Positions 1-64,000 of a stretch of 64,000 bases of DNA are shown here, piece after piece. The translations under genes and the position numbers were made by a program. Position 1 is the first letter of the stretch; each line of letters opens with the position of its first letter. The stretch covers positions 1,883 to 65,882 of the forward strand of contig CAYWGW010000002.1 in assembly GCA_964457385.1 (NCBI GenBank). The letters are read 5' to 3'. Source of the stretch: an uncultured Spirochaetaceae bacterium (lineage in GTDB: Bacteria > Myxococcota_A > UBA9160 > UBA4427). Under the pieces are notes generated by a model. That model saw only the letters and a list, made by a program, of their open reading frames with translations. It searched no databases and was not told the DNA's origin.

Positions 1-1
1 G

Positions 2-313
2 TTCCGCTACGACCCCCGACCCGATTGGCATTTCGACCTCATCGGTCGCTGGAATCAGCGGCAGACCCTGTCGGACATCGACCTGACGGGATTCGCCGGC
101 ACCGTGGCCAATCAGAACGACTCCCAGATCTTTCAGGCCCAGGCTCGAGCATCCCATCGGTTGACCAAGCGCGTCTCCATACGTGCGGACTTCACCTACC
201 AGAACCAGCAGACGGAGCAGGACGCTTCCTTCCTGGGCTCCGGCTCGAGGACGGTGGAGACCTTCTCGGGCTTCGTCTCCCTCGTCTACACCTTCGATCC
301 CTGGATCTTCTAG
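2..313 (+). CDS. 3' end of an outer-membrane beta-barrel protein (5' truncated by window edge), EPS-locus associated
   Basis: Frame 2 is open from the window edge to TAG at 311-313. It shows an alternating beta-strand-like pattern and ends ...VSLVYTFDPWIF with a C-terminal Phe typical of OM barrels. It lies 15 nt upstream of the chain-length-determinant gene. Confidence 0.5.
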   Translation, partial: FRYDPRPDWHFDLIGRWNQRQTLSDIDLTGFAGTVANQNDSQIFQAQARASHRLTKRVSIRADFTYQNQQTEQDASFLGSGSRTVETFSGFVSLVYTFDPWIF

Positions 314-328
314 GGTGGGTACGGAATC

Positions 329-1981
329 ATGAACGCAGAACAAGGCTTTCAGCTCTCGGATCTCTTCGGCATGGCGCGGCGACGGGGCAAGCTCGTCGCG
401 GTCGTCGCGGGGGTCGTCATCCTGGCGACCTTCTGGATCTCGATGGCGCTCCCGAATCTCTACATGTCCTACGCGACGATCCTCGTCGAGCCCCAGTCGA
501 TCGACGAGTCGCTCGTGAACGCGGGCGTGCGGGAGAGCGACCTGAACATGCGACTGGGCCTGATGACCGCGGAGATCCTCTCCCGGGGCCGACTCTCGAA
601 GATCATCGACGAGTTCGATCTCTACCAGGACGAATCCAAGGACATGGAGCGCCAGGAGGTGATCGACCTGATGCGCAGCTACGTCTCGGTGGAGCCCGTC
701 CTGAACGAGCTCGAGACCGGCAATCGACGCAACCGGGACGTCGAGTTCAACACCTTCAAGATCATCTACCGCAACGAGAATCGAAGGCTCGCTGCCGCCG
801 TCGCCCAGCGCATCGCCCAGGACTTCATCAACGCGAACATCCAGGCCCGCACCACCGTGACCAGCAAGAGCCTCGAGTTCATGGAGGACGAGATGGCGTC
901 GCTTTCGGAGCAGGTCGCGCGGGTGGAGAAGGCGATCGCCGAGGTCAAGGCCTTGAACGCCGGTCGTCTCCCCGAGGACATGGATGCGAACCAGCGCATG
1001 CTGCAGTTCGCGATGGCGGATCTGCGGGATGCCCAGCGCGTCTTCGACAGCGCCCGCAGCGACGCCGCCTTCTGGAAGAGCCAGGCGTTGACGGCCTCGA
1101 CGATGAGCTCGCCCGGAGACCAGAACAGTCCCGGCTATCGTCGGCGTGCGCTGGAGCTCGAGCTCGGCAACATGGTCGCCCGGGGCTTCACGGAGAAGCA
1201 TCCCGACGTGGTGCGCGTTCAGTCGGAGATCGCGCTGCTCGAGGAGCAGCTGAGTCGCGAGCCGGCCGAGAAAACGGAAGAGGGCGCGGAGCCGGCGCCC
1301 AGCTCGGTCGCGGAGCAGAACGCGCGCTCGGAGCAGAGGCGCGCGGAGCTGCGGGCGGAGTCGGCCAGCCAGGACGTCGCGCGTCTGCGGGAGGTCGTGG
1401 CGGATCTCGAGGCCCGGATCGCGGCGACACCGGCGGTGGCGGAGAGCCTGGACGCCCTGAATCGTCAATACGCGCATCTTTCCGAGACCTATCAGGACTT
1501 CAGTCGGCGGCGTCAGCAGGCCGGCGTCCAGGCCGATCTGGAGCGACGCCAGCTCGGCGAGAAGTTCCGGATCCTCGAGTCGGCCTTCGAGGCGCCGGCG
1601 CCGAGCTCGCCCAATCGCATCCTGCTGCTGGTGCTCGGGACGATCCTAGGGCTCGGGCTGGGAATGGGCATCGGGGTACTGGCCGAGGTCGCGGATACCT
1701 CGATCCACACCTCGAACGAGCTGCAGACGGCGCTCGGGATTCCGGTGCTCGTTTCGGTCCCGCGCATCATGCTCGAGTCGGATCGGGTAGCCCGGACGCG
1801 TCGGATCTGGCGGGAGGGCCTCGCCGCCGCGGCCGTCGTGCTCTTCTGCCTGGTCGGCGGAGGCGCGACCTATCTGCTCGTCAATGGCGGGGCAGGAGAA
1901 GCCTCCGAGACCGAGCAGCGAGCGCCCGCCGGTCCCGACGCGCGTGCGAACCCGGGCGTCGCCCTGGCGCCGCGCGGGTAG
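329..1981 (+). CDS. Polysaccharide chain-length determinant / polysaccharide co-polymerase (Wzz/GumC-like, PEP-CTERM-locus type)
   Basis: 550 aa. N-terminal TM (VAVVAGVVILATFWISMAL) is followed by a PNLYMSYATILVEP Wzz-like motif and a long coiled-coil periplasmic region. A C-terminal TM (ILLLVLGTILGLGLGMGIGVL) closes the protein. Confidence 0.8.
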   Translation: MNAEQGFQLSDLFGMARRRGKLVAVVAGVVILATFWISMALPNLYMSYATILVEPQSIDESLVNAGVRESDLNMRLGLMTAEILSRGRLSKIIDEFDLYQDESKDMERQEVIDLMRSYVSVEPVLNELETGNRRNRDVEFNTFKIIYRNENRRLAAAVAQRIAQDFINANIQARTTVTSKSLEFMEDEMASLSEQVARVEKAIAEVKALNAGRLPEDMDANQRMLQFAMADLRDAQRVFDSARSDAAFWKSQALTASTMSSPGDQNSPGYRRRALELELGNMVARGFTEKHPDVVRVQSEIALLEEQLSREPAEKTEEGAEPAPSSVAEQNARSEQRRAELRAESASQDVARLREVVADLEARIAATPAVAESLDALNRQYAHLSETYQDFSRRRQQAGVQADLERRQLGEKFRILESAFEAPAPSSPNRILLLVLGTILGLGLGMGIGVLAEVADTSIHTSNELQTALGIPVLVSVPRIMLESDRVARTRRIWREGLAAAAVVLFCLVGGGATYLLVNGGAGEASETEQRAPAGPDARANPGVALAPRG

Positions 1982-1994
1982 GGGAGCAGTCGTC

Positions 1995-2897
1995 ATGTAC
2001 GCCGAGTACTACGGGCTGGTCCGCCCGCCCTTCGAGATGACGCCCGATCCGTCGTTCCTCTATCTGGGGGAGGCGCATCGCGAGGGGCTGGCGACGCTCG
2101 TCTACGGGGTGAACTCGGGCAAGGGCTTCGTGATGCTGACGGGCGAGGTGGGTACGGGCAAGACGACCCTGCTGCACGCCCTGCTCGGACAGCTCGACTC
2201 TTCCACGAACTCGGCCTTTCTCTTCAATCCCCGCCTGGATCCCCTCGGCTTCTTTCGCGTGCTCTTCGACGAACTCGGCATCGGCCCCCCTTGCGCCTCC
2301 AAAGCCGAGTACCTGCTCGAGCTCAATCGCTATCTGATCGAGAAGCTGGCCGCGGGCGAGCGGGTGCTGCTGATCATCGACGAGGCGCAGAACCTGTCGG
2401 CCGAGATGCTCGAAGAGATCCGGCTGCTCTCGAATCTCGAGACGCCGACCTCGAAGCTGATCCAGATCATGCTGGTGGGGCAGCCGGAGCTCCAGTCCCT
2501 GATCTCCCAGCCCGAGCTGCGCCAGCTGCGGCAGCGGATCGCCCTGCGACATCATCTCCGCCCCTTCGACGAGCGCGAGGTCGTCGAGTACGTCGAGGGC
2601 CGGCTGGCGAAGGCGGGCTACACGGGCCGGGGGCTGTTCAAGAAGAAGGCGCTGCGCGAGCTCTATCGGATGACCGAAGGCACGCCGCGTCTCATCAACA
2701 TCGTCTGCGACGGGGCCCTGCTGCTCGGCTACGCCCGTCAGGAGACGCAGCTCGGAGGCGACGTGATCCGCGAGGTGGCCCACGACCTGGGCCTTCTCTC
2801 GAAGGATGACATCGAGGACGCCGACCACCATCAGATGACTGCCGAGAAGCCTCGACGGCGACGACTGCGACTCGGCTGGAGCGGATTCCGACGCTAG
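1995..2897 (+). CDS. ExeA/GspA-like AAA ATPase (XrtA/PEP-CTERM-locus associated ATPase type)
   Basis: MYAEYYGLVRPPFEMTPDPSFLYLGEAHREGLATL opening typical of ExeA/MshM. Walker A is GEVGTGKT and Walker B is VLLIIDEAQNL. ATG at 1995 is preceded by GGGGAG. The track ORF from 1884 overlaps the upstream gene, so the shorter start is preferred. Confidence 0.8.
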   Translation: MYAEYYGLVRPPFEMTPDPSFLYLGEAHREGLATLVYGVNSGKGFVMLTGEVGTGKTTLLHALLGQLDSSTNSAFLFNPRLDPLGFFRVLFDELGIGPPCASKAEYLLELNRYLIEKLAAGERVLLIIDEAQNLSAEMLEEIRLLSNLETPTSKLIQIMLVGQPELQSLISQPELRQLRQRIALRHHLRPFDEREVVEYVEGRLAKAGYTGRGLFKKKALRELYRMTEGTPRLINIVCDGALLLGYARQETQLGGDVIREVAHDLGLLSKDDIEDADHHQMTAEKPRRRRLRLGWSGFRR

Positions 2898-2930
2898 TCG
2901 GTTTCCGGACGAGACCGAGGGAGAAGAGAG

Positions 2931-5931
<3,001 letters not shown>

Positions 5932-6034
5932 GGTCGAATGGCGGTGGAGCGCGGGGAGCCCGGGAGCCCGGACCTTCGCGTCGCGCCCTCGCGCTCCTTG
6001 GATGGGTCGGCGCACGGGTCGGAGGAATTCACAC

Positions 6035-7351
6035 ATGAACGTCACGGTGATTGGAACGGGCTACGTGGGACTGGTGACGGGGGCCTGCTTCTCGGAGTTC
6101 GGTGTCCAGGTGACCTGTGTCGACAAGCTCGAAGAGAAGATCGAGGCGCTCCGCCGCGGCGAGATCCCGATCTACGAGCCCGGCCTGGACGAGCTGGTCG
6201 CCCGAAACGTGCGGGCCGAACGACTCTCCTTCACCACCGATCTGGACGAGGCCGTCGCCAACGGGCTGGTGCTCTTCGTTGCCGTGGGGACCCCCGCCAC
6301 GAGTGACGGCAGTACCGATCTGAGCTTCGTCGAGTCCGCGGCGCGGGAGATCGGCCAGCGGCTGGATGGCTACAAGGTGATCGTCACCAAGAGCACCGTG
6401 CCCGTCGGGACTGCGGACAGGGTTCGGGGCTGGGTCCAGGAGGAGCTCGACGCGCGCGGGGTCCGGATCCGCTTCAGCGTGGCCTCGAATCCGGAGTTCC
6501 TGCGCGAGGGCGCGGCGATCGGCGACTTCATGCGCCCGGATCGCGTCGTGATCGGCACGGACGAGGGGGACGACCATGCCAAGGCGATCCTCAAGGACCT
6601 GTATCGGCCCCTCTACCTGAACGAGACGCCTTTCGTAGAGACCGACGTGCGCACCGCCGAGCTCGCGAAATACGCGGGCAACGCCTTCCTGGCGACCAAG
6701 ATCTCCTTCATCAACGAGATGTCGATGATCTGCGAGGAGGTCGGGGGCGACGTCCAGGCGATTGCTCGCGCGATGGGACTCGATCAGCGGATCGGGAAGA
6801 AGTTCCTGCACGCCGGTCCGGGCTTCGGCGGATCCTGCTTCCCGAAGGATACCCGTTCCGCGGTTCATTTTGCTCGGGAGCTGGGCCTCGAGCTGTCGAT
6901 CGTCGAGGCGGCGATCGCGGCCAACACACGTCAGCGGCTCCGCATGATCGACAAGATCGCCGCGGCCCTCGACGGTGCGGTCGACGGCAAGTCGATCGCC
7001 GTACTCGGTCTGGCATTCAAGCCCGAGACCAACGACATGCGCGAGGCGCCTTCGATCGACATCATCCGCGGGCTGCTGGATCGCGGGGCCCGGATCCGCG
7101 CCTTCGATCCGGCCGCGATGGCGGAGGCCGGCCGACTGATTCCCGAGATGACGCTCTGCAAGGATGCCTACGAGGCCTGCCAGGATGCCGATGCGCTCGT
7201 GATCATCACGGAGTGGAACCAGTTCCGGATGCTCGACCTCGGACGGGTGAAGGAACGACTGGCGGAGCCCCGGATGATCGATCTGCGAAACGTCTATGGG
7301 CGCGAGCGCATGGAGGCGGCCGGCTTCCTCTACTGGGGAGTGGGCTGCTGA
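6035..7351 (+). CDS. ugd: UDP-glucose 6-dehydrogenase
   Basis: MNVTVIGTGYVGLVTGACF Rossmann start, GGSCFPKD catalytic Cys motif, full length about 438 aa. GGAGGA lies upstream of ATG 6035. Confidence 0.9.
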   Translation: MNVTVIGTGYVGLVTGACFSEFGVQVTCVDKLEEKIEALRRGEIPIYEPGLDELVARNVRAERLSFTTDLDEAVANGLVLFVAVGTPATSDGSTDLSFVESAAREIGQRLDGYKVIVTKSTVPVGTADRVRGWVQEELDARGVRIRFSVASNPEFLREGAAIGDFMRPDRVVIGTDEGDDHAKAILKDLYRPLYLNETPFVETDVRTAELAKYAGNAFLATKISFINEMSMICEEVGGDVQAIARAMGLDQRIGKKFLHAGPGFGGSCFPKDTRSAVHFARELGLELSIVEAAIAANTRQRLRMIDKIAAALDGAVDGKSIAVLGLAFKPETNDMREAPSIDIIRGLLDRGARIRAFDPAAMAEAGRLIPEMTLCKDAYEACQDADALVIITEWNQFRMLDLGRVKERLAEPRMIDLRNVYGRERMEAAGFLYWGVGC

Positions 7352-7411
7352 GGACCCGATGGCCTCCCATCCGGAGCCGCCGCGCGAGATTTCATGAGCC
7401 CCGAGGGGTTG

Positions 7412-7427
7412 TGTGACCCTGGTCACT
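7412..7427 (+). promoter_or_regulatory. CRP/FNR-type palindrome TGTGA-N6-TCACT
   Basis: Sequence is tgtgaccctggtcact, matching 9/10 of TGTGA-N6-TCACA. It sits in the ugd-crp spacer about 160-175 nt upstream of the Crp/Fnr-family gene start. Confidence 0.4.
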
Positions 7428-7588
7428 AAGCATGGGCTCGACCTCGACGTACGATCCAGGGTGTGGGGTGCGGGATTGGAGGAGGGATGGGAGGCGGAAT
7501 CCAGGGTGGATGCCGTCTCGGGCCTCGAGATACGAAGGCGGAGCCCCGATGAGGCACCTGGCGCCGGATCGTCGCAACCTCCACGAGG

Positions 7589-8272
7589 ATGGCCATGAGT
7601 ACCACCAGCAGGATTCGTAAGGATGTCCTGGAATCGCTCCGCGGGATTCCACTGTTTCGACGGGTCTCGGAGGGAGATCTGGAGGAGCTCGCGACCCACC
7701 TGATCGAACGCCGGTTCCCGAAGAACGCGACGGTGGTCGAGGAGGGATTGCCCGGCGACTACATGTACGTGATCCGCGAGGGCCGCGTGAAGGTGACGAA
7801 GGCCTCCGAGGACGGCCGCGAGAAGATCATGAATTTTCTCGAGAGAGGGGCATTCTTCGGAGACATGGCCCTGCTCGGCAACGAGATGCGCTCGGCCAGC
7901 GTGAAGACCCTCGAGGAGTCGTTGCTGCTGGCACTCTCCAGGCGCGACTTCATCGATCTGCTCCGCCAGAGTCCGGACCTCTCGCTCGCGGTAATCGAGG
8001 AACTCGCCAACCGCTTGCGCGAGACCAACGAGCAGGCGCGCTCTCTCTCCTTCCAGGGCGTCGAGGAACGGACGCGCAGCCTGCTCGAGAGGATTGCCCG
8101 CCCCGATCCGCGGGCCCAGGGCGTGCGCATGACGCCGGTGCTCACCCATCAGCAGATTGCCGACATGGTCGGGACCTCGCGCGAAACCGTGACCCGGGCG
8201 ATCAAACAGCTGAAGGAGTCCGGCTGGCTCAGCCAGGAGGGCAAGCGCTACGTGGTGCGCGACGAGCATTGA
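7589..8272 (+). CDS. Crp/Fnr family transcriptional regulator (cNMP-binding domain + C-terminal HTH)
   Basis: cNMP-binding fold (YVIREGRVKVT, FFGDMALL, RSASVKT) and HTH (THQQIADMVGTSRETVTRAIKQLKESG). GAGGA lies 5 nt upstream of the ATG. Confidence 0.9.
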   Translation: MAMSTTSRIRKDVLESLRGIPLFRRVSEGDLEELATHLIERRFPKNATVVEEGLPGDYMYVIREGRVKVTKASEDGREKIMNFLERGAFFGDMALLGNEMRSASVKTLEESLLLALSRRDFIDLLRQSPDLSLAVIEELANRLRETNEQARSLSFQGVEERTRSLLERIARPDPRAQGVRMTPVLTHQQIADMVGTSRETVTRAIKQLKESGWLSQEGKRYVVRDEH

Positions 8273-8470
8273 TCCCCGGCCGAGAGCCCGAGCCGAGTTC
8301 GCGCACACCGATCCACGCCGAGTGGCGGATCCAAAGCTCGCTCGTGTGGCAGCGCTCGCCGGGATACAGCACTCTTCCAGCCCTACTCGAGTTCCCCTTG
8401 GGATCCGGTCTTACGGAGCCGGCGTAGCAGGGAATCGAGCGAGGACATATCAGGGCATAAAGGACTCATC

Positions 8471-11047
8471 GTGACCCCTCAAGGATCCACGCGCCTTCAC
8501 TGGCTCACCTCTCCCGTCGCTCGTATCGGCCTGGTAGTGGCCCTGGCTCTGGGCGGAGCCATCGGCTGTGGCAGTGACGAGGAACGGCTGTCCCGGTTCA
8601 TGGAACGGGGCGACGAGTACGTAGAAGCCGATCAGTTCGAAGAGGCGATCATCGAGTTCAAGAACGCGCTGCAGGTCGATCCGAACCACGCGCCTGCGCA
8701 CGAAGCCCTTTCGTTGGCGTATCTCGAGGTCAAGAAGCCGCGAGAGGCCTACTGGGAGATGTCGGAGACCGTTCGACTCGATCCCGACAACATCGATGCG
8801 CGGCTCCGGTACGGGACGATCGCGGCTGCCGTCGGAGACTACGAGCTCTCGCGGGAGCAGGCCGAGGCCGTGCTCGAACGCAAGCCCGACAGTCCCCAGG
8901 CTCACGTCCTGCGGGCCCAGGCGCGCGCCGCAGAGAACGACCTCGAGGGCGCGGAGGAGGACTACCTCGCCGCCATCGAGTCCGATCCGGAGGGTCCCGC
9001 CTACCGGTTCCTGCTGGCCAGCTTCTACGAGCGCCAACAGCGACCCGAGGATGCCGAGCGCGTCGCCCGTGCGATGCTGGATCTCGAGCCGAGCTACCTG
9101 GCGGCCTCGACGTTGGCCCGGCTGGTGATGGCGGACGGAGAGCGGGATGCCGAGGCCCAACGGCTGCTCGAGCGGGCCGTCGAGCTGGCTCACGAGGCGC
9201 CCGTCGAGGCGGTCGAGCGCGATCCGAAACAGACGGGTGGCACGGCGTCCCTGATTCCGAACGTGAAGCGCGCCGAGGCCGTCGCTTCGGCGTACATCAT
9301 GCTCTCGGCCTTCCACTATGATCGGGATCGTTTCGAGCGTTCGATCGAGGTCCTCGAGGAGGGTGCGGAGAGGGCGGAGAAGAAGACCGACCTGATCTAC
9401 CAGATGGCCCGCCTCTACCGGCTGAAGGGGCAGGAGGAGAAAGCGGATGAGCTGATCCGTCGGGCCACGACGGCCGCACCGGACGATCCGAATCCGCAGC
9501 TCGTGCTCTCCGCCTATCTGGGCTCCCAGGGTGATCTCGAGGGAGCCCTCGAGGCCGCTCGGGCCGCGGTGGCGATCGCGCCCGGTAATCGATCCGCCCG
9601 TCTGCGCGAGGCGGAGCTGCTGGTCGACATCGGCTACCGCGATGGGGATGACGCGTCGATCCAGGCCGGGCGCGCGATCGTGGACGACGTGCTCGACCAG
9701 GAGCCGAGCAACCCGGCGGCGAACTTCGTGCGCGCCAAGATCGAGCTGTCCGAGAACGATCTGAAGGCAGCGCAGCAATCCCTGGAGACCGTGCTCCAGG
9801 CGCGGCCGGACTTCGCGCAGGCCCGCTTCGTGCTGGGCTCGGCGCTTGCGGCAGCGGGGGATCTGGGTCGGGCGCGGAGCGAGCTGGCCCGGGCGATCGA
9901 GATCGATCCGGCGCTGAACGAGGCCCGGAAGCTCCTGACCAGGGTCCACGCGGAGCTCGGAGAACACGAGTTCGCGATCGAGCAGGGGCGCCTCTATCTC
10001 CGCCAGGTTCCGAACGACGCGGAAATCCGGATCATCGTCGGTCAGAGCCTCATCCGTGTCGGTCGTGGGGAAGACGCCTACGCAGAGGTCTCGGCGATTC
10101 CGGAAGAGGCGCGGGGCGCGGCCGCCTACTTTGCCCTGGGTCGACTCGATCTGGCCTTTGGGCGGACGGAGCTCGGGCGCGAGCGCCTGGAGCGGGCGAA
10201 CGAGATGGCCCCGGGCAATCCGCAGGTGCTGCGGACGCTGCTCGCCCTCGATCGCGAACAGGGCAAGCTCGCCCAGTCCGTCGAACGAATCGAGGCCGCG
10301 GTCGCTGAGGCCCCGGAGAGCTCCGCGCTCGTCGCGCTGCTCGGCGAGGCCCGGGTGCTTCAGGGCGATCTCGCGCAGGGCCGCGCGGATCTCGAGCGAG
10401 CCGTCGAGCTGGATCCCGCGAATACCAGCGCCCAGCTCGCGCTGGCGGATCTGGCGCGCCGCTCGGGTGACGAGGACGCGATGATCGAGGTGATCGAGCG
10501 TGCCGCCGAGGCCGCGCCGCGCTCGGCAGATCTGCAGCATCGACTCGGTCTGATCTACGAGCAGGCGGGTCGACGGGACGACGCGATTGCCGCTTACGAG
10601 AAGGCGATCGAGCTCGACGACAATCTCGTCCTCGCCAAGAACAACCTGGCGTACCTGTTGGCGGAGTCCGGCGGAGATCTCGATCGCGCGCTCGAGCTCG
10701 CGCAGCAGGCGAAGGAGCAGCTACCGGACGACCCGAACGCGGCCGATACGCTCGGCTGGGTGCTGCTGAAGCGCGGCGTGCCCTCGGCGGCGATCGGCTA
10801 TCTCGAGGAGGCCGTGGCGCGCTTCCCGAAGGAGGCGATCGAGGTCCAGGGCATCGTTCGAAACCATCTCGCCGAGGCGTACGAGCGCAATCAGCAGCCG
10901 GAGAAGGCGCTCGAGGCCAGTCGCGCCTCGGTTGGCTTCGCGGAGCAGATGATGCGGGCCGCCCGCGAGAGGGGCATCGAGGTGGCAGAACAGGACTGGG
11001 CTCGGGACGCCCGAGAGCGCATCGAACGGCTCGAAGGAGCCTCATAG
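8471..11047 (+). CDS. Large TPR-repeat lipoprotein, PrsT-like (PEP-CTERM system TPR protein type)
   Basis: 858 aa. Lipobox is ALGGAIGC. TPR repeats run throughout (e.g. EEAIIEFKNALQVDPNHAPAHEALSLAYL). GTG start with AAAGGA upstream. Confidence 0.7.
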   Translation: MTPQGSTRLHWLTSPVARIGLVVALALGGAIGCGSDEERLSRFMERGDEYVEADQFEEAIIEFKNALQVDPNHAPAHEALSLAYLEVKKPREAYWEMSETVRLDPDNIDARLRYGTIAAAVGDYELSREQAEAVLERKPDSPQAHVLRAQARAAENDLEGAEEDYLAAIESDPEGPAYRFLLASFYERQQRPEDAERVARAMLDLEPSYLAASTLARLVMADGERDAEAQRLLERAVELAHEAPVEAVERDPKQTGGTASLIPNVKRAEAVASAYIMLSAFHYDRDRFERSIEVLEEGAERAEKKTDLIYQMARLYRLKGQEEKADELIRRATTAAPDDPNPQLVLSAYLGSQGDLEGALEAARAAVAIAPGNRSARLREAELLVDIGYRDGDDASIQAGRAIVDDVLDQEPSNPAANFVRAKIELSENDLKAAQQSLETVLQARPDFAQARFVLGSALAAAGDLGRARSELARAIEIDPALNEARKLLTRVHAELGEHEFAIEQGRLYLRQVPNDAEIRIIVGQSLIRVGRGEDAYAEVSAIPEEARGAAAYFALGRLDLAFGRTELGRERLERANEMAPGNPQVLRTLLALDREQGKLAQSVERIEAAVAEAPESSALVALLGEARVLQGDLAQGRADLERAVELDPANTSAQLALADLARRSGDEDAMIEVIERAAEAAPRSADLQHRLGLIYEQAGRRDDAIAAYEKAIELDDNLVLAKNNLAYLLAESGGDLDRALELAQQAKEQLPDDPNAADTLGWVLLKRGVPSAAIGYLEEAVARFPKEAIEVQGIVRNHLAEAYERNQQPEKALEASRASVGFAEQMMRAARERGIEVAEQDWARDARERIERLEGAS

Positions 11048-11273
11048 CGCGGCCTCCCGCCCCCTGCCTCGCAGCGCACACGCCCCCCCCGCTCGTCCCT
11101 GTCGCCCGCCTCCGCTCGGGGGTGGGGGCGCCCGGGCGTGGCTCGGAATCCCAGTCAAGAGTTCCCCGTGGCGGGTCGATAGGCCCGGTCGGAGGGAAGC
11201 GTGCGCCCGAGGATGGGCGGCTTTCTCCAACCGGCAGCGCGGGAGCCTGTCGGCACGGCTTACGGAGGAAGAC

Positions 11274-12608
11274 ATGAGGCGCTGCACGTACTTTGCCGTC
11301 GTTCTGACGGCGCTCGTTCTGCCGCTGGAGGCAGTGGCTGAAGGAGATCTCGAGGTCGGGGCGCCCCCGCTCGAGCAGCCGACATCGGCTCAGGTCGAGG
11401 ATCTCGACGGGGCGACAGGCTCCGCTGTACCCGTCTCGCTGTCGCCTGCTGCGATCCCGATGGAGACTCCAACCGCTTCCGAGGCCGACGATCCTGGTCG
11501 CGTCGCGAAGCACATCGTGCTGGGTCCGGAAGGGGTCGATGATCGTGGCCGCCGCGGCCGGCTTCATACTGTTGCCCAAGGGGATACGCTCTGGGATCTC
11601 TCGGCCGCCTACCTCGGGACGCCCTGGGTCTGGCCTTCGGTCTGGACCGACAACGGCGACATCCAGAATCCGCACCTGATCCTGCCTGGCGACAAAGTCT
11701 GGATCACCGCCGACGAGATGCGCCTCGTGACCGACGTCGAGGCGGAGTCGTTCCTGGCGCCCCAGTCCGAGCCGCTCGAGACGGCCAGCTCGTCGCCGTC
11801 ACCGGCTGCCCCCGTGTCGCCGCCCGAGGAGGAAGACGCCGAGCCGATCCCCCTGGCCGCTCTGCCCGTCGAAGTCCCCGGCGCACTCGCATCCACCGGG
11901 GACGGTGATGCGATCACCGTCAGCCATCGGGATGCGATGGGGTTCTTGAGCTCGGAGCATTTCAAAGGCTCCAGCACGATCGTGGACAGTCCGGTCGAAC
12001 GGATGTTTCTAGCCCAGGGCGATCCCGTCTATCTCGGAATGGGCGAGGGGGAACTCGAGATCGGCGATCAGTTCACGATCTTCCGGGTCATCGAAGACGT
12101 TCGGGACACCGACAGCAATCGCCTCCTCGGTCATCACATCGAGACCCTGGGTTGGCTGGAGGTGACGAAGCTGACCGGGGATACCTCGGTCGCCGAGATC
12201 CGGATGAGCTACTCGGAGATCGCTCGGGGGGTTCGGGTGACTCCCCGTCCCGAGCTGCCGAGCTCCGTCACGACCCGGACCTCACCCGACGCGGTCGAGG
12301 GCAAGATCGTCTTCCTGCCCTCCGAGCGGACGATCGCAGCGGGTGGGGAATACGTGTACCTGAACCGGGGAGAGCTGCATGGCGTCGAGCTGGGCAGCGA
12401 GCTCGAGGTCTACGATTCGGGCGAAATCCTGCCGGAGCGGACCCGGAACGTCGACGTCCGAACGCCGGATCGCGTGGTTGCGCGGGTCGTCGTGGTCCGG
12501 GTTGAGCCTGAGAGCTCCGTCGCCTACGTCGTCAGCGCGGAGCGTGAGCTCGTCGTCGGAGACGTCGTCCGCCCGCGGCTGCCTAGGCTGGCGCGACACT
12601 GGCCCTGA
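11274..12608 (+). CDS. Secreted LysM peptidoglycan-binding protein (TsaP-like candidate)
   Basis: Signal peptide (MRRCTYFAVVLTALVLPLEAVA) and LysM motif HTVAQGDTLWDLSAAYLG...LILPGDKVWI. An acidic Pro-rich linker is followed by a beta-rich C-terminal half. It lies immediately upstream of dprA. Confidence 0.7.
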   Translation: MRRCTYFAVVLTALVLPLEAVAEGDLEVGAPPLEQPTSAQVEDLDGATGSAVPVSLSPAAIPMETPTASEADDPGRVAKHIVLGPEGVDDRGRRGRLHTVAQGDTLWDLSAAYLGTPWVWPSVWTDNGDIQNPHLILPGDKVWITADEMRLVTDVEAESFLAPQSEPLETASSSPSPAAPVSPPEEEDAEPIPLAALPVEVPGALASTGDGDAITVSHRDAMGFLSSEHFKGSSTIVDSPVERMFLAQGDPVYLGMGEGELEIGDQFTIFRVIEDVRDTDSNRLLGHHIETLGWLEVTKLTGDTSVAEIRMSYSEIARGVRVTPRPELPSSVTTRTSPDAVEGKIVFLPSERTIAAGGEYVYLNRGELHGVELGSELEVYDSGEILPERTRNVDVRTPDRVVARVVVVRVEPESSVAYVVSAERELVVGDVVRPRLPRLARHWP

Positions 12609-12672
12609 CGCGCTGACCCCGGGATCGCGGAGAACCGCTGGCCTGGTCGCAGGGTCCACGGGGCCGTGATGG

Positions 12673-13992
12673 ATGCGGCGCGCGTGTCCGCGGAGCCGCG
12701 GACCGCCAACCACGGGTCACGCTGAACGGATGCCGCGGCGAGGGACTAGCCTTCCGAGTCCCTGGCGTCCCCTGGCGAACGATCGATCCGTGGCGACGAA
12801 TTCGAGAGAGACGAACGGGAAGGCTTCTTCCGACGAGACCCTCGGAGGCACTCGCGGAGGCAGTTTCGCAGACGGTCTCGGACTGGGGCCGAGTGCTGCG
12901 AAGCACTGGCTCGCCATCCACGATGAGATCGCCTGGCATCCGGAGCGTGCGACTGCAGCCTCGAGAGACGGGCTCGCGCCCGACGCCTTGCTGGCCCGCC
13001 TGCGAGCAAGCTGTCCGCCCCGTCCCGGCCCGGGGACGCCCCGATCGGATCGGGTCGAGAACAGCGACATCGAGAAAATCGTGGCGCGACACGAGGCGCT
13101 CGGGATCCGCGTGCTGCTCGTCGGGAGACCGGGCTACCCACCGAGCCTGGATCCGCTGGCGGATGCGCCGCCGATCCTGCTCGTCCGAGGCGATCCGGGT
13201 CTATTCGCGAAGCCGGCAATCGCCCTCGTCGGGGCGCGCGCGGCCACGCAGCTCGGAGCGCGGACGGCGCGCCGATTGGGACGGACGCTGGCGGAATCCG
13301 GCTTCGTGATCGTCTCCGGGCTGGCCCGGGGCATCGATGGGGAGGCGCATCGGGGTGCCCTGGAAGGAGGTGGCCGGACGATCGCCGTGCTCGCCTGCGG
13401 CCCCGACCGGATCTACCCGCCTGAGCATCGGCGGGTCGCGGAGGCAATCCTGGAGCGCGGCGCGCTCGTCTCCGAGATGCCGGTCGGTACGCCGCCCCGA
13501 GCGGCCCATTTCCCACTCCGCAATCGGCTCATCAGTGGTCTCTCCCTCGGCGTGATCGTGGTCGAAGCGCGCCGGAGAAGCGGCTCGCTGATCACGGTCC
13601 GCCATGCGTTGAACCAGGGGCGAGAGGTCTTCGTGGTTCCGGGGTCGGTAGAGGGTCCCTTCGCGGAGGGCTCGAACCAGCTCCTGCGGGACGGCGCCCG
13701 GGCCATATGCGATTCGAGAGACGTGATTGAAGATCTGGGCGGAATCGTCGAAGAGCCGGCGTCGTCGATCGAGAGCCCGACGAGTAGCGCGAGCGAGCGG
13801 ACGGCACCGGCCGGGGACGCGCCGGGGCGGCGCGTGCTCGACGCACTCGAGCGGGGGCCCCTGGACCGGGACGAGCTGCAGCGCCGATGTGGGCTCGAGG
13901 CCGGGACGCTTGCGCGCGTGCTGCTCGAGCTCGATCTGTCCGGGCGCGTCGTCGAGGAGCGCGACGGTCGAATCCATCGGCGCTGGGGATGA
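12673..13992 (+). CDS. dprA: DNA processing protein DprA (Smf)
   Basis: LVGARAATQLGARTARRLGRTLAESGFVIVSGLARGIDGEAHRGALEGGGRTIAVLACGPDRIYPPEH, PLRNRLISGLS and VVEARRRSGSLIT motifs, plus a C-terminal winged-helix-like tail. The start is uncertain: ATG 12730 is an alternative, and third-position GC is low in the first ~70 codons. Confidence 0.85.
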   Translation: MRRACPRSRGPPTTGHAERMPRRGTSLPSPWRPLANDRSVATNSRETNGKASSDETLGGTRGGSFADGLGLGPSAAKHWLAIHDEIAWHPERATAASRDGLAPDALLARLRASCPPRPGPGTPRSDRVENSDIEKIVARHEALGIRVLLVGRPGYPPSLDPLADAPPILLVRGDPGLFAKPAIALVGARAATQLGARTARRLGRTLAESGFVIVSGLARGIDGEAHRGALEGGGRTIAVLACGPDRIYPPEHRRVAEAILERGALVSEMPVGTPPRAAHFPLRNRLISGLSLGVIVVEARRRSGSLITVRHALNQGREVFVVPGSVEGPFAEGSNQLLRDGARAICDSRDVIEDLGGIVEEPASSIESPTSSASERTAPAGDAPGRRVLDALERGPLDRDELQRRCGLEAGTLARVLLELDLSGRVVEERDGRIHRRWG

Positions 13993-14369
13993 CCAGCTCG
14001 GGAGACAGGGTCGCCCTCAGGTGCCGGACCTGGGCTATCGTCCAGCGGTCGGCCATCGCTCCGCTCGACTCCCCCCGCTCACCGCCCCCCGGAACCGGAG
14101 GCTCGCGCAACACGCTCTGGCGCCGAGCTGGGAGCGCGCGCGCCCGGTCTTCGGAGCCCGGCGGCGCGACGCCCGGGGAGCTTGGATACAGCGGGCGATG
14201 AGGAGCCCGGGTGCGACCTCTCGAGTCGCTCGGCGAGAGTGGTCGCGAGCTCCAGCAGAGGGGTAGCTCCGGTTCCAGCTGGAGACGAAGGAGGCGACGG
14301 GGATGAGAGAGAGAGGAAGGGCAGAGTGAGCGATCGGGCCGAAACGATCCAGTGCGGGAGCGGAGCGCG

Positions 14370-15761
14370 ATGAGCTCTCCGGCGGGCTTCCGGAGAGCGC
14401 CGGTCGTCGTGGTCGGAGCCGGCCTGGCGGGATCCGAGGCCGCCTGGCAGCTGGCGTCGCGCGGGGTCGACGTCGAGCTCTACGACATGAAGCCCGAGCG
14501 GCTCTCCCCCGCCCATCGCTCGCAGGACTTCGCGGAGCTCGTCTGCAGCAACTCCCTGCGCGCCAACACCCTGGGCAATGCGGTGGGTCTGCTCAAGGAG
14601 GAGATGCGCCGACTCGGCTCCCTGGTCCTGCGGGTGGCCGACGAGACCGCCGTGCCCGCAGGCCGCGCCCTCGCCGTGGATCGCGAGCGCTTCGCGCGGG
14701 GCATCACGGCGGCGATCGAGGCGCATCCGCGCATCGAGATCCGACGGGAGCTCGTCCGAGGGATTCCCGACGCACCGCTCGTGATCCTCGCGACGGGCCC
14801 GCTGACCGATCCGGCGCTCGCGGGCGAGCTCGGGAAGCTGCTCGGCGAGGAGTATCTCTATTTCTACGATGCGATCTCGCCCACGCTCTACGCCGACTCG
14901 ATCGATGAGACCGTCGTCTTCCGCGCCTCCCGCTACGACGAGGAGGGCGAAGGGGACTACCTGAACGTGCCGCTCACCAGGGCGGAGTACGAAGGCTTCG
15001 TCGACGAGATCCTGCGGGCCGAGACCGTTCCCCTCCACGACTTCGAGGCGGCGCTCTACTTCGAGGGCTGCCTGCCGATCGAGGAGATGGCCCGGCGCGG
15101 CCGGGAGACCCTCGCCTACGGACCGCTGAAGCCCGTGGGCCTGCTGGATCCGCGGACCGGGAAGCGGCCTCATGCGGTGGTCCAGCTGCGTCAGGAGGAT
15201 CGCGAGGGGACCCTCTACAACCTCGTCGGATGCCAGACGAAGCTGCGTGTGGGGGAGCAGAAGAGGATCTTTCGCGCGCTGCCCGGGCTCGGGGGTGCGG
15301 TGTTTGCTCGCTTCGGGTCGATCCACCGCAATACCTACGTGAACGCACCGGTGCAGCTCGACGCTGAGCTTCAGCTGAAGGCCCGTCCGGGGGTCTTTCT
15401 GGCGGGACAGATCGCCGGCGTCGAGGGTTACGTGGAGTCGGCGGCGCTGGGCTACCTCGTCGGGCTCGGTGTGGCGCATCGCGCGCTGGGGCTGCCCGTG
15501 GTGGCGCCGCCGCCGGAGACCGCGCACGGCGCGTTGTTGCGCCATCTGCAGAACGCGAATGCGCGGCATTTCCAGCCGATGAACGTGAACTACGGGCTAT
15601 TTCCGCCGCTCTCCGTCGAGGAGGCGACCTATCAGACGGCGAGTGGTCGGCGCAAGAAGCGACCCAAGCGCGAGAAGAACGAGAAGCTGGCGAAGCGGGC
15701 CCTGCAGGCGCTCGCGGATTTTCGCGGGCGATCGTGGCCACCGCTCTCGGAGGCGGGATGA
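14370..15761 (+). CDS. trmFO: Methylenetetrahydrofolate--tRNA-(uracil-5-)-methyltransferase TrmFO (Gid)
   Basis: VVVVGAGLAGSEAAWQLASRGVDVELYDMKP FAD fold, with LVCSNSLR and GQIAGVEGYVESAA motifs. GGGAGCGGAG lies upstream of ATG 14370. Confidence 0.9.
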   Translation: MSSPAGFRRAPVVVVGAGLAGSEAAWQLASRGVDVELYDMKPERLSPAHRSQDFAELVCSNSLRANTLGNAVGLLKEEMRRLGSLVLRVADETAVPAGRALAVDRERFARGITAAIEAHPRIEIRRELVRGIPDAPLVILATGPLTDPALAGELGKLLGEEYLYFYDAISPTLYADSIDETVVFRASRYDEEGEGDYLNVPLTRAEYEGFVDEILRAETVPLHDFEAALYFEGCLPIEEMARRGRETLAYGPLKPVGLLDPRTGKRPHAVVQLRQEDREGTLYNLVGCQTKLRVGEQKRIFRALPGLGGAVFARFGSIHRNTYVNAPVQLDAELQLKARPGVFLAGQIAGVEGYVESAALGYLVGLGVAHRALGLPVVAPPPETAHGALLRHLQNANARHFQPMNVNYGLFPPLSVEEATYQTASGRRKKRPKREKNEKLAKRALQALADFRGRSWPPLSEAG

Positions 15762-16795
15762 GCTGGAGCGAAGCGATCGACCGATTCGACCGCCATCTCG
15801 CGGTGGAGCGGGGCCTCTCGCCCCATACCCGGCGCGCCTACGTCGCCGACGTCCGCCAGCTGACCGTGCACACGGGCTCCGGGGTCCTTCCGCCGGATCT
15901 GACTCCGGACCACGTTCGGGCATGGCTCGCCGGCCTCCACAAACGTCGCAGTCCGGCGACGCTCGGGCGCAAGCTGGCGTCGCTGCGTTGCTTTTGTCGC
16001 TGGCTGGTGCGGGAAGGGCTGGCGGAGGCCGATCCGACGGAGGGTCTGCCGATGCCGAAGCAGCCGAAGCGGCTGCCCCATCCGCTCTCGGTCGATGATT
16101 GCGAGACGCTGATCCGGAGCCCGCAGCCAGCGGGAGCACGAAGGACCGATCCGACGGCGGCGCGGGTGCAGCGGATGCGATGGATGGAACTGCGGGATCG
16201 GGCGCTGGTCGAGCTGCTCTACGGGACCGGGATCCGGATCGGCGAGCTGGTCGCGCTCGACGTGCGGGATCTCGAGCTGGCGGCACGGGAGATCCGGGTG
16301 ATGGGCAAGGGGCGCAAGGAGCGCATCGTCCCGATTCCCGAGCAGGCGAGGCAGGCGCTCCGGGCCTGGCTCGAACTTCGTCGCGGCCCCGGCGTGATGA
16401 GCGAGCCGCTGTTCATCTCCTTGCGACCGCGTCGGGAGGAGCGGCGGCGCAGGCTCGCAGCGCGGGAGGCTCACCGGATCCTCGGCGAGCGCGCCGTGCG
16501 TTCGAGCCTGAGCGAACGGGTTCATCCGCACCGCCTGCGTCACAGTTATGCCACCCATCTGCTCGACATGGGGGCCGATCTGCGGGAGATCCAGGAGCTC
16601 CTGGGCCACGTCAGCCTCTCGACCACGCAGAAATACACGGCGGTGTCGATCGAGCACCTGCGGGACGTCTACGATCGGGCCCATCCCCGGGCCCATTCCC
16701 GCGCCCATCCTCGGGCCCATGGGCATCCGGCCGTCGAAGGGTCGAACCCGCATCGAAAAGAGCGGGAGCGGGAAGAGGAAGAAGAGAGCGCATGA
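15758..16795 (+). CDS. xerC: Tyrosine site-specific recombinase XerC/XerD family, with an extended repeat-containing C-terminal tail
   Basis: N-terminal SAM-like domain ([19 protein letters not shown]). The catalytic region has [34 protein letters not shown] with Tyr. ATGA overlap with the trmFO stop. Assignment as XerC rather than XerD is from synteny only. Confidence 0.85.
16679..16726 (+). repeat. Codon-aligned 12-nt tandem repeat x4 (GCCCATCCCCGG-like), encoding [16 protein letters not shown]
   Basis: The units are gcccatccccgg / gcccattcccgc / gcccatcctcgg / gcccatgggcat, head to tail and in the xerC frame. Confidence 0.9.
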
Positions 16796-16860
16796 GCAGG
16801 AGAGGGTGGACACAGCGAATGGAGCGGAGCGCGGACCGGACAGACGAGCAGAGCAAGCCG

Positions 16861-17412
16861 ATGGACGTTCCGGTCCGGAGCCGGCTGCGATCGACGACGG
16901 TCGTCGCGGTGCTTCGGGAGGGTCAGCTCGCCATCGGTGCGGACGGACAGGTCACGCTGGGCGAGACGGTCATGAAGCAGGGCGCCGAGAAGGTCCGTCG
17001 GGTGGCCAAGGGACGGGCACTGGTCGGCTTCGCCGGGGGCGTGGCCGATGCGCTGACACTGATCGAGCGGTTGGAAGGGAAGTTCGAGGCGCATCCGGGC
17101 AACGTCAAGCGCGCGGCGGTCGAGCTGGCCCGGGACTGGCGCACGGATCGCGTGCTGCGGAAGCTCGAGGCGATGATCCTGCTCGGGGATCCAGAGTCGC
17201 TGCTGATGGTCTCGGGCAACGGCGACGTCATCGAGCCGGACGACGGAGTTGCCGCGATCGGCTCGGGGGGCGCCTACGCTCTGGCCGCCGCGCGGTCTCT
17301 CGCGAGGCATTCCTCGATGGACGCGCGCGAGATCGTCGACGCCGCGCTTCGGATCGCGGCGGAGATCTGCATCTATACCAACGACCGGATCACGGTGGAG
17401 GTGCTGCCATGA
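16861..17412 (+). CDS. hslV: ATP-dependent protease subunit HslV (ClpQ)
   Basis: [37 protein letters not shown] and [14 protein letters not shown] motifs. With ATG 16861 there are 11 residues before the catalytic Thr. Upstream parts of the 437-aa track ORF overlap xerC out of frame. Confidence 0.9.
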
Positions 17413-18791
17413 CGGATGAAGCGGCCGGCCGGGCCTTCACGCCGAGCCAGACCTTCACGCCCAGGGAGATCGTCTCGGAACTCGATCGCTACGTGATCGG
17501 GCAGCGTGAGGCGAAGCGGGCGGTGGCGGTCGCGCTGCGAAACCGCTGGCGCCGGCAGCAGGTGCCCGAGGAGCTGCGGGAGGAGATCGCTCCCAAGAAC
17601 ATCATCATGATCGGCGCGACCGGTGTGGGCAAGACGGAGATCGCCCGTCGGCTTGCGAAGCTGGCCCAGGCGCCCTTCATCAAGGTCGAGGCCTCGAAGT
17701 TCACGGAGGTCGGCTACGTCGGTCGCGACGTCGAATCGATCGTCCGGGACCTGACGGAGCTGGCCATCCAGCTGGTCTCCGAGGAGGAGCAGAAGGCCGT
17801 CCGCTCGCGGGCGGAGGAGCGGGCGGAGGATCGGATTCTCGATGCGCTGTTGCCGACACCGGTGGCCGCCCGTCCGCCGGAACCCGGCGCCGAGGGCGAT
17901 GCCTCGTCGGAGACCCGGGAGAAGCTGCGGCGCCTGCTTCGCCTCGGCGAGCTCGAGGATCGGGAGGTGGAGCTCGAGCTGAAGGACGAGGGCGGTGGCC
18001 CTTCGCTCTCGATCATGACGCCTCAGGGTGTCGAGGAGATGGGATTTCAGTTCAAGGATCTGCTCTCGGGCCTGATGCCGAAGAAGACCCGGCGTCGGCG
18101 CCTGCGGATCGGGGACGCCCGCGAGTCGCTGATCCAGGAGGAGGCGGAGGCTTTGGTCGACGCCGACAAGGTCCGGGAGCTGGCGGTCCAGCGCGTCGAG
18201 CAGACCGGCATCGTCTTCATCGACGAGATCGACAAGGTCGCCGTCGGAAGCGGCGGACGACAGGGCGCCGACGTCTCCCGGGAAGGGGTGCAGCGGGACC
18301 TGCTGCCGATCGTCGAGGGCTCCACGGTCCAGACGAAGCACGGTCCCGTCTCGACGGATCATATCCTGTTCATCGCCGCCGGCGCCTTCCACGTCGCCAA
18401 GCCCTCGGATCTGATCCCCGAGCTGCAGGGGCGCTTTCCGATTCGCGTCGAGCTCTCGAGTCTCGGACGCGCGGATCTGGTGCGGGTGCTGACGGAGCCG
18501 GCGAACTCCCTGGTCCGGCAGTACACGGCGTTGCTCGCCACCGAAGGCATCGATCTCGTCTTCGAGCCTTCGGGCATCGAGGCGATCGCCGGCGTCGCGG
18601 CGACGGTCAACGAGCGGACGGCGGACATCGGGGCCCGGCGTCTGCATACCGTGATGGAGCGGCTGCTCGAGGAGCTGTCCTTCGACGCACCGGACATTGG
18701 CCAGCAGCGGATCGTGGTGGACGAGGCCCTGGTGCAGAAACGGCTCGGCGATCTGCTGGCGGATCAGGACCTGTCGCAGTACATCCTGTAG
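17409..18791 (+). CDS. hslU: ATP-dependent protease ATPase subunit HslU (ClpY)
   Basis: [32 protein letters not shown], Walker [16 protein letters not shown], and [12 protein letters not shown] overlap with the hslV stop at 17409-17412. Confidence 0.95.
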
Positions 18792-18820
18792 GCGAGAGCG
18801 GGCTGTAGGCGAGATGCGGG
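18786..18820 (+). repeat. 17/18-nt tandem duplication spanning the hslU stop codon
   Basis: ctgtaggcgagagcggg is followed directly by ctgtaggcgagatgcggg. The first copy contains the hslU TAG. Confidence 0.85.
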
Positions 18821-18836
18821 ATTCGAGGGGGAAGTC

Positions 18837-20369
18837 ATGAGCGACTCCAGGGTCGACGTCCTGATCGTGGATGACGAGTTGTTTTTTCTCGAGGCGATCG
18901 ATCAGATCCTCACGGCCGCCGGCTTCAGGACGGTGCGCGCGGAGGACGGAGGGAGCGCCCTCGAGATCGCGACGGATCCCGCGATCGGGGTCGTCGTCCT
19001 CGACGTCCGTCTTCCGGACATCGATGGCATCCAGGTGCTGGCGCGCCTTCGCGAGCAGCGGCCCGATCTCTCCGTGATCATGCTCTCGGCCTCGACGGAT
19101 CAGGAGATCGTGCTCGAGGCCCTGCGGCTCGGAGCCTGCGACTACCTGGCGAAGCCGCTGCACGACGAGGAGCTCGTGCTGGCGGTGGGTCGGGCACTCG
19201 ATTCCCATTGCGCCAATGTCGATCGCCGCCGGCTCCGTTCGCAGATCGATCGGCTGGCTGAGGGCATGGAGGGACTCGCCCGGCTGCTTCGCCTGGCCGA
19301 TCCAGGCGAGCGGGCCTCTGCGCTGCGTCAGGGAATCGTCGATGCAGCGAGTCGGATCCTGCAGGCCTCCCGGGTCTCGTTGATGCTGGCGGAGGCCGAT
19401 GGGCAACGGCTCTCGGTGGTGGCGGTCCGGGGGGCCGACGTCGACGCCGAAGCAATGCAGTCTCGCAAGCCGGGAGAGGGCGCTTCGGGTCTGGCATTCG
19501 TCGAGGGCCGGGTGCTGAGCGTGCCGGATGCCCGGCATGATGCGCGCTTCGTGGGGCGAGCGTCGGATCGCTACCAGAGTGCAGCCTTCGCCATCGTACC
19601 GCTCGTCTGCCTCGGTGTCCCGGTGGGCGTGCTCTGCCTGACCGATTGCCAGGAAGACGACCCCTTCGTCTTCGAGGAGACGAGCCTGCTGCGTCTGCTC
19701 GGGATGCAGGTCTCCGAGTTTCTCGCAGCCGATCCCGATGTCGAGGCGCTGCTCCAGGCGTCGAGCGTCATCGGGGTCGAGGGCGTCGACGAGGCCTTCG
19801 ACGGCGCAGAAGGGAATGACGACGCCGAGCTGGCGCGCGCCATCTGCGACGCGGTGGCCTCGGAGGTGGAGCCCGAGCTCGTCCTGCGTCGCGCACTGGC
19901 GGCGGTGTCCAGCCAGCTGGGGGCGGCGCCCGTGGCGTTGCACCTGCTCTCCCGCGATGGCTCGCGACTCGAGATCGAGGCCGAGGCGGATGGGGGGCGA
20001 CGAGGAGATCGCGTCTCCCTGGCGATTGGCGAGGGATTGACCGGGCTCGTCATTCAGAACGGTCAGTTGGTGGCCGTCGACTCGCCCGAGGAAGAGGGGC
20101 GGTTCCGGCCGGCGGTGGATACCGCCAGCGATGGGGTCGCCCGTCCCTATCTCTGCGTGCCGATCAAGCTGCGGGAGAAGCTGGTGGGCGTGCTCCGGAT
20201 CTTCCTCGAGCCGGGCCGCAGGACGTCTCCCCGTTCGGGGGAGGTGTTGGCAGCGGCTTTTTCGGCAGCCGTTCGCAGCGTGCTCCTGTACCGTAGCCTC
20301 GTTCAGAGCATCGAGGAGATGGCCGAGGCCCGCCGGCAGATGAGCTCGCGCGGAACCGGTCGACCCTGA
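18837..20369 (+). CDS. Response regulator with receiver domain and two GAF-like domains (no recognisable output domain)
   Basis: Canonical REC features: VLIVDDE, VVVLDVRLPDIDG, IMLSAS, YLAKPL. These are followed by about 380 aa with two GAF-like segments (e.g. RILQASRVSLMLAE..., PYLCVPIKLREKLVGVLRIF). Confidence 0.8.
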   Translation: MSDSRVDVLIVDDELFFLEAIDQILTAAGFRTVRAEDGGSALEIATDPAIGVVVLDVRLPDIDGIQVLARLREQRPDLSVIMLSASTDQEIVLEALRLGACDYLAKPLHDEELVLAVGRALDSHCANVDRRRLRSQIDRLAEGMEGLARLLRLADPGERASALRQGIVDAASRILQASRVSLMLAEADGQRLSVVAVRGADVDAEAMQSRKPGEGASGLAFVEGRVLSVPDARHDARFVGRASDRYQSAAFAIVPLVCLGVPVGVLCLTDCQEDDPFVFEETSLLRLLGMQVSEFLAADPDVEALLQASSVIGVEGVDEAFDGAEGNDDAELARAICDAVASEVEPELVLRRALAAVSSQLGAAPVALHLLSRDGSRLEIEAEADGGRRGDRVSLAIGEGLTGLVIQNGQLVAVDSPEEEGRFRPAVDTASDGVARPYLCVPIKLREKLVGVLRIFLEPGRRTSPRSGEVLAAAFSAAVRSVLLYRSLVQSIEEMAEARRQMSSRGTGRP

Positions 20370-20406
20370 GAGACGGCGAGGGTGCCCGGGTGACAGGCGG
20401 AGATTG

Positions 20407-21261
20407 ATGCAGAGGCTGGTCGACAAGGCGAAGGTCCTGATCGAGGCGCTGCCCTACATGAGGCGGCTGCTCGGCAAGACGATCGTGGTGAAATACGGCG
20501 GGCATGCGATGACCGACGAGGCGCTCCAGGCGTCCTTTGCGTCGGACATCGTGCTCCTGAAGCACATCGGCCTGCGACCCGTGATCGTACACGGCGGCGG
20601 TCCACAGATTGCGGCGACTCTCGCGCGTCTCGGCAAGCAATCGACCTTCGTGGACGGGCGCCGGGTGACCGACGACGAGACGATGGAGGTCGTCGAGATG
20701 GTGCTCGGGGGGCGCGTCAATCGGGAGATCGTCGAGTTGATCCAGCAGGCGGGCGGGCGCGCGATGGGTCTCACCGGCAGCGACGGGGGTCTGATCCGGG
20801 TCCGCCGGAAGATCATCGAGGGTCGGGATCTCGGGCGCGTGGGAGAGGTGACGGCGGTCGATCCAAACGTGCTGCAGGCGGCGATGGACGCGGGCTTCGT
20901 GCCCGTGGTGGCACCGATCGGAGGGGACGATGTCGGGCGCAGCCACAACGTGAATGCCGACGAGGCCGCCGGGGCGATCGCCGCGGCGCTGCGGGCGGAG
21001 AAGCTGATCCTGCTCACCGACGTCGAGGGCGTGCTCGACGCGCAGGGCAAGCTGATCAGCGAGCTCTCGGTCGAGCAGTGTCGCAAGCTGATCGCCGAGG
21101 GGACGATCGCGGGGGGCATGATTCCCAAGATGGAATGCTGTATCCAGGCGCTCTCGGGGGGTGTGGCCCGGACCCACGTCGTCGACGGACGCGTCGTGCA
21201 CGCCGTGCTGCTCGAGATCTTCAGCGACGACGCAGGTGTGGGAACGCTGCTGGTTCCCTGA
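20407..21261 (+). CDS. argB: Acetylglutamate kinase
   Basis: KTIVVKYGGHAM, VIVHGGGPQI and NVNADEAAGAIAAAL motifs. ATG 20407 is preferred to the adjacent TTG 20404. Confidence 0.9.
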   Translation: MQRLVDKAKVLIEALPYMRRLLGKTIVVKYGGHAMTDEALQASFASDIVLLKHIGLRPVIVHGGGPQIAATLARLGKQSTFVDGRRVTDDETMEVVEMVLGGRVNREIVELIQQAGGRAMGLTGSDGGLIRVRRKIIEGRDLGRVGEVTAVDPNVLQAAMDAGFVPVVAPIGGDDVGRSHNVNADEAAGAIAAALRAEKLILLTDVEGVLDAQGKLISELSVEQCRKLIAEGTIAGGMIPKMECCIQALSGGVARTHVVDGRVVHAVLLEIFSDDAGVGTLLVP

Positions 21262-21370
21262 AGTTGCGCATTCTTCGAATAGGCGACCCCTCCTGAACGG
21301 AACGCATTGGCCGGAATGGATTGGAAGGCACGGATTCGAAGGTACGGACGAGGATGAGATTCGAGTAAGC

Positions 21371-22297
21371 ATGCCCAAGGATTTCGTGACTGTGGCGGAA
21401 TGGCCCGCCGAGGAGCTGTGGTCGATCGTCGACCGCGCACTCCAGCTGCGCGCGAGCCATCGCGCGGGCAAGCGGCCGCGCACGCTCGAGGGGCTGACCC
21501 TCGCGATGTACTTCGAGAAACCCTCTCTGAGGACCCACGTGACCTTCGAGGCGGGCATCGCGCAACTCGGGGGGCATGCGATCCTGCTCAGACCCGAGCA
21601 GATCGGGATCGGTACGCGCGAGAGCCCTGAAGATGTCGCCCGGAGCCTGTCTCGCTGGGTGGACTGTCTGATGGCGCGCACCTACAGCCATGAGCTGGTC
21701 GAGCAGCTGGCTCGGGATGCGACGATCCCGGTGGTGAACGGCCTGACCGATCTCCTGCATCCCTGCCAGGCGATGGCGGATCTCGTGACCATCGCCGGCG
21801 TGATGAAGCCGACCGACGCGGTGCTGGCGTACGTGGGCGACGGGAACAACGTGGCCAACTCCCTGATCCTGCTGGCGGCGGTGCTCGGCCTGCGTCTCCG
21901 GCTGGCGACGCCCGGGACCCATCGGCCGTCGGCCCGTGTGATGGACCGGGCCCGCCCTCTCGCGGAGGCCAGCGGGGCGGAGATCCTGTGGACCGAAGAT
22001 CCGTTCGAGGCGGTCCGGGGAGCGAGCTTCGTCTACACCGATACCTGGACGAGCATGGGTCAGGAAGCGGAGGCCGAGCAGCGTCGCCGGATCTTTCGGG
22101 CCTATCAGGTGAACGAGGCGCTGCTGGCGCGGAGCGACGATGCCCGGGTGATGCATTGCCTCCCGGCGCATCGGGGCGAAGAGGTGAGCGCCGAGGTCCT
22201 GGACGGTCCGCGAAGTGTGGTCTTCGATCAGGCAGAGAATCGCCTGCACGCACAGAATGCGATCCTGGAGCATCTGCTCGTCCGGAACCGCGCCTGA
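21371..22297 (+). CDS. argF: Ornithine carbamoyltransferase
   Basis: FEKPSLRTHVTFE, LLHPCQAMADL, DTWTSMGQE and VMHCLPAHRGEEV motifs. ATG is at 21371. The upstream part of the 378-aa track ORF overlaps argB. Confidence 0.9.
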   Translation: MPKDFVTVAEWPAEELWSIVDRALQLRASHRAGKRPRTLEGLTLAMYFEKPSLRTHVTFEAGIAQLGGHAILLRPEQIGIGTRESPEDVARSLSRWVDCLMARTYSHELVEQLARDATIPVVNGLTDLLHPCQAMADLVTIAGVMKPTDAVLAYVGDGNNVANSLILLAAVLGLRLRLATPGTHRPSARVMDRARPLAEASGAEILWTEDPFEAVRGASFVYTDTWTSMGQEAEAEQRRRIFRAYQVNEALLARSDDARVMHCLPAHRGEEVSAEVLDGPRSVVFDQAENRLHAQNAILEHLLVRNRA

Positions 22298-22532
22298 TCC
22301 CCGCTGGAGTCCGACGCCCTGGGCATCCGCCCTGTGTGTCGCCTCCCGATCGTCCGCGCGTGACCGGAGATACGTTATTTCGTAGGGATTTAGACTCGCT
22401 TTCTCCGGGAATGTGGTCCAGCAGCTTCTCCGGGGCCCAGCGGTTCCCGATGCGTCCTCAGATTTCGGCCGGATCGGGCCGATGAGACTTCCGTCGAGGC
22501 ATGCCTGGCTCATGACCTCGCTGGGGAGAAGC

Positions 22533-23873
22533 ATGGAGGCCTCGCGCCCGGTCCAGGATCCGATGGGACAGGTTCTCGTCCTCGCGTCGGACGAGGATCC
22601 GACACGGCTCAGTCTGTCGGCGGCCGAAGGCTACCTGCTCTCCCGGATCGATGGGGCGACGCCCTGGCGGCTGCTGCGGGAGATCGGCGGGATCCCCCCT
22701 GCGGAGGTGGATCGCTGCCTGAATCGCTGGGTCGAGGAGGGATTGCTGCGCGCGGTCGGACCGGACGGCTCCGCGAACGCCTCGGGCGCGCATCCCACTC
22801 CTCCGGACGACCCGCCCGCGAAGCCTTCGAAGGTGTCTCCAGCTGCTCGACCCGCGATCGACGAGAGGCTGCTCGACGAGACTCTCGAGATCGGCATCCC
22901 CCTCCAACGCCGTATTCTCGAGTTCGAGGCATCGCTCGGTCGACCCTATCACGAGCTACTCGGCGTGGAGCGGGGGGTCGAGGCGAGGGCCGTCAAGCGC
23001 GCCTACTTCAAGCTCTCCAAGGAGTTTCATCCAGACCGCTACTTCCGCCGCGAGATCGGGCATTTCGCACAGCGGCTCGACCGCATCTTCAAGAAGATCC
23101 TCGAGGCCTACGAGATGCTCTCGGATCCGGATCTCTGCGAGGTCGAGAACCAGGGAGCCAGCGCCGCGGCGACGGCGACCCGGGACGCTTCTGCGACTGC
23201 GACTATCACCGCCGGAGTCACTGCCGTCCCCGAAGCGGGCACGTCCGGGCCTTCCCATCGGACCTCTAAGCTCGAGCGGCTGCGTCAGCGTATGCCCTTC
23301 AAGATCGATCATGCCGGGATCGAGGCGCGTCGCGCACAGGCCCTCCAGATCTTCAAGGCCGCACAGGCCTCGCAAGAGGCCGGTCGTCTCAAGGAGGCCG
23401 AGTCGAATCTCCGCATCGCGATCAGCTTCGACCCCGGTCGGGCCGAGTTCAAGGAGGCGCTCGGTGCTCTTCGGCTGCAGGCAGCCGGTGCCCGGGCCAG
23501 CAAGCTTCTCGCGGCCTCGAACGATCGCATGAGCGAGACCGAGCTGCAGGAGGTCCTGGCCCTGCTCGAGGACGTACTGCTCTACCGGCCGCACGATCCC
23601 GACCTGAATGACCGCGCTGCGCGGATCTGCCTGAAGCTTGGGCGGCTGGCGCCGGCCCAGGAGTACGCGGAGACCTGCATCGCTCGAGCTCCAGAGGTCG
23701 CGGCCCATCACACGTTGCTCGGCGAGATTCTTCGCGAGCGGGGCGAGATCGACGCGGCATTGCACGAGTTCGAGACGGCGCTCAAGAACGACGCCGGGAA
23801 TACAGGGGCGCGGAGGGCGCTGGCCTCCTTGCGCCTTGGACGCCGTGATGCGGCGCGAGGAGGGAGCGGATGA
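22533..23873 (+). CDS. J-domain co-chaperone with an N-terminal ~50-aa helical domain and a C-terminal TPR region
   Basis: J domain is [33 protein letters not shown] (HPD motif). The C-terminal part is TPR-like ([21 protein letters not shown]..., [31 protein letters not shown]). ATG 22533 has GGGGAGA upstream, and the stop overlaps the Hsp70 start. Confidence 0.8.
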
Positions 23874-25441
23874 GTCGGGTGATCGGAATCGACCTCGGAA
23901 CGACGAATTCCTGTGTGGCAGTGGTCGAGAACGGCCAGCCGACGGTGGTGCCGAACTCGGGAGGCTACAAGACCACGCCTTCGATGTTCGGCATCGCGCA
24001 GGACGGCAAACGGCTGGTGGGACACCTCGCCAAGCGCCAGGCGATCACGAACGCGCGCAACACGATCTTCGCATCCAAGCGGCTGATCGGGCGTCGCTTC
24101 GAGGATCCGGAGGTGCAGAAGTCGATCGACCTTTCGCCCTACGAGATCGTGCGCGGGCCGAACGAGGATCCGCGCATCAAGATCGGCGGCAAAACCTTCA
24201 CCTGCCCCGAGATCGCGGGCATCATCCTGCGGGAGATGAAGCGGGTCGCCGAGGAGTATCTCGGCGAGACGGTGCAGGAGGCCGTGATCACCGTCCCTGC
24301 CTATTTCAACGACAGCCAGCGACAGTGCACCAAGGATGCGGGCAAGATCGCCGGTCTCGAGGTCCTGCGCATCATCAACGAGCCGACCGCCGCCGCTCTC
24401 GCCTACGGGATGAGCCGCAAGGGCGACGAGAAGATCGCCGTCTACGATCTCGGCGGGGGTACCTTCGACATCTCGATCCTCGACATGTCGGATGGCGTCG
24501 TCGAGGTGCTCGCCACCTCGGGCAATACCTTCCTCGGCGGCGAGGACTTCGATCGCCGGATCGTACAGCATCTCGTGGAGTGGTTCGAGGAGAACGAGGG
24601 GCTCGATCTCCGCAGTGACACCATGGCGCTTCAACGCCTGAAGGATGCCTCGGAGAAGGCCAAATGCGACCTCTCGATGCGCGAGGTCGTCGAGATCAAT
24701 CTTCCCTTCATCGCGAGCGCCGACGACGGCCCCCGACACCTCAACTACGAGCTGACCCGGGAAAGCCTGGAAGCGCTCGTTCAGGACGTCGTCGAGGGCA
24801 CCCTGAAGAGCGTGGAGCAATGCTGCGTCGACGCCGGCGTACAGCCGGGGGACATCGATCAGGTCGTGCTCGTGGGCGGGCAGACGCGGATGCCTCTCGT
24901 ACAGCGTCGGGTGATGGAGCATTTCGGCAAGCGGGCGCATAAGGGTGTGAATCCGGACGAGGTCGTTGCGCTCGGTGCCGCTGTGCAGGCTGCGGTCCTG
25001 CTCGATTCCGATCAGAACATGCTGCTGCTGGACGTGACTCCGCTGTCGCTGGGCATCGGGACCTACGGTGGCCATTTCGCCCGGCTGATCGAGCGCAACA
25101 CGACCGTCCCCGTCAGCAAGGGACACGTCTTCACCACCACCCGGGACGACCAGTCGGCCGTGAAGATCCGGGTCCTGCAGGGCGAGAGTGACCTGGCGGC
25201 CGAGAACGATCTGCTCGGGGAGTTCGTGCTCTCCGGGATTCGCCCGGCCCCGAAGGGTGAGCCGGAGATCGAGGTCTGCTTCGACATCGACGCCAACGGC
25301 ATCGTCAGCGTGTCGGCGCGGGATCTCGCGACCGGCAAGGAACAGTCGATCACGGTCAGCTCCACCGGGACGCTCTCGGATGCCGAGATCGAGGAGATCA
25401 TCGAAGAACACGACCTCTACGAGGTCCAGCTGAAGGGCTGA
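23870..25441 (+). CDS. Hsp70 family ATPase lacking the C-terminal helical lid (HscC-like truncated architecture)
   Basis: [24 protein letters not shown] and [10 protein letters not shown] motifs, linker [12 protein letters not shown] and a beta-SBD. The protein ends at 523 aa, roughly 100 aa shorter than DnaK. ATGA overlap with the J-protein stop. Confidence 0.9.
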
Positions 25442-25451
25442 GGTGGGCTGA

Positions 25452-26024
25452 ATGCACGACTCGACCGAGGCGAAGGTCGCGAGCCTGCTGCAGCAGGGGC
25501 TGGAGTCCTATGGGACCGGTGAGGTCGCCGACGCCTTCCTCTACTGGCGCGAGGTCCTCGATCTCGATCCGGGCAACGAGGAGGCGCTCGAATACATGCG
25601 CGACGCCGATCGTCGCGCGAAGCCCCGCGGTGGCTCGACGGAACGCTGTGCCGCACATCTGATGGACGAAGCCAGGCGGCTCCTTCGCGCCGGAGGCGAG
25701 GAGGCAGCGCTCGATCTGCTCTCGAACGCGCCGTCGGGAGCAGGCCTCGAATGCGAGGCGATGGCCGAGCTGCTGCGTGCGCGTCTCTACCAACGCTATC
25801 GCGCCCAGTTCGAGGATCAGACGCGGATTCCGAGGCTCGTCGGAAACGACGCGATGCAGATGCAGGGTCGAAATCTGCCGCCGAGTGCGGGGTTCCTGCT
25901 CTCGATGATCGATGGGCGCACCTCCTTGCAGGACCTCGTCTCGGTGTCGGGAATGGACCGCTTCGAAGCGCTGCGCTCACTGCATCGAATGATCGAGGCC
26001 GGGCTCGTGGAGTGGAGCTCATGA
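25452..26024 (+). CDS. Hypothetical protein: N-terminal TPR-like motif and a C-terminal ~50-aa domain paralogous to the J-protein N terminus
   Basis: 190 aa with high third-position GC. It starts 10 nt after the Hsp70 stop, and its own stop overlaps the next start. The C-terminal LPPSAGFLLSMIDGRTSLQDLVSVSGMDRFEALRSLHRMIEAGLVEW aligns with J-protein residues ~26-75. Confidence 0.6.
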   Translation: MHDSTEAKVASLLQQGLESYGTGEVADAFLYWREVLDLDPGNEEALEYMRDADRRAKPRGGSTERCAAHLMDEARRLLRAGGEEAALDLLSNAPSGAGLECEAMAELLRARLYQRYRAQFEDQTRIPRLVGNDAMQMQGRNLPPSAGFLLSMIDGRTSLQDLVSVSGMDRFEALRSLHRMIEAGLVEWSS

Positions 26025-26971
26025 GCGCCGCGGAGTCGATCTCGCTGCTGGGCTACGTCCAGACTCCGATCCTCGTCGGAGATCCAGAGGGCCGCATCGT
26101 CTACGCGAATCCGGCGTTCTGCTCCATCTTCGCCGACGGTGCCGAGGATCCGATCGGTCAGCCCCTTGCGATGGTTTTCGGAGGGGGCGCGAGGGAGGCA
26201 GTCCTCTCGGCGACGGCCTCGGTTCTCCAGGGCGGTCGCGCAGCTCGTCTGCAGCTGCGCGAGGCGGGCCATGGCTACACGGGTCTGGCGTCGCCGATCG
26301 ACGCCGAGGACGACCGCGTCGGCGTGATCATGGTCCTGCTCGAGGAGCCGTCCAACGAGGATCAGCTCGGTGGTCTCCTGGAAGAGGTGGCGGCGCCTCT
26401 GGGAGAGGCGATGGACTCGATCCAGGCCGCTTCGTCCGAGCTGCAGGCCGTGCTGACCCAGCGGCAGCGGGATCTGCTCGAGGGCAGCCGCGGATCCCTC
26501 GAGGAGGCACGGAAATGGCTGCAGGAGCTGCAGCGGGCGATGCGCGGCGGCAAACGTGCCCAGAGTCGTTTCGACGTGGCCGGGGTGATTCTGCGTGTAG
26601 CCGACCGCCTGCGGCAGGAACTCGGTGAGGAGCTCGATCTCGAGGTCCTGATGCCTCCGGATCTGCCCCGGATCGTCGGGACGTCCGTTGTCCTCGAGCG
26701 GCTGCTGAATCAGCTCCTGCGGTTGAGGCTCGGTGAGTCGCGGGCAGGGGAGCCGCTGACGCTTCTCGCGCGCAGGCTCGAGGGTGAGCGGGCCAGCAGT
26801 GTGCTCGTCTCCGTCGTCGACCGGCCCGACGCCTCGCGTCGGCAGGGGACGGGACACCCTCCTGAGATGCTGCAGCAGGGGGTGCTCGCGCTCGGTGGGG
26901 AGTCGATCTGTGTCGAAGACTCCCTGCTCGGGCGGGTGACCTCGATGCGTCTGGCCGTCGCTGCGGTGTGA
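26021..26971 (+). CDS. PAS-domain protein with a degenerate histidine-kinase-like core (pseudo-kinase candidate)
   Basis: PAS region is ILVGDPEGRIVYANPAFCSIFADGAEDPIGQPL. The H-box-like LLEEVAAPLGEAMDSI has Glu where the phospho-His is expected. A partial N-box (LLNQLLRL) is present, with no clear G1/G2 boxes. ATGA overlap at 26021. Confidence 0.65.
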   Translation: MSAAESISLLGYVQTPILVGDPEGRIVYANPAFCSIFADGAEDPIGQPLAMVFGGGAREAVLSATASVLQGGRAARLQLREAGHGYTGLASPIDAEDDRVGVIMVLLEEPSNEDQLGGLLEEVAAPLGEAMDSIQAASSELQAVLTQRQRDLLEGSRGSLEEARKWLQELQRAMRGGKRAQSRFDVAGVILRVADRLRQELGEELDLEVLMPPDLPRIVGTSVVLERLLNQLLRLRLGESRAGEPLTLLARRLEGERASSVLVSVVDRPDASRRQGTGHPPEMLQQGVLALGGESICVEDSLLGRVTSMRLAVAAV

Positions 26972-27140
26972 AGCATTCGGCAACGGGAAGCTTCGACGGC
27001 CGCCCCCGCGGCCCTCGTCGCCAGACCCCGAGCGATTCGACAGCCGCGCTCAAGGCCGTCAATCTTCCGGCCGATGACGAAGCTTTCGGGGTACGCGAGC
27101 AGGACGTCCTCGTGGCCGATCCCGTCCGGGAGGCAGATCG

Positions 27141-28631
27141 ATGTCCGATTCGGGAGCGCAGGGGCCGATTCCGGTCCTGCTGGTCGGTGAAGGGGCGAAG
27201 GGCGCGGCCGCCTCCCTGACGAGGGGCCTCTCGGCGTTGGGGCTACTTGCCCGATTCTCCTGCGCGTCCTTCGAATCTGCGCCTCGTGCGGCCGATGCCT
27301 CATCGGGAGCCCCGCTGCTGATTCTGATCGCCTTCGGTTCCGATGCCGGCGCGATCCTCGCCGATCCCGCATGGCGCTCCTGGGACCGCCCGGGTAGCGC
27401 GATCGCCCGTGTGGCCGTGGCCGAGTCGATTCTGCCGTCGGGGCCGATCGCCGGAGCGGACTTCTCGGCGGACAGCCCGGGGCCGGTCCGGGTCGATCCG
27501 AGTCGAATGGAGGTCCTGCCGCTGGTGGTCGGGACGCTGGCGCGCCTGCTGGTCGCGGAGCGCAGATCGGCGCAGCTCGAGCGACGGCTCGGCGTCGAGC
27601 GCGCATGCGAGTCGCTGGCAGCCTGTCTCGAGCCGGGCAAGCTCTACTCCCTGACGCTGGACCTGCTGCTCGAGAGCCTCGATCGGAGCCGCGGCATCGC
27701 CGTTTTTGCGCCGAGTCCGGCGCCTCAGGGTGCCGGTGTTGCGACTCGGGGCTTCGAAGACCCCGCCCACACGGACATCTGTCATCGACTCATCGAGGAG
27801 AAGGCGATCGCCAGCTCGCTCGGGGAGGGCGAGGTGGCGGTCGTGCCCTTCGGCCCACTCCACCACGTCCTCGGTCGGGCGGGCCTGGAGGCGCCCGGCG
27901 CCCTTCTCTCGGTGCCGCTGCGGGGGCAGGATCGCGAAGTCGGGCATGTCTGGATCCTCTCCGAGGGCGCTCGCTTCGACGAGGCCGACCTCGAGGCGGC
28001 CCGCATCATTGCCAGGCGATCGTGCAGCGCCCTCGATACGGCCGAGCGCTATCACCAGGCGAAAGAGCGAGCCTTCGTGGACGACGTGACCGGTGTCTAC
28101 AACGCGCGCTACCTGCTGACGACGACGGACAACGAGATCCAGCGCGCGGCGCGTTACGGCAATCCTCTCTCGGTGCTCTTCCTCGACCTGGATCGCTTCA
28201 AGACCGTGAATGATCGCTTCGGACATCTCGTCGGCTCCGATACGCTGAGACGGCTGGCCGACCTGCTGGCGCAATGCGTGCGTCAGGTGGATACACTGGC
28301 CCGCTATGGCGGGGATGAGTTCACGATCCTGCTCGTCGACACGCCCCATGAGACGGCCCTGGCCGTCGCCGAGCGGATCCGGCGGACGGTGGCGGGGCAT
28401 CTCTTCGAGTCCGGGGGCGGGGAAGGTGGCTTCCAGGTGTCGATCTCGATTGGCGTGGCGACCTGTCCGCCGCACGGCTCGTCGGGCAACGAGCTGCTCG
28501 ATGCCGCCGACAAGGCGATGTATCGGGCGAAGAGCGAAGGTCGCAACCGCATCTGCTCCGCCAGCGACCTACCGCCGTCGTCGCCCGAGGCGTTTGATCC
28601 GACGCGCCCCGGAGACACCCGGCAGAATTGA
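27141..28631 (+). CDS. Diguanylate cyclase (GGDEF) with an N-terminal pseudo-receiver and a GAF-like domain
   Basis: DDVTGVYNARYL, LFLDLDRFKTVNDRFGH and RYGGDEF motifs, with an RxxD I-site (RQVD) five residues upstream. The N-terminal VLLVGEG...LLILIAFGSD resembles REC but lacks the acidic pocket and acceptor Asp. GGGAGG lies upstream of the ATG. Confidence 0.9.
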   Translation: MSDSGAQGPIPVLLVGEGAKGAAASLTRGLSALGLLARFSCASFESAPRAADASSGAPLLILIAFGSDAGAILADPAWRSWDRPGSAIARVAVAESILPSGPIAGADFSADSPGPVRVDPSRMEVLPLVVGTLARLLVAERRSAQLERRLGVERACESLAACLEPGKLYSLTLDLLLESLDRSRGIAVFAPSPAPQGAGVATRGFEDPAHTDICHRLIEEKAIASSLGEGEVAVVPFGPLHHVLGRAGLEAPGALLSVPLRGQDREVGHVWILSEGARFDEADLEAARIIARRSCSALDTAERYHQAKERAFVDDVTGVYNARYLLTTTDNEIQRAARYGNPLSVLFLDLDRFKTVNDRFGHLVGSDTLRRLADLLAQCVRQVDTLARYGGDEFTILLVDTPHETALAVAERIRRTVAGHLFESGGGEGGFQVSISIGVATCPPHGSSGNELLDAADKAMYRAKSEGRNRICSASDLPPSSPEAFDPTRPGDTRQN

Positions 28632-28789
28632 CAGGCGCGGGCGCGGTTGCTATCCAAACGGCCGATTTCGCAACGTTTTCTGGTTCCCCTCCACCACTCG
28701 AGGTCGCTCGATCCCAGGCCGTCCGCGGCGTCGGGGATGCCGGGCGTATGGAATCGGAACGCCTCCTGCCGGGAGCCTGGGGAGCCTGG

Positions 28790-31735
<2,946 letters not shown>

Positions 31736-31737
<2 letters not shown>

Positions 31738-31755
31738 GCCCCGGATCAGGGGCTC
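31736..31755 (+). terminator. Stem-loop overlapping the mdh stop (GAGCCCC-ggatca-GGGGCTC)
   Basis: Perfect 7-bp stem with a 6-nt loop and no U tract. It may be an attenuator or processing site between mdh and sucC. Confidence 0.3.
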
Positions 31756-31800
31756 CGGGCACCTCATCCGACACCATATCGAGCTTTCGACGGAGTGGAC

Positions 31801-32970
31801 ATGAACGTTCATGAGTATCAGGCCAAGGCGCTCTTCCGCGAGTACGGCGTCGCCGTGCCGGACGGCGAACTCGCGACGACACCCGAAGAGGCGGAGCGCG
31901 CCGCGAAGAACCTCGGGACGCCCGTCGTCGTCGTGAAGGCACAGGTGCACGCGGGAGGCCGGGGCAAGGCGGGCGGCGTGAAGGTCGTCCGCTCGGCCTC
32001 CGAGGCGAAGAAGGCGGCGAGCGAGATCCTCGGGATGACCCTGCATACGCCGCAGACGCCACCGGAGGGAAAGCTCGTCCGCAAGGTCTACGTCGAGGCG
32101 GGCTCGAACATCGAGAAGGAGTACTACCTCGCCCTCCTCTTCGATCGGGCCGCGGAGAAGTTCGCGATCGTCGCGTCGACCGAGGGCGGTATGGAGATCG
32201 AGGAGGTCGCGGAGAACACGCCCGAGAAGATCCTGACCCAGCTCGTCGATCCCAATGCCGGTCTCTGGGAGTACCAGGCTCGCGACCTCGGCTTCAGGCT
32301 CGGTCTGACCTCGGACCAGGTCAAGAAATTCGTCGCCTTCGTGACGAACCTCTATCGCGTCTTTCTCGAGAAAGATTGCTCTCAGGTGGAGATCAATCCT
32401 CTCGTCCTGACGACGGAGGGGGATCTCTACGCGCTCGACGGCAAGCTGGGCTTCGACGACAACGCGCTCTACCGGCATCCGGAGATCGCTGCGCTGCGGG
32501 ATCCGGAGGAGGAGGATGCGCGCGAGCGGGCTGCGAAGGAAATCGATCTGGCTTACGTCGGGCTCGACGGCGACATCGGCTGCATGGTGAACGGTGCGGG
32601 TCTCGCGATGGCGACGCTCGACATGATCCACTACTGCGGAGGCAGGCCCGCGAACTTCCTCGATGCCGGAGGGGGCGCGGACAAGGAGAAGGTGAAGGAA
32701 GCCTTCAAGCTGATCCTGCGCGACGAGAACGTGAAGGCCATTCTCGTGAACATTTTCGGCGGCATCGTTCGCTGCGATCTCATCGCCGAGGGGGTCGTCG
32801 CGGCGGCGGCGGACCTCGGAGTGACCGTACCGCTGGTCGTTCGTCTGCAGGGGACGAAGTCGGTGGAGGGACGCGAGATCCTGGCGAAGTCGGATCTGAA
32901 CATCACTCCGGCGGAGACGCTGAAGGAAGCGGGCGAGCTGGCTGTGGCCGCCGTGAAGGGAGCAGCCTGA
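31801..32970 (+). CDS. sucC: Succinate--CoA ligase subunit beta
   Basis: [32 protein letters not shown] and [10 protein letters not shown] motifs. ATG 31801 has GGAG 5 nt upstream. Confidence 0.95.
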
Positions 32971-32971
32971 G

Positions 32972-33850
32972 ATGGCGATCCTCTGCGACAAAGAGACGAA
33001 GCTGATCGTGCAGGGCATGGGCCGGATGGGAACCTTTCACGCGGGGCTCTCGCGCGAGTACGGTACGCAGGTCGTCGGCGGCGTCCATCCCGGCAAGGGT
33101 GGGACCGAAATCGCGGGATTTCCCGTCTTCGATACGGTCCGGGAGGCGGTGGCTGCCACCGGCGCCAATGCGTCGGTGATCTTCGTCCCGCCGCCGGGGG
33201 CCGCGGATGCCATCCTGGAGGCGGCCGAGAACGAGCTGGGCCTCGCGGTCTGCATCACCGAAGGCATCCCGGTGATCGACATGGCGCGAGCCAAGGCGGC
33301 GTTGGCAGGCAGTCGCACGCGGCTGCTCGGCCCGAACTGCCCCGGCGTCGTGACGCCAGGACAATGCCGCATCGGGATCATGCCCGCGCAGATCACGCGT
33401 CCCGGTCCGGTCGGCGTGGTCTCCCGTTCGGGCACCCTCACCTACGAGGCCGTCGACCAGCTCTCGAGACTGGACATCGGCCAGTCGAGCTGTGTGGGCA
33501 TCGGGGGTGATCCCGTGATCGGGACGAGCTTCATCGACGCGCTGACGCTCTTCGAAGCGGACCCGGAAACGAAGGCCGTCGTGATGATCGGAGAGATCGG
33601 CGGATCCGCCGAGGAAGAGGCCGCCGAGTTCGTGCGGTCGAACATGACGAAGCCCGTGGCCGCTTTCATCGCGGGACAGAACGCTCCGGCTGGAAAGCGC
33701 ATGGGGCATGCGGGGGCCATCATCGCCGGCGGCAAGGGCAAGGCTTCCGACAAGATCGCGGCGTTGGAGGCGAACGGGGTCGCGGTTTCTCCTTCCCCGG
33801 CGGAGATCGGCGACACTTTGGCGAAGCACGCGCCGGGGCTGGCCGGCTGA
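32972..33850 (+). CDS. sucD: Succinate--CoA ligase subunit alpha
   Basis: [33 protein letters not shown] and the MGHAGAII phosphohistidine loop. Confidence 0.95.
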
Positions 33851-33877
33851 TCGGCGGAAGGGCGACGCGTCGCGCGT

Positions 33878-35197
33878 TCATCGCCGTACGGTGCGTGCGG
33901 CGCGGTTGGTCGGCATAGCCGAGAGTCCGTTGGCCCAGGCGGCGGCCTCGACCTCGCTGTGCTGGAGCTCGGCGGGCGTGAGCCCGAGTTCGTCGAGCAT
34001 CGCCGCGACGGCGTCGAGATCGTTTTCTTCAAGCCGTTCTCGAAGCGTGAGTAGCTTGCCGAGCGTCCCTTCTCGACGCATCAGGGCCGTCTCGATCGAG
34101 TAGTCGAGTGCCAGCTTCTGTGAGATCGCTTTCGGTGTCATCCCGAAGAGGGCCGGCGTCAGCGAGAGCATTCCGGTCAACGCGGCCCGGCTCGGCTCGA
34201 GTTCGTGGCTTCCGATCCGCTTTTCGAGCCGGATTCGGGCCAGGGACTCCATGGTCTTTCCGCGTACGGCCGCCATCCGGCAGAGGGGGTGCGCACAGCC
34301 CTGCTCGTCGTCGCTGGCGAGGAGCAGGAGGTGCAGCCAGCTCAGGAGCTGGCTGCGACCGACCATGACGAGGGCCTGCTCGAGCGAGTCGATCCGCTGG
34401 GCGGGCGTGCCGCGCATCAGGTTGGCCATGCTCAGGAGATTCACGATGAGATGGGGCACGGTGCGCAGGCGCTCGCCGACCTCGGAGACCGGCGTCTCTT
34501 CGTCGATCGCCGCGATCATGTCCAGCAGGGCCACGCTATGGGTGGATACGCGCTCGCGGGCGAGGGTTTCGGGGCGGGCGAAGTAGTAGCCCTGCACGAG
34601 ATCCCAGCCCTGACGCAGGACCAGACGATGTGTCTCGTACGTCTCGACGTGGACGGCGATCTTTCCGACGCTCTGCTCGTCGAGCTCTCGCGCGATTTTT
34701 CGAAGGGTGAGAGGACGATTCCGGCTCACATCCACTTTGGCGAAGCTGGCGTAGGGCAACAGTGCCCCGCGCGGATCGCGGTATCCGAAGTCGTCGAGGC
34801 AGATCCGGAATCCCTCACCCCGAAGTACCTCGATCCTTTCCACCAGCGCGTCGTCGACCGTGACGAGGGGAGGAATGTCGAATACGAGGAGGGATGCAGG
34901 CAGTGCATCCGTGTGGCGGGCGATGTCGAGCCGCGGGTCCGCATTCACGAAGCCCGGGAGGTTTCCCAGCAGCGTCTCCGCCCCGAAGCCGGCGAGGGCC
35001 GCGACGAGTACGCGGGCGGTCGCCCGGAACCCGTCGCTGAACTCGGCCCGTTCGGAATCGGGTGCATCCCGGAAGAGCAGGTCGTGCGCAACGATCCGCC
35101 CATCGGGGTCGAGGATCGGTTGGCGTCCGATGAAGAAGGTTCGCGTCGCGTCCGCAGAGGACGGGCGTTCGGCGGGCTCTTCGATCGGATGGCTCAT
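33878..35197 (-). CDS. EAL-like plus HDOD domain signalling protein (COG3434-type), with the EAL signature reading DLL
   Basis: FFIGRQPILDPDGRIVAHDLLFR, ICLDDFG, FAKVDVS and GYYFARPE motifs. The HDOD region has VPHLIVNLLSMANL...SLEQALVMVGRSQLLSWL. AAGGAG lies 4 nt upstream of the ATG. Confidence 0.85.
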   Translation of the reverse strand: MSHPIEEPAERPSSADATRTFFIGRQPILDPDGRIVAHDLLFRDAPDSERAEFSDGFRATARVLVAALAGFGAETLLGNLPGFVNADPRLDIARHTDALPASLLVFDIPPLVTVDDALVERIEVLRGEGFRICLDDFGYRDPRGALLPYASFAKVDVSRNRPLTLRKIARELDEQSVGKIAVHVETYETHRLVLRQGWDLVQGYYFARPETLARERVSTHSVALLDMIAAIDEETPVSEVGERLRTVPHLIVNLLSMANLMRGTPAQRIDSLEQALVMVGRSQLLSWLHLLLLASDDEQGCAHPLCRMAAVRGKTMESLARIRLEKRIGSHELEPSRAALTGMLSLTPALFGMTPKAISQKLALDYSIETALMRREGTLGKLLTLRERLEENDLDAVAAMLDELGLTPAELQHSEVEAAAWANGLSAMPTNRAARTVRR

Positions 35198-35200
35198 GGG

Positions 35201-35296
35201 GCTCCTTCGGTGGCCGTTCGACCCTTCCGCTCCTGCGACGGAGAGGGCACTGGCTTTGCGTCCCAGCGTTTCCGCAGGTTTGCCATTTCGGGGAGC
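35201..35296 (-). promoter_or_regulatory. c-di-GMP-I (GEMM-I) riboswitch candidate in the 5' leader of the EAL-HDOD gene
   Basis: The minus strand reads GCUCC CCGAAAU GGCAAACC UGCG GAAA CGCU GGGACGCAAAGCC AGUG CCCUCUCC GUCGCA GGAG CGGA AGGG UCGAAC GGC CACCGAA GGAGC CCC AUG. The GGCAAACC-4nt-GAAA-4nt-GGGACGCAAAGCC core has the same order and spacing as the V. cholerae Vc2 aptamer. Confidence 0.75.
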
Positions 35297-35431
35297 AGGC
35301 GAGCGAAGAGCCGGGATCGACCCGATCTTGCGACCGCGCGCGCTCGACTGGAATGATCGCGTGCTGCTGGAGCTGATCGTCTCCGGCGGTTGCGAACTTG
35401 AGTGGTCGTCCGTGGGGAGGATGGCCTTGCT

Positions 35432-36727
35432 TCAGTCGAGATCGCGCAGCCCGTCCAACCGCAGCCAGGCCCAGAACGCGTACGCGACGAGAAGGCTGCC
35501 GTAGAGGGCGACGACCGTCGGGAGCCCGGAGACCGCGCCGAGTAGACCGCCGAGCTGCGCGCCGATCGGCATCGAGACGATGATGCTCATCAGCTGGAGG
35601 GAGGTGACACGACCGCGGAAGACGGTGGGGACGTGGATCTGGATCGAGGTCGTGATCGATACGTTCACGAGGACGTGCGCCAATCCCGTGATCGCGAAGC
35701 CGACGACACCGAACCGGAAGTCGCTCGTCGACGCCACGACCCACAGGCCCGATCCGTACAGCACGAACCCCCATTGCACGAGAGCCGACCGACGGATCCG
35801 GTCACCGAGCCAGACAGTCAGAAGCGCCGTTGCGAAAGCGGCCACGCCGATCGACGAGACCAGGATGCCGAGCCCCTGCTCCCCCACGAGGAAGACGTCC
35901 TTCGCGAGCCCGGCGATCAGCGGCTGGATGCCCATGCCGAACATCGCCGTCACCGTTGAAGTCATCAGCGCGACACGGAGTCGTCGATCCCGCCAGACGA
36001 CCCGCGCGCCCGCGCGAAGATCCGAGAGCAGGCTCTCGGGGATCGCTCGATCCGAAGGGTGCGGTCGAAGGAACAGCAGCACGATCGCGAGGGGCAGATA
36101 GGCGACGGCGTTGACGAGAAAGGCCATCGTGGCGCCCCACTGAGCGAGGACGAATCCCGCGGCGGCCGGTCCGAGGGCTCTCGAGACGTTGAACTGGATC
36201 GCATTCAATCGATAGGCGGGGGCGATCTGGCCTCTCGGAACGATCTCGGCGACGAAAGACTGGTAGGCCGATAGATGCGTCGCCGACGCGAATCCCATGG
36301 TGGCGGCCAGGCCGAGCAGGGATGGCAACGCCAGGGCTCCAGCCCTGCTGGTCAGGAAGAGCGAGAGCGCGATGCCGACCTGGATGCCGAGCGAGCACAG
36401 CAGGACCATCCGCTTCGGGAAACGATCGGCCCATAGACCTCCCAGGGGCGAGGCGATGATCGCAGGACCCTGGGAGGCGAGTGCGGCGACTCCGAGCCAG
36501 GCGCTCGAGCCGGTCATCTCGTAGACCAGATAGGGGACGCTCAGCCCGAGCATCCAGTTCGCCGAGGCCGATAGCGCCCCTGCGAGCCAGCAGCTGACGA
36601 ATTGCGTCTCGCGCAGCGGGGCAAGGGGAGAGACAGGCTGGAGTGCAGTCTCCGCCGCCACTGCCGATCGTTTCGACTCCAAGCTCTCGAGTGCTCCCGA
36701 GCGCGCGGGCACTCGTTCCGGGTTCAT
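35432..36727 (-). CDS. MFS transporter
   Basis: 431 aa with about 12 predicted hydrophobic segments and a GGLWADRFPKR-type loop between TM2 and TM3. Confidence 0.85.
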   Translation of the reverse strand: MNPERVPARSGALESLESKRSAVAAETALQPVSPLAPLRETQFVSCWLAGALSASANWMLGLSVPYLVYEMTGSSAWLGVAALASQGPAIIASPLGGLWADRFPKRMVLLCSLGIQVGIALSLFLTSRAGALALPSLLGLAATMGFASATHLSAYQSFVAEIVPRGQIAPAYRLNAIQFNVSRALGPAAAGFVLAQWGATMAFLVNAVAYLPLAIVLLFLRPHPSDRAIPESLLSDLRAGARVVWRDRRLRVALMTSTVTAMFGMGIQPLIAGLAKDVFLVGEQGLGILVSSIGVAAFATALLTVWLGDRIRRSALVQWGFVLYGSGLWVVASTSDFRFGVVGFAITGLAHVLVNVSITTSIQIHVPTVFRGRVTSLQLMSIIVSMPIGAQLGGLLGAVSGLPTVVALYGSLLVAYAFWAWLRLDGLRDLD

Positions 36728-36795
36728 TCCATCTCGTTTCGGGGAGCCTCGATGCTACGACAGACGATCCGCCCCTTCGACCCGTCTGGATCCGA

Positions 36796-37545
36796 TCATG
36801 CGTGTGGCCGCGCCAGCCAGATGGTATGCCGCGCGCGCCCACGAGATCCGGTGTGCGGCGGGACGCGGTGGATTTCGACGTGCTCCATCGAGCGGGCGAG
36901 ACGCTTGCCGAAGGCTTCGTCGGGACCGGCTGACCAATAGGCCGCGACGCCATCCGGGCGCAGAGCGCGAGCCGTCATGGCGAGTCCGTCGGGTTCGTAG
37001 AGTCGCGCGTTCTGACGTCGACTCAGGGCTTCGGGCCCGTTGTCGACATCGAGCAGGAGGACGTCGAATCGGCCGCAGGCTGGTCCGGCGGCGGCGCATG
37101 CGATCACTTTGCCAATGTCGTCGACGAGCAGGTCCAGCCGCGGATCGTCCAGCGGACGGTTCGCGAGGGGAGCGAGCCAGCGTCGATTCCAGTCCACGAT
37201 CCGATCTTCGATCTCCACCACGTCGATTCGAGCGTGGGGAAACGTCTCGAGCGCGGCGGCCGCCGTGAATCCCATTCCGAGCCCTCCGACCAGGACGCGG
37301 CGTGCTGCGTCCGCCTCGGTGCGAGCCGAGTCGGAATGGCCGGGGGCATCTACAGCCGCAGGCTGCGTGGTCGCAAGGGCCGCGCCGGCCAATCGCGCGA
37401 GGGCAGCCTCCGATCCGGACCGGTGGCTGCTCATCAACTCGACAGCGCCGGCCCGAATGACGTATTCCTGTCCACGGCGATGGAGTGAGAGAGGGAGGGA
37501 CCCGGGGCTGCCGGAAATCGTCGAGAGAGTCTCCCAGGCAATCAT
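36796..37545 (-). CDS. Spermidine-synthase-like class I SAM-dependent methyltransferase-fold protein
   Basis: RVLVGGLGMGFTAAAALE (SAM/dcSAM-binding loop), VVEIEDRIVDW, FDVLLLDVDNGP and RALRPDGVAAYW. Confidence 0.7.
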   Translation of the reverse strand: MIAWETLSTISGSPGSLPLSLHRRGQEYVIRAGAVELMSSHRSGSEAALARLAGAALATTQPAAVDAPGHSDSARTEADAARRVLVGGLGMGFTAAAALETFPHARIDVVEIEDRIVDWNRRWLAPLANRPLDDPRLDLLVDDIGKVIACAAAGPACGRFDVLLLDVDNGPEALSRRQNARLYEPDGLAMTARALRPDGVAAYWSAGPDEAFGKRLARSMEHVEIHRVPPHTGSRGRARHTIWLARPHA

Positions 37546-37583
37546 CGTGAATCGGTCCTCGCTGCTGCGCCACTGCGGCAGGA

Positions 37584-38609
<1,026 letters not shown>

Positions 38610-38613
38610 GGTG

Positions 38614-40467
38614 TCATGCCTCCGCGTGGAGCTTGCGGATGGCCTCTGCCAGCTCCCCGATCTTGAATGGTTGGCCCTCGATCTTCGAGAACGAGCGTAC
38701 GTCGACCAGGTACCGGGCCCGCAGCAGCAGCGCCAGATGACCGTCCGAGAGCTCCGGCAGCAACACCTTCCGGAATCGCCCCATGACCTCCCCCAGATTC
38801 GAAGGGAAGGGGTTCAGATGCCGGAGATGAATCTGTGAAACGGAGAGTCCCTCGGCTCGAGCCGCCTCCACCGCGGCCGTGATCGCGCCGCGCGTCCCGC
38901 CCCATCCCACGACGAGCAGCTCGCCCGCGTCGGGTCCATCGATCTCGACCGGAGGCAGATCCTTTTCGATGCCTTCGATCTTCTGCTTGCGCAAGGCGAT
39001 CATCTTGCCGTGGTTCGCGGGCTCGTAACTGACGTTGCCCGTCACGTCCTGCTTCGTCAGGCCCCCGATCCGATGCTCGAGGCCCGGCGTGCCCGGGATC
39101 GCCCAGGGCCTGGCCAGCGTCTCGGGATGGCGGGCGTAGGGCTGGAACTCGCCGACCTCGGGCGGCCGGGCGAACTCGACCGTCTGGCGCTCGAGTGCGT
39201 CCACGTCGGGGATCAGCCAGGGCTCGGCGCTGTTTGCCAGATAGCCGTCCGAGAGCAGGACGACCGGCGTCATGTATCGCACGGCGATCCGGAAGGCCTC
39301 GAGGGCGGTGTGGAAGCAGTCGCCTGGCGTCGAAGCGGCGAGGATCGGGAGCGGGCTCTGTGAATGACGTCCAAAGAGCGCGGCCAGCAGGTCACCCTGC
39401 TCGGTCTTGGTCGGCGAGCCGGTCGAGGGCCCCGCGCGCTGAACGTTGATGGCGACCAGGGGAAGCTCCACCATCACCGCGAGCCCAAGGGCTTCCTGCT
39501 TCAGCACGAAGCCGGGGCCGCTCGAGACAGTCACAGCCAACATCCCTGCGAAAGCTGCGCCGATCGTCGCCGAGACGGCTGCGATCTCGTCCTCCGCCTG
39601 CAGCGTCTTCACGCCGAAGTGTCGGTAGCGTGCTACTTCGTGGAGCACGTCGCTGGCGGGCGTGATCGGGTACGCTCCCAGAAAGACCTCGCGGTCCATC
39701 TGCACGCCGGCGGCCACGATGCCCCAGGCCAGGGCCTGGTTGCCCGTGATGTTTCGGTAGGTGCCGGGTTCGAGCTTGGCCGAAGGCACGACGAAGGAAA
39801 CGGGAAAGAGCTCCGTCGTCTCACCGAAGGCGTGGCCCGCCCGTAGCGTGCGCAGATTGCCTTCGAGTACGTCGCCCTTGAACTTGCCCGAGAGCCAGCG
39901 CTCGGTCGCGGCCATCGGTCGACCGTAGAGCCAGCAGAGCAGTCCGAGCGCGAAGAAGTTTTTGCAGCGATCCATCTCGCGCTGGCTGAGGTCGAGTCCC
40001 TGAAGCGCCTCGCGGTTGAGCGTCGTGAAGGGAATCTCCACGAGTTGGAAGCGATCACGGAGATCGGGCAGGGGATCTTCTCGGTAGCCCGCACGATCGA
40101 GCGCCTTCTTGTTGAATGAGTCCGCGTTGATGATCACCATGCCGCCCGCGCGAACGTCTTCTGCGTTGGCCCGCAGGGCGGCCGGATTGAAGGCGATCAG
40201 GACGTCGGGACGGTCGGCGGGTGTGTGGATGTCGTGGCTGGAAAAATGGATCTGGAAGCCTGAAACCCCTGCCATCGTGCCCGCAGGAGCACGGATCTCG
40301 GCCGGAAAATCCGGGAAGGTGGAGAGGTCGTTCCCGGCGAGGGCGGTCTCGTCGGTGAACTTCGATCCGGTGAGCTGCATGCCGTCGCCAGAATCGCCCG
40401 CGAATCGGATCGCGACGCTGTCGACTGGCTGGGAAGGCTTCTCGCTGGAGCTCTCGGTGACTGTCAC
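38614..40467 (-). CDS. korA: 2-oxoacid:ferredoxin oxidoreductase subunit alpha
   Basis: IRFAGDSGDGMQLTG near the N terminus, plus AYPITPASD. GTG 40467 gives about 617 aa, typical for KorA. The in-frame region up to ATG 40581/40743 has low third-position GC (about 63% by hand count), so it is probably leader. Confidence 0.85.
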   Translation of the reverse strand: MTVTESSSEKPSQPVDSVAIRFAGDSGDGMQLTGSKFTDETALAGNDLSTFPDFPAEIRAPAGTMAGVSGFQIHFSSHDIHTPADRPDVLIAFNPAALRANAEDVRAGGMVIINADSFNKKALDRAGYREDPLPDLRDRFQLVEIPFTTLNREALQGLDLSQREMDRCKNFFALGLLCWLYGRPMAATERWLSGKFKGDVLEGNLRTLRAGHAFGETTELFPVSFVVPSAKLEPGTYRNITGNQALAWGIVAAGVQMDREVFLGAYPITPASDVLHEVARYRHFGVKTLQAEDEIAAVSATIGAAFAGMLAVTVSSGPGFVLKQEALGLAVMVELPLVAINVQRAGPSTGSPTKTEQGDLLAALFGRHSQSPLPILAASTPGDCFHTALEAFRIAVRYMTPVVLLSDGYLANSAEPWLIPDVDALERQTVEFARPPEVGEFQPYARHPETLARPWAIPGTPGLEHRIGGLTKQDVTGNVSYEPANHGKMIALRKQKIEGIEKDLPPVEIDGPDAGELLVVGWGGTRGAITAAVEAARAEGLSVSQIHLRHLNPFPSNLGEVMGRFRKVLLPELSDGHLALLLRARYLVDVRSFSKIEGQPFKIGELAEAIRKLHAEA

Positions 40468-40777
40468 GTTGGCTGGATCTTTCGTTGGCTCGGCTGGAGC
40501 AGAGGACCTGGATTCGTGCTCGCGGCTTGCCGGCGATGACGCCCGATCGCAGAACCGCTTTGAAGCTCGCGCCCCGGCCATGCGGCGCTCTGTCGTGGGA
40601 TCGGGGCGTGTCAGACCATCGGAGAGTGTATCCCTCTCGAAGACGCGCGAAAGGTCCTTTCGGGTGGTGGGTCGCTCGGGAGGGCCATTGGATTCGGCCT
40701 TTCTTTCCGCCGGCTTCCGCCGGCGATGACCTGCGAGCCGCACTCAAGGTTCCGGTCTCCCCGCCCGATGCAAGGAC

Positions 40778-41626
40778 ATGTTCCGACGCCTCTCCGAGCC
40801 TCTGCCGCTGTCGGAGGCGAGCCTGCTCGCCCTGCGTCCGGCGTTGAATACGCCGGTCCTGAACGTGGGCTTCCTTCCGGTGGGCCCGGCTCGGGCTGCG
40901 CTCGTCGTGTTCGCCGAGGAGTATGGCGCGATCGGGATCGCCTTCGGGATCCGGTCGGTCGAGGGCAGGCAGGTTGCCGTGCTGCGCAACCAGGAGACGA
41001 TCGAGGAGACTGCGGCCCTGTCCGAGGCACTCGAGCCGGCACTCGCAGCGGCGGAGCGCATGGGCTTTCTGTTCGATGAGGACATGCTCGTCGAGTCGAC
41101 CGCGGTGGCCCGCACCGCTGCGGCGCGTCTCTGGTCCGAGCTGATGGGAGACCCGGAGGTCGAGTTTGTCGCGTCCCCGCCGCAGCGATCGGCGCGAGCG
41201 GATGACCCGGGCGCCGACCCGGACGATCTCGACGATTTCGCGGAGCTCGTCCTGGAAGAGGTCGCACCGGTGGACCTTGCCGAATTGGATCAGGAAATCG
41301 ACGAGATCGCATTGGATCTCGAGGCGGCCCAGCCGCCGCGCGAGCCCGTTGTTTCCGACGGTCGCCGACTCGAAACGGGCTCGCGGTCGACCGCCGTAGG
41401 CTCCGTCGAATCCCAGGTTCCGGAACGGCGGACGGCATCGCTCTCGAAGTTCCGGTTGGTCGCGTCGGAACCGGGCGATTCGAGCGAAGGAGGGCCGGTG
41501 AGTAGCGAGACGCCGGGCCCGGCCTCCCCTCTGGGCCGTATCCCGCTGAAGCGCGTGCGCGGCGGTGGCCGCGATGCGGCGACTCGTCGCATTCCCTATC
41601 TCGCGAGACTGCTCTCGAGCTTCTGA
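40778..41626 (+). CDS. Hypothetical protein (structured N-terminal ~110 aa, acidic linker, basic C-terminal tail ending RRIPYLARLLSSF)
   Basis: 282 aa with very high third-position GC. It is divergent from korA. I recognise no domain. Confidence 0.55.
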   Translation: MFRRLSEPLPLSEASLLALRPALNTPVLNVGFLPVGPARAALVVFAEEYGAIGIAFGIRSVEGRQVAVLRNQETIEETAALSEALEPALAAAERMGFLFDEDMLVESTAVARTAAARLWSELMGDPEVEFVASPPQRSARADDPGADPDDLDDFAELVLEEVAPVDLAELDQEIDEIALDLEAAQPPREPVVSDGRRLETGSRSTAVGSVESQVPERRTASLSKFRLVASEPGDSSEGGPVSSETPGPASPLGRIPLKRVRGGGRDAATRRIPYLARLLSSF

Positions 41627-41659
41627 GCATCCCGCTCCGACACGAACCGAGGAGAGGTC

Positions 41660-42499
41660 ATGAAGAGAACGACTGCAGCCGCGACGAGCCGGGGACTCTG
41701 CGGAGGCGCTCGACTTCAGCTGTGGCTCGCCACAGCGATTCTGGGCCTGCTGACGACCGGCTGTGCGATGGTGCCGGTGCCATCCGATGCGGGGGGCACC
41801 GTCTCGGAGAGCCAGGCCAAGCGCGATCTGGGAATCGACTACCTCCGATCCCGACGAACGGCGATGGCGATTCGTGAGCTGAAGGCGTCGCTCGACCTCG
41901 ACGCCCGGGACCCCGCGACCCATCTCTGGCTCGGTGAGGCGTACCGACGAAAGGGTCGGACGGAGCTCGCCGAGACCTATCTGCGTCAAGCTCTCGAGCA
42001 CGCTCCCGAACCAGGGAACTCCGAAGTCGAGCAGGAGGCGCGACTCACCCTGTCGGCGCTACTATCCCAGATGGGGCGCTATGAAGAGTCGCTGGAGCAT
42101 TGCAGGCCGCTCGCGGACGATCCGACGCTGTCCACGCCCTGGCGGGCCCTCAATAACTGTGGCTGGGCCCTCATGCAGCTCGATCGTTTCGACGAGGCGC
42201 AGAAGTACTTCGCAGAGGCCCTCGACTACTTCCCACGATTCGGCCCGGCACTCCTCAACCTCGGGATCCTCCAGACCAGGCAGGGCGACCGGGTCGCGGC
42301 CATCAAGACCCTCGAGCGAGCACTCGAATCGAGTCTCGCCGGCGCCGGGCGGGCAGAGGCGCGCTACCGTCTGGGAGAGCTTTGCGTCGCGCTTGGTCGG
42401 CGAGAGGATGCCGTCGAGCATTTCCGGGTGGCCGCGGAGCGTGCGCCGAATCTCGAGTGGGGATCCCAGTCGCAGGCCTATCTCGACCTCCTTCGTTGA
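41660..42499 (+). CDS. TPR lipoprotein, PilW/PilF/Tgl-like type IV pilus biogenesis candidate
   Basis: Lipobox LLTTGC and about 6 TPR motifs in 279 aa. GGAGAGG lies upstream of the ATG. It is followed by a RodZ-like gene, as in pilW-rodZ synteny of other proteobacteria. Confidence 0.65.
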   Translation: MKRTTAAATSRGLCGGARLQLWLATAILGLLTTGCAMVPVPSDAGGTVSESQAKRDLGIDYLRSRRTAMAIRELKASLDLDARDPATHLWLGEAYRRKGRTELAETYLRQALEHAPEPGNSEVEQEARLTLSALLSQMGRYEESLEHCRPLADDPTLSTPWRALNNCGWALMQLDRFDEAQKYFAEALDYFPRFGPALLNLGILQTRQGDRVAAIKTLERALESSLAGAGRAEARYRLGELCVALGRREDAVEHFRVAAERAPNLEWGSQSQAYLDLLR

Positions 42500-42574
42500 G
42501 GCGCCGGGCGCGAGGCGGTCGAGGGCTTCTGGGACTCGTGACGTGCTGCTAGATTTTCGTCGCACGGGGTGGGT

Positions 42575-43165
42575 ATGACGAATCAGGGCGGCGAACCGGG
42601 GCGCGTCGGGCTCTTGACCGGACAGATGCACCCTTCATTCGATGTCAGTCCGATCGGGGAGTACCTTCGTCGCCAGAGGATGCTTCGCGGGGTCACGGCG
42701 GAAGAGCTCGCCCGGCTCACGCGCATCCCGCTTCGCTCGATCGAGCGGCTCGAGAGCGGTCAGTTCGACGGACAGTCGGACGGCTTCGCGCGAGGCTTCG
42801 TCCGCACGGTGGCGGACGCGCTGGGCCTCGATGTCGAGGATGCGGTGTCCCGAATGCTCGAGGAGCCGATCTCGAACACACGCGAGGAGCGTGACCAGGC
42901 GGGACTCGCATTTCGGCGGCATTCCTCGGCGGCGGTGGCGGCCTTCATCCTGCTATGCCTGATGTTCATGGCAGGCCAGGCGCTCTGGAAGCGCGGAGAC
43001 GAGCGCGCTTCAGGCGTCGATGCAGGTGAGATCGTCGTATGGAACGATCCGGTGCGAGCTCTTGCCCTTTCGACGGGCCTTGCGACGGAGCCCGCGGCCA
43101 CGCTCGAGAGCCCTGGATCCGACCCGAAGACGGGTGTGGCGGATCCCGGCACCCCCGTGCCCTAG
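42575..43165 (+). CDS. RodZ-like helix-turn-helix membrane protein
   Basis: The XRE-type HTH is IGEYLRRQRMLRGVTAEELARLTRIPLRSIERLESGQF, followed by GFARGFVRTVADALGLD. One TM is present (AVAAFILLCLMFMAGQALW). GTG 42569 is an alternative start. Confidence 0.65.
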   Translation: MTNQGGEPGRVGLLTGQMHPSFDVSPIGEYLRRQRMLRGVTAEELARLTRIPLRSIERLESGQFDGQSDGFARGFVRTVADALGLDVEDAVSRMLEEPISNTREERDQAGLAFRRHSSAAVAAFILLCLMFMAGQALWKRGDERASGVDAGEIVVWNDPVRALALSTGLATEPAATLESPGSDPKTGVADPGTPVP

Positions 43166-43184
43166 CGCGCCGCGGGGAAGGTCG

Positions 43185-43982
43185 ATGACCGCATTTCACT
43201 GCGAAGCCATCCTGCTCCGAAGTGTCGACTACGGAGAATCGGATCGGATCGTGCATCTGCTGACGCCGGAGGGTGGTCGACTCACCGCGATAGCCAAGGC
43301 CGCCCGTCGCAGCCATCGCCGCTTCCCCGGCACCCTCGACGTCTTCAATCGTCTGGAGGTTCGCGGCCAGAGGCGTCCGCGCTCGGCGCTGGCCCTGCTG
43401 GAGCAGGCCAGGCTGATCGATCCCTTCCTGGGTCTTCGTCAGGAGGCGTCGCGCTACGCGCTCGCGAGCTTTCTCGTGGAGGTGCTCGATCGGATGGCTC
43501 CCGAGGGCCTCGCTCCGGACGATGCGGAGCGGCTCTTCCGGTTCGCGGTCGACGCGCTCTCCCTGCTCGCGTCCGTCGGGCCTGATCGCGTTCTTCGGGT
43601 CTTGCTCGAGCTGCGAGCCCTCGATGCGCTCGGGATCCGACCGGAACTCGGACGCTGCGTCCGCTGTGGCCGGATTCCGTCGGTCCAGCTGCCCGAATCG
43701 CATTCCGTGGGCTTCCACGTGCCGGACGGGGGCCTCGTCTGCTCAGCCTGCGGTGTCGGTCTGGATGATCAGGTGAGAGTCACGCTGGGGACGCTGCGGA
43801 TCCTCGAGGCGGGTCTGGCGGCGGTTCCGGGGTCGCTCGCCGGGATCAGGCTCGATGCAGGATCGTTGACCGAGGCGGAGCAGCTGGTCTTCCGATTCCA
43901 ACGATTCCATGTCGGCCTGGAGCTGCGGAGTGCGCGATTCCTCAGCGAGACCATTCCCTCATCGGGATGGACTGCGGGTTGA
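43185..43982 (+). CDS. recO: DNA repair protein RecO
   Basis: CEAILLRSVDYGESDRIVHLLTPEGGRLTAIAKAARRS OB-fold start and the Zn motif CVRCG...CSAC. GGGGAAGG lies upstream of ATG 43185. Confidence 0.85.
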   Translation: MTAFHCEAILLRSVDYGESDRIVHLLTPEGGRLTAIAKAARRSHRRFPGTLDVFNRLEVRGQRRPRSALALLEQARLIDPFLGLRQEASRYALASFLVEVLDRMAPEGLAPDDAERLFRFAVDALSLLASVGPDRVLRVLLELRALDALGIRPELGRCVRCGRIPSVQLPESHSVGFHVPDGGLVCSACGVGLDDQVRVTLGTLRILEAGLAAVPGSLAGIRLDAGSLTEAEQLVFRFQRFHVGLELRSARFLSETIPSSGWTAG

Positions 43983-44110
43983 CCCTGGGGACGCTGCGAG
44001 GGATACTCCGCCGCACCGGCCGCTCTGCTGAAGCGCCAAACGGTGGCTTCGCCGATCGTTCGACGTATCCGGAGAGGCCCTGTGGCCGGCGCGGGGGCGA
44101 GGGATTCCTC

Positions 44111-44143
44111 GGAGAGAGCCCAGAGAGAGCCCGGAGAGAGCCG
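44111..44143 (+). repeat. 11-nt tandem repeat x3 in the recO-glyQS spacer
   Basis: The units are ggagagagccc agagagagccc ggagagagccg, head to tail. Confidence 0.85.
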
Positions 44144-44280
44144 GCATCGGTCGGATCCCGCCTCAGGGCTCTCGACCAGATTTCGCGAAGTGGTTTCCGC
44201 GCGAGGTCGCGTGAGAACCGCTCTCGCCACGGACCGGGAGGCGTCTCCCGGCAGCTTCCCACCAGGGACTCCCAGAAGCC

Positions 44281-45657
44281 ATGTCCGATTCCGTCCCCGA
44301 TCCTGCCTCCCCCGACCTCGAGGAGCGCGAGCGCCATCCCCTGGCGATGGAGACCCTCGTGGCGCTCTGCGCCTCGCGCGGATTCATCTACCCGGCGAGC
44401 GAGATCTACGGCGGGATCGCCGGATTCTGGGACTACGGTCCTCTCGGCGTCGAGCTCAAGAACAACCTGAAATCGCTCTGGTGGCGCAAGATGGTCCGGG
44501 AGCGGGACGACGTCGTCGGGATCGACAGCTCGATCATCTCCCATCCACGCACCTGGGAGGCCTCGGGTCACGTCGAGCACTTCAGCGATCCGATGGTCGA
44601 CTGCAGGACGTGCAAACGCCGATTCAGGGCGGACCAGATCGAGGGAGAGCGTTGTCCCGAGGCGCCGCGACAGCGGGCGATCGCCGAATGTGATCTCACC
44701 GAGGCGCGCGAGTTCAACCTGATGCTGCGGACCGAGCTCGGCGCTTCGGTCGAGGAGGCCCTGACCGCCTATCTGAGGCCAGAGACCTGCCAGCCGATCT
44801 TCAGTGGCTTCAAGCGCGTCCGGGAGGCGGCCCGGCAGAAGCTACCCTTCGGCATCGCCCAGATCGGCAAGGCGTTCCGCAACGAGATCACGCCGCGCAA
44901 CTTCACCTTCCGCTCACGCGAGTTCGAGCAGGCCGAGATGGAGTTCTTCTGCCATCCCTCGGAACGCGAGGAATGGTTCGCCCACTGGCGCGACGAACGT
45001 TTGCGGTTCCACCGCGAGATCGGATTCGGCTCGTCACTGCTGCGGATCCGGCCCCACGCCGAGGACGAGCTCGCGCACTACGCTCGTGCCGCAGACGACA
45101 TCGAGTTCCTCTTCCCCTTCGGCTGGCAGGAGATCGAAGGCATCCACGATCGCGGGGACTGGGACCTCTCGCGCCACACGCAGTACTCGGGAAAGGATCT
45201 GGGGATCACCGACGAGCAGACGAAGGAACGCTACATGCCTATGGTGATCGAGACCTCGGTGGGCGTGGATCGGACGACGCTGGCCCTGCTGGTGGCCGCC
45301 TACGATCGTGAGACCCTCGCAGAAGGAGAGGAGCGGACGGTTCTGCGCTTTCATCGCGCCCTGGCGCCCGTGAAGGCTGCCGTGCTCCCGCTCTCGAAGA
45401 AGTTGGCCGAGCCGGCCCATGCGATCCATCGGGTGCTTCGGAAGCAATTCAACGCGTTCTACGACGACGCCGGGAACATCGGGCGGCGCTACCGACGTCA
45501 GGACGAGGTCGGAACACCCTTCTGCGTCACCTACGATTTCGATTCCGAGCAAGATGGCCACGTGACCGTCCGGGAACGGGACACGATGAGCCAGGAGCGA
45601 GTCCCCGTCGAGGGACTCGGGCCCTATCTGCGTGATCGTCTGGAGGAGGAACTGTGA
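44281..45657 (+). CDS. glyQS: Glycine--tRNA ligase (homodimeric class II type)
   Basis: RGFIYPASEIYGGIAGFWDYGPLGVELKNN, GKAFRNEITPRNFTFRSREFEQAEMEFF and the anticodon-binding C terminus. Confidence 0.9.
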   Translation: MSDSVPDPASPDLEERERHPLAMETLVALCASRGFIYPASEIYGGIAGFWDYGPLGVELKNNLKSLWWRKMVRERDDVVGIDSSIISHPRTWEASGHVEHFSDPMVDCRTCKRRFRADQIEGERCPEAPRQRAIAECDLTEAREFNLMLRTELGASVEEALTAYLRPETCQPIFSGFKRVREAARQKLPFGIAQIGKAFRNEITPRNFTFRSREFEQAEMEFFCHPSEREEWFAHWRDERLRFHREIGFGSSLLRIRPHAEDELAHYARAADDIEFLFPFGWQEIEGIHDRGDWDLSRHTQYSGKDLGITDEQTKERYMPMVIETSVGVDRTTLALLVAAYDRETLAEGEERTVLRFHRALAPVKAAVLPLSKKLAEPAHAIHRVLRKQFNAFYDDAGNIGRRYRRQDEVGTPFCVTYDFDSEQDGHVTVRERDTMSQERVPVEGLGPYLRDRLEEEL

Positions 45658-48545
45658 GCGTTCGGAAGCGTGCCGCCTCGGATCGGAAAACGAAGAAGGG
45701 GAAGGCCCGGCCGTCCGCGGTAAAGGGACAGAGTGACGGCTCTGCGTCGTCGAAGGCGACTCGACCCGGAAAACACTCGTCGAGGCATGCGTCGTCGGTC
45801 GCTGCGGGGTCTGGCAGGAAAGTCGCGACCTCGTCCCCGGGTCGCACCCGACCCCGGAACAAATCGAACAGCCAGCGAAGGGTGTTCTTCTTTGGTGGCG
45901 GTCGGGCCGACGGCGATGCGAGTATGCGGGAGGTGCTCGGGGGGAAGGGAGCCAATCTGGCCGAGATGACCAGCCTCGGCATCCCGGTTCCGCCCGGCTT
46001 CACCGTCTCTACCGAGGTGTGCCTCGAGTTCAATCAGCGTGGGCAGAAGCTTCCGGTCGAGGTTCGAGCGGACATCCTGACAGCGCTCGCGAACGTCGAG
46101 CAGCTGATGGATCTCCGCTTCGGAGACCCGGATCGCCCGCTGCTGGTCTCCGTTCGCTCGGGCGCGCGGATCTCGATGCCCGGCATGATGGACACCGTGC
46201 TGAATCTCGGCCTGAACGACGAGACCGTGCGCGGCCTCGCGAAGATGGCGGACGAGCGCTTTGCCTTCGACAGCTATCGCCGTTTCATCCAGATGTACGG
46301 CGACGTTGTGCTCGGCGTTCCCCACGATCGTTTCGAGCATCGGCTCGATGCGGCCCGCGAGTCCGCGGGCGTCCGTCACGACATGGAACTCACGGCCTCG
46401 GACCTGCGGCGGCTGGTAGCCGACTATCTCGAGATCGTGCAGGAGCATACGCGAAAGCCATTTCCGCAGGATCCGAAGGATCAGCTCTGGGGCGCCATCG
46501 CCGCGGTCTTCGGATCATGGGAGAATCAGCGTGCGGTGGCCTATCGACGCTTGAACGACATTCCCGACGACTGGGGAACGGCCGTGAATGTCCAGTCCAT
46601 GGTCTTCGGGAACATGGGCGACGACTGCGCGACCGGAGTGGCCTTCACGCGCAACCCCTCCACCGGTGAACGCAGCTTCTACGGTGAGTATCTCAAGAAC
46701 GCTCAGGGCGAGGACGTGGTTGCCGGGATCCGTACCCCGCAGCCGCTCAACGAAGAGAGCCGGGCAGGGGATACGCCGGGGCTGGCGACGCTCGAGAGCG
46801 AGATGCCCGGTCCCTACAAAGAGCTGGTCCGGATCTACAAGCGTCTCGAGAAGCACTATCGGGACATGCAGGACATCGAGTTCACCATCCAGAAGGGCAC
46901 GCTCTGGATGCTGCAGACCCGCAACGGCAAGCGCACGACCGGGGCGGCGGTCCGCATCGCCGTGGACATGGCCCGCGAGCGGCTGATCTCGCGCGAGGAG
47001 GCGATCCTCCGGATCAATGCCCACTCCCTCGATCAGCTCCTGCATCCGACGATCGACCGGGATCAGGCTCCTCCGGTGGTGGCCCGGGGCCTGCCGGCGT
47101 CTCCGGGGGCGGCCGTGGGCGAGGTGGTCTTCACGGCGGAGAGTGCCGAGGCGAAGGCCAAGGGTGGCGCCAAGGTGATCCTCGTCCGCATGGAGACCTC
47201 GCCCGAGGACATCGTCGGAATGCATGCGGCCGAGGGCATCCTGACCGCCAAGGGCGGCATGACGTCTCATGCAGCCGTCGTCGCGCGCGGCATGGGGAAA
47301 TGCTGCGTCGCCGGTTGCGGAGCGCTCGTGGTCGACGCCGCTCGGGGCGAGATGCGGATCAGCGACAAAGTAGTTCGAGAGGGAGACGTCATCACGATCG
47401 ACGGATCGACGGGCGAGGTGATGCTCGGTCGTGCTCCGACCGTGGTGCCGGAGCTCGGTGGCGCGTTCTCCGAGCTGATGAAGTGGACCGATCGATTCCG
47501 CATCCTGAAGGTGCGGACCAACGCCGACACGCCTCAGGATGCCGAGGTCGCGCGCAACTTCGGGGCCGAGGGCATCGGTCTCTGTCGGACCGAGCACATG
47601 TTCTTCGAACCGAGTCGGATCCTGGCGGTGCGTGAGATGATCCTGGCTTCGGATTCGCGGACTCGCGAGCTGGCACTCGATAAGCTGCTGCCCATGCAGC
47701 GAGAGGATTTCGAGGGGATCTTCCGCGCGATGCACGGCCTGCCCGTCACGATCCGGTTGCTGGACCCGCCGCTGCACGAGTTCCTGCCCCAGTCGGACGA
47801 GGACATCCAGGCGGTGGCGGACGCGTTGGACACATCGATGGGCGACGTGCGCCACAAGCTCGAGGGCCTTCGTGAGTTCAACCCCATGTTGGGACACCGG
47901 GGTTGTCGGCTCGGCATTACCTTCCCCGAGATCTACGCGATGCAGGTCCGGGCGATTACCGAGGCGGCCTGTCGCGTGGCCGGGCAGGGAGTCAAGGTGA
48001 AGCCCGAGATCATGATTCCCCTGGTCTCCAACGCGAGGGAGCTGGCTCGGCTGCGCGCGCTCGCCGAGCGGGTGATCGCCGAGGTGCGGCGTGAGTATGA
48101 CGGGGTCCGAGTGAGGCCGACGATCGGCACGATGATCGAGGTGCCCCGCGCTGCCCTGACCGCAGGCGAGATCGCGCGTCACGCGGATTTCTTCTCCTTC
48201 GGGACGAACGATCTGACACAGATGGGCTATGCGCTTTCCCGCGACGATGCTGGCAGCTTCCTGCCGCAATATGTCGAGGAAGGCCTGATCGATGCTGATC
48301 CCTTCGTTTCGATCGACGAGGACGGCATCGGTCAGCTCGTACGCCTGGGCGCGGAGCGAGGCCGCGAGACGCGTCCAGATCTCAAGCTCGGCGTATGCGG
48401 AGAGCATGGTGGAGATCCGGCGAGCGTCCGATTCTTCGCGTCCGTCGGCCTCGACTACGTCTCCTGCTCGCCGTATCGGGTCCCGCTGGCCCGACTCGCC
48501 GCGGCCCAGGCGGCCATCGAGGCGGGGCTGCAGGGCGGCGCGTGA
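45654..48545 (+). CDS. ppdK: Pyruvate, phosphate dikinase, possibly with a ~76-aa basic N-terminal extension
   Basis: FFFGGGRADGDASMREVLGGKGANLAEM, GGMTSHAAVVARGMG (phospho-His) and LCRTEHMFF motifs. GTG 45654 (GGAGGAGGA upstream) overlaps the glyQS stop. The alternative start GTG 45882 would give a canonical length. Confidence 0.9.
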   Translation: MSVRKRAASDRKTKKGKARPSAVKGQSDGSASSKATRPGKHSSRHASSVAAGSGRKVATSSPGRTRPRNKSNSQRRVFFFGGGRADGDASMREVLGGKGANLAEMTSLGIPVPPGFTVSTEVCLEFNQRGQKLPVEVRADILTALANVEQLMDLRFGDPDRPLLVSVRSGARISMPGMMDTVLNLGLNDETVRGLAKMADERFAFDSYRRFIQMYGDVVLGVPHDRFEHRLDAARESAGVRHDMELTASDLRRLVADYLEIVQEHTRKPFPQDPKDQLWGAIAAVFGSWENQRAVAYRRLNDIPDDWGTAVNVQSMVFGNMGDDCATGVAFTRNPSTGERSFYGEYLKNAQGEDVVAGIRTPQPLNEESRAGDTPGLATLESEMPGPYKELVRIYKRLEKHYRDMQDIEFTIQKGTLWMLQTRNGKRTTGAAVRIAVDMARERLISREEAILRINAHSLDQLLHPTIDRDQAPPVVARGLPASPGAAVGEVVFTAESAEAKAKGGAKVILVRMETSPEDIVGMHAAEGILTAKGGMTSHAAVVARGMGKCCVAGCGALVVDAARGEMRISDKVVREGDVITIDGSTGEVMLGRAPTVVPELGGAFSELMKWTDRFRILKVRTNADTPQDAEVARNFGAEGIGLCRTEHMFFEPSRILAVREMILASDSRTRELALDKLLPMQREDFEGIFRAMHGLPVTIRLLDPPLHEFLPQSDEDIQAVADALDTSMGDVRHKLEGLREFNPMLGHRGCRLGITFPEIYAMQVRAITEAACRVAGQGVKVKPEIMIPLVSNARELARLRALAERVIAEVRREYDGVRVRPTIGTMIEVPRAALTAGEIARHADFFSFGTNDLTQMGYALSRDDAGSFLPQYVEEGLIDADPFVSIDEDGIGQLVRLGAERGRETRPDLKLGVCGEHGGDPASVRFFASVGLDYVSCSPYRVPLARLAAAQAAIEAGLQGGA

Positions 48546-49087
48546 ATCCCGTGAATCCGGCTGCCGGATGCCTCTGGATTCCTTCTGGAGCAGTTCGGCT
48601 GCTCGCGGCCGGCGTCCTTGCGGCCGGCGTCATGCTCGCCTGCGTTGGTGCGGTCGACTCGCAGTGGGGCGCCTCGATTCCCGAAGAGCGGATCGAGGAA
48701 GGGCTCGTGGACCTGCCGCCGAAGGCACGTGCAGAGCTGTTGCCTCTCTCGAAGATATTCTACGAGCGGATCACGAGTCGCCGATTCAACTCGCGTGCGA
48801 CCTTCGAGGATCCCAGTATCCGCCAGTTCTTCCCCAGTCTGGCGGCCTACTCGGATTACTACGCCGGCCTGGTCGATGCATTGGATCGGGCTCATATCCG
48901 CTACACGAGACCGGATCGGGTCTCGCTGCTCGATCTCGAGTCGATCGACGGCAGCTCACTGCGGCTCGAGCTTCGCTTCGTGGGGGAAAACGATCTTCCG
49001 CTGCGCTTCTGGCGCGCGACCCTCGAGCGCGCCGACGAATGGCAATGGCGTGATGGACGCTGGTGGGTCGTGCCCGGAAAGATCTGA
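48542..49087 (+). CDS. Hypothetical lipoprotein
   Basis: GTG 48542 overlaps the ppdK stop. Signal and lipobox are LLAAGVLAAGVMLAC. The mature part of about 150 aa has no domain I recognise. Confidence 0.5.
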   Translation: MNPVNPAAGCLWIPSGAVRLLAAGVLAAGVMLACVGAVDSQWGASIPEERIEEGLVDLPPKARAELLPLSKIFYERITSRRFNSRATFEDPSIRQFFPSLAAYSDYYAGLVDALDRAHIRYTRPDRVSLLDLESIDGSSLRLELRFVGENDLPLRFWRATLERADEWQWRDGRWWVVPGKI

Positions 49088-49291
49088 TCAGCTCATCGTG
49101 TTCTGGCCAGGCCGGTCGGAAAGGCGGCGTCCCCGGGTCTCCCGGTCCGGGCGGCGTGGGAAGTCCACCGGTCCGGGACGGAACTATTTTACCCATACGG
49201 TCTCGGAGGGCGTGGCTGGCCGTTGCCGGTCGATCGGGTCGTGGCTCGTGAATTCAGGCTCTTGGCCGGGCCTTTGCGCATCTTCGGAAGA

Positions 49292-49307
49292 TGGCACGCC
49301 GATTGCG
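49292..49307 (+). promoter_or_regulatory. Sigma-54 (-24/-12) promoter candidate TGGCACGCCGATTGCG upstream of the ECF sigma gene
   Basis: It matches TGGCACG-N4-TTGCW at every core position except the last W. It sits in a 427-nt non-coding gap about 210 nt upstream of the ECF sigma start. Confidence 0.55.
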
Positions 49308-49514
49308 TTTGCATGTGGTGTCCCGGTCGATCCGGGTCGACTTTTCGAGAAGCCCATAGCTCGGTGAGAGACGAGCGGGATCGGTTCGGAGCTGGCGAAG
49401 GCATCGAGTGGGAGTTCAGGGCCCCGCTCATCGATGATGCCGAGCCAATGGATTCCGGACACTGGCGCTGACGGCGTCTCCCGCACGACCTCCGCCGAAT
49501 AGAGGAAGAGAGCC

Positions 49515-50147
49515 GTGCAGGAAAGCCGAAGCCCGAGCCCGAACGCCACCCAGCGTGGGGCGAGCAAGCGAGTGACGTCGAAAGCGTGGGAGTCGGATCG
49601 GGAGCTCGTCGATCAGATCCTGGCCGGAAGTCGGCCCCATTTCGATCTGCTCTACGAAACCTACTTCCCACGCGTCTATCGATTCGCGTTGAAAAGGCTC
49701 GGAGATCCGGGTGAGGCGGAGGACGTCGCACAGGAGGTCTTCCTGACGCTGATGACCGCGCTGGCCTCCTTCAAGGGTGAGTCCTCGCTGCTGGTCTGGG
49801 TCTTCGGCGTGACCCGGAACAAGGTGAACCGGCGGTTCCGCCGACCGCGTCCGCGACTCGAGCCTCTCGAGGAGGGCGGGGCGCTGGAGATCCAGGCGGT
49901 CGACCCGCCGACGGATGAGACGCTCGACGCGAAGCGTGTTCTTCGCCGCTGCGAGGCCGTCATCGCCGAGGATCTGACGCCCCTGCAGCGGCGCATCTTC
50001 GACCTGAAGCATTGCCGACAGCAACCGATCCGAGCCATCGCCACGGCGCTCGGCAAGAGCGAGGACGCCGTCAAAGCGAATCTCTATCGGATGCGGCGAG
50101 CGATCTCCGCAGGCACCCCAGGGCTGGAAGCGATCCTTCGCGGTTGA
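49515..50147 (+). CDS. ECF-family RNA polymerase sigma-70 factor
   Basis: Region 2 is FDLLYETYFPRVYRFALKRLGDPGEAEDVAQEVFL...WVFGVTRNKVNRRFRR. Region 4 is LTPLQRRIFDLKHCRQQPIRAIATALGKSEDAVKANLYRMRRAI. GTG 49572 is an alternative start. Confidence 0.85.
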   Translation: MQESRSPSPNATQRGASKRVTSKAWESDRELVDQILAGSRPHFDLLYETYFPRVYRFALKRLGDPGEAEDVAQEVFLTLMTALASFKGESSLLVWVFGVTRNKVNRRFRRPRPRLEPLEEGGALEIQAVDPPTDETLDAKRVLRRCEAVIAEDLTPLQRRIFDLKHCRQQPIRAIATALGKSEDAVKANLYRMRRAISAGTPGLEAILRG

Positions 50148-50210
50148 TCCGCTCCCGGTGCGCCCGCCAGGGCGACCTGGGAGCCGCGAGGGATGAACTC
50201 GGTCGTTGCG

Positions 50211-50238
50211 GCGAGGACGAGAGAATTCTCGTCCTCGC
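50211..50238 (+). terminator. Perfect 11-bp stem-loop (GCGAGGACGAG-agaatt-CTCGTCCTCGC) downstream of the ECF sigma gene
   Basis: It lies 64 nt after the sigma stop and is extendable to about 14 bp. A second 6-bp hairpin (CTGACA...TGTCAG) follows at 50241-50262. There is no U tract. Confidence 0.45.
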
Positions 50239-50379
50239 TGCTGACACATGCTTGACTGTCAGACCACTCAGAGGAAAGCAGCGTCATTTTCTCCCCTGGG
50301 GTTTTTCGGGGAGGGGATAATGCGCGCAGCCTGTCGGCCCGGATCCGTGCGTCCGGGAGGCGTAGCGACGGGAGGTCCG

Positions 50380-50751
50380 ATGAGTGTGGCGCGGGGCAGG
50401 TGCTGGCGGGGGCTGTTCCAGTGGTGGAAGCCGTCGCAGCGGTCGGGACCCCGGGACGATACGACGACTGGGCCCGACGAAACGAGTTCTACCGACCGAT
50501 CTCCCGGTACCGCGTACGGCATGGGATCCTTCGAATCGGGCTATCCCGGGCCCGCTTCGGAGGCGCTCGTACCAGATGCGCGGATGTATTCGTGGGTGGG
50601 CGACTACGAGTCGACGGAGGCCGAGCTCGCGGAGTTTCTGGCCTGTGATCTGGAATCGACCGAGGCGGATCCCCGCTTCAGGGAAGAGCTGCGGGAGCAG
50701 CTCTGGACTCTGGTCGAGGAAGGCGAGCTCCTCCGACGCCGCGATCATTAG
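50380..50751 (+). CDS. Hypothetical small protein with an acidic helical C terminus
   Basis: ATG 50380 has GGGAGG 4 nt upstream, and third-position GC rises downstream of it. ATG 50320 is an alternative start. There is no TM segment and no zinc anti-sigma motif. Confidence 0.4.
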   Translation: MSVARGRCWRGLFQWWKPSQRSGPRDDTTTGPDETSSTDRSPGTAYGMGSFESGYPGPASEALVPDARMYSWVGDYESTEAELAEFLACDLESTEADPRFREELREQLWTLVEEGELLRRRDH

Positions 50752-50789
50752 AGACCCGATTGCTCGAAGGACGGAGCATGGCTTAGCCT

Positions 50790-51395
50790 ATGGGTATGGG
50801 CCGCCTGCGCAATCCCATCCGGCTCAAGAATCTGAGCGTTCGCTATCTCCCTCTCTATCTCGTCGGTCTATGGATCCTGATGTTCCATCCGATCGATCTC
50901 CGCCACCTCGTCTGGGCGCTCCCGACGGTCGCTCTCGGACTGGGGATCCGAAGCTGGGCGGCGGGGCACCTCGTCAAGAGCGATTCGCTGACCCGGACCG
51001 GTCCCTACGCCCATCTGCGACATCCGCTCTACGCGGGGACCCTACTCATCGCGACCGGTTTTGCCCTGCTTCTGGGCGGGGCTCTGATGTGGGTCGTCCT
51101 CCTCCTTGCATGGTCCTGGTTCGCCTTCGTCTACTTCCCGCGCAAGGAGCGGGTCGAGGCGGGACGTCTGCAGTCACTCCACGGCGCGCGCTATCTCCGC
51201 TACCGCGATGGCGTGCCGGCGCTCTGGCCGCGACGAACGGCGTGGACGGATGTGCTGGTCGAGGCAGACGAGTCGGCCCGGAGCGAGGGCTGGTCCCTCG
51301 ATCGGTACTCGGACAACAACGAGCTCGGGACGTTGCTCGCCGTGCTGGGGGGGCTGGTCCTCTTCGGTCTCCGATCCCTGTTGAGCGCGTCATGA
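50790..51395 (+). CDS. ICMT/PEMT-family membrane methyltransferase
   Basis: About 5 TM segments and the signature LTRTGPYAHLRHPLYAGTLLIATGFALLLG. Confidence 0.75.
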   Translation: MGMGRLRNPIRLKNLSVRYLPLYLVGLWILMFHPIDLRHLVWALPTVALGLGIRSWAAGHLVKSDSLTRTGPYAHLRHPLYAGTLLIATGFALLLGGALMWVVLLLAWSWFAFVYFPRKERVEAGRLQSLHGARYLRYRDGVPALWPRRTAWTDVLVEADESARSEGWSLDRYSDNNELGTLLAVLGGLVLFGLRSLLSAS

Positions 51396-52015
51396 GCGAG
51401 CCGCGGTTGGGATGCCGGGACTCGATCGGTCGGCCGGGACTCGAGCGAAGCGAGATTGCCGGACGAACGAGGCGGGTCCTGAATCGCGGACGTTGGGGCA
51501 ATGCGGACGTTCTGCTGGTCGACGCGCCGCAGGGGCTGGTCGTGGTCAAGGATTTCGCGCCTCGCGGCTGGCTGGTTCGTCGGATCCTCGGTCCCTGGCT
51601 GCTGACGCGGGAAGTCCTCGCCTATCGTCGTCTGGAAGGGATGCGGGCGGTGCCCCGACTCCTCGGCCGTCTCGATGCGGAAGCGTTGGTGTTCGCCTAT
51701 CGACCGGGCATCCTGCTCTCACGCTCGCTGCGGGGGCGATTGCCGGAAGGCTTCCTCGAGGAGCTTTCGGAGGCGATTGCGGAGATGCATCGTCGCGGGG
51801 TCGTCCACCTCGATCTCCGGCATCGAAGCAACGTACTCGCCGACGACGAGGGTCATCCCATCCTGCTCGATTTCGCCTCCTCCCTTCGCTTCGACCCGCG
51901 CAGCCGGTCGGGACGCTGGCTACTCCGAAGCCTGGGCCGGCTCGACCGTCGGGCGTGGGCAAAATGGCGCGCGCGTCTCGAGGCGCCGAAGGTCGCGGTC
52001 GGGGCCGGCTCCTAG
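51392..52015 (+). CDS. Small protein-kinase-like fold protein (Kdo/WaaP/RIO-like mini-kinase)
   Basis: LVVVKDF (VAIK-like Lys), REVLAYRRLEG (C-helix Glu), VVHLDLRHRSNVL (HxDxxxxN catalytic loop) and LLDFASS (DFG-like). ATGA overlap with the methyltransferase stop. Confidence 0.6.
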   Translation: MSEPRLGCRDSIGRPGLERSEIAGRTRRVLNRGRWGNADVLLVDAPQGLVVVKDFAPRGWLVRRILGPWLLTREVLAYRRLEGMRAVPRLLGRLDAEALVFAYRPGILLSRSLRGRLPEGFLEELSEAIAEMHRRGVVHLDLRHRSNVLADDEGHPILLDFASSLRFDPRSRSGRWLLRSLGRLDRRAWAKWRARLEAPKVAVGAGS

Positions 52016-52626
52016 ACGGGCCCGGCGCCGTCGGCGTCGGCGGGCGTCGGGTCCGGCAGGTTCGCAGGATCTCGCGGCGCGAGTCGCCCCACGTAGTGAC
52101 GGAAGCATTCCAGGGTGAGTCGGGCATCCTCGAGCGCCCGATGGGCGACACCTTCCTCTCCAAGCAGTCCTGCGGTCGTTGCGGCCTGGCGCAACGAGAT
52201 GGCGCGGGCGGGCTCTCCCGCGACCAGGGACCAGGAGTAGAAGAGCGTTGCGAGGTCGATCACGTGGTAGTCGAAGGGGTAGGGAATCTGGCAGCTCTGG
52301 AACGCGCGCTCCAAAAAGAGCACGTCCATCCGGACATTCTGACCTGCCGGGATCACCTTCCGGCCCTTCGGGAGCATCTCGACGATCTCGTTCAGCACCT
52401 GACGGACGCCGGGCGCCTTCGCCCAGAGCTCCGCGTCGTAGCCGAAGATCGCAGCGGCCTCCTTCGTGATCCGTTCGGGGCGGGCTCGCACCCGCCACTG
52501 GGCTTCGGAGACCTCCTGGAGCCGGGCGTCGGTCAGGATCAGCCCGACCTCCGTCAGATCGTGCAGCTCCACGTCGAGCCCCCCGAACTCACAGTCGAGG
52601 AAGGCGAGTACGAATTCGGCGCTCAT
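52012..52626 (-). CDS. DEDDh-type 3'-5' exonuclease (DnaQ/oligoribonuclease-like)
   Basis: ExoI is FLDCEFGGLD, ExoII is GQNVRMDVLFL and ExoIII is HRALEDARL. ATG 52626 is preferred, because the longer track ORF runs into the tRNA gene. The 3' end overlaps the convergent kinase-like gene by 4 nt. Confidence 0.75.
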   Translation of the reverse strand: MSAEFVLAFLDCEFGGLDVELHDLTEVGLILTDARLQEVSEAQWRVRARPERITKEAAAIFGYDAELWAKAPGVRQVLNEIVEMLPKGRKVIPAGQNVRMDVLFLERAFQSCQIPYPFDYHVIDLATLFYSWSLVAGEPARAISLRQAATTAGLLGEEGVAHRALEDARLTLECFRHYVGRLAPRDPANLPDPTPADADGAGPV

Positions 52627-52764
52627 CGGGTCGGGGATCTCCGTGGCTCTAGATGGGGGCTGCGTGAACCCGCCTGCTCGCGTATCGCGCCGAGCCTGGG
52701 CCCGTCTTCGCCTCCGTCGGCGGATCGGCTCGTCCGGAGATCGCCAGGAGCAGGGGAGAGGAGA

Positions 52765-52840
52765 TGGCGCTCCCAACGGGACTCGAACCCGTGTTTCAGC
52801 CTTGAGAGGGCCGCGTCCTAGGCCACTAGACGATGGGAGC
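52765..52840 (-). tRNA. tRNA-Glu (anticodon CUC)
   Basis: The reverse complement is GCTCCCATCGTCTAGTGGCCTAGGACGCGGCCCTCTCAAGGCTGAAACACGGGTTCGAGTCCCGTTGGGAGCGCCA. It folds by hand into a full cloverleaf with a 7-bp acceptor stem, a GG-containing D loop, anticodon loop CU-CUC-AA, T loop TTCGAGT and encoded CCA. Confidence 0.9.
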
Positions 52841-52957
52841 CAACTCGAGAGCGGCCGACTCTAGCCAGCTACGCCGCGATGGGCAACCGGATCCGTGCTC
52901 ACGGGGATGCATCCGAGCGGCGGCACCCGGACGCAGCATTCCGTGGCGTGGTGGAGG

Positions 52958-52980
52958 GGGGTGACCCGCCTCGTCACCCC
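52958..52980 (+). promoter_or_regulatory. Perfect inverted repeat GGGGTGAC-N7-GTCACCCC (candidate enhancer-binding-protein site)
   Basis: The 8-bp arms lie about 150-170 nt upstream of the pilA sigma-54 promoter, a typical UAS distance. Confidence 0.35.
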
Positions 52981-53129
52981 GGGACGATTCTCGTACCCCG
53001 ACGCGTGTCGGAATTCGGCTCGGGGGCCGCGGCCAGGTCGAACCCACGGACCGGAATCCGTCTCGGTGCCTCAAGGCTCCGCGCGATCTTGCCGATGAGT
53101 CGCCCATCGCAGAGGCATCGGGGTGGAGC

Positions 53130-53145
53130 TGGCATGGGTGTTGCT
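53130..53145 (+). promoter_or_regulatory. Sigma-54 (-24/-12) promoter candidate TGGCATGGGTGTTGCT upstream of pilA
   Basis: TGGCAT-N5-TTGCT has exact GG-N10-GC spacing and sits 77 nt upstream of the pilA ATG. pilA is sigma-54/PilR dependent in M. xanthus and P. aeruginosa. Confidence 0.6.
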
Positions 53146-53221
53146 CCTCACGGAATCGGGACGAGCAGGCCAGACTGACTTGCCGCCAGAGGCAGGAACG
53201 ACTCCAAGGGAGGTTGAGACG

Positions 53222-53788
53222 ATGGGCATTCGGAATCGACGGTCGCGAGGCTTCACGTTGGTCGAGCTGATGATCGTGGTCGCGATCATCGGGGTGCTCG
53301 CGTCGATCGCGATCCCCTCCTTCGTAAACTACCAGCTCACCTCCAAGCGCGCCGAGGCCTTCGCCAATCTGAGTTCGCTGGCGAAGGCGCAGAAGAGCTA
53401 CTTCGCCGAGTTCAACACGTTCATAGACGTGCTTTCCGAGCCGTTGGGTGGACTGGGCGTGCCTCCGACCACGGTGAAGCGGGACAAGACGCCGATCGAC
53501 GCGGCCTTCGCCCAGGTCGGTTGGACGCCGGACGGCGACGTCTTTTTCGACTATGACACCACGACCCCGGACACTGGAAGCGGATGCGTCTGTGACGGCT
53601 GCTTCACTGCCGCGGCCTATGGCGATCTCGACGGGGACAACAACCTCTCGGTTGTGCTCTACGCGCATCCCGATTCGGCTGGCAATACCTGCTTGACACC
53701 ACTGGGTGGAAATCAAGCGCCGCCGCTCAACAAGGCCGGCGACCCAATACTCGATCAGCCGGTCCGCGCCGGCGCGGACGACTTCTGA
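53222..53788 (+). CDS. pilA: Type IV pilin (PilA-like)
   Basis: Class III signal peptide MGIRNRRSRG/FTLVELMIVVAIIGVLASIAIP, with Glu at +5 and four Cys in the C-terminal half. GGGAGG lies upstream of ATG 53222. Confidence 0.9.
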   Translation: MGIRNRRSRGFTLVELMIVVAIIGVLASIAIPSFVNYQLTSKRAEAFANLSSLAKAQKSYFAEFNTFIDVLSEPLGGLGVPPTTVKRDKTPIDAAFAQVGWTPDGDVFFDYDTTTPDTGSGCVCDGCFTAAAYGDLDGDNNLSVVLYAHPDSAGNTCLTPLGGNQAPPLNKAGDPILDQPVRAGADDF

Positions 53789-53896
53789 TCGCCGGAGTCG
53801 ACGACTTGTTCGTCGCCTCAATCGCGACAAAGACGTCGAGACCGCTCGATCGAATGCCCGGCCGTCGAGGTCGACAACGTCTGGGAGGGTGCTGAA

Positions 53897-54883
53897 GTGC
53901 CGAGGACATTCCGGCCGTGGGTCGTGCTGATCGTTGCGGCTTGCTGTACGGGATGGGCGCATGCGCGGGGGCCGCTCGAGGCGCGGGCCGAGCGCGGTGA
54001 GCGGTTCGTGCCGCGCCCCGGAGTCGTCAAGGTGGCCGCTCTCGGATTCGATGCGCTGGTCGCCGACTATCACTGGCTGCAGGCGATCCAGATCGTGGGA
54101 GGGAACGACATCGTCGAGGCCTCCCATGCGAGTCACATCGCGAAGCTCGTCGACGTCGTGACGACCCTGAATCCGCATGTCAGTCATCCCTATCGGTTCG
54201 CGGCGGTCTGGCTCGACCACGACGAGGCCCTGGTCCGGGAGGGAAACCGGCTGCTCCGACGGGGCATCGGTTTTCATCCGGACGATTGGCGCCAGTACTT
54301 CTATCTCGGCTTCAACCATTTCTTCCATCTCGGTGAGTTCGAGGAGGCGGCCCGGATCCTCGAGCAGGCGATGGATCTGCCCGGGGCGCCGGCTTATCTA
54401 CCGCGCCTGGTGGCGCGGCTCCGATCCCAGACCCAGGACATCGAGGTCGCGGAGGTCTTCCTTCGCGAGCTGCTGGAGGACACCCGCGAAGAGGATGCCC
54501 GGGCGAGGTTGCAGATCGCGCTCGACGAGATCGAGATCGAGCACAAGGCACGATTTCTCGACCGCGCGCGGGAGGCCTATCGGAGACTGTCCGGCACGGA
54601 TATCGAATCGGTCGAGGATCTCGTTCGCGGGGCGCATCCCGTTCTCGATCGGCTTCCCTCGCCGGAGCCCGACGCGATTCCGCCCTCGCTTTCGCGCGGG
54701 TCCGTGTGGATGCTTGATCCGGATACCGATCGGATCGTGTCGTCGTATCTCGGCGCCCGCTACGAGGTGCATTTCTCCGCCGCCGATCGCCTCGCGCGGA
54801 AGAGGGAGCGTTACGAGGCCGCGACCGCGCGGGACGGCGATGAACACGTCTCGGACCGGACGGAGGCCCGGGGAGATGGCTGA
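53897..54883 (+). CDS. Hypothetical lipoprotein with TPR-like helical repeats (positional equivalent of M. xanthus PilG)
   Basis: GTG start and a signal/lipobox VVLIVAAC. The position between pilA and the ABC ATPase matches the pilA-pilG-pilH-pilI-pilD order of M. xanthus. The assignment rests on synteny only. Confidence 0.5.
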   Translation: MPRTFRPWVVLIVAACCTGWAHARGPLEARAERGERFVPRPGVVKVAALGFDALVADYHWLQAIQIVGGNDIVEASHASHIAKLVDVVTTLNPHVSHPYRFAAVWLDHDEALVREGNRLLRRGIGFHPDDWRQYFYLGFNHFFHLGEFEEAARILEQAMDLPGAPAYLPRLVARLRSQTQDIEVAEVFLRELLEDTREEDARARLQIALDEIEIEHKARFLDRAREAYRRLSGTDIESVEDLVRGAHPVLDRLPSPEPDAIPPSLSRGSVWMLDPDTDRIVSSYLGARYEVHFSAADRLARKRERYEAATARDGDEHVSDRTEARGDG

Positions 54884-55835
54884 GAGGAGCGAAGTCGTTC
54901 GCGTCGATCAGGTCGTGAAGGATTTCCGACCGGGATTCGGCTTGCGACGGACGAGAGTTCTGCACGGAGTGACCTTCCAGGTCCTCGAAGGCGAAATCTT
55001 CGGTTTCGTGGGCCCGAATGGCGCGGGCAAGACGACGACTCTCAAGATCCTGATGGGATTGATCCGTCCCAGCTCCGGCTCGGCGTCGATCCTGGGGCGG
55101 GACGTCCAGGAGTCGGAGTTTCGCCATCAGATCGGATTCCTGCCCGAGAACCCCTATTTCTATCCCTTCCTGACGGCGCGGGAGACGCTCGAGTTCTACG
55201 CGAAGCTGACCGGCGTGGGGGCTCGGGGTCGGGCCGCCCGGATCGAGGAGCTGCTCGAGCGGGTGAACCTGCTCCCGGCGGCGGACGCGCGGCTCAAGAC
55301 CTTCTCGAAGGGCATGCTGCAACGGGTGGGAGTCGCACAGGCCCTGATCCACGATCCCAAGGTCGTCTTCTTCGACGAGCCGATGAGCGGACTCGATCCG
55401 ATCGGACGCAAGGAGATTCGCGATCTGATCCTGTCGCTGCGGTCCTCGGGAAAGACCGTCTTCATGAATACCCACATCCTGCCAGACGTCGAGATGATCT
55501 GTGATCGGGTGGCGATCATCGTGAACGGACGCATCCGACATCAGGGCCCGATCGAGGAGTTCCTCCCCGAGGCGTGCGTGGCGACGGACGTCGTGATCTC
55601 GGGGCTCGCACCCGAGGTGGTAGAGCGCCTCGAGGAGGAGTTCGATTTCGAGATGAGAGGGCTCGGCGAGCGGGTCGAGCTCTCCGTGCGTGACAAGGAC
55701 GTTCAGGCGGTGCTTCGGATCGCCATCCAGACGGGAGCCGAGCTCGTCTCCGTGACGCCCCACCGACGATCGCTCGAGGAGGCCTTCCTGTCCGCAGTTC
55801 GCGAGGAAGAGGAAGAGGGGGGGGCGGGAGAATGA
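54876..55835 (+). CDS. ABC transporter ATP-binding protein (PilH-like by synteny)
   Basis: Walker A is GPNGAGKTT, the signature is FSKGMLQRVGVAQAL and Walker B is VVFFDEPMSGLD. It overlaps the upstream gene by 8 nt. Confidence 0.9.
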   Translation: MAERSEVVRVDQVVKDFRPGFGLRRTRVLHGVTFQVLEGEIFGFVGPNGAGKTTTLKILMGLIRPSSGSASILGRDVQESEFRHQIGFLPENPYFYPFLTARETLEFYAKLTGVGARGRAARIEELLERVNLLPAADARLKTFSKGMLQRVGVAQALIHDPKVVFFDEPMSGLDPIGRKEIRDLILSLRSSGKTVFMNTHILPDVEMICDRVAIIVNGRIRHQGPIEEFLPEACVATDVVISGLAPEVVERLEEEFDFEMRGLGERVELSVRDKDVQAVLRIAIQTGAELVSVTPHRRSLEEAFLSAVREEEEEGGAGE

Positions 55836-56608
55836 GCGCTCTGGTGCGTGTCCGGGCCCTGGCCTCGAATACGGTCCGGGAGGCCATCCGGAACAGGCTT
55901 CTGTACACGCTGCTCGGATTCGCCATCCTGATGATCGGGGCCGGTGTGTTGATCGCGACGCTTTCCTATGTCGAGGTCCACGAGATCCTGCAGGACGTGG
56001 GGCTCGGAGCGATCCGCTTCTTCGGCGCCGGGATCGCCGTCTTCGTCGGGATCGGGCTGATCTCGGGGGAGGTGGAGCGGCGGACGATCTTCACGATCCT
56101 CTCGAAGCCCGTCTCGCGCTCCGAGTTCCTGATCGGCAAGTTCGCGGGACTGACGATCACGGTCTGGCTCCAGCTCTTCCTGATGGCCGTCGCCTTTACG
56201 ATCGTCTCCTGGATGGCGGGCGCGCCGCTCGAAAGGGAGCACGGCCTGGCCCTCGTTCTGATCGGACTCGAGCTGATGGTCCTCGTGGCGATCGCGACGT
56301 TCTTCTCGGCCTTCACGACCCCCACCCTCGCAGCGCTCTTCACTGTCGGGATCTGGCTGATCGGTCATCTGTCCCGGGATCTGCGTGCGCTCGGAGATCA
56401 ATCCGAGCTCGAGTCGGTCTCGCGGGCGACGGAGCTGCTCTTCGCCCTGATGCCGGATTTCGAGGTCTTCAACAAGACGCTCGAGGCCGTGCACGGCTTG
56501 CCGATTCCCCCGATCGACGTGGGATTGGCGGTCGTCTACGCGATCGGATACACGGTCAGTACCCTCGTGCTCGGCTCGATGGTCTTCGCCCGACGCGATT
56601 TCAAGTAG
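55832..56608 (+). CDS. ABC-2 type transporter permease (PilI-like by synteny)
   Basis: 258 aa with about 6 TM segments. ATGA overlap with the ATPase gene. Confidence 0.75.
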   Translation: MSALVRVRALASNTVREAIRNRLLYTLLGFAILMIGAGVLIATLSYVEVHEILQDVGLGAIRFFGAGIAVFVGIGLISGEVERRTIFTILSKPVSRSEFLIGKFAGLTITVWLQLFLMAVAFTIVSWMAGAPLEREHGLALVLIGLELMVLVAIATFFSAFTTPTLAALFTVGIWLIGHLSRDLRALGDQSELESVSRATELLFALMPDFEVFNKTLEAVHGLPIPPIDVGLAVVYAIGYTVSTLVLGSMVFARRDFK

Positions 56609-56688
56609 AGCGCTCGTTCGGCTGAACGCAGCTGGCTCGGGGCAGAGGCCGGTATCGGACGAGGGCGAGGACGGGGGCGCGAGGGGAG

Positions 56689-57561
56689 ATGGACGTCGAG
56701 ATCACGCCCGGGGCATGGGTGCCGGTCGCCCTGGCATTCGGCCTCGTGGTCGGATCCTTCCTGAACGTGGTGATCCATCGCCTGCCGCTCGGGATCTCCG
56801 TCGCGTTTCCGCCATCCCATTGTCCCGTCTGCGAGAAAAAGATCGCTCCCTGGGACAACATCCCGATCGTGTCCTACGTTCTGCTGCGGGGACGTTGTCG
56901 GCACTGCCGCACGACCATTTCGCCACGCTATCCCCTGGTCGAGCTGGCGACGGGGCTCGTCTTTGCGGCCCTCGCCGCTCGCTTCGGTCCGGGGCCCTGG
57001 ACCGTCGTCTACTTTCTCTTCTCCGCGGCCCTCATCGCCGCCGCCCTGATCGATCTGGATCATCAGATCATTCCCGATTCGATCTCCCTGGGCGGGCTCG
57101 CGTTGGCCCTCGTGGTCGTGCCTCTGGTCGCTGCGTTCGAGGGGCGGAGCCTGCTCGACGCGTTCGCACGCAGTGCGGCCGGGGCGTCGATCGGGGCGGG
57201 GGTGCTCTGGGGCGTTGCCTTTACCCATGCCCGGATCTCGGTCGCACTCGGTCGCGAGTTCGAGCATTGGCCGGGAGAGGGCGAGTCCCTGCCGCGACCG
57301 AGCGAGGCGGACTACTGGCTCTGGTTTCCGGGGTTGGGGCTGGGAGACGTGAAGCTTCTCGCCATGATCGGCGCGGTGGTCGGCCCGATCGGAGTGCTCG
57401 ACACGATTCTGGCTTCGTCCCTTGTGGGATTGGTGCTCGGCGGTGCACAGGCGCTCGTTGGCGGCGCGCTCGGACGTCCTTTCGGATTCGCTCCGGCGAT
57501 CGCGGTCGGGGCGATCGCCTCGCTCTTCCTGCCCAGGCTCTGGCTGCTCGAGCTCGTTTGA
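56689..57561 (+). CDS. pilD: Prepilin peptidase / N-methyltransferase (A24 family)
   Basis: GSFLNVVIHRLP, the Cys motif CPVCEKKI...CRHCRTTIS and the catalytic-Asp contexts LIDLDHQIIPD and GLGDVKLLAMIG. GAGGGGAG lies upstream of the ATG. Confidence 0.9.
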   Translation: MDVEITPGAWVPVALAFGLVVGSFLNVVIHRLPLGISVAFPPSHCPVCEKKIAPWDNIPIVSYVLLRGRCRHCRTTISPRYPLVELATGLVFAALAARFGPGPWTVVYFLFSAALIAAALIDLDHQIIPDSISLGGLALALVVVPLVAAFEGRSLLDAFARSAAGASIGAGVLWGVAFTHARISVALGREFEHWPGEGESLPRPSEADYWLWFPGLGLGDVKLLAMIGAVVGPIGVLDTILASSLVGLVLGGAQALVGGALGRPFGFAPAIAVGAIASLFLPRLWLLELV

Positions 57562-57577
57562 ACGGGCGCTCCACACG

Positions 57578-57610
57578 CAGGCGGCCCCGAATGGCTGCCT
57601 GTCCCTTTTC
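57578..57610 (+). terminator. Intrinsic-terminator-like hairpin between convergent pilD and gltX
   Basis: CAGGCGGCC-ccgaat-GGCTGCCTG forms 9 bp including one G-U pair, followed by tcccttttc. Confidence 0.5.
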
Positions 57611-57647
57611 GAGGAACGCCGATCGCCTTCGAGGAACGCCGATCGCC
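57608..57647 (+). repeat. Perfect 20-nt tandem duplication (ttcgaggaacgccgatcgcc x2)
   Basis: The two copies are read directly from the sequence in the pilD-gltX spacer. Confidence 0.95.
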
Positions 57648-57661
57648 GCGGGCGTCGGAGC

Positions 57662-59095
57662 TCAGGAAGCCGCGCTCGCGTCCCGGGCCCTGTCCCGGAT
57701 CTGCTCGATGGCGGACCGAAGGCGCTCGACGGTGCGCTTGGGACCGAGTGCTTCGAGCGTCTCGTAGATTCCCGGTGAGGCGGCGCGACCGGTCACCGCC
57801 ACCCGGACGGGCTGGGCGAGCTTGCCGAGCTTGAGTCCGCCGAGGGCTTCGCAGGTCGACTCGAAAGCCGCCTCGAGGGCTTCCGGCGACCAGGTCTGCA
57901 GCGCCTCGAGTCGCGGGATCAGGGCTTCGAGGGGCTCCAGAGCCGCGGGCCGCAGGTGCTTTCGGGCCGCCTCCGGGTCGATCTCGATCTCGTCGACGAG
58001 CGCGAACCGGGCTTGCTCGGCCATCTCATCGAGTCGATGGCTGCGCTCCCGGAGCAGATCGAGCAAGCGATCGAGTCGATCGCTGCGCTTGACCGCTCGG
58101 CCCGCCACGGCCTCGAGGAATGGCTGTGCCGCCTCGAAGAGGGCTTCCGTCGTGCGCGCCTTCAGGAAATGCTGGTTCACCCACGCGAGCTTGGCGAGAT
58201 CGGCCTGGGCACCGGAGCGACCCACATGAGCCAGGTCGAAGTGCTCCACGATTTCGCTCGCGCTGAAGATCTCCTGATCTCCGTGGCTCCAGCCCAATCG
58301 CGCCAGCCAGCTCAGCATGGCCTCCGGCAGGAATCCGTCCGCGCGAAACTGCTGGATCGAGACAGGGTCCTTCCGCTTGGACAGCTTGCGTCCGCTCTCC
58401 GCCACGATGAGCGGGACGTGGGCAAAAATCGGGGGCGTCGCCTCCAGAGCCCGGTAGAGGGCCAGCTGGAACGGCGTGTTCGAGTGATGATCAGCGCCGC
58501 GAACGACATGGGTGATCCCCATGTCCAGATCGTCGACGACCCCGACCAGAGCGAAGAGTGGCGTCCCATCGCTGCGCAGGAGGATGCCGTCTCCGATCTC
58601 GCTGGCATCCTGGCCGCTGGCGCCGAACACGAGATCATCCCAGCGCAGGGGGACCTCCGGGTCGACCCGGAGCCGCACGGTGTGGGGGCCGCAATCCGGT
58701 CCCAACCCGCGGTTGCGGCAGCGACCGTCGTAGATCCCCTTCCCGCCGCGGGCAATGTCGGCCTCGCGTCGCGCCTCGAGCTCCTCCCGGGTGCACACGC
58801 AGCGATAGGCCTTGCCGGTTTCGAGGAGGGTCTTGATCGTCGCCTGATGGCGTTCGGAGCGCTCGGACTGCCGGTAGGGGCCCTCGTCCCAATCGATCCC
58901 CAGCCAGCGCAGGCCGTCCAGGACCGCCTCCTCGGCCGCCTTCGTCGAGCGCTCGAGGTCGGTATCTTCGATCCGGAGAACGAAGCAGCCACCGTGATGG
59001 CGGGTCAGCGCCCAGTTGAAGAGGGCGGTCCGGGCGCCGCCAATATGCAGGAATCCCGTGGGGCTCGGGGCGAATCGCGTACGCATGGTCGGCAT
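57662..59095 (-). CDS. gltX: Glutamate--tRNA ligase
   Basis: RTRFAPSPTGFLHIGGARTALFNW (HIGH) and KLSKRK (KMSKS). ATG 59086 is an alternative start. Confidence 0.9.
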   Translation of the reverse strand: MPTMRTRFAPSPTGFLHIGGARTALFNWALTRHHGGCFVLRIEDTDLERSTKAAEEAVLDGLRWLGIDWDEGPYRQSERSERHQATIKTLLETGKAYRCVCTREELEARREADIARGGKGIYDGRCRNRGLGPDCGPHTVRLRVDPEVPLRWDDLVFGASGQDASEIGDGILLRSDGTPLFALVGVVDDLDMGITHVVRGADHHSNTPFQLALYRALEATPPIFAHVPLIVAESGRKLSKRKDPVSIQQFRADGFLPEAMLSWLARLGWSHGDQEIFSASEIVEHFDLAHVGRSGAQADLAKLAWVNQHFLKARTTEALFEAAQPFLEAVAGRAVKRSDRLDRLLDLLRERSHRLDEMAEQARFALVDEIEIDPEAARKHLRPAALEPLEALIPRLEALQTWSPEALEAAFESTCEALGGLKLGKLAQPVRVAVTGRAASPGIYETLEALGPKRTVERLRSAIEQIRDRARDASAAS

Positions 59096-59261
59096 TGGTA
59101 GCCGAGCATATCGCAGCTCCCGCCGGAGGCGCGCTCTCGCTGTATTCGGGTCCGGAGGACCTGATCCTTGGCGTGGATCGGGTCTCTGCGCTATTTCCCC
59201 CGACCGTGGGCGAGGGTCGCCAAAGGTTCGTTTTCACGGTGTTTTCGGATTGCTGGACCCG

Positions 59262-59846
59262 ATGAAGGGTGAGTTCACACTGCTGGTCGAACGTCTCGGC
59301 GAGACGCCCGAGGAGTTCAGCTTCCGTGCGTCGGCCGAATGGTGGGCCGCTCGAGACGCTTCGGTGGGAACCGGGGACTGCGCGGTCGAGGCGCCCTTCG
59401 ACTTCGAGCTGTCGGCTGCCCGGGTCCGCCAGGACGTCATGCTCGAGGGGCAGCTGAGGGGGCGGGTCGGGCTCGAGTGCAGTCGCTGCGCCAAACGCTA
59501 TTCTGAGCCGCTTCTCGAGGACTTCCGCCTGGTGCTCGAGCCCGCCGGAAACCGAGAGCCCGCGGATCCGGAGGGGGCGGTCGGGCTCGCCGAGAGCGGT
59601 CTCTGCCTCGGAGAGGATCTCGAGTTGGGCTGGTTTCGGGGGCCGCGCATCGGTCTGGACGATTTCTTCGGGGAGCTGATCGCGCTGGCGATGCCGGTAC
59701 AGCCCTTGTGCCGGGAGGAGTGCCCGGGGCTCTGTGCTCATTGTGGGGCGGATCTGGCCTCGAGGCCCTGTGACTGCGTGGATGAGAAGATCGGCTCCCC
59801 CTTCGCCGTGCTGGCAAAATTGAAGGACGGACGCGGGCCGGACTGA
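59262..59846 (+). CDS. yceD: YceD/DUF177 family protein
   Basis: The Cys pairs are CSRCAKRY...CREECPGLCAHCGADL. Its position immediately upstream of rpmF is typical. Confidence 0.8.
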   Translation: MKGEFTLLVERLGETPEEFSFRASAEWWAARDASVGTGDCAVEAPFDFELSAARVRQDVMLEGQLRGRVGLECSRCAKRYSEPLLEDFRLVLEPAGNREPADPEGAVGLAESGLCLGEDLELGWFRGPRIGLDDFFGELIALAMPVQPLCREECPGLCAHCGADLASRPCDCVDEKIGSPFAVLAKLKDGRGPD

Positions 59847-59900
59847 GCGCGCCGTCGGTGGACGGACGAATCGAGAGGGCGAATGGGAACGCGGACCGGC

Positions 59901-59933
59901 AGAGTCGACGATCGATCGGAGATCGTCGATTCT
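59901..59933 (+). other. 13-bp stem-loop in the yceD-rpmF spacer
   Basis: AGAGTCGACGATC-gatcgga-GATCGTCGATTCT forms 12 Watson-Crick pairs and one G-U pair. Confidence 0.5.
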
Positions 59934-60043
59934 CGACACAGAATCCAGCGGAAATGACAGATCGAGACCAGCGACACCCGATCGCGAGACCAGCGATCGG
60001 AGATGGCGATTAGAGAAGAGAAAGATAGAGGGAGCCGAATCCA

Positions 60044-60226
60044 ATGGCCGTTCCGAAACGCAAGACTTCCAAGGCGCGCCGAGACAAGCGACGCAGCCAT
60101 GATGCCCTTACCTCGCCTGCGGCAAGCATCTGTCCGCAATGTGGTGCACCCAAGGTTCCGCATCGGATCTGCGGCCAGTGTGGTACCTACAAGGGCCGGA
60201 CGATCCTCGCGATCGACGAAGAGTAG
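60044..60226 (+). CDS. rpmF: 50S ribosomal protein L32
   Basis: [19 protein letters not shown]... with the zinc ribbon CPQCG...CGQCG. Confidence 0.95.
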
Positions 60227-60241
60227 GAAGAGTCGGTTCAG

Positions 60242-61234
60242 GTGCTCGCACTGCTTTTTCCAGGACAGGGCTCGCAGGAAGTGGGCATGGGTCGCGACGT
60301 CTACGAGTCGTCTGCGGCCGCGCGAGCCGTCTTCGACGCGGCAGACGATGCGTTGGAGATGGAACTCGCTCGTCTCTGCTTCGAGGGCCCCGAAGCGGAT
60401 CTTCGGCGCACGGAGATCCAGCAGCCGGCCATCCTGACGACGAGCATCGCCTTGTTGCGTGCGCTCGAGGAAGGGACTCCCCGCCCCCTCGATCCCGCCT
60501 ACGTCGGGGGACATAGCCTGGGAGAGTACTCTGCACTGGTCGCGGCCGGATCCATCGGATTCGAGGACGCCGTCCGGACGGTCCATCTGCGCGGGCGACT
60601 GATGCAGGAGGCGGTCGCGGAGGGCCGGGGGGCGATGGCGGCCGTGATGGGTGTCGGGCCCGACATCGTCGAAGCCGCCTGCGCGCGCGCTCGCGAAGAG
60701 ACCAAACGTGTCGTCACTGCTGCCAACTTCAACTCCCCACAGCAGACGGTCATCGCGGGGGAGGCCGTTGCCGTCGAGGTCGCATGCAACCGGGCGCGCG
60801 AACTCGGCGCGAAACGGACCGTCCCGCTTCCCGTCTCTGCGCCCTTCCACTGTCCCCTGATGGAGCCGGCGGCCGCCAAGCTCGAGTTCGAGCTGGATCG
60901 CCTGCGTTGGAGCGATGCTTCGCCCGCCGTCGTGACCAACGTCGAAGCCGAGCCGAATGTGGAGGCGGCCAGGATCCCCGGGCTGTTGACGCGACAGGTG
61001 ACGGCACCCGTGCGATTCACGGAGATGATCCTACGCATGAAGGCGCTCGGTGTGGATCACTTTCTCGAGATTGGCCCCGGTCGCATCCTCGGTGGCTTGA
61101 TCGCGCGCATCGATCGCCGCGCCGGGCGAGCGAGCTTTGCGTCTCGAGCGGATCTGACCGAGGTGCACGATTTTCTCGTCCAGGGGTCGGACAAGGACCT
61201 CGTCGGAACGAATGAGGAAGCGAGCTCGACCTGA
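60242..61234 (+). CDS. fabD: Malonyl CoA-acyl carrier protein transacylase
   Basis: [13 protein letters not shown], the [11 protein letters not shown] active-site Ser and the [10 protein letters not shown] motif. GTG start. Confidence 0.9.
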
Positions 61235-61249
61235 AGCTCGCGCGGCCAT

Positions 61250-61284
61250 CGCCGTACGGGGGGTACGGCGCTAGCCTTTTCTGG
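61250..61284 (+). terminator. Intrinsic-terminator-like hairpin after fabD
   Basis: CGCCGTAC-ggggg-GTACGGCG is a perfect 8-bp stem, followed by ctagccttttctgg. Confidence 0.5.
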
Positions 61285-61320
61285 ATCCCGTCAGGGCCGA
61301 GTCGTGGAGGACGTCCAGCT

Positions 61321-61557
61321 ATGTCTTTGGAAGCGCGTGTCACCGATCTCATCGTCGAGCAGTTGGGTGTGTCGAAGGAGGAGGCGGTCGCAGGAGCGTC
61401 CTTCATCGATGATCTTGGCGCCGATTCGTTGGATATCGTCGAGCTGGTCATGACGCTCGAGGAGACCTTCGACATCGAGATTCCCGACGACGATGCGGAG
61501 AAGATGCAGACGATCGGCGATGCCATCGACTACCTCAAAGAGCGCGTCGACGGCTGA
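61321..61557 (+). CDS. acpP: Acyl carrier protein
   Basis: 78 aa with the [14 protein letters not shown] phosphopantetheine-attachment motif. Confidence 0.95.
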
Positions 61558-61897
61558 CCTGGATCTCCGTGGGATCCACCGAAGCCTCGGTATCGGCTGG
61601 ACCAACCCCTCGTCGATCGCGGCGACGGGCGGCCACGCCGGCCGCTATGGTCCGGTCGACGTGCCAGCCGCTCGCGCGCAATGCTCCCCGGTAGATTCCG
61701 GTCGTCAGGCCGTTCATCTCGAGGCTGGAGATGGACGGGCGTAAGAGCGACGGGCGGAAGGATGGGAGAACGAAAGGACGTATCGAGCGGCCTTCGAGGG
61801 CTTCCGGTGAGAGCGGGCTGCGAGGGCCGACGCCGCGACCGGACCACGCGACCACGCAACGCGACACGCGACACGCGACGACAGGAGAGAGACACCC

Positions 61898-63169
<1,272 letters not shown>

Positions 63170-63172
63170 CCC

Positions 63173-63715
63173 GTGCAGTGTCCCTTCTGCGGCGACGACG
63201 GAAATCGCGTCATCGATTCCCGTCTCGCCCGCGACGGCACAGAGATCCGACGACGTCGGGAATGCGACGAATGCGGCCGACGATTCACGACCCGTGAGCG
63301 TGTCGAGGAGGTGTTGCCGCGGATCATCAAGGCAGATGAGCGGCGGGAGGAATACGATCGCCGAAAGCTCCTACGCGGGATCGAGCACGCCTGCGTGAAG
63401 CGGCCGGTCTCGACGGAAGCGGTCGAGCGGCTGGTCGATCGGATCGAGCGGGCCCTCCAGGAATCGGGCGAACGTGAGGTGACGAGCGAATCCATCGGGC
63501 GTCGCGTGCTCGAGGAGCTCTCGGCCATCGACGTGCTGGCTGCCGTCCGTTTCGCCTCCGTCTTCCTCGATTTCAGCAGCCCCAACGACTACGCGGCCTT
63601 CTTCTCGGAGCTTCCCGATCCCGCCCGACCCGCTCATCGGGAGGAGAAGCGCGAGTCGACACCCGAGTCGACACCCGAGCCGGCGACGCTGCGATCGTCG
63701 AGTGTGGAGCGGTGA
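63173..63715 (+). CDS. nrdR: Transcriptional repressor NrdR
   Basis: The zinc ribbon is CPFCG...CDECGRRFTTRE, followed by an ATP-cone. GTG start 3 nt after the glyA stop. Confidence 0.9.
   Translation: MQCPFCGDDGNRVIDSRLARDGTEIRRRRECDECGRRFTTRERVEEVLPRIIKADERREEYDRRKLLRGIEHACVKRPVSTEAVERLVDRIERALQESGEREVTSESIGRRVLEELSAIDVLAAVRFASVFLDFSSPNDYAAFFSELPDPARPAHREEKRESTPESTPEPATLRSSSVER
63653..63676 (+). repeat. Codon-aligned 12-nt tandem duplication in the nrdR 3' end (encodes ESTP ESTP)
   Basis: gagtcgacaccc occurs twice, head to tail. Confidence 0.9.
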
Positions 63716-64000
63716 GCCAGCGAAGCGGCCAGGATCATTCGCAGGATCACGCCCGGGACCAGCGGATGCTGCGCGAAGCCCTGCGTCTGGCGGCCCGGGG
63801 TGAGGGCCGGACCCATCCAAACCCCAGCGTCGGTGCCGTGGTCTACCGCGGCGACCGCATTCTCGGTCGCGGCACGACCCGCCCTCCCGGTGGTCCCCAC
63901 GCCGAGATCGTGGCCCTTTCCCAGGCACGTCGGCGATACGGTGACCGGGCCCTGCAAGGGGCCTCGCTCGCCGTCACCCTCGAGCCCTGCCACTTCCAGG
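63712..64000 (+). CDS. ribD: Riboflavin biosynthesis protein RibD, deaminase domain (3' truncated by window edge)
   Basis: This gene is not in the ORF track because it has no stop in the window. Hand translation from GTG 63712 (which overlaps the nrdR stop) gives ...MLREALRLAARGEGRTHPNPSVGAVVYRGDRILGRGTTRPPGGPHAEIVAL...ASLAVTLEPCHFQ. It carries the HAE and (P)C..C deaminase motifs. Confidence 0.85.
   Translation, partial: MSQRSGQDHSQDHARDQRMLREALRLAARGEGRTHPNPSVGAVVYRGDRILGRGTTRPPGGPHAEIVALSQARRRYGDRALQGASLAVTLEPCHFQ

Follow-up and report, generated by a model that had tools for sequence, protein, structure and literature searches.

A class-I cyclic-di-GMP (c-di-GMP) riboswitch of the ordinary kind occupies the intergenic spacer upstream of a gene encoding a degenerate EAL-HDOD protein; with it a well-known RNA family gains one more member, and the element is not of a new kind. 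Our main reading, to which we assign a probability of about 0.75, is that this leader holds a genuine class-I c-di-GMP riboswitch acting as a translational OFF switch, in which the basal helix of the aptamer (P1) takes up the ribosome-binding site. Coordinates refer throughout to the window, i.e., the whole 64-kb stretch of DNA that was analysed.

Identification of the aptamer in the intergenic spacer

An earlier note on this DNA had pointed to an apparently empty 234-nt gap, and its limits hold: the upstream MFS-transporter gene ends with a stop codon at 35434-35432, and the downstream gene begins with an ATG at 35197, the first possible start in its frame. The open reading frames running through the spacer in other frames are artefacts that result from the 66% G+C content, and the region is intergenic in the gene calls of the orthologous contigs. 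The gene that follows the spacer is:

33878..35197, minus strand: regulated gene, 439-aa degenerate EAL + HDOD protein, ATG at 35197-35195

At gathering thresholds, the whole window has two matches in Rfam 15. One of them falls inside the spacer, at 35206-35294 on the minus strand, and is RF01051 (c-di-GMP-I/GEMM-I), with an Rfam cmscan score of 55.2 bits (E = 4.6e-08) and an alignment that spans model positions 1-87 of 87. The note had named a cmsearch with RF01051 as one check on its proposal, and the score stands above the gathering threshold of 35. The element is delimited as follows:

35206..35294, minus strand: c-di-GMP-I (GEMM-I) aptamer as delimited by RF01051 (covariance-model score, uniqueness of the motif)

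The core string from which the proposal had started, GGCAAACC-UGCG-GAAA-CGCU-GGGACGCAAAGCC, reads exactly so on the minus strand at 35284-35252. It has no second occurrence in the window, and none of 100 dinucleotide-preserving shuffles contains it, even when two mismatches are tolerated. The weak Actino-pnp match on the plus strand (13.5 bits, E = 3.3) was set aside as chance. The other Rfam match of the window is a tRNA gene (RF00005; 52768-52840, minus strand, 60.5 bits). The GEMM-I family has been known since 2007-2008. The genes downstream of many members serve c-di-GMP synthesis, degradation or signalling (PMC7266159).

Upstream of the aptamer, a single stretch of the spacer is conserved among the closest orthologues:

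35373..35402, minus strand: block CTCAAGTTCG-N-GACGATCAG, the sole conserved spacer block upstream of the aptamer in the seven closest orthologues

This CTCAAGTTCG...GACGATCAG block lies about 80-105 nt upstream of the aptamer and has no match to the sigma-70 consensus; it may serve the riboswitch transcript as a promoter or operator. Neither an intrinsic terminator nor a sigma-70-like promoter was detected in 33700-35700.

Conservation and covariation of orthologous leaders

The downstream protein has 47 homologues in a large protein collection. The orthologue set consists of 17 distinct loci whose proteins are 47-93% identical to that of the window, which together with the window gives 18 leaders. 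RF01051 is matched in 15 of the 15 orthologous loci scanned (51.6-67.5 bits), on the strand of the gene and ending 8-12 nt before its start codon; in the two last leaders, L174 and L175, the aptamer was found with a covariance model built from these leaders. The conservation check that the note had suggested on orthologous leaders thus returns the same aptamer directly 5' of the start codon in 18 of 18. Flanking genes vary among the more distant orthologues, and the aptamer therefore travels with the EAL-HDOD gene and not with the upstream MFS gene. With the leader-built covariance model, the aptamer is absent upstream of the gene in about 155 loci of homologues of 30-37% identity (Geobacter, Nitrosomonas, Thiobacillus and others).

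Three side observations belong to this survey. The sole match among the roughly 155 distant loci is a GEMM-I-like aptamer at L047:4725-4821 (minus strand, 44 bits with the leader model), with a U at the C92 position. In a Desulfuromonadales MAG, this aptamer follows a distant COG3434 homologue, on the strand opposite to it, and the gene that it controls is presumably a different one. The called start of one orthologue, P0021 (position 1501 of L174), is too far downstream; the aptamer and the Shine-Dalgarno sequence point to an ATG at 1375, and a start there gives P0021 back its conserved N-terminus (region L174:1375-1500). Finally, the contig L001 (CAYXLY010000270.1) is labelled "uncultured Spirochaetaceae" and carries a 75%-identity orthologue with a leader like those of contigs labelled Myxococcota or Deltaproteobacteria; its Spirochaetaceae label is probably a binning error.

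Covariation, the second check put forward for the two hairpins, is seen as compensatory changes in both P2 and P3. In a 16-sequence alignment, 89-90% of the cells form standard pairs, compared with 30-51% when the 3' partners are slid by 1-3 columns; changes on both sides occur in seven pairs, and the observed values are reached by 0 of 500 column shuffles. The distal part of P3 is misaligned for some sequences in the structural alignment made with the leader model, and this stem was therefore judged by single-sequence folding. With each P3 folded separately, the replacements in its distal stem compensate one another (CCGC/GCGG, CCGCC/GGCGG, CGGA/UCCG, GCAGAU/AUCUGC and others).

Architecture of the aptamer

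The aptamer is a canonical three-helix junction made of P1, a GAAA-capped P2 and P3. Positions are numbered through an alignment to the Rfam consensus anchored on the published contacts of the Vc2 aptamer (PMC6140456, PMC4744006, PMC5888326, bioRxiv 10.1101/617340). The equivalents of the ligand-contact and interhelical nucleotides are:

35284, minus strand: equivalent of Vc2 G20, G here (Rfam alignment); contacts G-alpha of the ligand (PMC6140456, PMC5888326)
35257, minus strand: equivalent of Vc2 A47, A here and in 18/18 leaders; first of three ligand-contact nucleotides (PMC4744006, PMC5888326)
35210, minus strand: equivalent of Vc2 C92, C here; Watson-Crick pair with G-beta of the ligand
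35260, minus strand: equivalent of Vc2 C44, interhelical Watson-Crick partner of G83; invariant in 18/18 leaders (role from PMC4744006)
35219, minus strand: equivalent of Vc2 G83, partner of C44; invariant alignment column 84 (role from PMC4744006, bioRxiv 10.1101/617340)

Both nucleotides of the C44-G83 pair are present and invariant in the 18 leaders; the tertiary pair itself is predicted. The two hairpins that the junction carries are:

35258..35283, minus strand: P2 hairpin, GC/GC base followed by CCUGCG-GAAA-CGCUGG (Rfam alignment, pair counts)
35212..35255, minus strand: P3 hairpin, its architecture kept in 16/16 aligned leaders

At the base of P2, the GC/GC pairs join 35283-35282 to 35259-35258, and the tetraloop lies at 35272-35269; it reads GAAA in 17 of the 18 leaders and GGAA in the remaining one. 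The inner helix of P2 shows changes on both sides in two of its six pairs, with 94.8% of cells paired. It contains a U.U mismatch at 35276/35265, which recurs in L161 and L164 and is a U-A pair in the other orthologues. P3 is laid out as an (A)GCC/GGC(C) base, a bulged A, GU/AC, GCCC/GGGU, a 3x2 internal loop (UCU/AA) and a distal stem CCGU/GCGG; its base starts with an A.C mismatch (35255/35212), at which place nine orthologues have A-U. A second hairpin had indeed been expected downstream of the first; its outer GCC/GGC and CCC/GGG pairings stand, and its inner CUCC/GGAG stem does not, being particular to the window. The three closest relatives (L161, L164, L162) have no GGAG at that place and keep CCGU/ACGG, so that the conserved distal stem of P3, in the window and these three relatives, is CCGU/(G/A)CGG.

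The internal loop of P3 (35245-35238/35230-35221) departs from the family. It reads UCU/AA where the Rfam consensus has CUAA/UAU (the canonical CCUAAG/UAUGG type), with low posterior probability in that part of the alignment, and the presumed tetraloop receptor is accordingly UCU/AA instead of the canonical 11-nt motif UAA/AU. CUAA is kept in this loop by L168, and the flanking CCC/GGG pairs are invariant; these conserved pairs could provide a minor-groove receptor for the P2 tetraloop. The U.U mismatch of P2, the A.C mismatch of P3 and the non-canonical receptor loop could mean that the affinity is tuned, possibly lowered.

The same three irregularities are what one would cite to hold that the aptamer is a decaying, non-functional relic. 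We regard such decay as scarcely credible: the U.U mismatch is common to two independent assemblies (L161 and L164), the contact nucleotides are all intact, and mean identity is 81% in the aptamer columns (with proteins 47-93% identical) against 56% in the spacer upstream, even among the seven closest relatives. The GEMM-I identity claimed at the outset has in its favour the RF01051 score, the presence of the aptamer in all 18 leaders, the covariation and the full set of contact nucleotides, and it is very highly probable that the c-di-GMP-I aptamer is functional.

P1 and the Shine-Dalgarno sequence

P1 is bipartite, with an inner CG/CG part of 2 bp, a small internal loop and an outer GCUCC/GGAGC part of 5 bp. 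Its strands are:

35292..35296, minus strand: outer P1 5' strand GCUCC, complementary to the Shine-Dalgarno sequence (variants GCUCC, GCUUC, GGUCC)
35289..35290, minus strand: inner P1 5' strand CG, pairing with CG at 35209-35208 (invariant alignment columns 13-14)
35201..35209, minus strand: P1 3' strand, made of CG (35209-35208), AA and GGAGC (35205-35201) with the Shine-Dalgarno GGAG (sequence, 18 leaders)

The details given in the earlier note for this helix are borne out. AAGGAG, said to lie 4 nt before the ATG, is found at 35207-35202, with CCCC between it and the AUG; GCUCC at 35296-35292 complements GGAGC at 35205-35201 as the claimed closing helix; and the Shine-Dalgarno sequence is part of this helix in all 18 orthologous leaders. 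GGAGC is invariant (18/18) and is spaced from the start codon by 3-6 nt, i.e., 4-7 nt after GGAG. The outer 5' strand reads GCUCC in five leaders, GCUUC in nine, L174 and L175 among them, where it forms a G.U pair, and GGUCC in four, where the helix is extended as UGG/CCA with a bulged G. Counted by hand over the 16 aligned leaders, 95% of the cells of outer P1 are paired, 12 leaders pairing fully and four in a bulged register. In inner P1, the C-G pair is invariant and the second pair is G-C in 15 of the 16 aligned leaders and G.U in L003. Changes in P1 are one-sided (C to U), without double compensations, since the Shine-Dalgarno sequence makes up the 3' strand; as that strand would be conserved anyway, only the 5' strand of P1 is informative.

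Proposed control mechanism

The ligand of GEMM-I aptamers binds at the junction atop P1, and here P1 contains the Shine-Dalgarno sequence; the simplest reading is for this reason a translational OFF switch without a separate expression platform. The 3' strand of P1 (GGAGC) would itself be the ribosome-binding site. When c-di-GMP is low, P1, being short (5 bp + 2 bp), would breathe and let the 30S subunit bind; when it is high, the ligand would stack on P1 at the junction and lock the helix, and the locked P1 would mask the Shine-Dalgarno sequence and repress translation. We consider this translational OFF mode through P1 and the Shine-Dalgarno sequence fairly likely, its polarity and its translational level both being read from sequence. 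Neither a second, platform-like helix nor, among the orthologous leaders, any conserved helix outside the aptamer is present, and a transcription-attenuation platform was rejected in view of the lack of a terminator in 33700-35700.

Nearest-neighbour folding leaves the direction of the switch aside. Over 118 nt, the native aptamer fold has -29.6 kcal/mol against -39.1 kcal/mol for the minimum free energy structure, which is non-native; the leader as a whole is no more stable than its shuffles (z-score +0.56), and in the alternative folds the Shine-Dalgarno sequence is partly paired, such that thermodynamic folding decides neither for ON nor for OFF. The same aptamer might work with another polarity or at another level, as an ON switch, by Rho-dependent termination or through mRNA stability, and we hold this to be unlikely. 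Stable predicted alternatives do pair part of P3 with the GGAGCC region; both polarities are known for GEMM-I riboswitches, Vc1 being ON and Vc2 OFF (PMC4744006, bioRxiv 10.1101/617340), and Vc2 controls RNA stability as well. Against this stand the location of the Shine-Dalgarno sequence within the ligand-stabilised helix in 18 of 18 leaders, the missing terminator and the upstream flanks, which are not conserved between clades and in which no conserved anti-P1 element was found upstream of the aptamer among the leaders.

A long-range pairing in the window would also bear on polarity. The leader stretch GGCUCUUCG (35312-35304) is perfectly complementary over 9 bp to CGAAGAGCC (35183-35175) in codons 5-8 of the gene, both on the minus strand, and could enclose the start region; the two belong to an interrupted duplex of 35304-35342 with 35142-35183 (-49 kcal/mol) that encloses the aptamer and the start codon. 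However, 3.3% of random genomic segments (60-mers) pair at least as well (empirical p about 0.03). The GGCUCUUCG/CGAAGAGCC pairing, which is kept in L161 through a G.U change, is lost in more distant relatives, and the duplex shows no conservation beyond the 93%-identity relative. The 5'-UTR/coding-region helix was accordingly rejected as a conserved element, and translational repression through P1 remains the preferred reading.

Ligand assignment

In all 18 leaders position 20 is G and position 47 is A, and position 92 is C in the window. Since the window copy is of the canonical G20/A47/C92 type, c-di-GMP would be expected as its ligand and is, going by these contact positions, the most likely one. 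Another dinucleotide, be it 3'3'-cGAMP, which GEMM-Ib senses, or whatever the GGC/UAU variant classes bind, is very improbable. The lineage of the window looks to us like Myxococcota, where hybrid GGDEF enzymes making cGAMP are known. Among the members of the Rfam clan, RF03167 (c-di-GMP-I-GGC) is the best match in E-value mode, the P1 geometry of its curated model is the same as that of the window, and leaders of a sister clade carry a U at the C92 position. However, at 49.9 bits RF03167 stays below its gathering threshold of 59, and the G at position 47 that defines this class is an A in the window, which removes the GGC assignment; position 92 is C in the window, and RF01051 is above its own threshold. 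The GEMM-Ib assignment falls on position 20, which is A in the cGAMP-sensing GEMM-Ib riboswitches (PMC6140456) and G in the window, as the note had aligned it, and in every other one of the 18 leaders.

U92 variants in a sister clade

The window and its eight closest relatives have C at position 92 (G20/A47/C92). In the other 9 of the 18 leaders (L002, L003, L082 and L170-L175; e.g. L172:2904-2990), this position is U: they read GUCGAA or AUCGAA instead of ACCGAA, with full posterior probability in Rfam's own alignment. U92 always occurs together with GCUUC, i.e., with a weaker, G.U-containing P1, and in seven of the nine leaders with G at position 43. To our knowledge, the G20/A47/U92 combination is not among the described variant classes (GGC, UAU).

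In Vc2, C92U weakens c-di-GMP binding (bioRxiv 10.1101/617340), and the engineered G20A/C92U double mutant recognises c-di-AMP by A-U pairing (PDB 3MUV, cited in PMC7288161). A natural G20/A47/U92 class might sense c-di-GMP with low affinity or else read an A-containing dinucleotide; because the engineered aptamer binds c-di-AMP via A-U pairing, a natural G20/U92 aptamer could read 3'3'-cGAMP. The bolder proposal, that the leader family forms a natural specificity series in which the G20/U92 aptamer either reads 3'3'-cGAMP in an orientation opposite to that of GEMM-Ib or is a low-affinity c-di-GMP sensor, is decidedly unlikely.

The regulated EAL-HDOD protein

The genes that follow the regulated gene (sucD, sucC and mdh) lie on the opposite strand, and as the next of them, sucD and sucC, are convergent, the regulated gene is monocistronic. 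Its product had been described as an EAL-HDOD signalling protein. The Pfam EAL model (PF00563) scores 37.9 bits against a cut-off of 31.3, with only positions 113-236 of 236 matched, and the HDOD model, applied to the window protein alone, stays just below its cut-off (18.7 against 22.9 bits). The family profile matches EAL structures together with the HDOD structures 3m1t (E = 9.7e-06) and MmoQ 3p3q/3ljx; PF08668 is precomputed in most homologues (all from P0007 down), the six closest relatives listing EAL only, and some sources name the homologues [quoted passage not shown]. By the family profile, the two-domain architecture is probable; the EAL domain is degenerate and lacks its catalytic base, and the protein is probably no phosphodiesterase.

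Three catalytic motifs are altered in the riboswitch-linked clade, at residues ~36-42, ~104-110 and ~180-185 of the window protein. The EAL motif has become DLL, with E kept in P0010 and P0021; E(x)xE has become FD(I)P (FDIPP of the window aligned to FEFTE); and A-E-G-V-E has become A-(V/T/C)-(H/R)-V-E, the window reading A-V-H-V-E in comparison with the EAL domains of the PDB, so that the catalytic-base Glu of EGVE is replaced by Val. In active EAL phosphodiesterases, the other two motifs, EAL and E(x)xE, each supply a metal-binding Glu. The more distant homologues, which have no riboswitch, mostly keep the canonical residues, including the EGVE glutamate in two of the three inspected. EAL domains without such catalytic residues are predicted to be inactive by the criterion of PMC12900916. 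Because the catalytic-base glutamate is absent, the regulated protein is probably a c-di-GMP receptor or adaptor rather than a phosphodiesterase. COG3434 or YuxH(PdeH)-type EAL + HDOD ("modified HD-GYP") proteins share the two-domain architecture predicted for the window protein; in contrast to them, the riboswitch-linked clade has DLL, FD(I)P and VHVE and misses the catalytic base.

Comparison with known riboswitches and significance

A Shine-Dalgarno sequence within the aptamer, with no separate platform and with ligand-stabilised pairing that occludes the ribosome site, as proposed for the window, is found in SAM-II, SAM-III/SMK box and preQ1-II riboswitches, whose folds and ligands are unrelated to those of the window aptamer. 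The fold of the window aptamer is that of Vc2 (Vibrio cholerae tfoY leader; PDB 3IRW/3MXH), with which it shares the three-helix junction, the GGCAAACC...GAAA...GGGACGCAAAGCC core, G20, A47, C92 and the nucleotides of the C44-G83 pair. J1/2 is one nucleotide shorter in the window, AAAU against CACAG in Vc2. The receptor loop differs likewise, UCU/AA in place of the CCUAAG/UAUGG type, and the window P2 has its U.U mismatch. An OFF switch acting on the ribosome-binding site, shown for Vc2 and predicted for the window, would be reached by different routes: Vc2 masks the site with an anti-RBS element that follows its aptamer (bioRxiv 10.1101/617340), whereas the site of the window would itself make up the 3' strand of P1. 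The GEMM-Ib riboswitches of Geobacter (e.g. Gs1761, PDB 4YAZ) have fold, Rfam family and clan in common with the window but carry A at the G20 position (A14 in Gs1761), where the window has G; for the most part they act through terminators, and the genes under their control are those of cytochromes and pili (PMC6456294).

As one more c-di-GMP-I riboswitch, in an uncultured and probably Myxococcota lineage, the element leaves knowledge of the family unchanged. It is a clean example of a minimal design, in which P1 of the aptamer would be the sequestor of the ribosome-binding site, and its linkage is exclusively to one EAL-HDOD clade without the catalytic base. This suggests that c-di-GMP represses the synthesis of a c-di-GMP receptor and may also bind that receptor. 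The sole lead of wider interest lies outside the window, in the natural U92 variant of the sister clade: if the specificity series were true, sister lineages would have one and the same degenerate EAL-HDOD receptor gene under different signals or signal thresholds.

Follow-up and report, generated by a model that had tools for sequence, protein, structure and literature searches.

In Pseudomonas syringae, the gene hrpL encodes an ECF32 sigma factor and is transcribed from a sigma-54 promoter that is activated by HrpRS (PMC8999054; PMC5263251). The locus described here, located in a 64-kb stretch of DNA (the window, which means the whole stretch that was analysed), seems to be built in a comparable manner. 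A -24/-12 element in the intergenic region ahead of an ECF sigma gene very probably functions as a sigma-54 (RpoN) promoter for this gene, with a dyad as the likely activator site, an IHF-type bend and a structured leader of about 197 nt. Such an arrangement was not reported in the papers returned by a full-text literature search for Myxococcus together with sigma-54 and ECF, and ECF sigma genes are unmentioned in a 2025 survey of sigma-54 regulons (PMC12316311).

The ECF sigma gene and its promoter element

The gene encodes an ECF (group 4) sigma factor that consists of regions 2 and 4 only. Its orthologues are 62-98% identical, and its relatives all belong to MAGs of uncultured Myxococcota or 'Deltaproteobacteria' and to metagenomes; the window's own protein has no exact match on record. 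Among the best 25 of its 74 NCBIfam matches, all were generic or sub-threshold and none reached an equivalog cutoff. The GTG-CAG start and the GAGGAA ribosome-binding site are conserved. Upstream, the genes for RecO, a class II aminoacyl-tRNA synthetase, PPDK (pyruvate phosphate dikinase) and a 178-aa hypothetical protein are found, and the hypothetical gene bordering the intergenic gap, of 178-230 aa, ends at 49087. Downstream lie a 128-aa hypothetical gene, a PEMT/ICMT-like methyltransferase and RNase T. In the 128-aa protein, neither an anti-sigma domain nor a membrane segment can be recognised, and the missing anti-sigma domain fits an ECF sigma factor controlled through its synthesis, which is no proof of it.

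The gap at 49088-49514 is 427 nt long and was described in a first-pass annotation of this DNA as poor in third-position GC. GC3 by frame is flat in the gap (0.67/0.70/0.57) compared with the ECF gene (0.79/0.69/0.48), and gene callers placed no gene in the equivalent gap of close relatives. The gap is non-coding. Within it, the forward strand reads TGGCACGCCGATTGCG where the first-pass annotation had seen a near-consensus sigma-54 promoter, and both the coordinates and the letters proved exact. The GG (49293-49294) and the GC (49305-49306) keep a spacing of exactly 10 nt, and TGGCACG-N4-TTGCW is matched at 11 of its 12 specified positions, the final W, which reads G, being the sole mismatch. 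The exact string TGGCAC-N5-TTGC occurs a single time in the 64-kb window, in intergenic DNA and co-oriented with the ECF gene. Sites with at least 11 of the 12 consensus positions number two in the window versus 0.255 expected from dinucleotide-preserving shuffles, and 22.5% of the shuffled windows carry at least one; in the window alone, the promoter match is not significant by itself. Both sites are intergenic and face the next gene. With none of them in coding DNA, the window scan gives no high frequency of equally good matches there, a background against which the match was to be judged.

The features of the locus are collected in Table 1.

Table 1. Positions of the promoter, upstream, leader and gene features in the window.
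Feature	Position	Strand	Evidence or remark
Direct repeat copy 1, GTCTCCCGGTCCGGG	49137..49151	+	Not conserved in relatives at 96-98% identity
GGGAAG, possibly the distal half-site of a tandem activator site	49158..49163	+	Lies 21 nt before the dyad; unchanged among the five closest loci
Direct repeat copy 2, GTCCACCGGTCCGGG	49163..49177	+	Partly conserved in close relatives; 3' end 1 nt before the dyad
Candidate enhancer (UAS), dyad CGGAA-CTATT-TTACC	49179..49193	+	113 nt before TGGC, at about -139 relative to the predicted start; EM search and dyad count
IHF-like site ATTCAGGCTCTTG, between dyad and promoter	49252..49264	+	2 mismatches to WATCAANNNNTTR; weak match in the window
Putative sigma-54 (-24/-12) promoter, TGGCACG-CCGA-TTGC-G	49292..49307	+	Consensus match; conserved in 71-72 of 74 orthologous loci
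Predicted transcription start	49318	+	About 12 nt past the -12 GC, from standard sigma-54 promoter geometry
Structured leader, extent by covariance model	49315..49481	+	110 bits, E = 5e-24; only copy in the window
Leader hairpin HP1, CCCGG-TCGAT-CCGGG	49322..49336	+	Most relatives have a 6-bp stem, mostly with a GNRA tetraloop
Conserved linker ACTTTTCGAGAAGCCC	49340..49355	+	ACTTTTGAAAAGCC in relatives, holding the palindrome CTTTTGAAAAG; all clades
Leader hairpin HP2, GCTCG-GTGAGAGA-CGAGC	49359..49376	+	Window's clade
Long-range helix P3, GUUCGG (49384-49389) with CCGGAC (49455-49460)	49384..49460	+	RNAalifold, pair counts, minimum-energy fold
P3a inside P3, GGCAUC with GAUGCC	49400-49405 with 49436-49441	+	RNAalifold
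P4 inside P3, near-invariant loop AGUUCAGGGC	49406-49412 with 49423-49429	+	RNAalifold
Ribosome-binding site GAGGAAG before the GTG-CAG start	49502..49508	+	'VQ' start conserved across the clade
ECF sigma factor gene, 210 aa	49515..50147	+	Pfam Sigma70_r2 and r4_2; TIGR02937 sigma70-ECF, 89.7 bits against a cutoff of 42.9
Second sigma-54-type site TGGCATGGGTGTTGCT	53130..53145	+	Precedes a pilA-like type IV pilin gene (ATG 53222) by about 77 nt; outside the ECF locus, supporting context

Orthologous loci were taken from species-representative genomes (at least 6), from metagenomes (80) and from the 7 closest relatives (96-98% protein identity), and counts were made over the 74 non-redundant loci that had 450 nt or more upstream of the gene. 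On the coding strand, [T]GGCA[CT]-N5-NTGC was found upstream of the orthologous gene in 71 of these 74 loci, whereas the pattern gave no match on the opposite strand and none in 600-nt gene-body controls, and 0.375 matches were expected from shuffles. One further locus (L112) carries a CGGCAC variant, which brings the count to 72 if included, and in the other two (L114 and L120) the promoter element is absent. Over all loci the consensus becomes TGGCAC-N5-TTGCT, the canonical one for sigma-54. Since the intergenic DNA around the promoter is largely unalignable between clades, this conservation points to selection and not to shared ancestry. The claim of a sigma-54 promoter in front of the ECF gene was strengthened in this way, as the -24/-12 element behaves as a selected one.

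The other 11/12 site of the window stands before a gene whose product carries an N-methyl domain and partially matches the Myxococcus PilA model, and the site is identical in one relative (L161). Because it precedes a pilA-like gene and is kept in a relative, the sigma-54 promoter class appears to be in use by the organism. This second site serves a different gene than the ECF promoter and lacks a GGGAA-N5/6-TTCCC dyad at the corresponding distance; presumably it uses another activator. Signatures of enhancer-binding proteins (EBPs), namely GAFTGA and its variants, GESGTGKE-type Walker A and Walker B, were absent from all six frames of the window, so that the earlier statement that no EBP gene lies there holds, and no RpoN box was found in any frame of the window. 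Furthermore, in 86 related loci the surroundings of the sigma gene, out to about 3 kb, contained no GAFTGA-type signature that stood in plausible coding sequence. Three GAFSGS pattern matches in related loci were rejected, as they are set among stop codons and are not genes. The gene of the proposed activator would be located elsewhere in the genome, and Myxococcota are rich in EBPs, with unusually many of them (PMC12316311).

Candidate enhancer dyad and IHF-like site

When the 230 nt ahead of the promoter were searched for motifs by expectation-maximisation (EM) in related loci, the result was CAcAAnGGGAAAAnnnnTTCtC, which starts 119-124 nt before TGGC in nearly all loci. The core of this motif is the dyad GGGAA-N5/6-TTCCC, and several loci carry perfect palindromes (GGGAAA-N3/4-TTTCCC, GAGGAACGATCGTTCCTC). 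With up to two mismatches, the dyad was found at -128 to -100 in 59 of the 71 loci, compared with 2.15 in shuffles. Smaller dyad-like peaks about 21 nt to either side of the main site were observed in the relatives, a spacing that suggests tandem sites separated by two helical turns. The dyad of the window, CGGAACTATTTTACC, is among the weaker ones, with two mismatches and an EM score of 10.4 versus about 20 typically, and a single base (A 49178) separates it from the second direct repeat copy. With its distance of 113 nt from TGGC, the conserved dyad falls within the range of about 80-150 nt upstream in which a UAS is looked for, and it is a candidate for the binding site of an activator.

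Between the dyad and the promoter, matches to WATCAANNNNTTR with at most one mismatch amounted to 15 at -45 to -36 from TGGC versus 3 elsewhere among 72 loci, so that the better matches of the relatives cluster at this place; the IHF-like site of the window itself is weak. The promoter core and the elements upstream of it keep a fixed geometry over about 70 lineages. Together, the putative dyad, the putative bend site and the -24/-12 core correspond to the standard layout of an enhancer-dependent promoter.

The leader RNA

A GC-rich hairpin (HP1) is found 14-17 nt past TTGC in all clades, with stems that elsewhere read GGGAC/GTCCC, GGGTG/CACCC or CCCGGG/CCGGGC. The part of the leader that holds HP2, P3 and P4 was defined for the window's clade, at about 77% protein identity or more. 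In this part, the apical hairpin of P4 exposes the near-invariant loop motif AGUUCAGGGA, and a second CAGGGAG motif is located in the 3' junction of the leader. The pairing was evaluated in an unbiased MAFFT alignment, in which 87.6% of the cells are paired versus 25-47% when the partners are slid by 1-3 columns. Compensatory changes occur in 23 of the 35 pairs of this alignment, and none of 500 shuffles reached the observed covariation; in a model-fitted alignment, the paired cells rise to 92.1% and the compensatory pairs to 27 of 35. Five of the leader helices covary and the sixth is nearly invariant. In addition, the single-sequence minimum-energy fold of the window reproduces the stack (z = -2.15). 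A covariance model built from the clade found 29 loci in all, including two outside its training set (L084 and L095), and gave no match in the distant clade. The leader structure itself can be regarded as real with high confidence.

Two other elements of the leader were considered and rejected. A conserved upstream ORF was suspected from a recurring ATG after P4, which turned out to be the P3a stem (GAUGC), with unconserved downstream peptides. A CUUUUG/CAAAAG pairing was dismissed since its second segment is unconserved in the window's subclade.

Like the cis-regulatory leaders of Rfam (riboswitches and protein-binding leaders), the leader is a covarying 5' UTR with several helices, in which the apical loop is invariant and the junctions are conserved. 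It differs from them in matching no family, as the window and ten related loci gave no hit in Rfam 15 even at E up to 1-5. It is conceivable, as a tentative proposal much less probable than the structure itself, that the leader of about 165 nt represents an undescribed class of structured cis-regulatory RNA, which might gate the translation or the stability of the sigma-54-transcribed ECF sigma mRNA via a small molecule or a GGA-recognising protein. If this were true, the ECF sigma factor would be under two-layer control, by an enhancer-dependent promoter and by an RNA switch. CsrA targets are known to carry GGA-containing motifs, and the two GGA-containing motifs of the leader, one of which is in a hairpin loop, may be said, as speculation, to resemble CsrA-type sites.

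Alternative readings and comparison with known systems

The background rate of one site in every few shuffled windows would by itself permit the promoter match to be a functionless product of chance. This reading is untenable because the element is kept across relatives; its strand-specific occurrence in 71 of 74 loci, in fixed geometry to two other conserved elements, effectively refutes chance and leaves it with practically no probability. Another reading retains the promoter but takes its enhancer to be the direct repeats CCGGTCCGGG, as the first-pass annotation had supposed. The two copies stand exactly where they were reported, at 49142-49151 and 49168-49177; they are near-palindromic, extend to 15 nt with 87% identity at a distance of 26 nt, and sit 115-150 nt upstream, a distance typical of enhancers. 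Moreover, the closest relatives keep GGTC(C)GGG in part. However, the 10-mer is a common word in the window, with 5 occurrences versus 0.65 expected, and about 5% of Markov-1 random regions of the same composition hold such a repeat, so the repeat is real in the window sequence and only marginally non-random. In relatives at 96-98% sigma identity, copy 1 has become CC-GTTCGGG or CC-GGTCGGG and copy 2 has become GTGGTCCAGG or GTGGTCCGGG, by which the repeat as such is lost; no counterpart of the repeats was found in the more distant relatives. It is the adjoining dyad, not CCGGTCCGGG, that is conserved at a fixed distance. The repeats appear not to be part of the conserved design, and their role as an EBP-binding site, for which this lack of conservation in close and distant relatives and the commonness of the word leave a very low probability, was not upheld.

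The conserved GGAAC element upstream has also been considered as the -35 box of an ECF autoregulatory promoter instead of an enhancer. ECF sigma genes are commonly autoregulated, and TCTCG comes 16 nt after GGAAC or GGAAT in the window as well as in the two relatives closest to it. Over the 71 loci, however, no conserved -10-like element exists 16-17 nt downstream of GGAAC, and the element shows dyad symmetry, perfect palindromes and side copies about 21 nt away, which fits a dimeric DNA-binding protein. With dyad symmetry in place of a conserved -10, the GGAAC...TCTCG promoter was rejected as very improbable. A further possibility concerns the product of the promoter, which might mainly be a short or stand-alone non-coding RNA, possibly ended at the hairpin and its UUUU, with the ECF gene transcribed largely from another promoter. 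In favor of it, HP1 with the ACUUUU behind it looks like a weak terminator or a pause site, no other transcribed element is as widely conserved, and the covarying structure of the leader is autonomous. On the other hand, the U-run after HP1 has just 4 nt and is 3-4 nt away from the stem, the distance from the end of the leader structure to the GTG is about 35 nt, and promoter and gene always co-occur. A consensus scan of 48800-50400 found no sigma-70-like promoter and no terminator-like site, and in distant relatives the coding region begins close behind the promoter, about 70-100 nt past it. Because of this spacing and of the lack of a terminator-like or sigma-70-like site between promoter and gene, transcription from the promoter most likely runs through the leader into the ECF gene, and the non-coding RNA is an unlikely main product.

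For the sigma-54 promoter with its candidate dyad and leader, a mechanism may be inferred in which the sigma-54 holoenzyme would bind the -24 GG and the -12 GC and form a closed complex at 49292-49307. An AAA+ enhancer-binding activator, encoded elsewhere, would bind GGGAA-N5/6-TTCCC at 49179-49193, about 113 nt upstream of TGGC, and a second activator half-site is probably present about 21 nt further upstream, near 49158. DNA looping would bring the activator to the promoter and lead to the open complex, probably with the help of an IHF-type bend near 49252-49264. Transcription from about 49318 would then produce a leader of about 197 nt, the first 165 nt or so of which would fold as the conserved multi-helix structure, and this leader probably adds a post-transcriptional control, of stability or of translation, before the GTG. 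It would follow from the proposed scheme of sigma-54, activator and leader that a sigma-54-to-ECF cascade governs the ECF sigma factor, mainly at the level of its synthesis. Several points weigh against this reading: the window and the 3 kb around the sigma gene in related loci show neither rpoN nor an EBP gene, the dyad and the IHF-like site of the window are weak copies, TTGC is followed by G, two orthologous loci have no such promoter, the match is not significant in the window alone, and the 197 nt of the leader could accommodate further, unrecognised promoters. An enhancer-dependent sigma-54 cascade above the ECF factor was already proposed in the first-pass annotation; its promoter and the cascade itself find support in the conservation, whereas the repeats as its enhancer had to be given up.

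With regard to known systems, the locus shares with glnHp2, nifH and Pu, which use an IHF-assisted loop, the TGGCAC-N5-TTGC core and a dyad at over 100 nt upstream, with a candidate IHF-like site of the type WATCAANNNNTTR between them; it differs from them in that its target is a sigma factor gene. To our knowledge, GGGAA-N5/6-TTCCC matches no EBP site among those of NtrC, NifA, DctD, XylR and LuxO. The second -24/-12 site of the window resembles the sigma-54/PilR promoters of pilA, a textbook target in Myxococcus xanthus and Pseudomonas aeruginosa, in that it fronts a pilA-like gene. The verdict based on the sequence comparison is a putative cascade from sigma-54 and an EBP to an ECF factor, such as hrpL exemplifies, in a new lineage. 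It would provide a conserved case, beyond the gamma-proteobacterial hrpL paradigm, of an ECF sigma factor wired below sigma-54 and an EBP, in a widespread and uncultured lineage of marine and sediment Myxococcota. With its parts defined as promoter, candidate enhancer dyad, IHF-like site and structured leader, the activator can be sought and the cascade rebuilt, and the leader, lacking an Rfam match, might in its own right be a new regulatory RNA motif.

The differences from hrpL are several. The window belongs to the uncultured Myxococcota, carries no adjacent EBP genes of the hrpR/hrpS type and no type III secretion context, and its sigma gene is surrounded by PPDK, the 178-aa and 128-aa hypotheticals and the PEMT/ICMT-like methyltransferase. 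The sigma protein reaches no specific family threshold among the best 25 of 74 NCBIfam matches, and the gene has a structured leader of 165 nt, for which we know of no counterpart in hrpL. Because the EBP genes are not adjacent and the genomic context differs, the locus was not filed as a member of the HrpL/ECF32 family. What it has in common with hrpL of Pseudomonas syringae and Erwinia, with their EBPs HrpR and HrpS, is an ECF sigma gene behind a -24/-12 promoter and an upstream activator site, a sigma factor that would be controlled via its synthesis, and no recognisable anti-sigma domain adjoining the sigma gene. In conclusion, the locus would work like hrpL, which is its closest precedent, and the candidate kinship between the two is one of mechanism.

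Leader RNA and its conserved linker

Downstream of the sigma-54 promoter of the ECF sigma gene, the transcript is predicted to begin with a structured 5' leader with strong covariation (compensatory changes in 23-27 of 35 pairs). The loop AGUUCAGGGA is near-invariant, and the motif CAGGGAG is present a second time. No Rfam family was matched by the leader, which is restricted to a clade with sigma protein identity of about 77% or above. The linker ACTTTTGAAAAGCC is present in all related loci, about 35-50 nt past the TGGC of the -24 element, and is kept even by distant clades that lack the remaining leader. It may act in pausing or as a terminator-like element, may be bound by a protein, or may serve as an RNA pairing partner.

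Features of the leader, promoter region and neighbouring genes
Feature	Position	Strand	Remarks
Structured 5' leader	49315-49481	+	~165 nt; six helices; covariation
Linker ACTTTTGAAAAGCC	49340-49355		palindrome CTTTTGAAAAG inside; directly 3' of first hairpin
(T)TGCAC(A)T block, TTGCGCAT	49274-49281		window copy
Further exact CCGGTCCGGG copies	6813, 27483, 50992 (-)		three
Acidic protein gene	50365-50751	+	124-128 aa; directly downstream of ECF sigma
tRNA-Glu	52765-52840	-	anticodon CTC; between ECF-sigma neighbourhood and pilin gene
Near-consensus sigma-54 site TGGCATGGGTGTTGCT	53130-53145	+	11/12 consensus match
pilA-like type IV pilin gene	53222-53788	+	N-methyl domain

Sequences upstream of the sigma gene

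In many related loci a short (T)TGCAC(A)T block is conserved at about -22 to -14 before TGGC, with an information peak at -18 to -15. No second GG-N10-GC promoter is formed by this block. The direct-repeat 10-mer CCGGTCCGGG, proposed as an enhancer site in the first-pass annotation, is a GC-rich word over-represented in the window (5 copies versus 0.65 expected).

Upstream of the orthologous sigma genes of loci L114 and L120 (protein identity 67-70%), no sigma-54 promoter, dyad (the candidate enhancer GGGAA-N5/6-TTCCC) or leader was found, and the sequence there is unrelated; the sigma-54 promoter may have been replaced in this lineage.

Neighbouring genes and a second sigma-54 site

The acidic protein, conserved directly 3' of ECF sigma in all close relatives, matched nothing in Pfam or NCBIfam and has neither an obvious membrane segment nor a zinc-finger anti-sigma motif; it is a possible candidate for an unconventional anti-sigma factor. 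Besides the ECF-sigma promoter, TGGCATGGGTGTTGCT was the sole match of its grade in a window scan, and an identical copy is kept at 9616 in the related locus L161. The site lies about 77 nt upstream of the pilin gene, whose product matched the Myxococcus PilA model in part.
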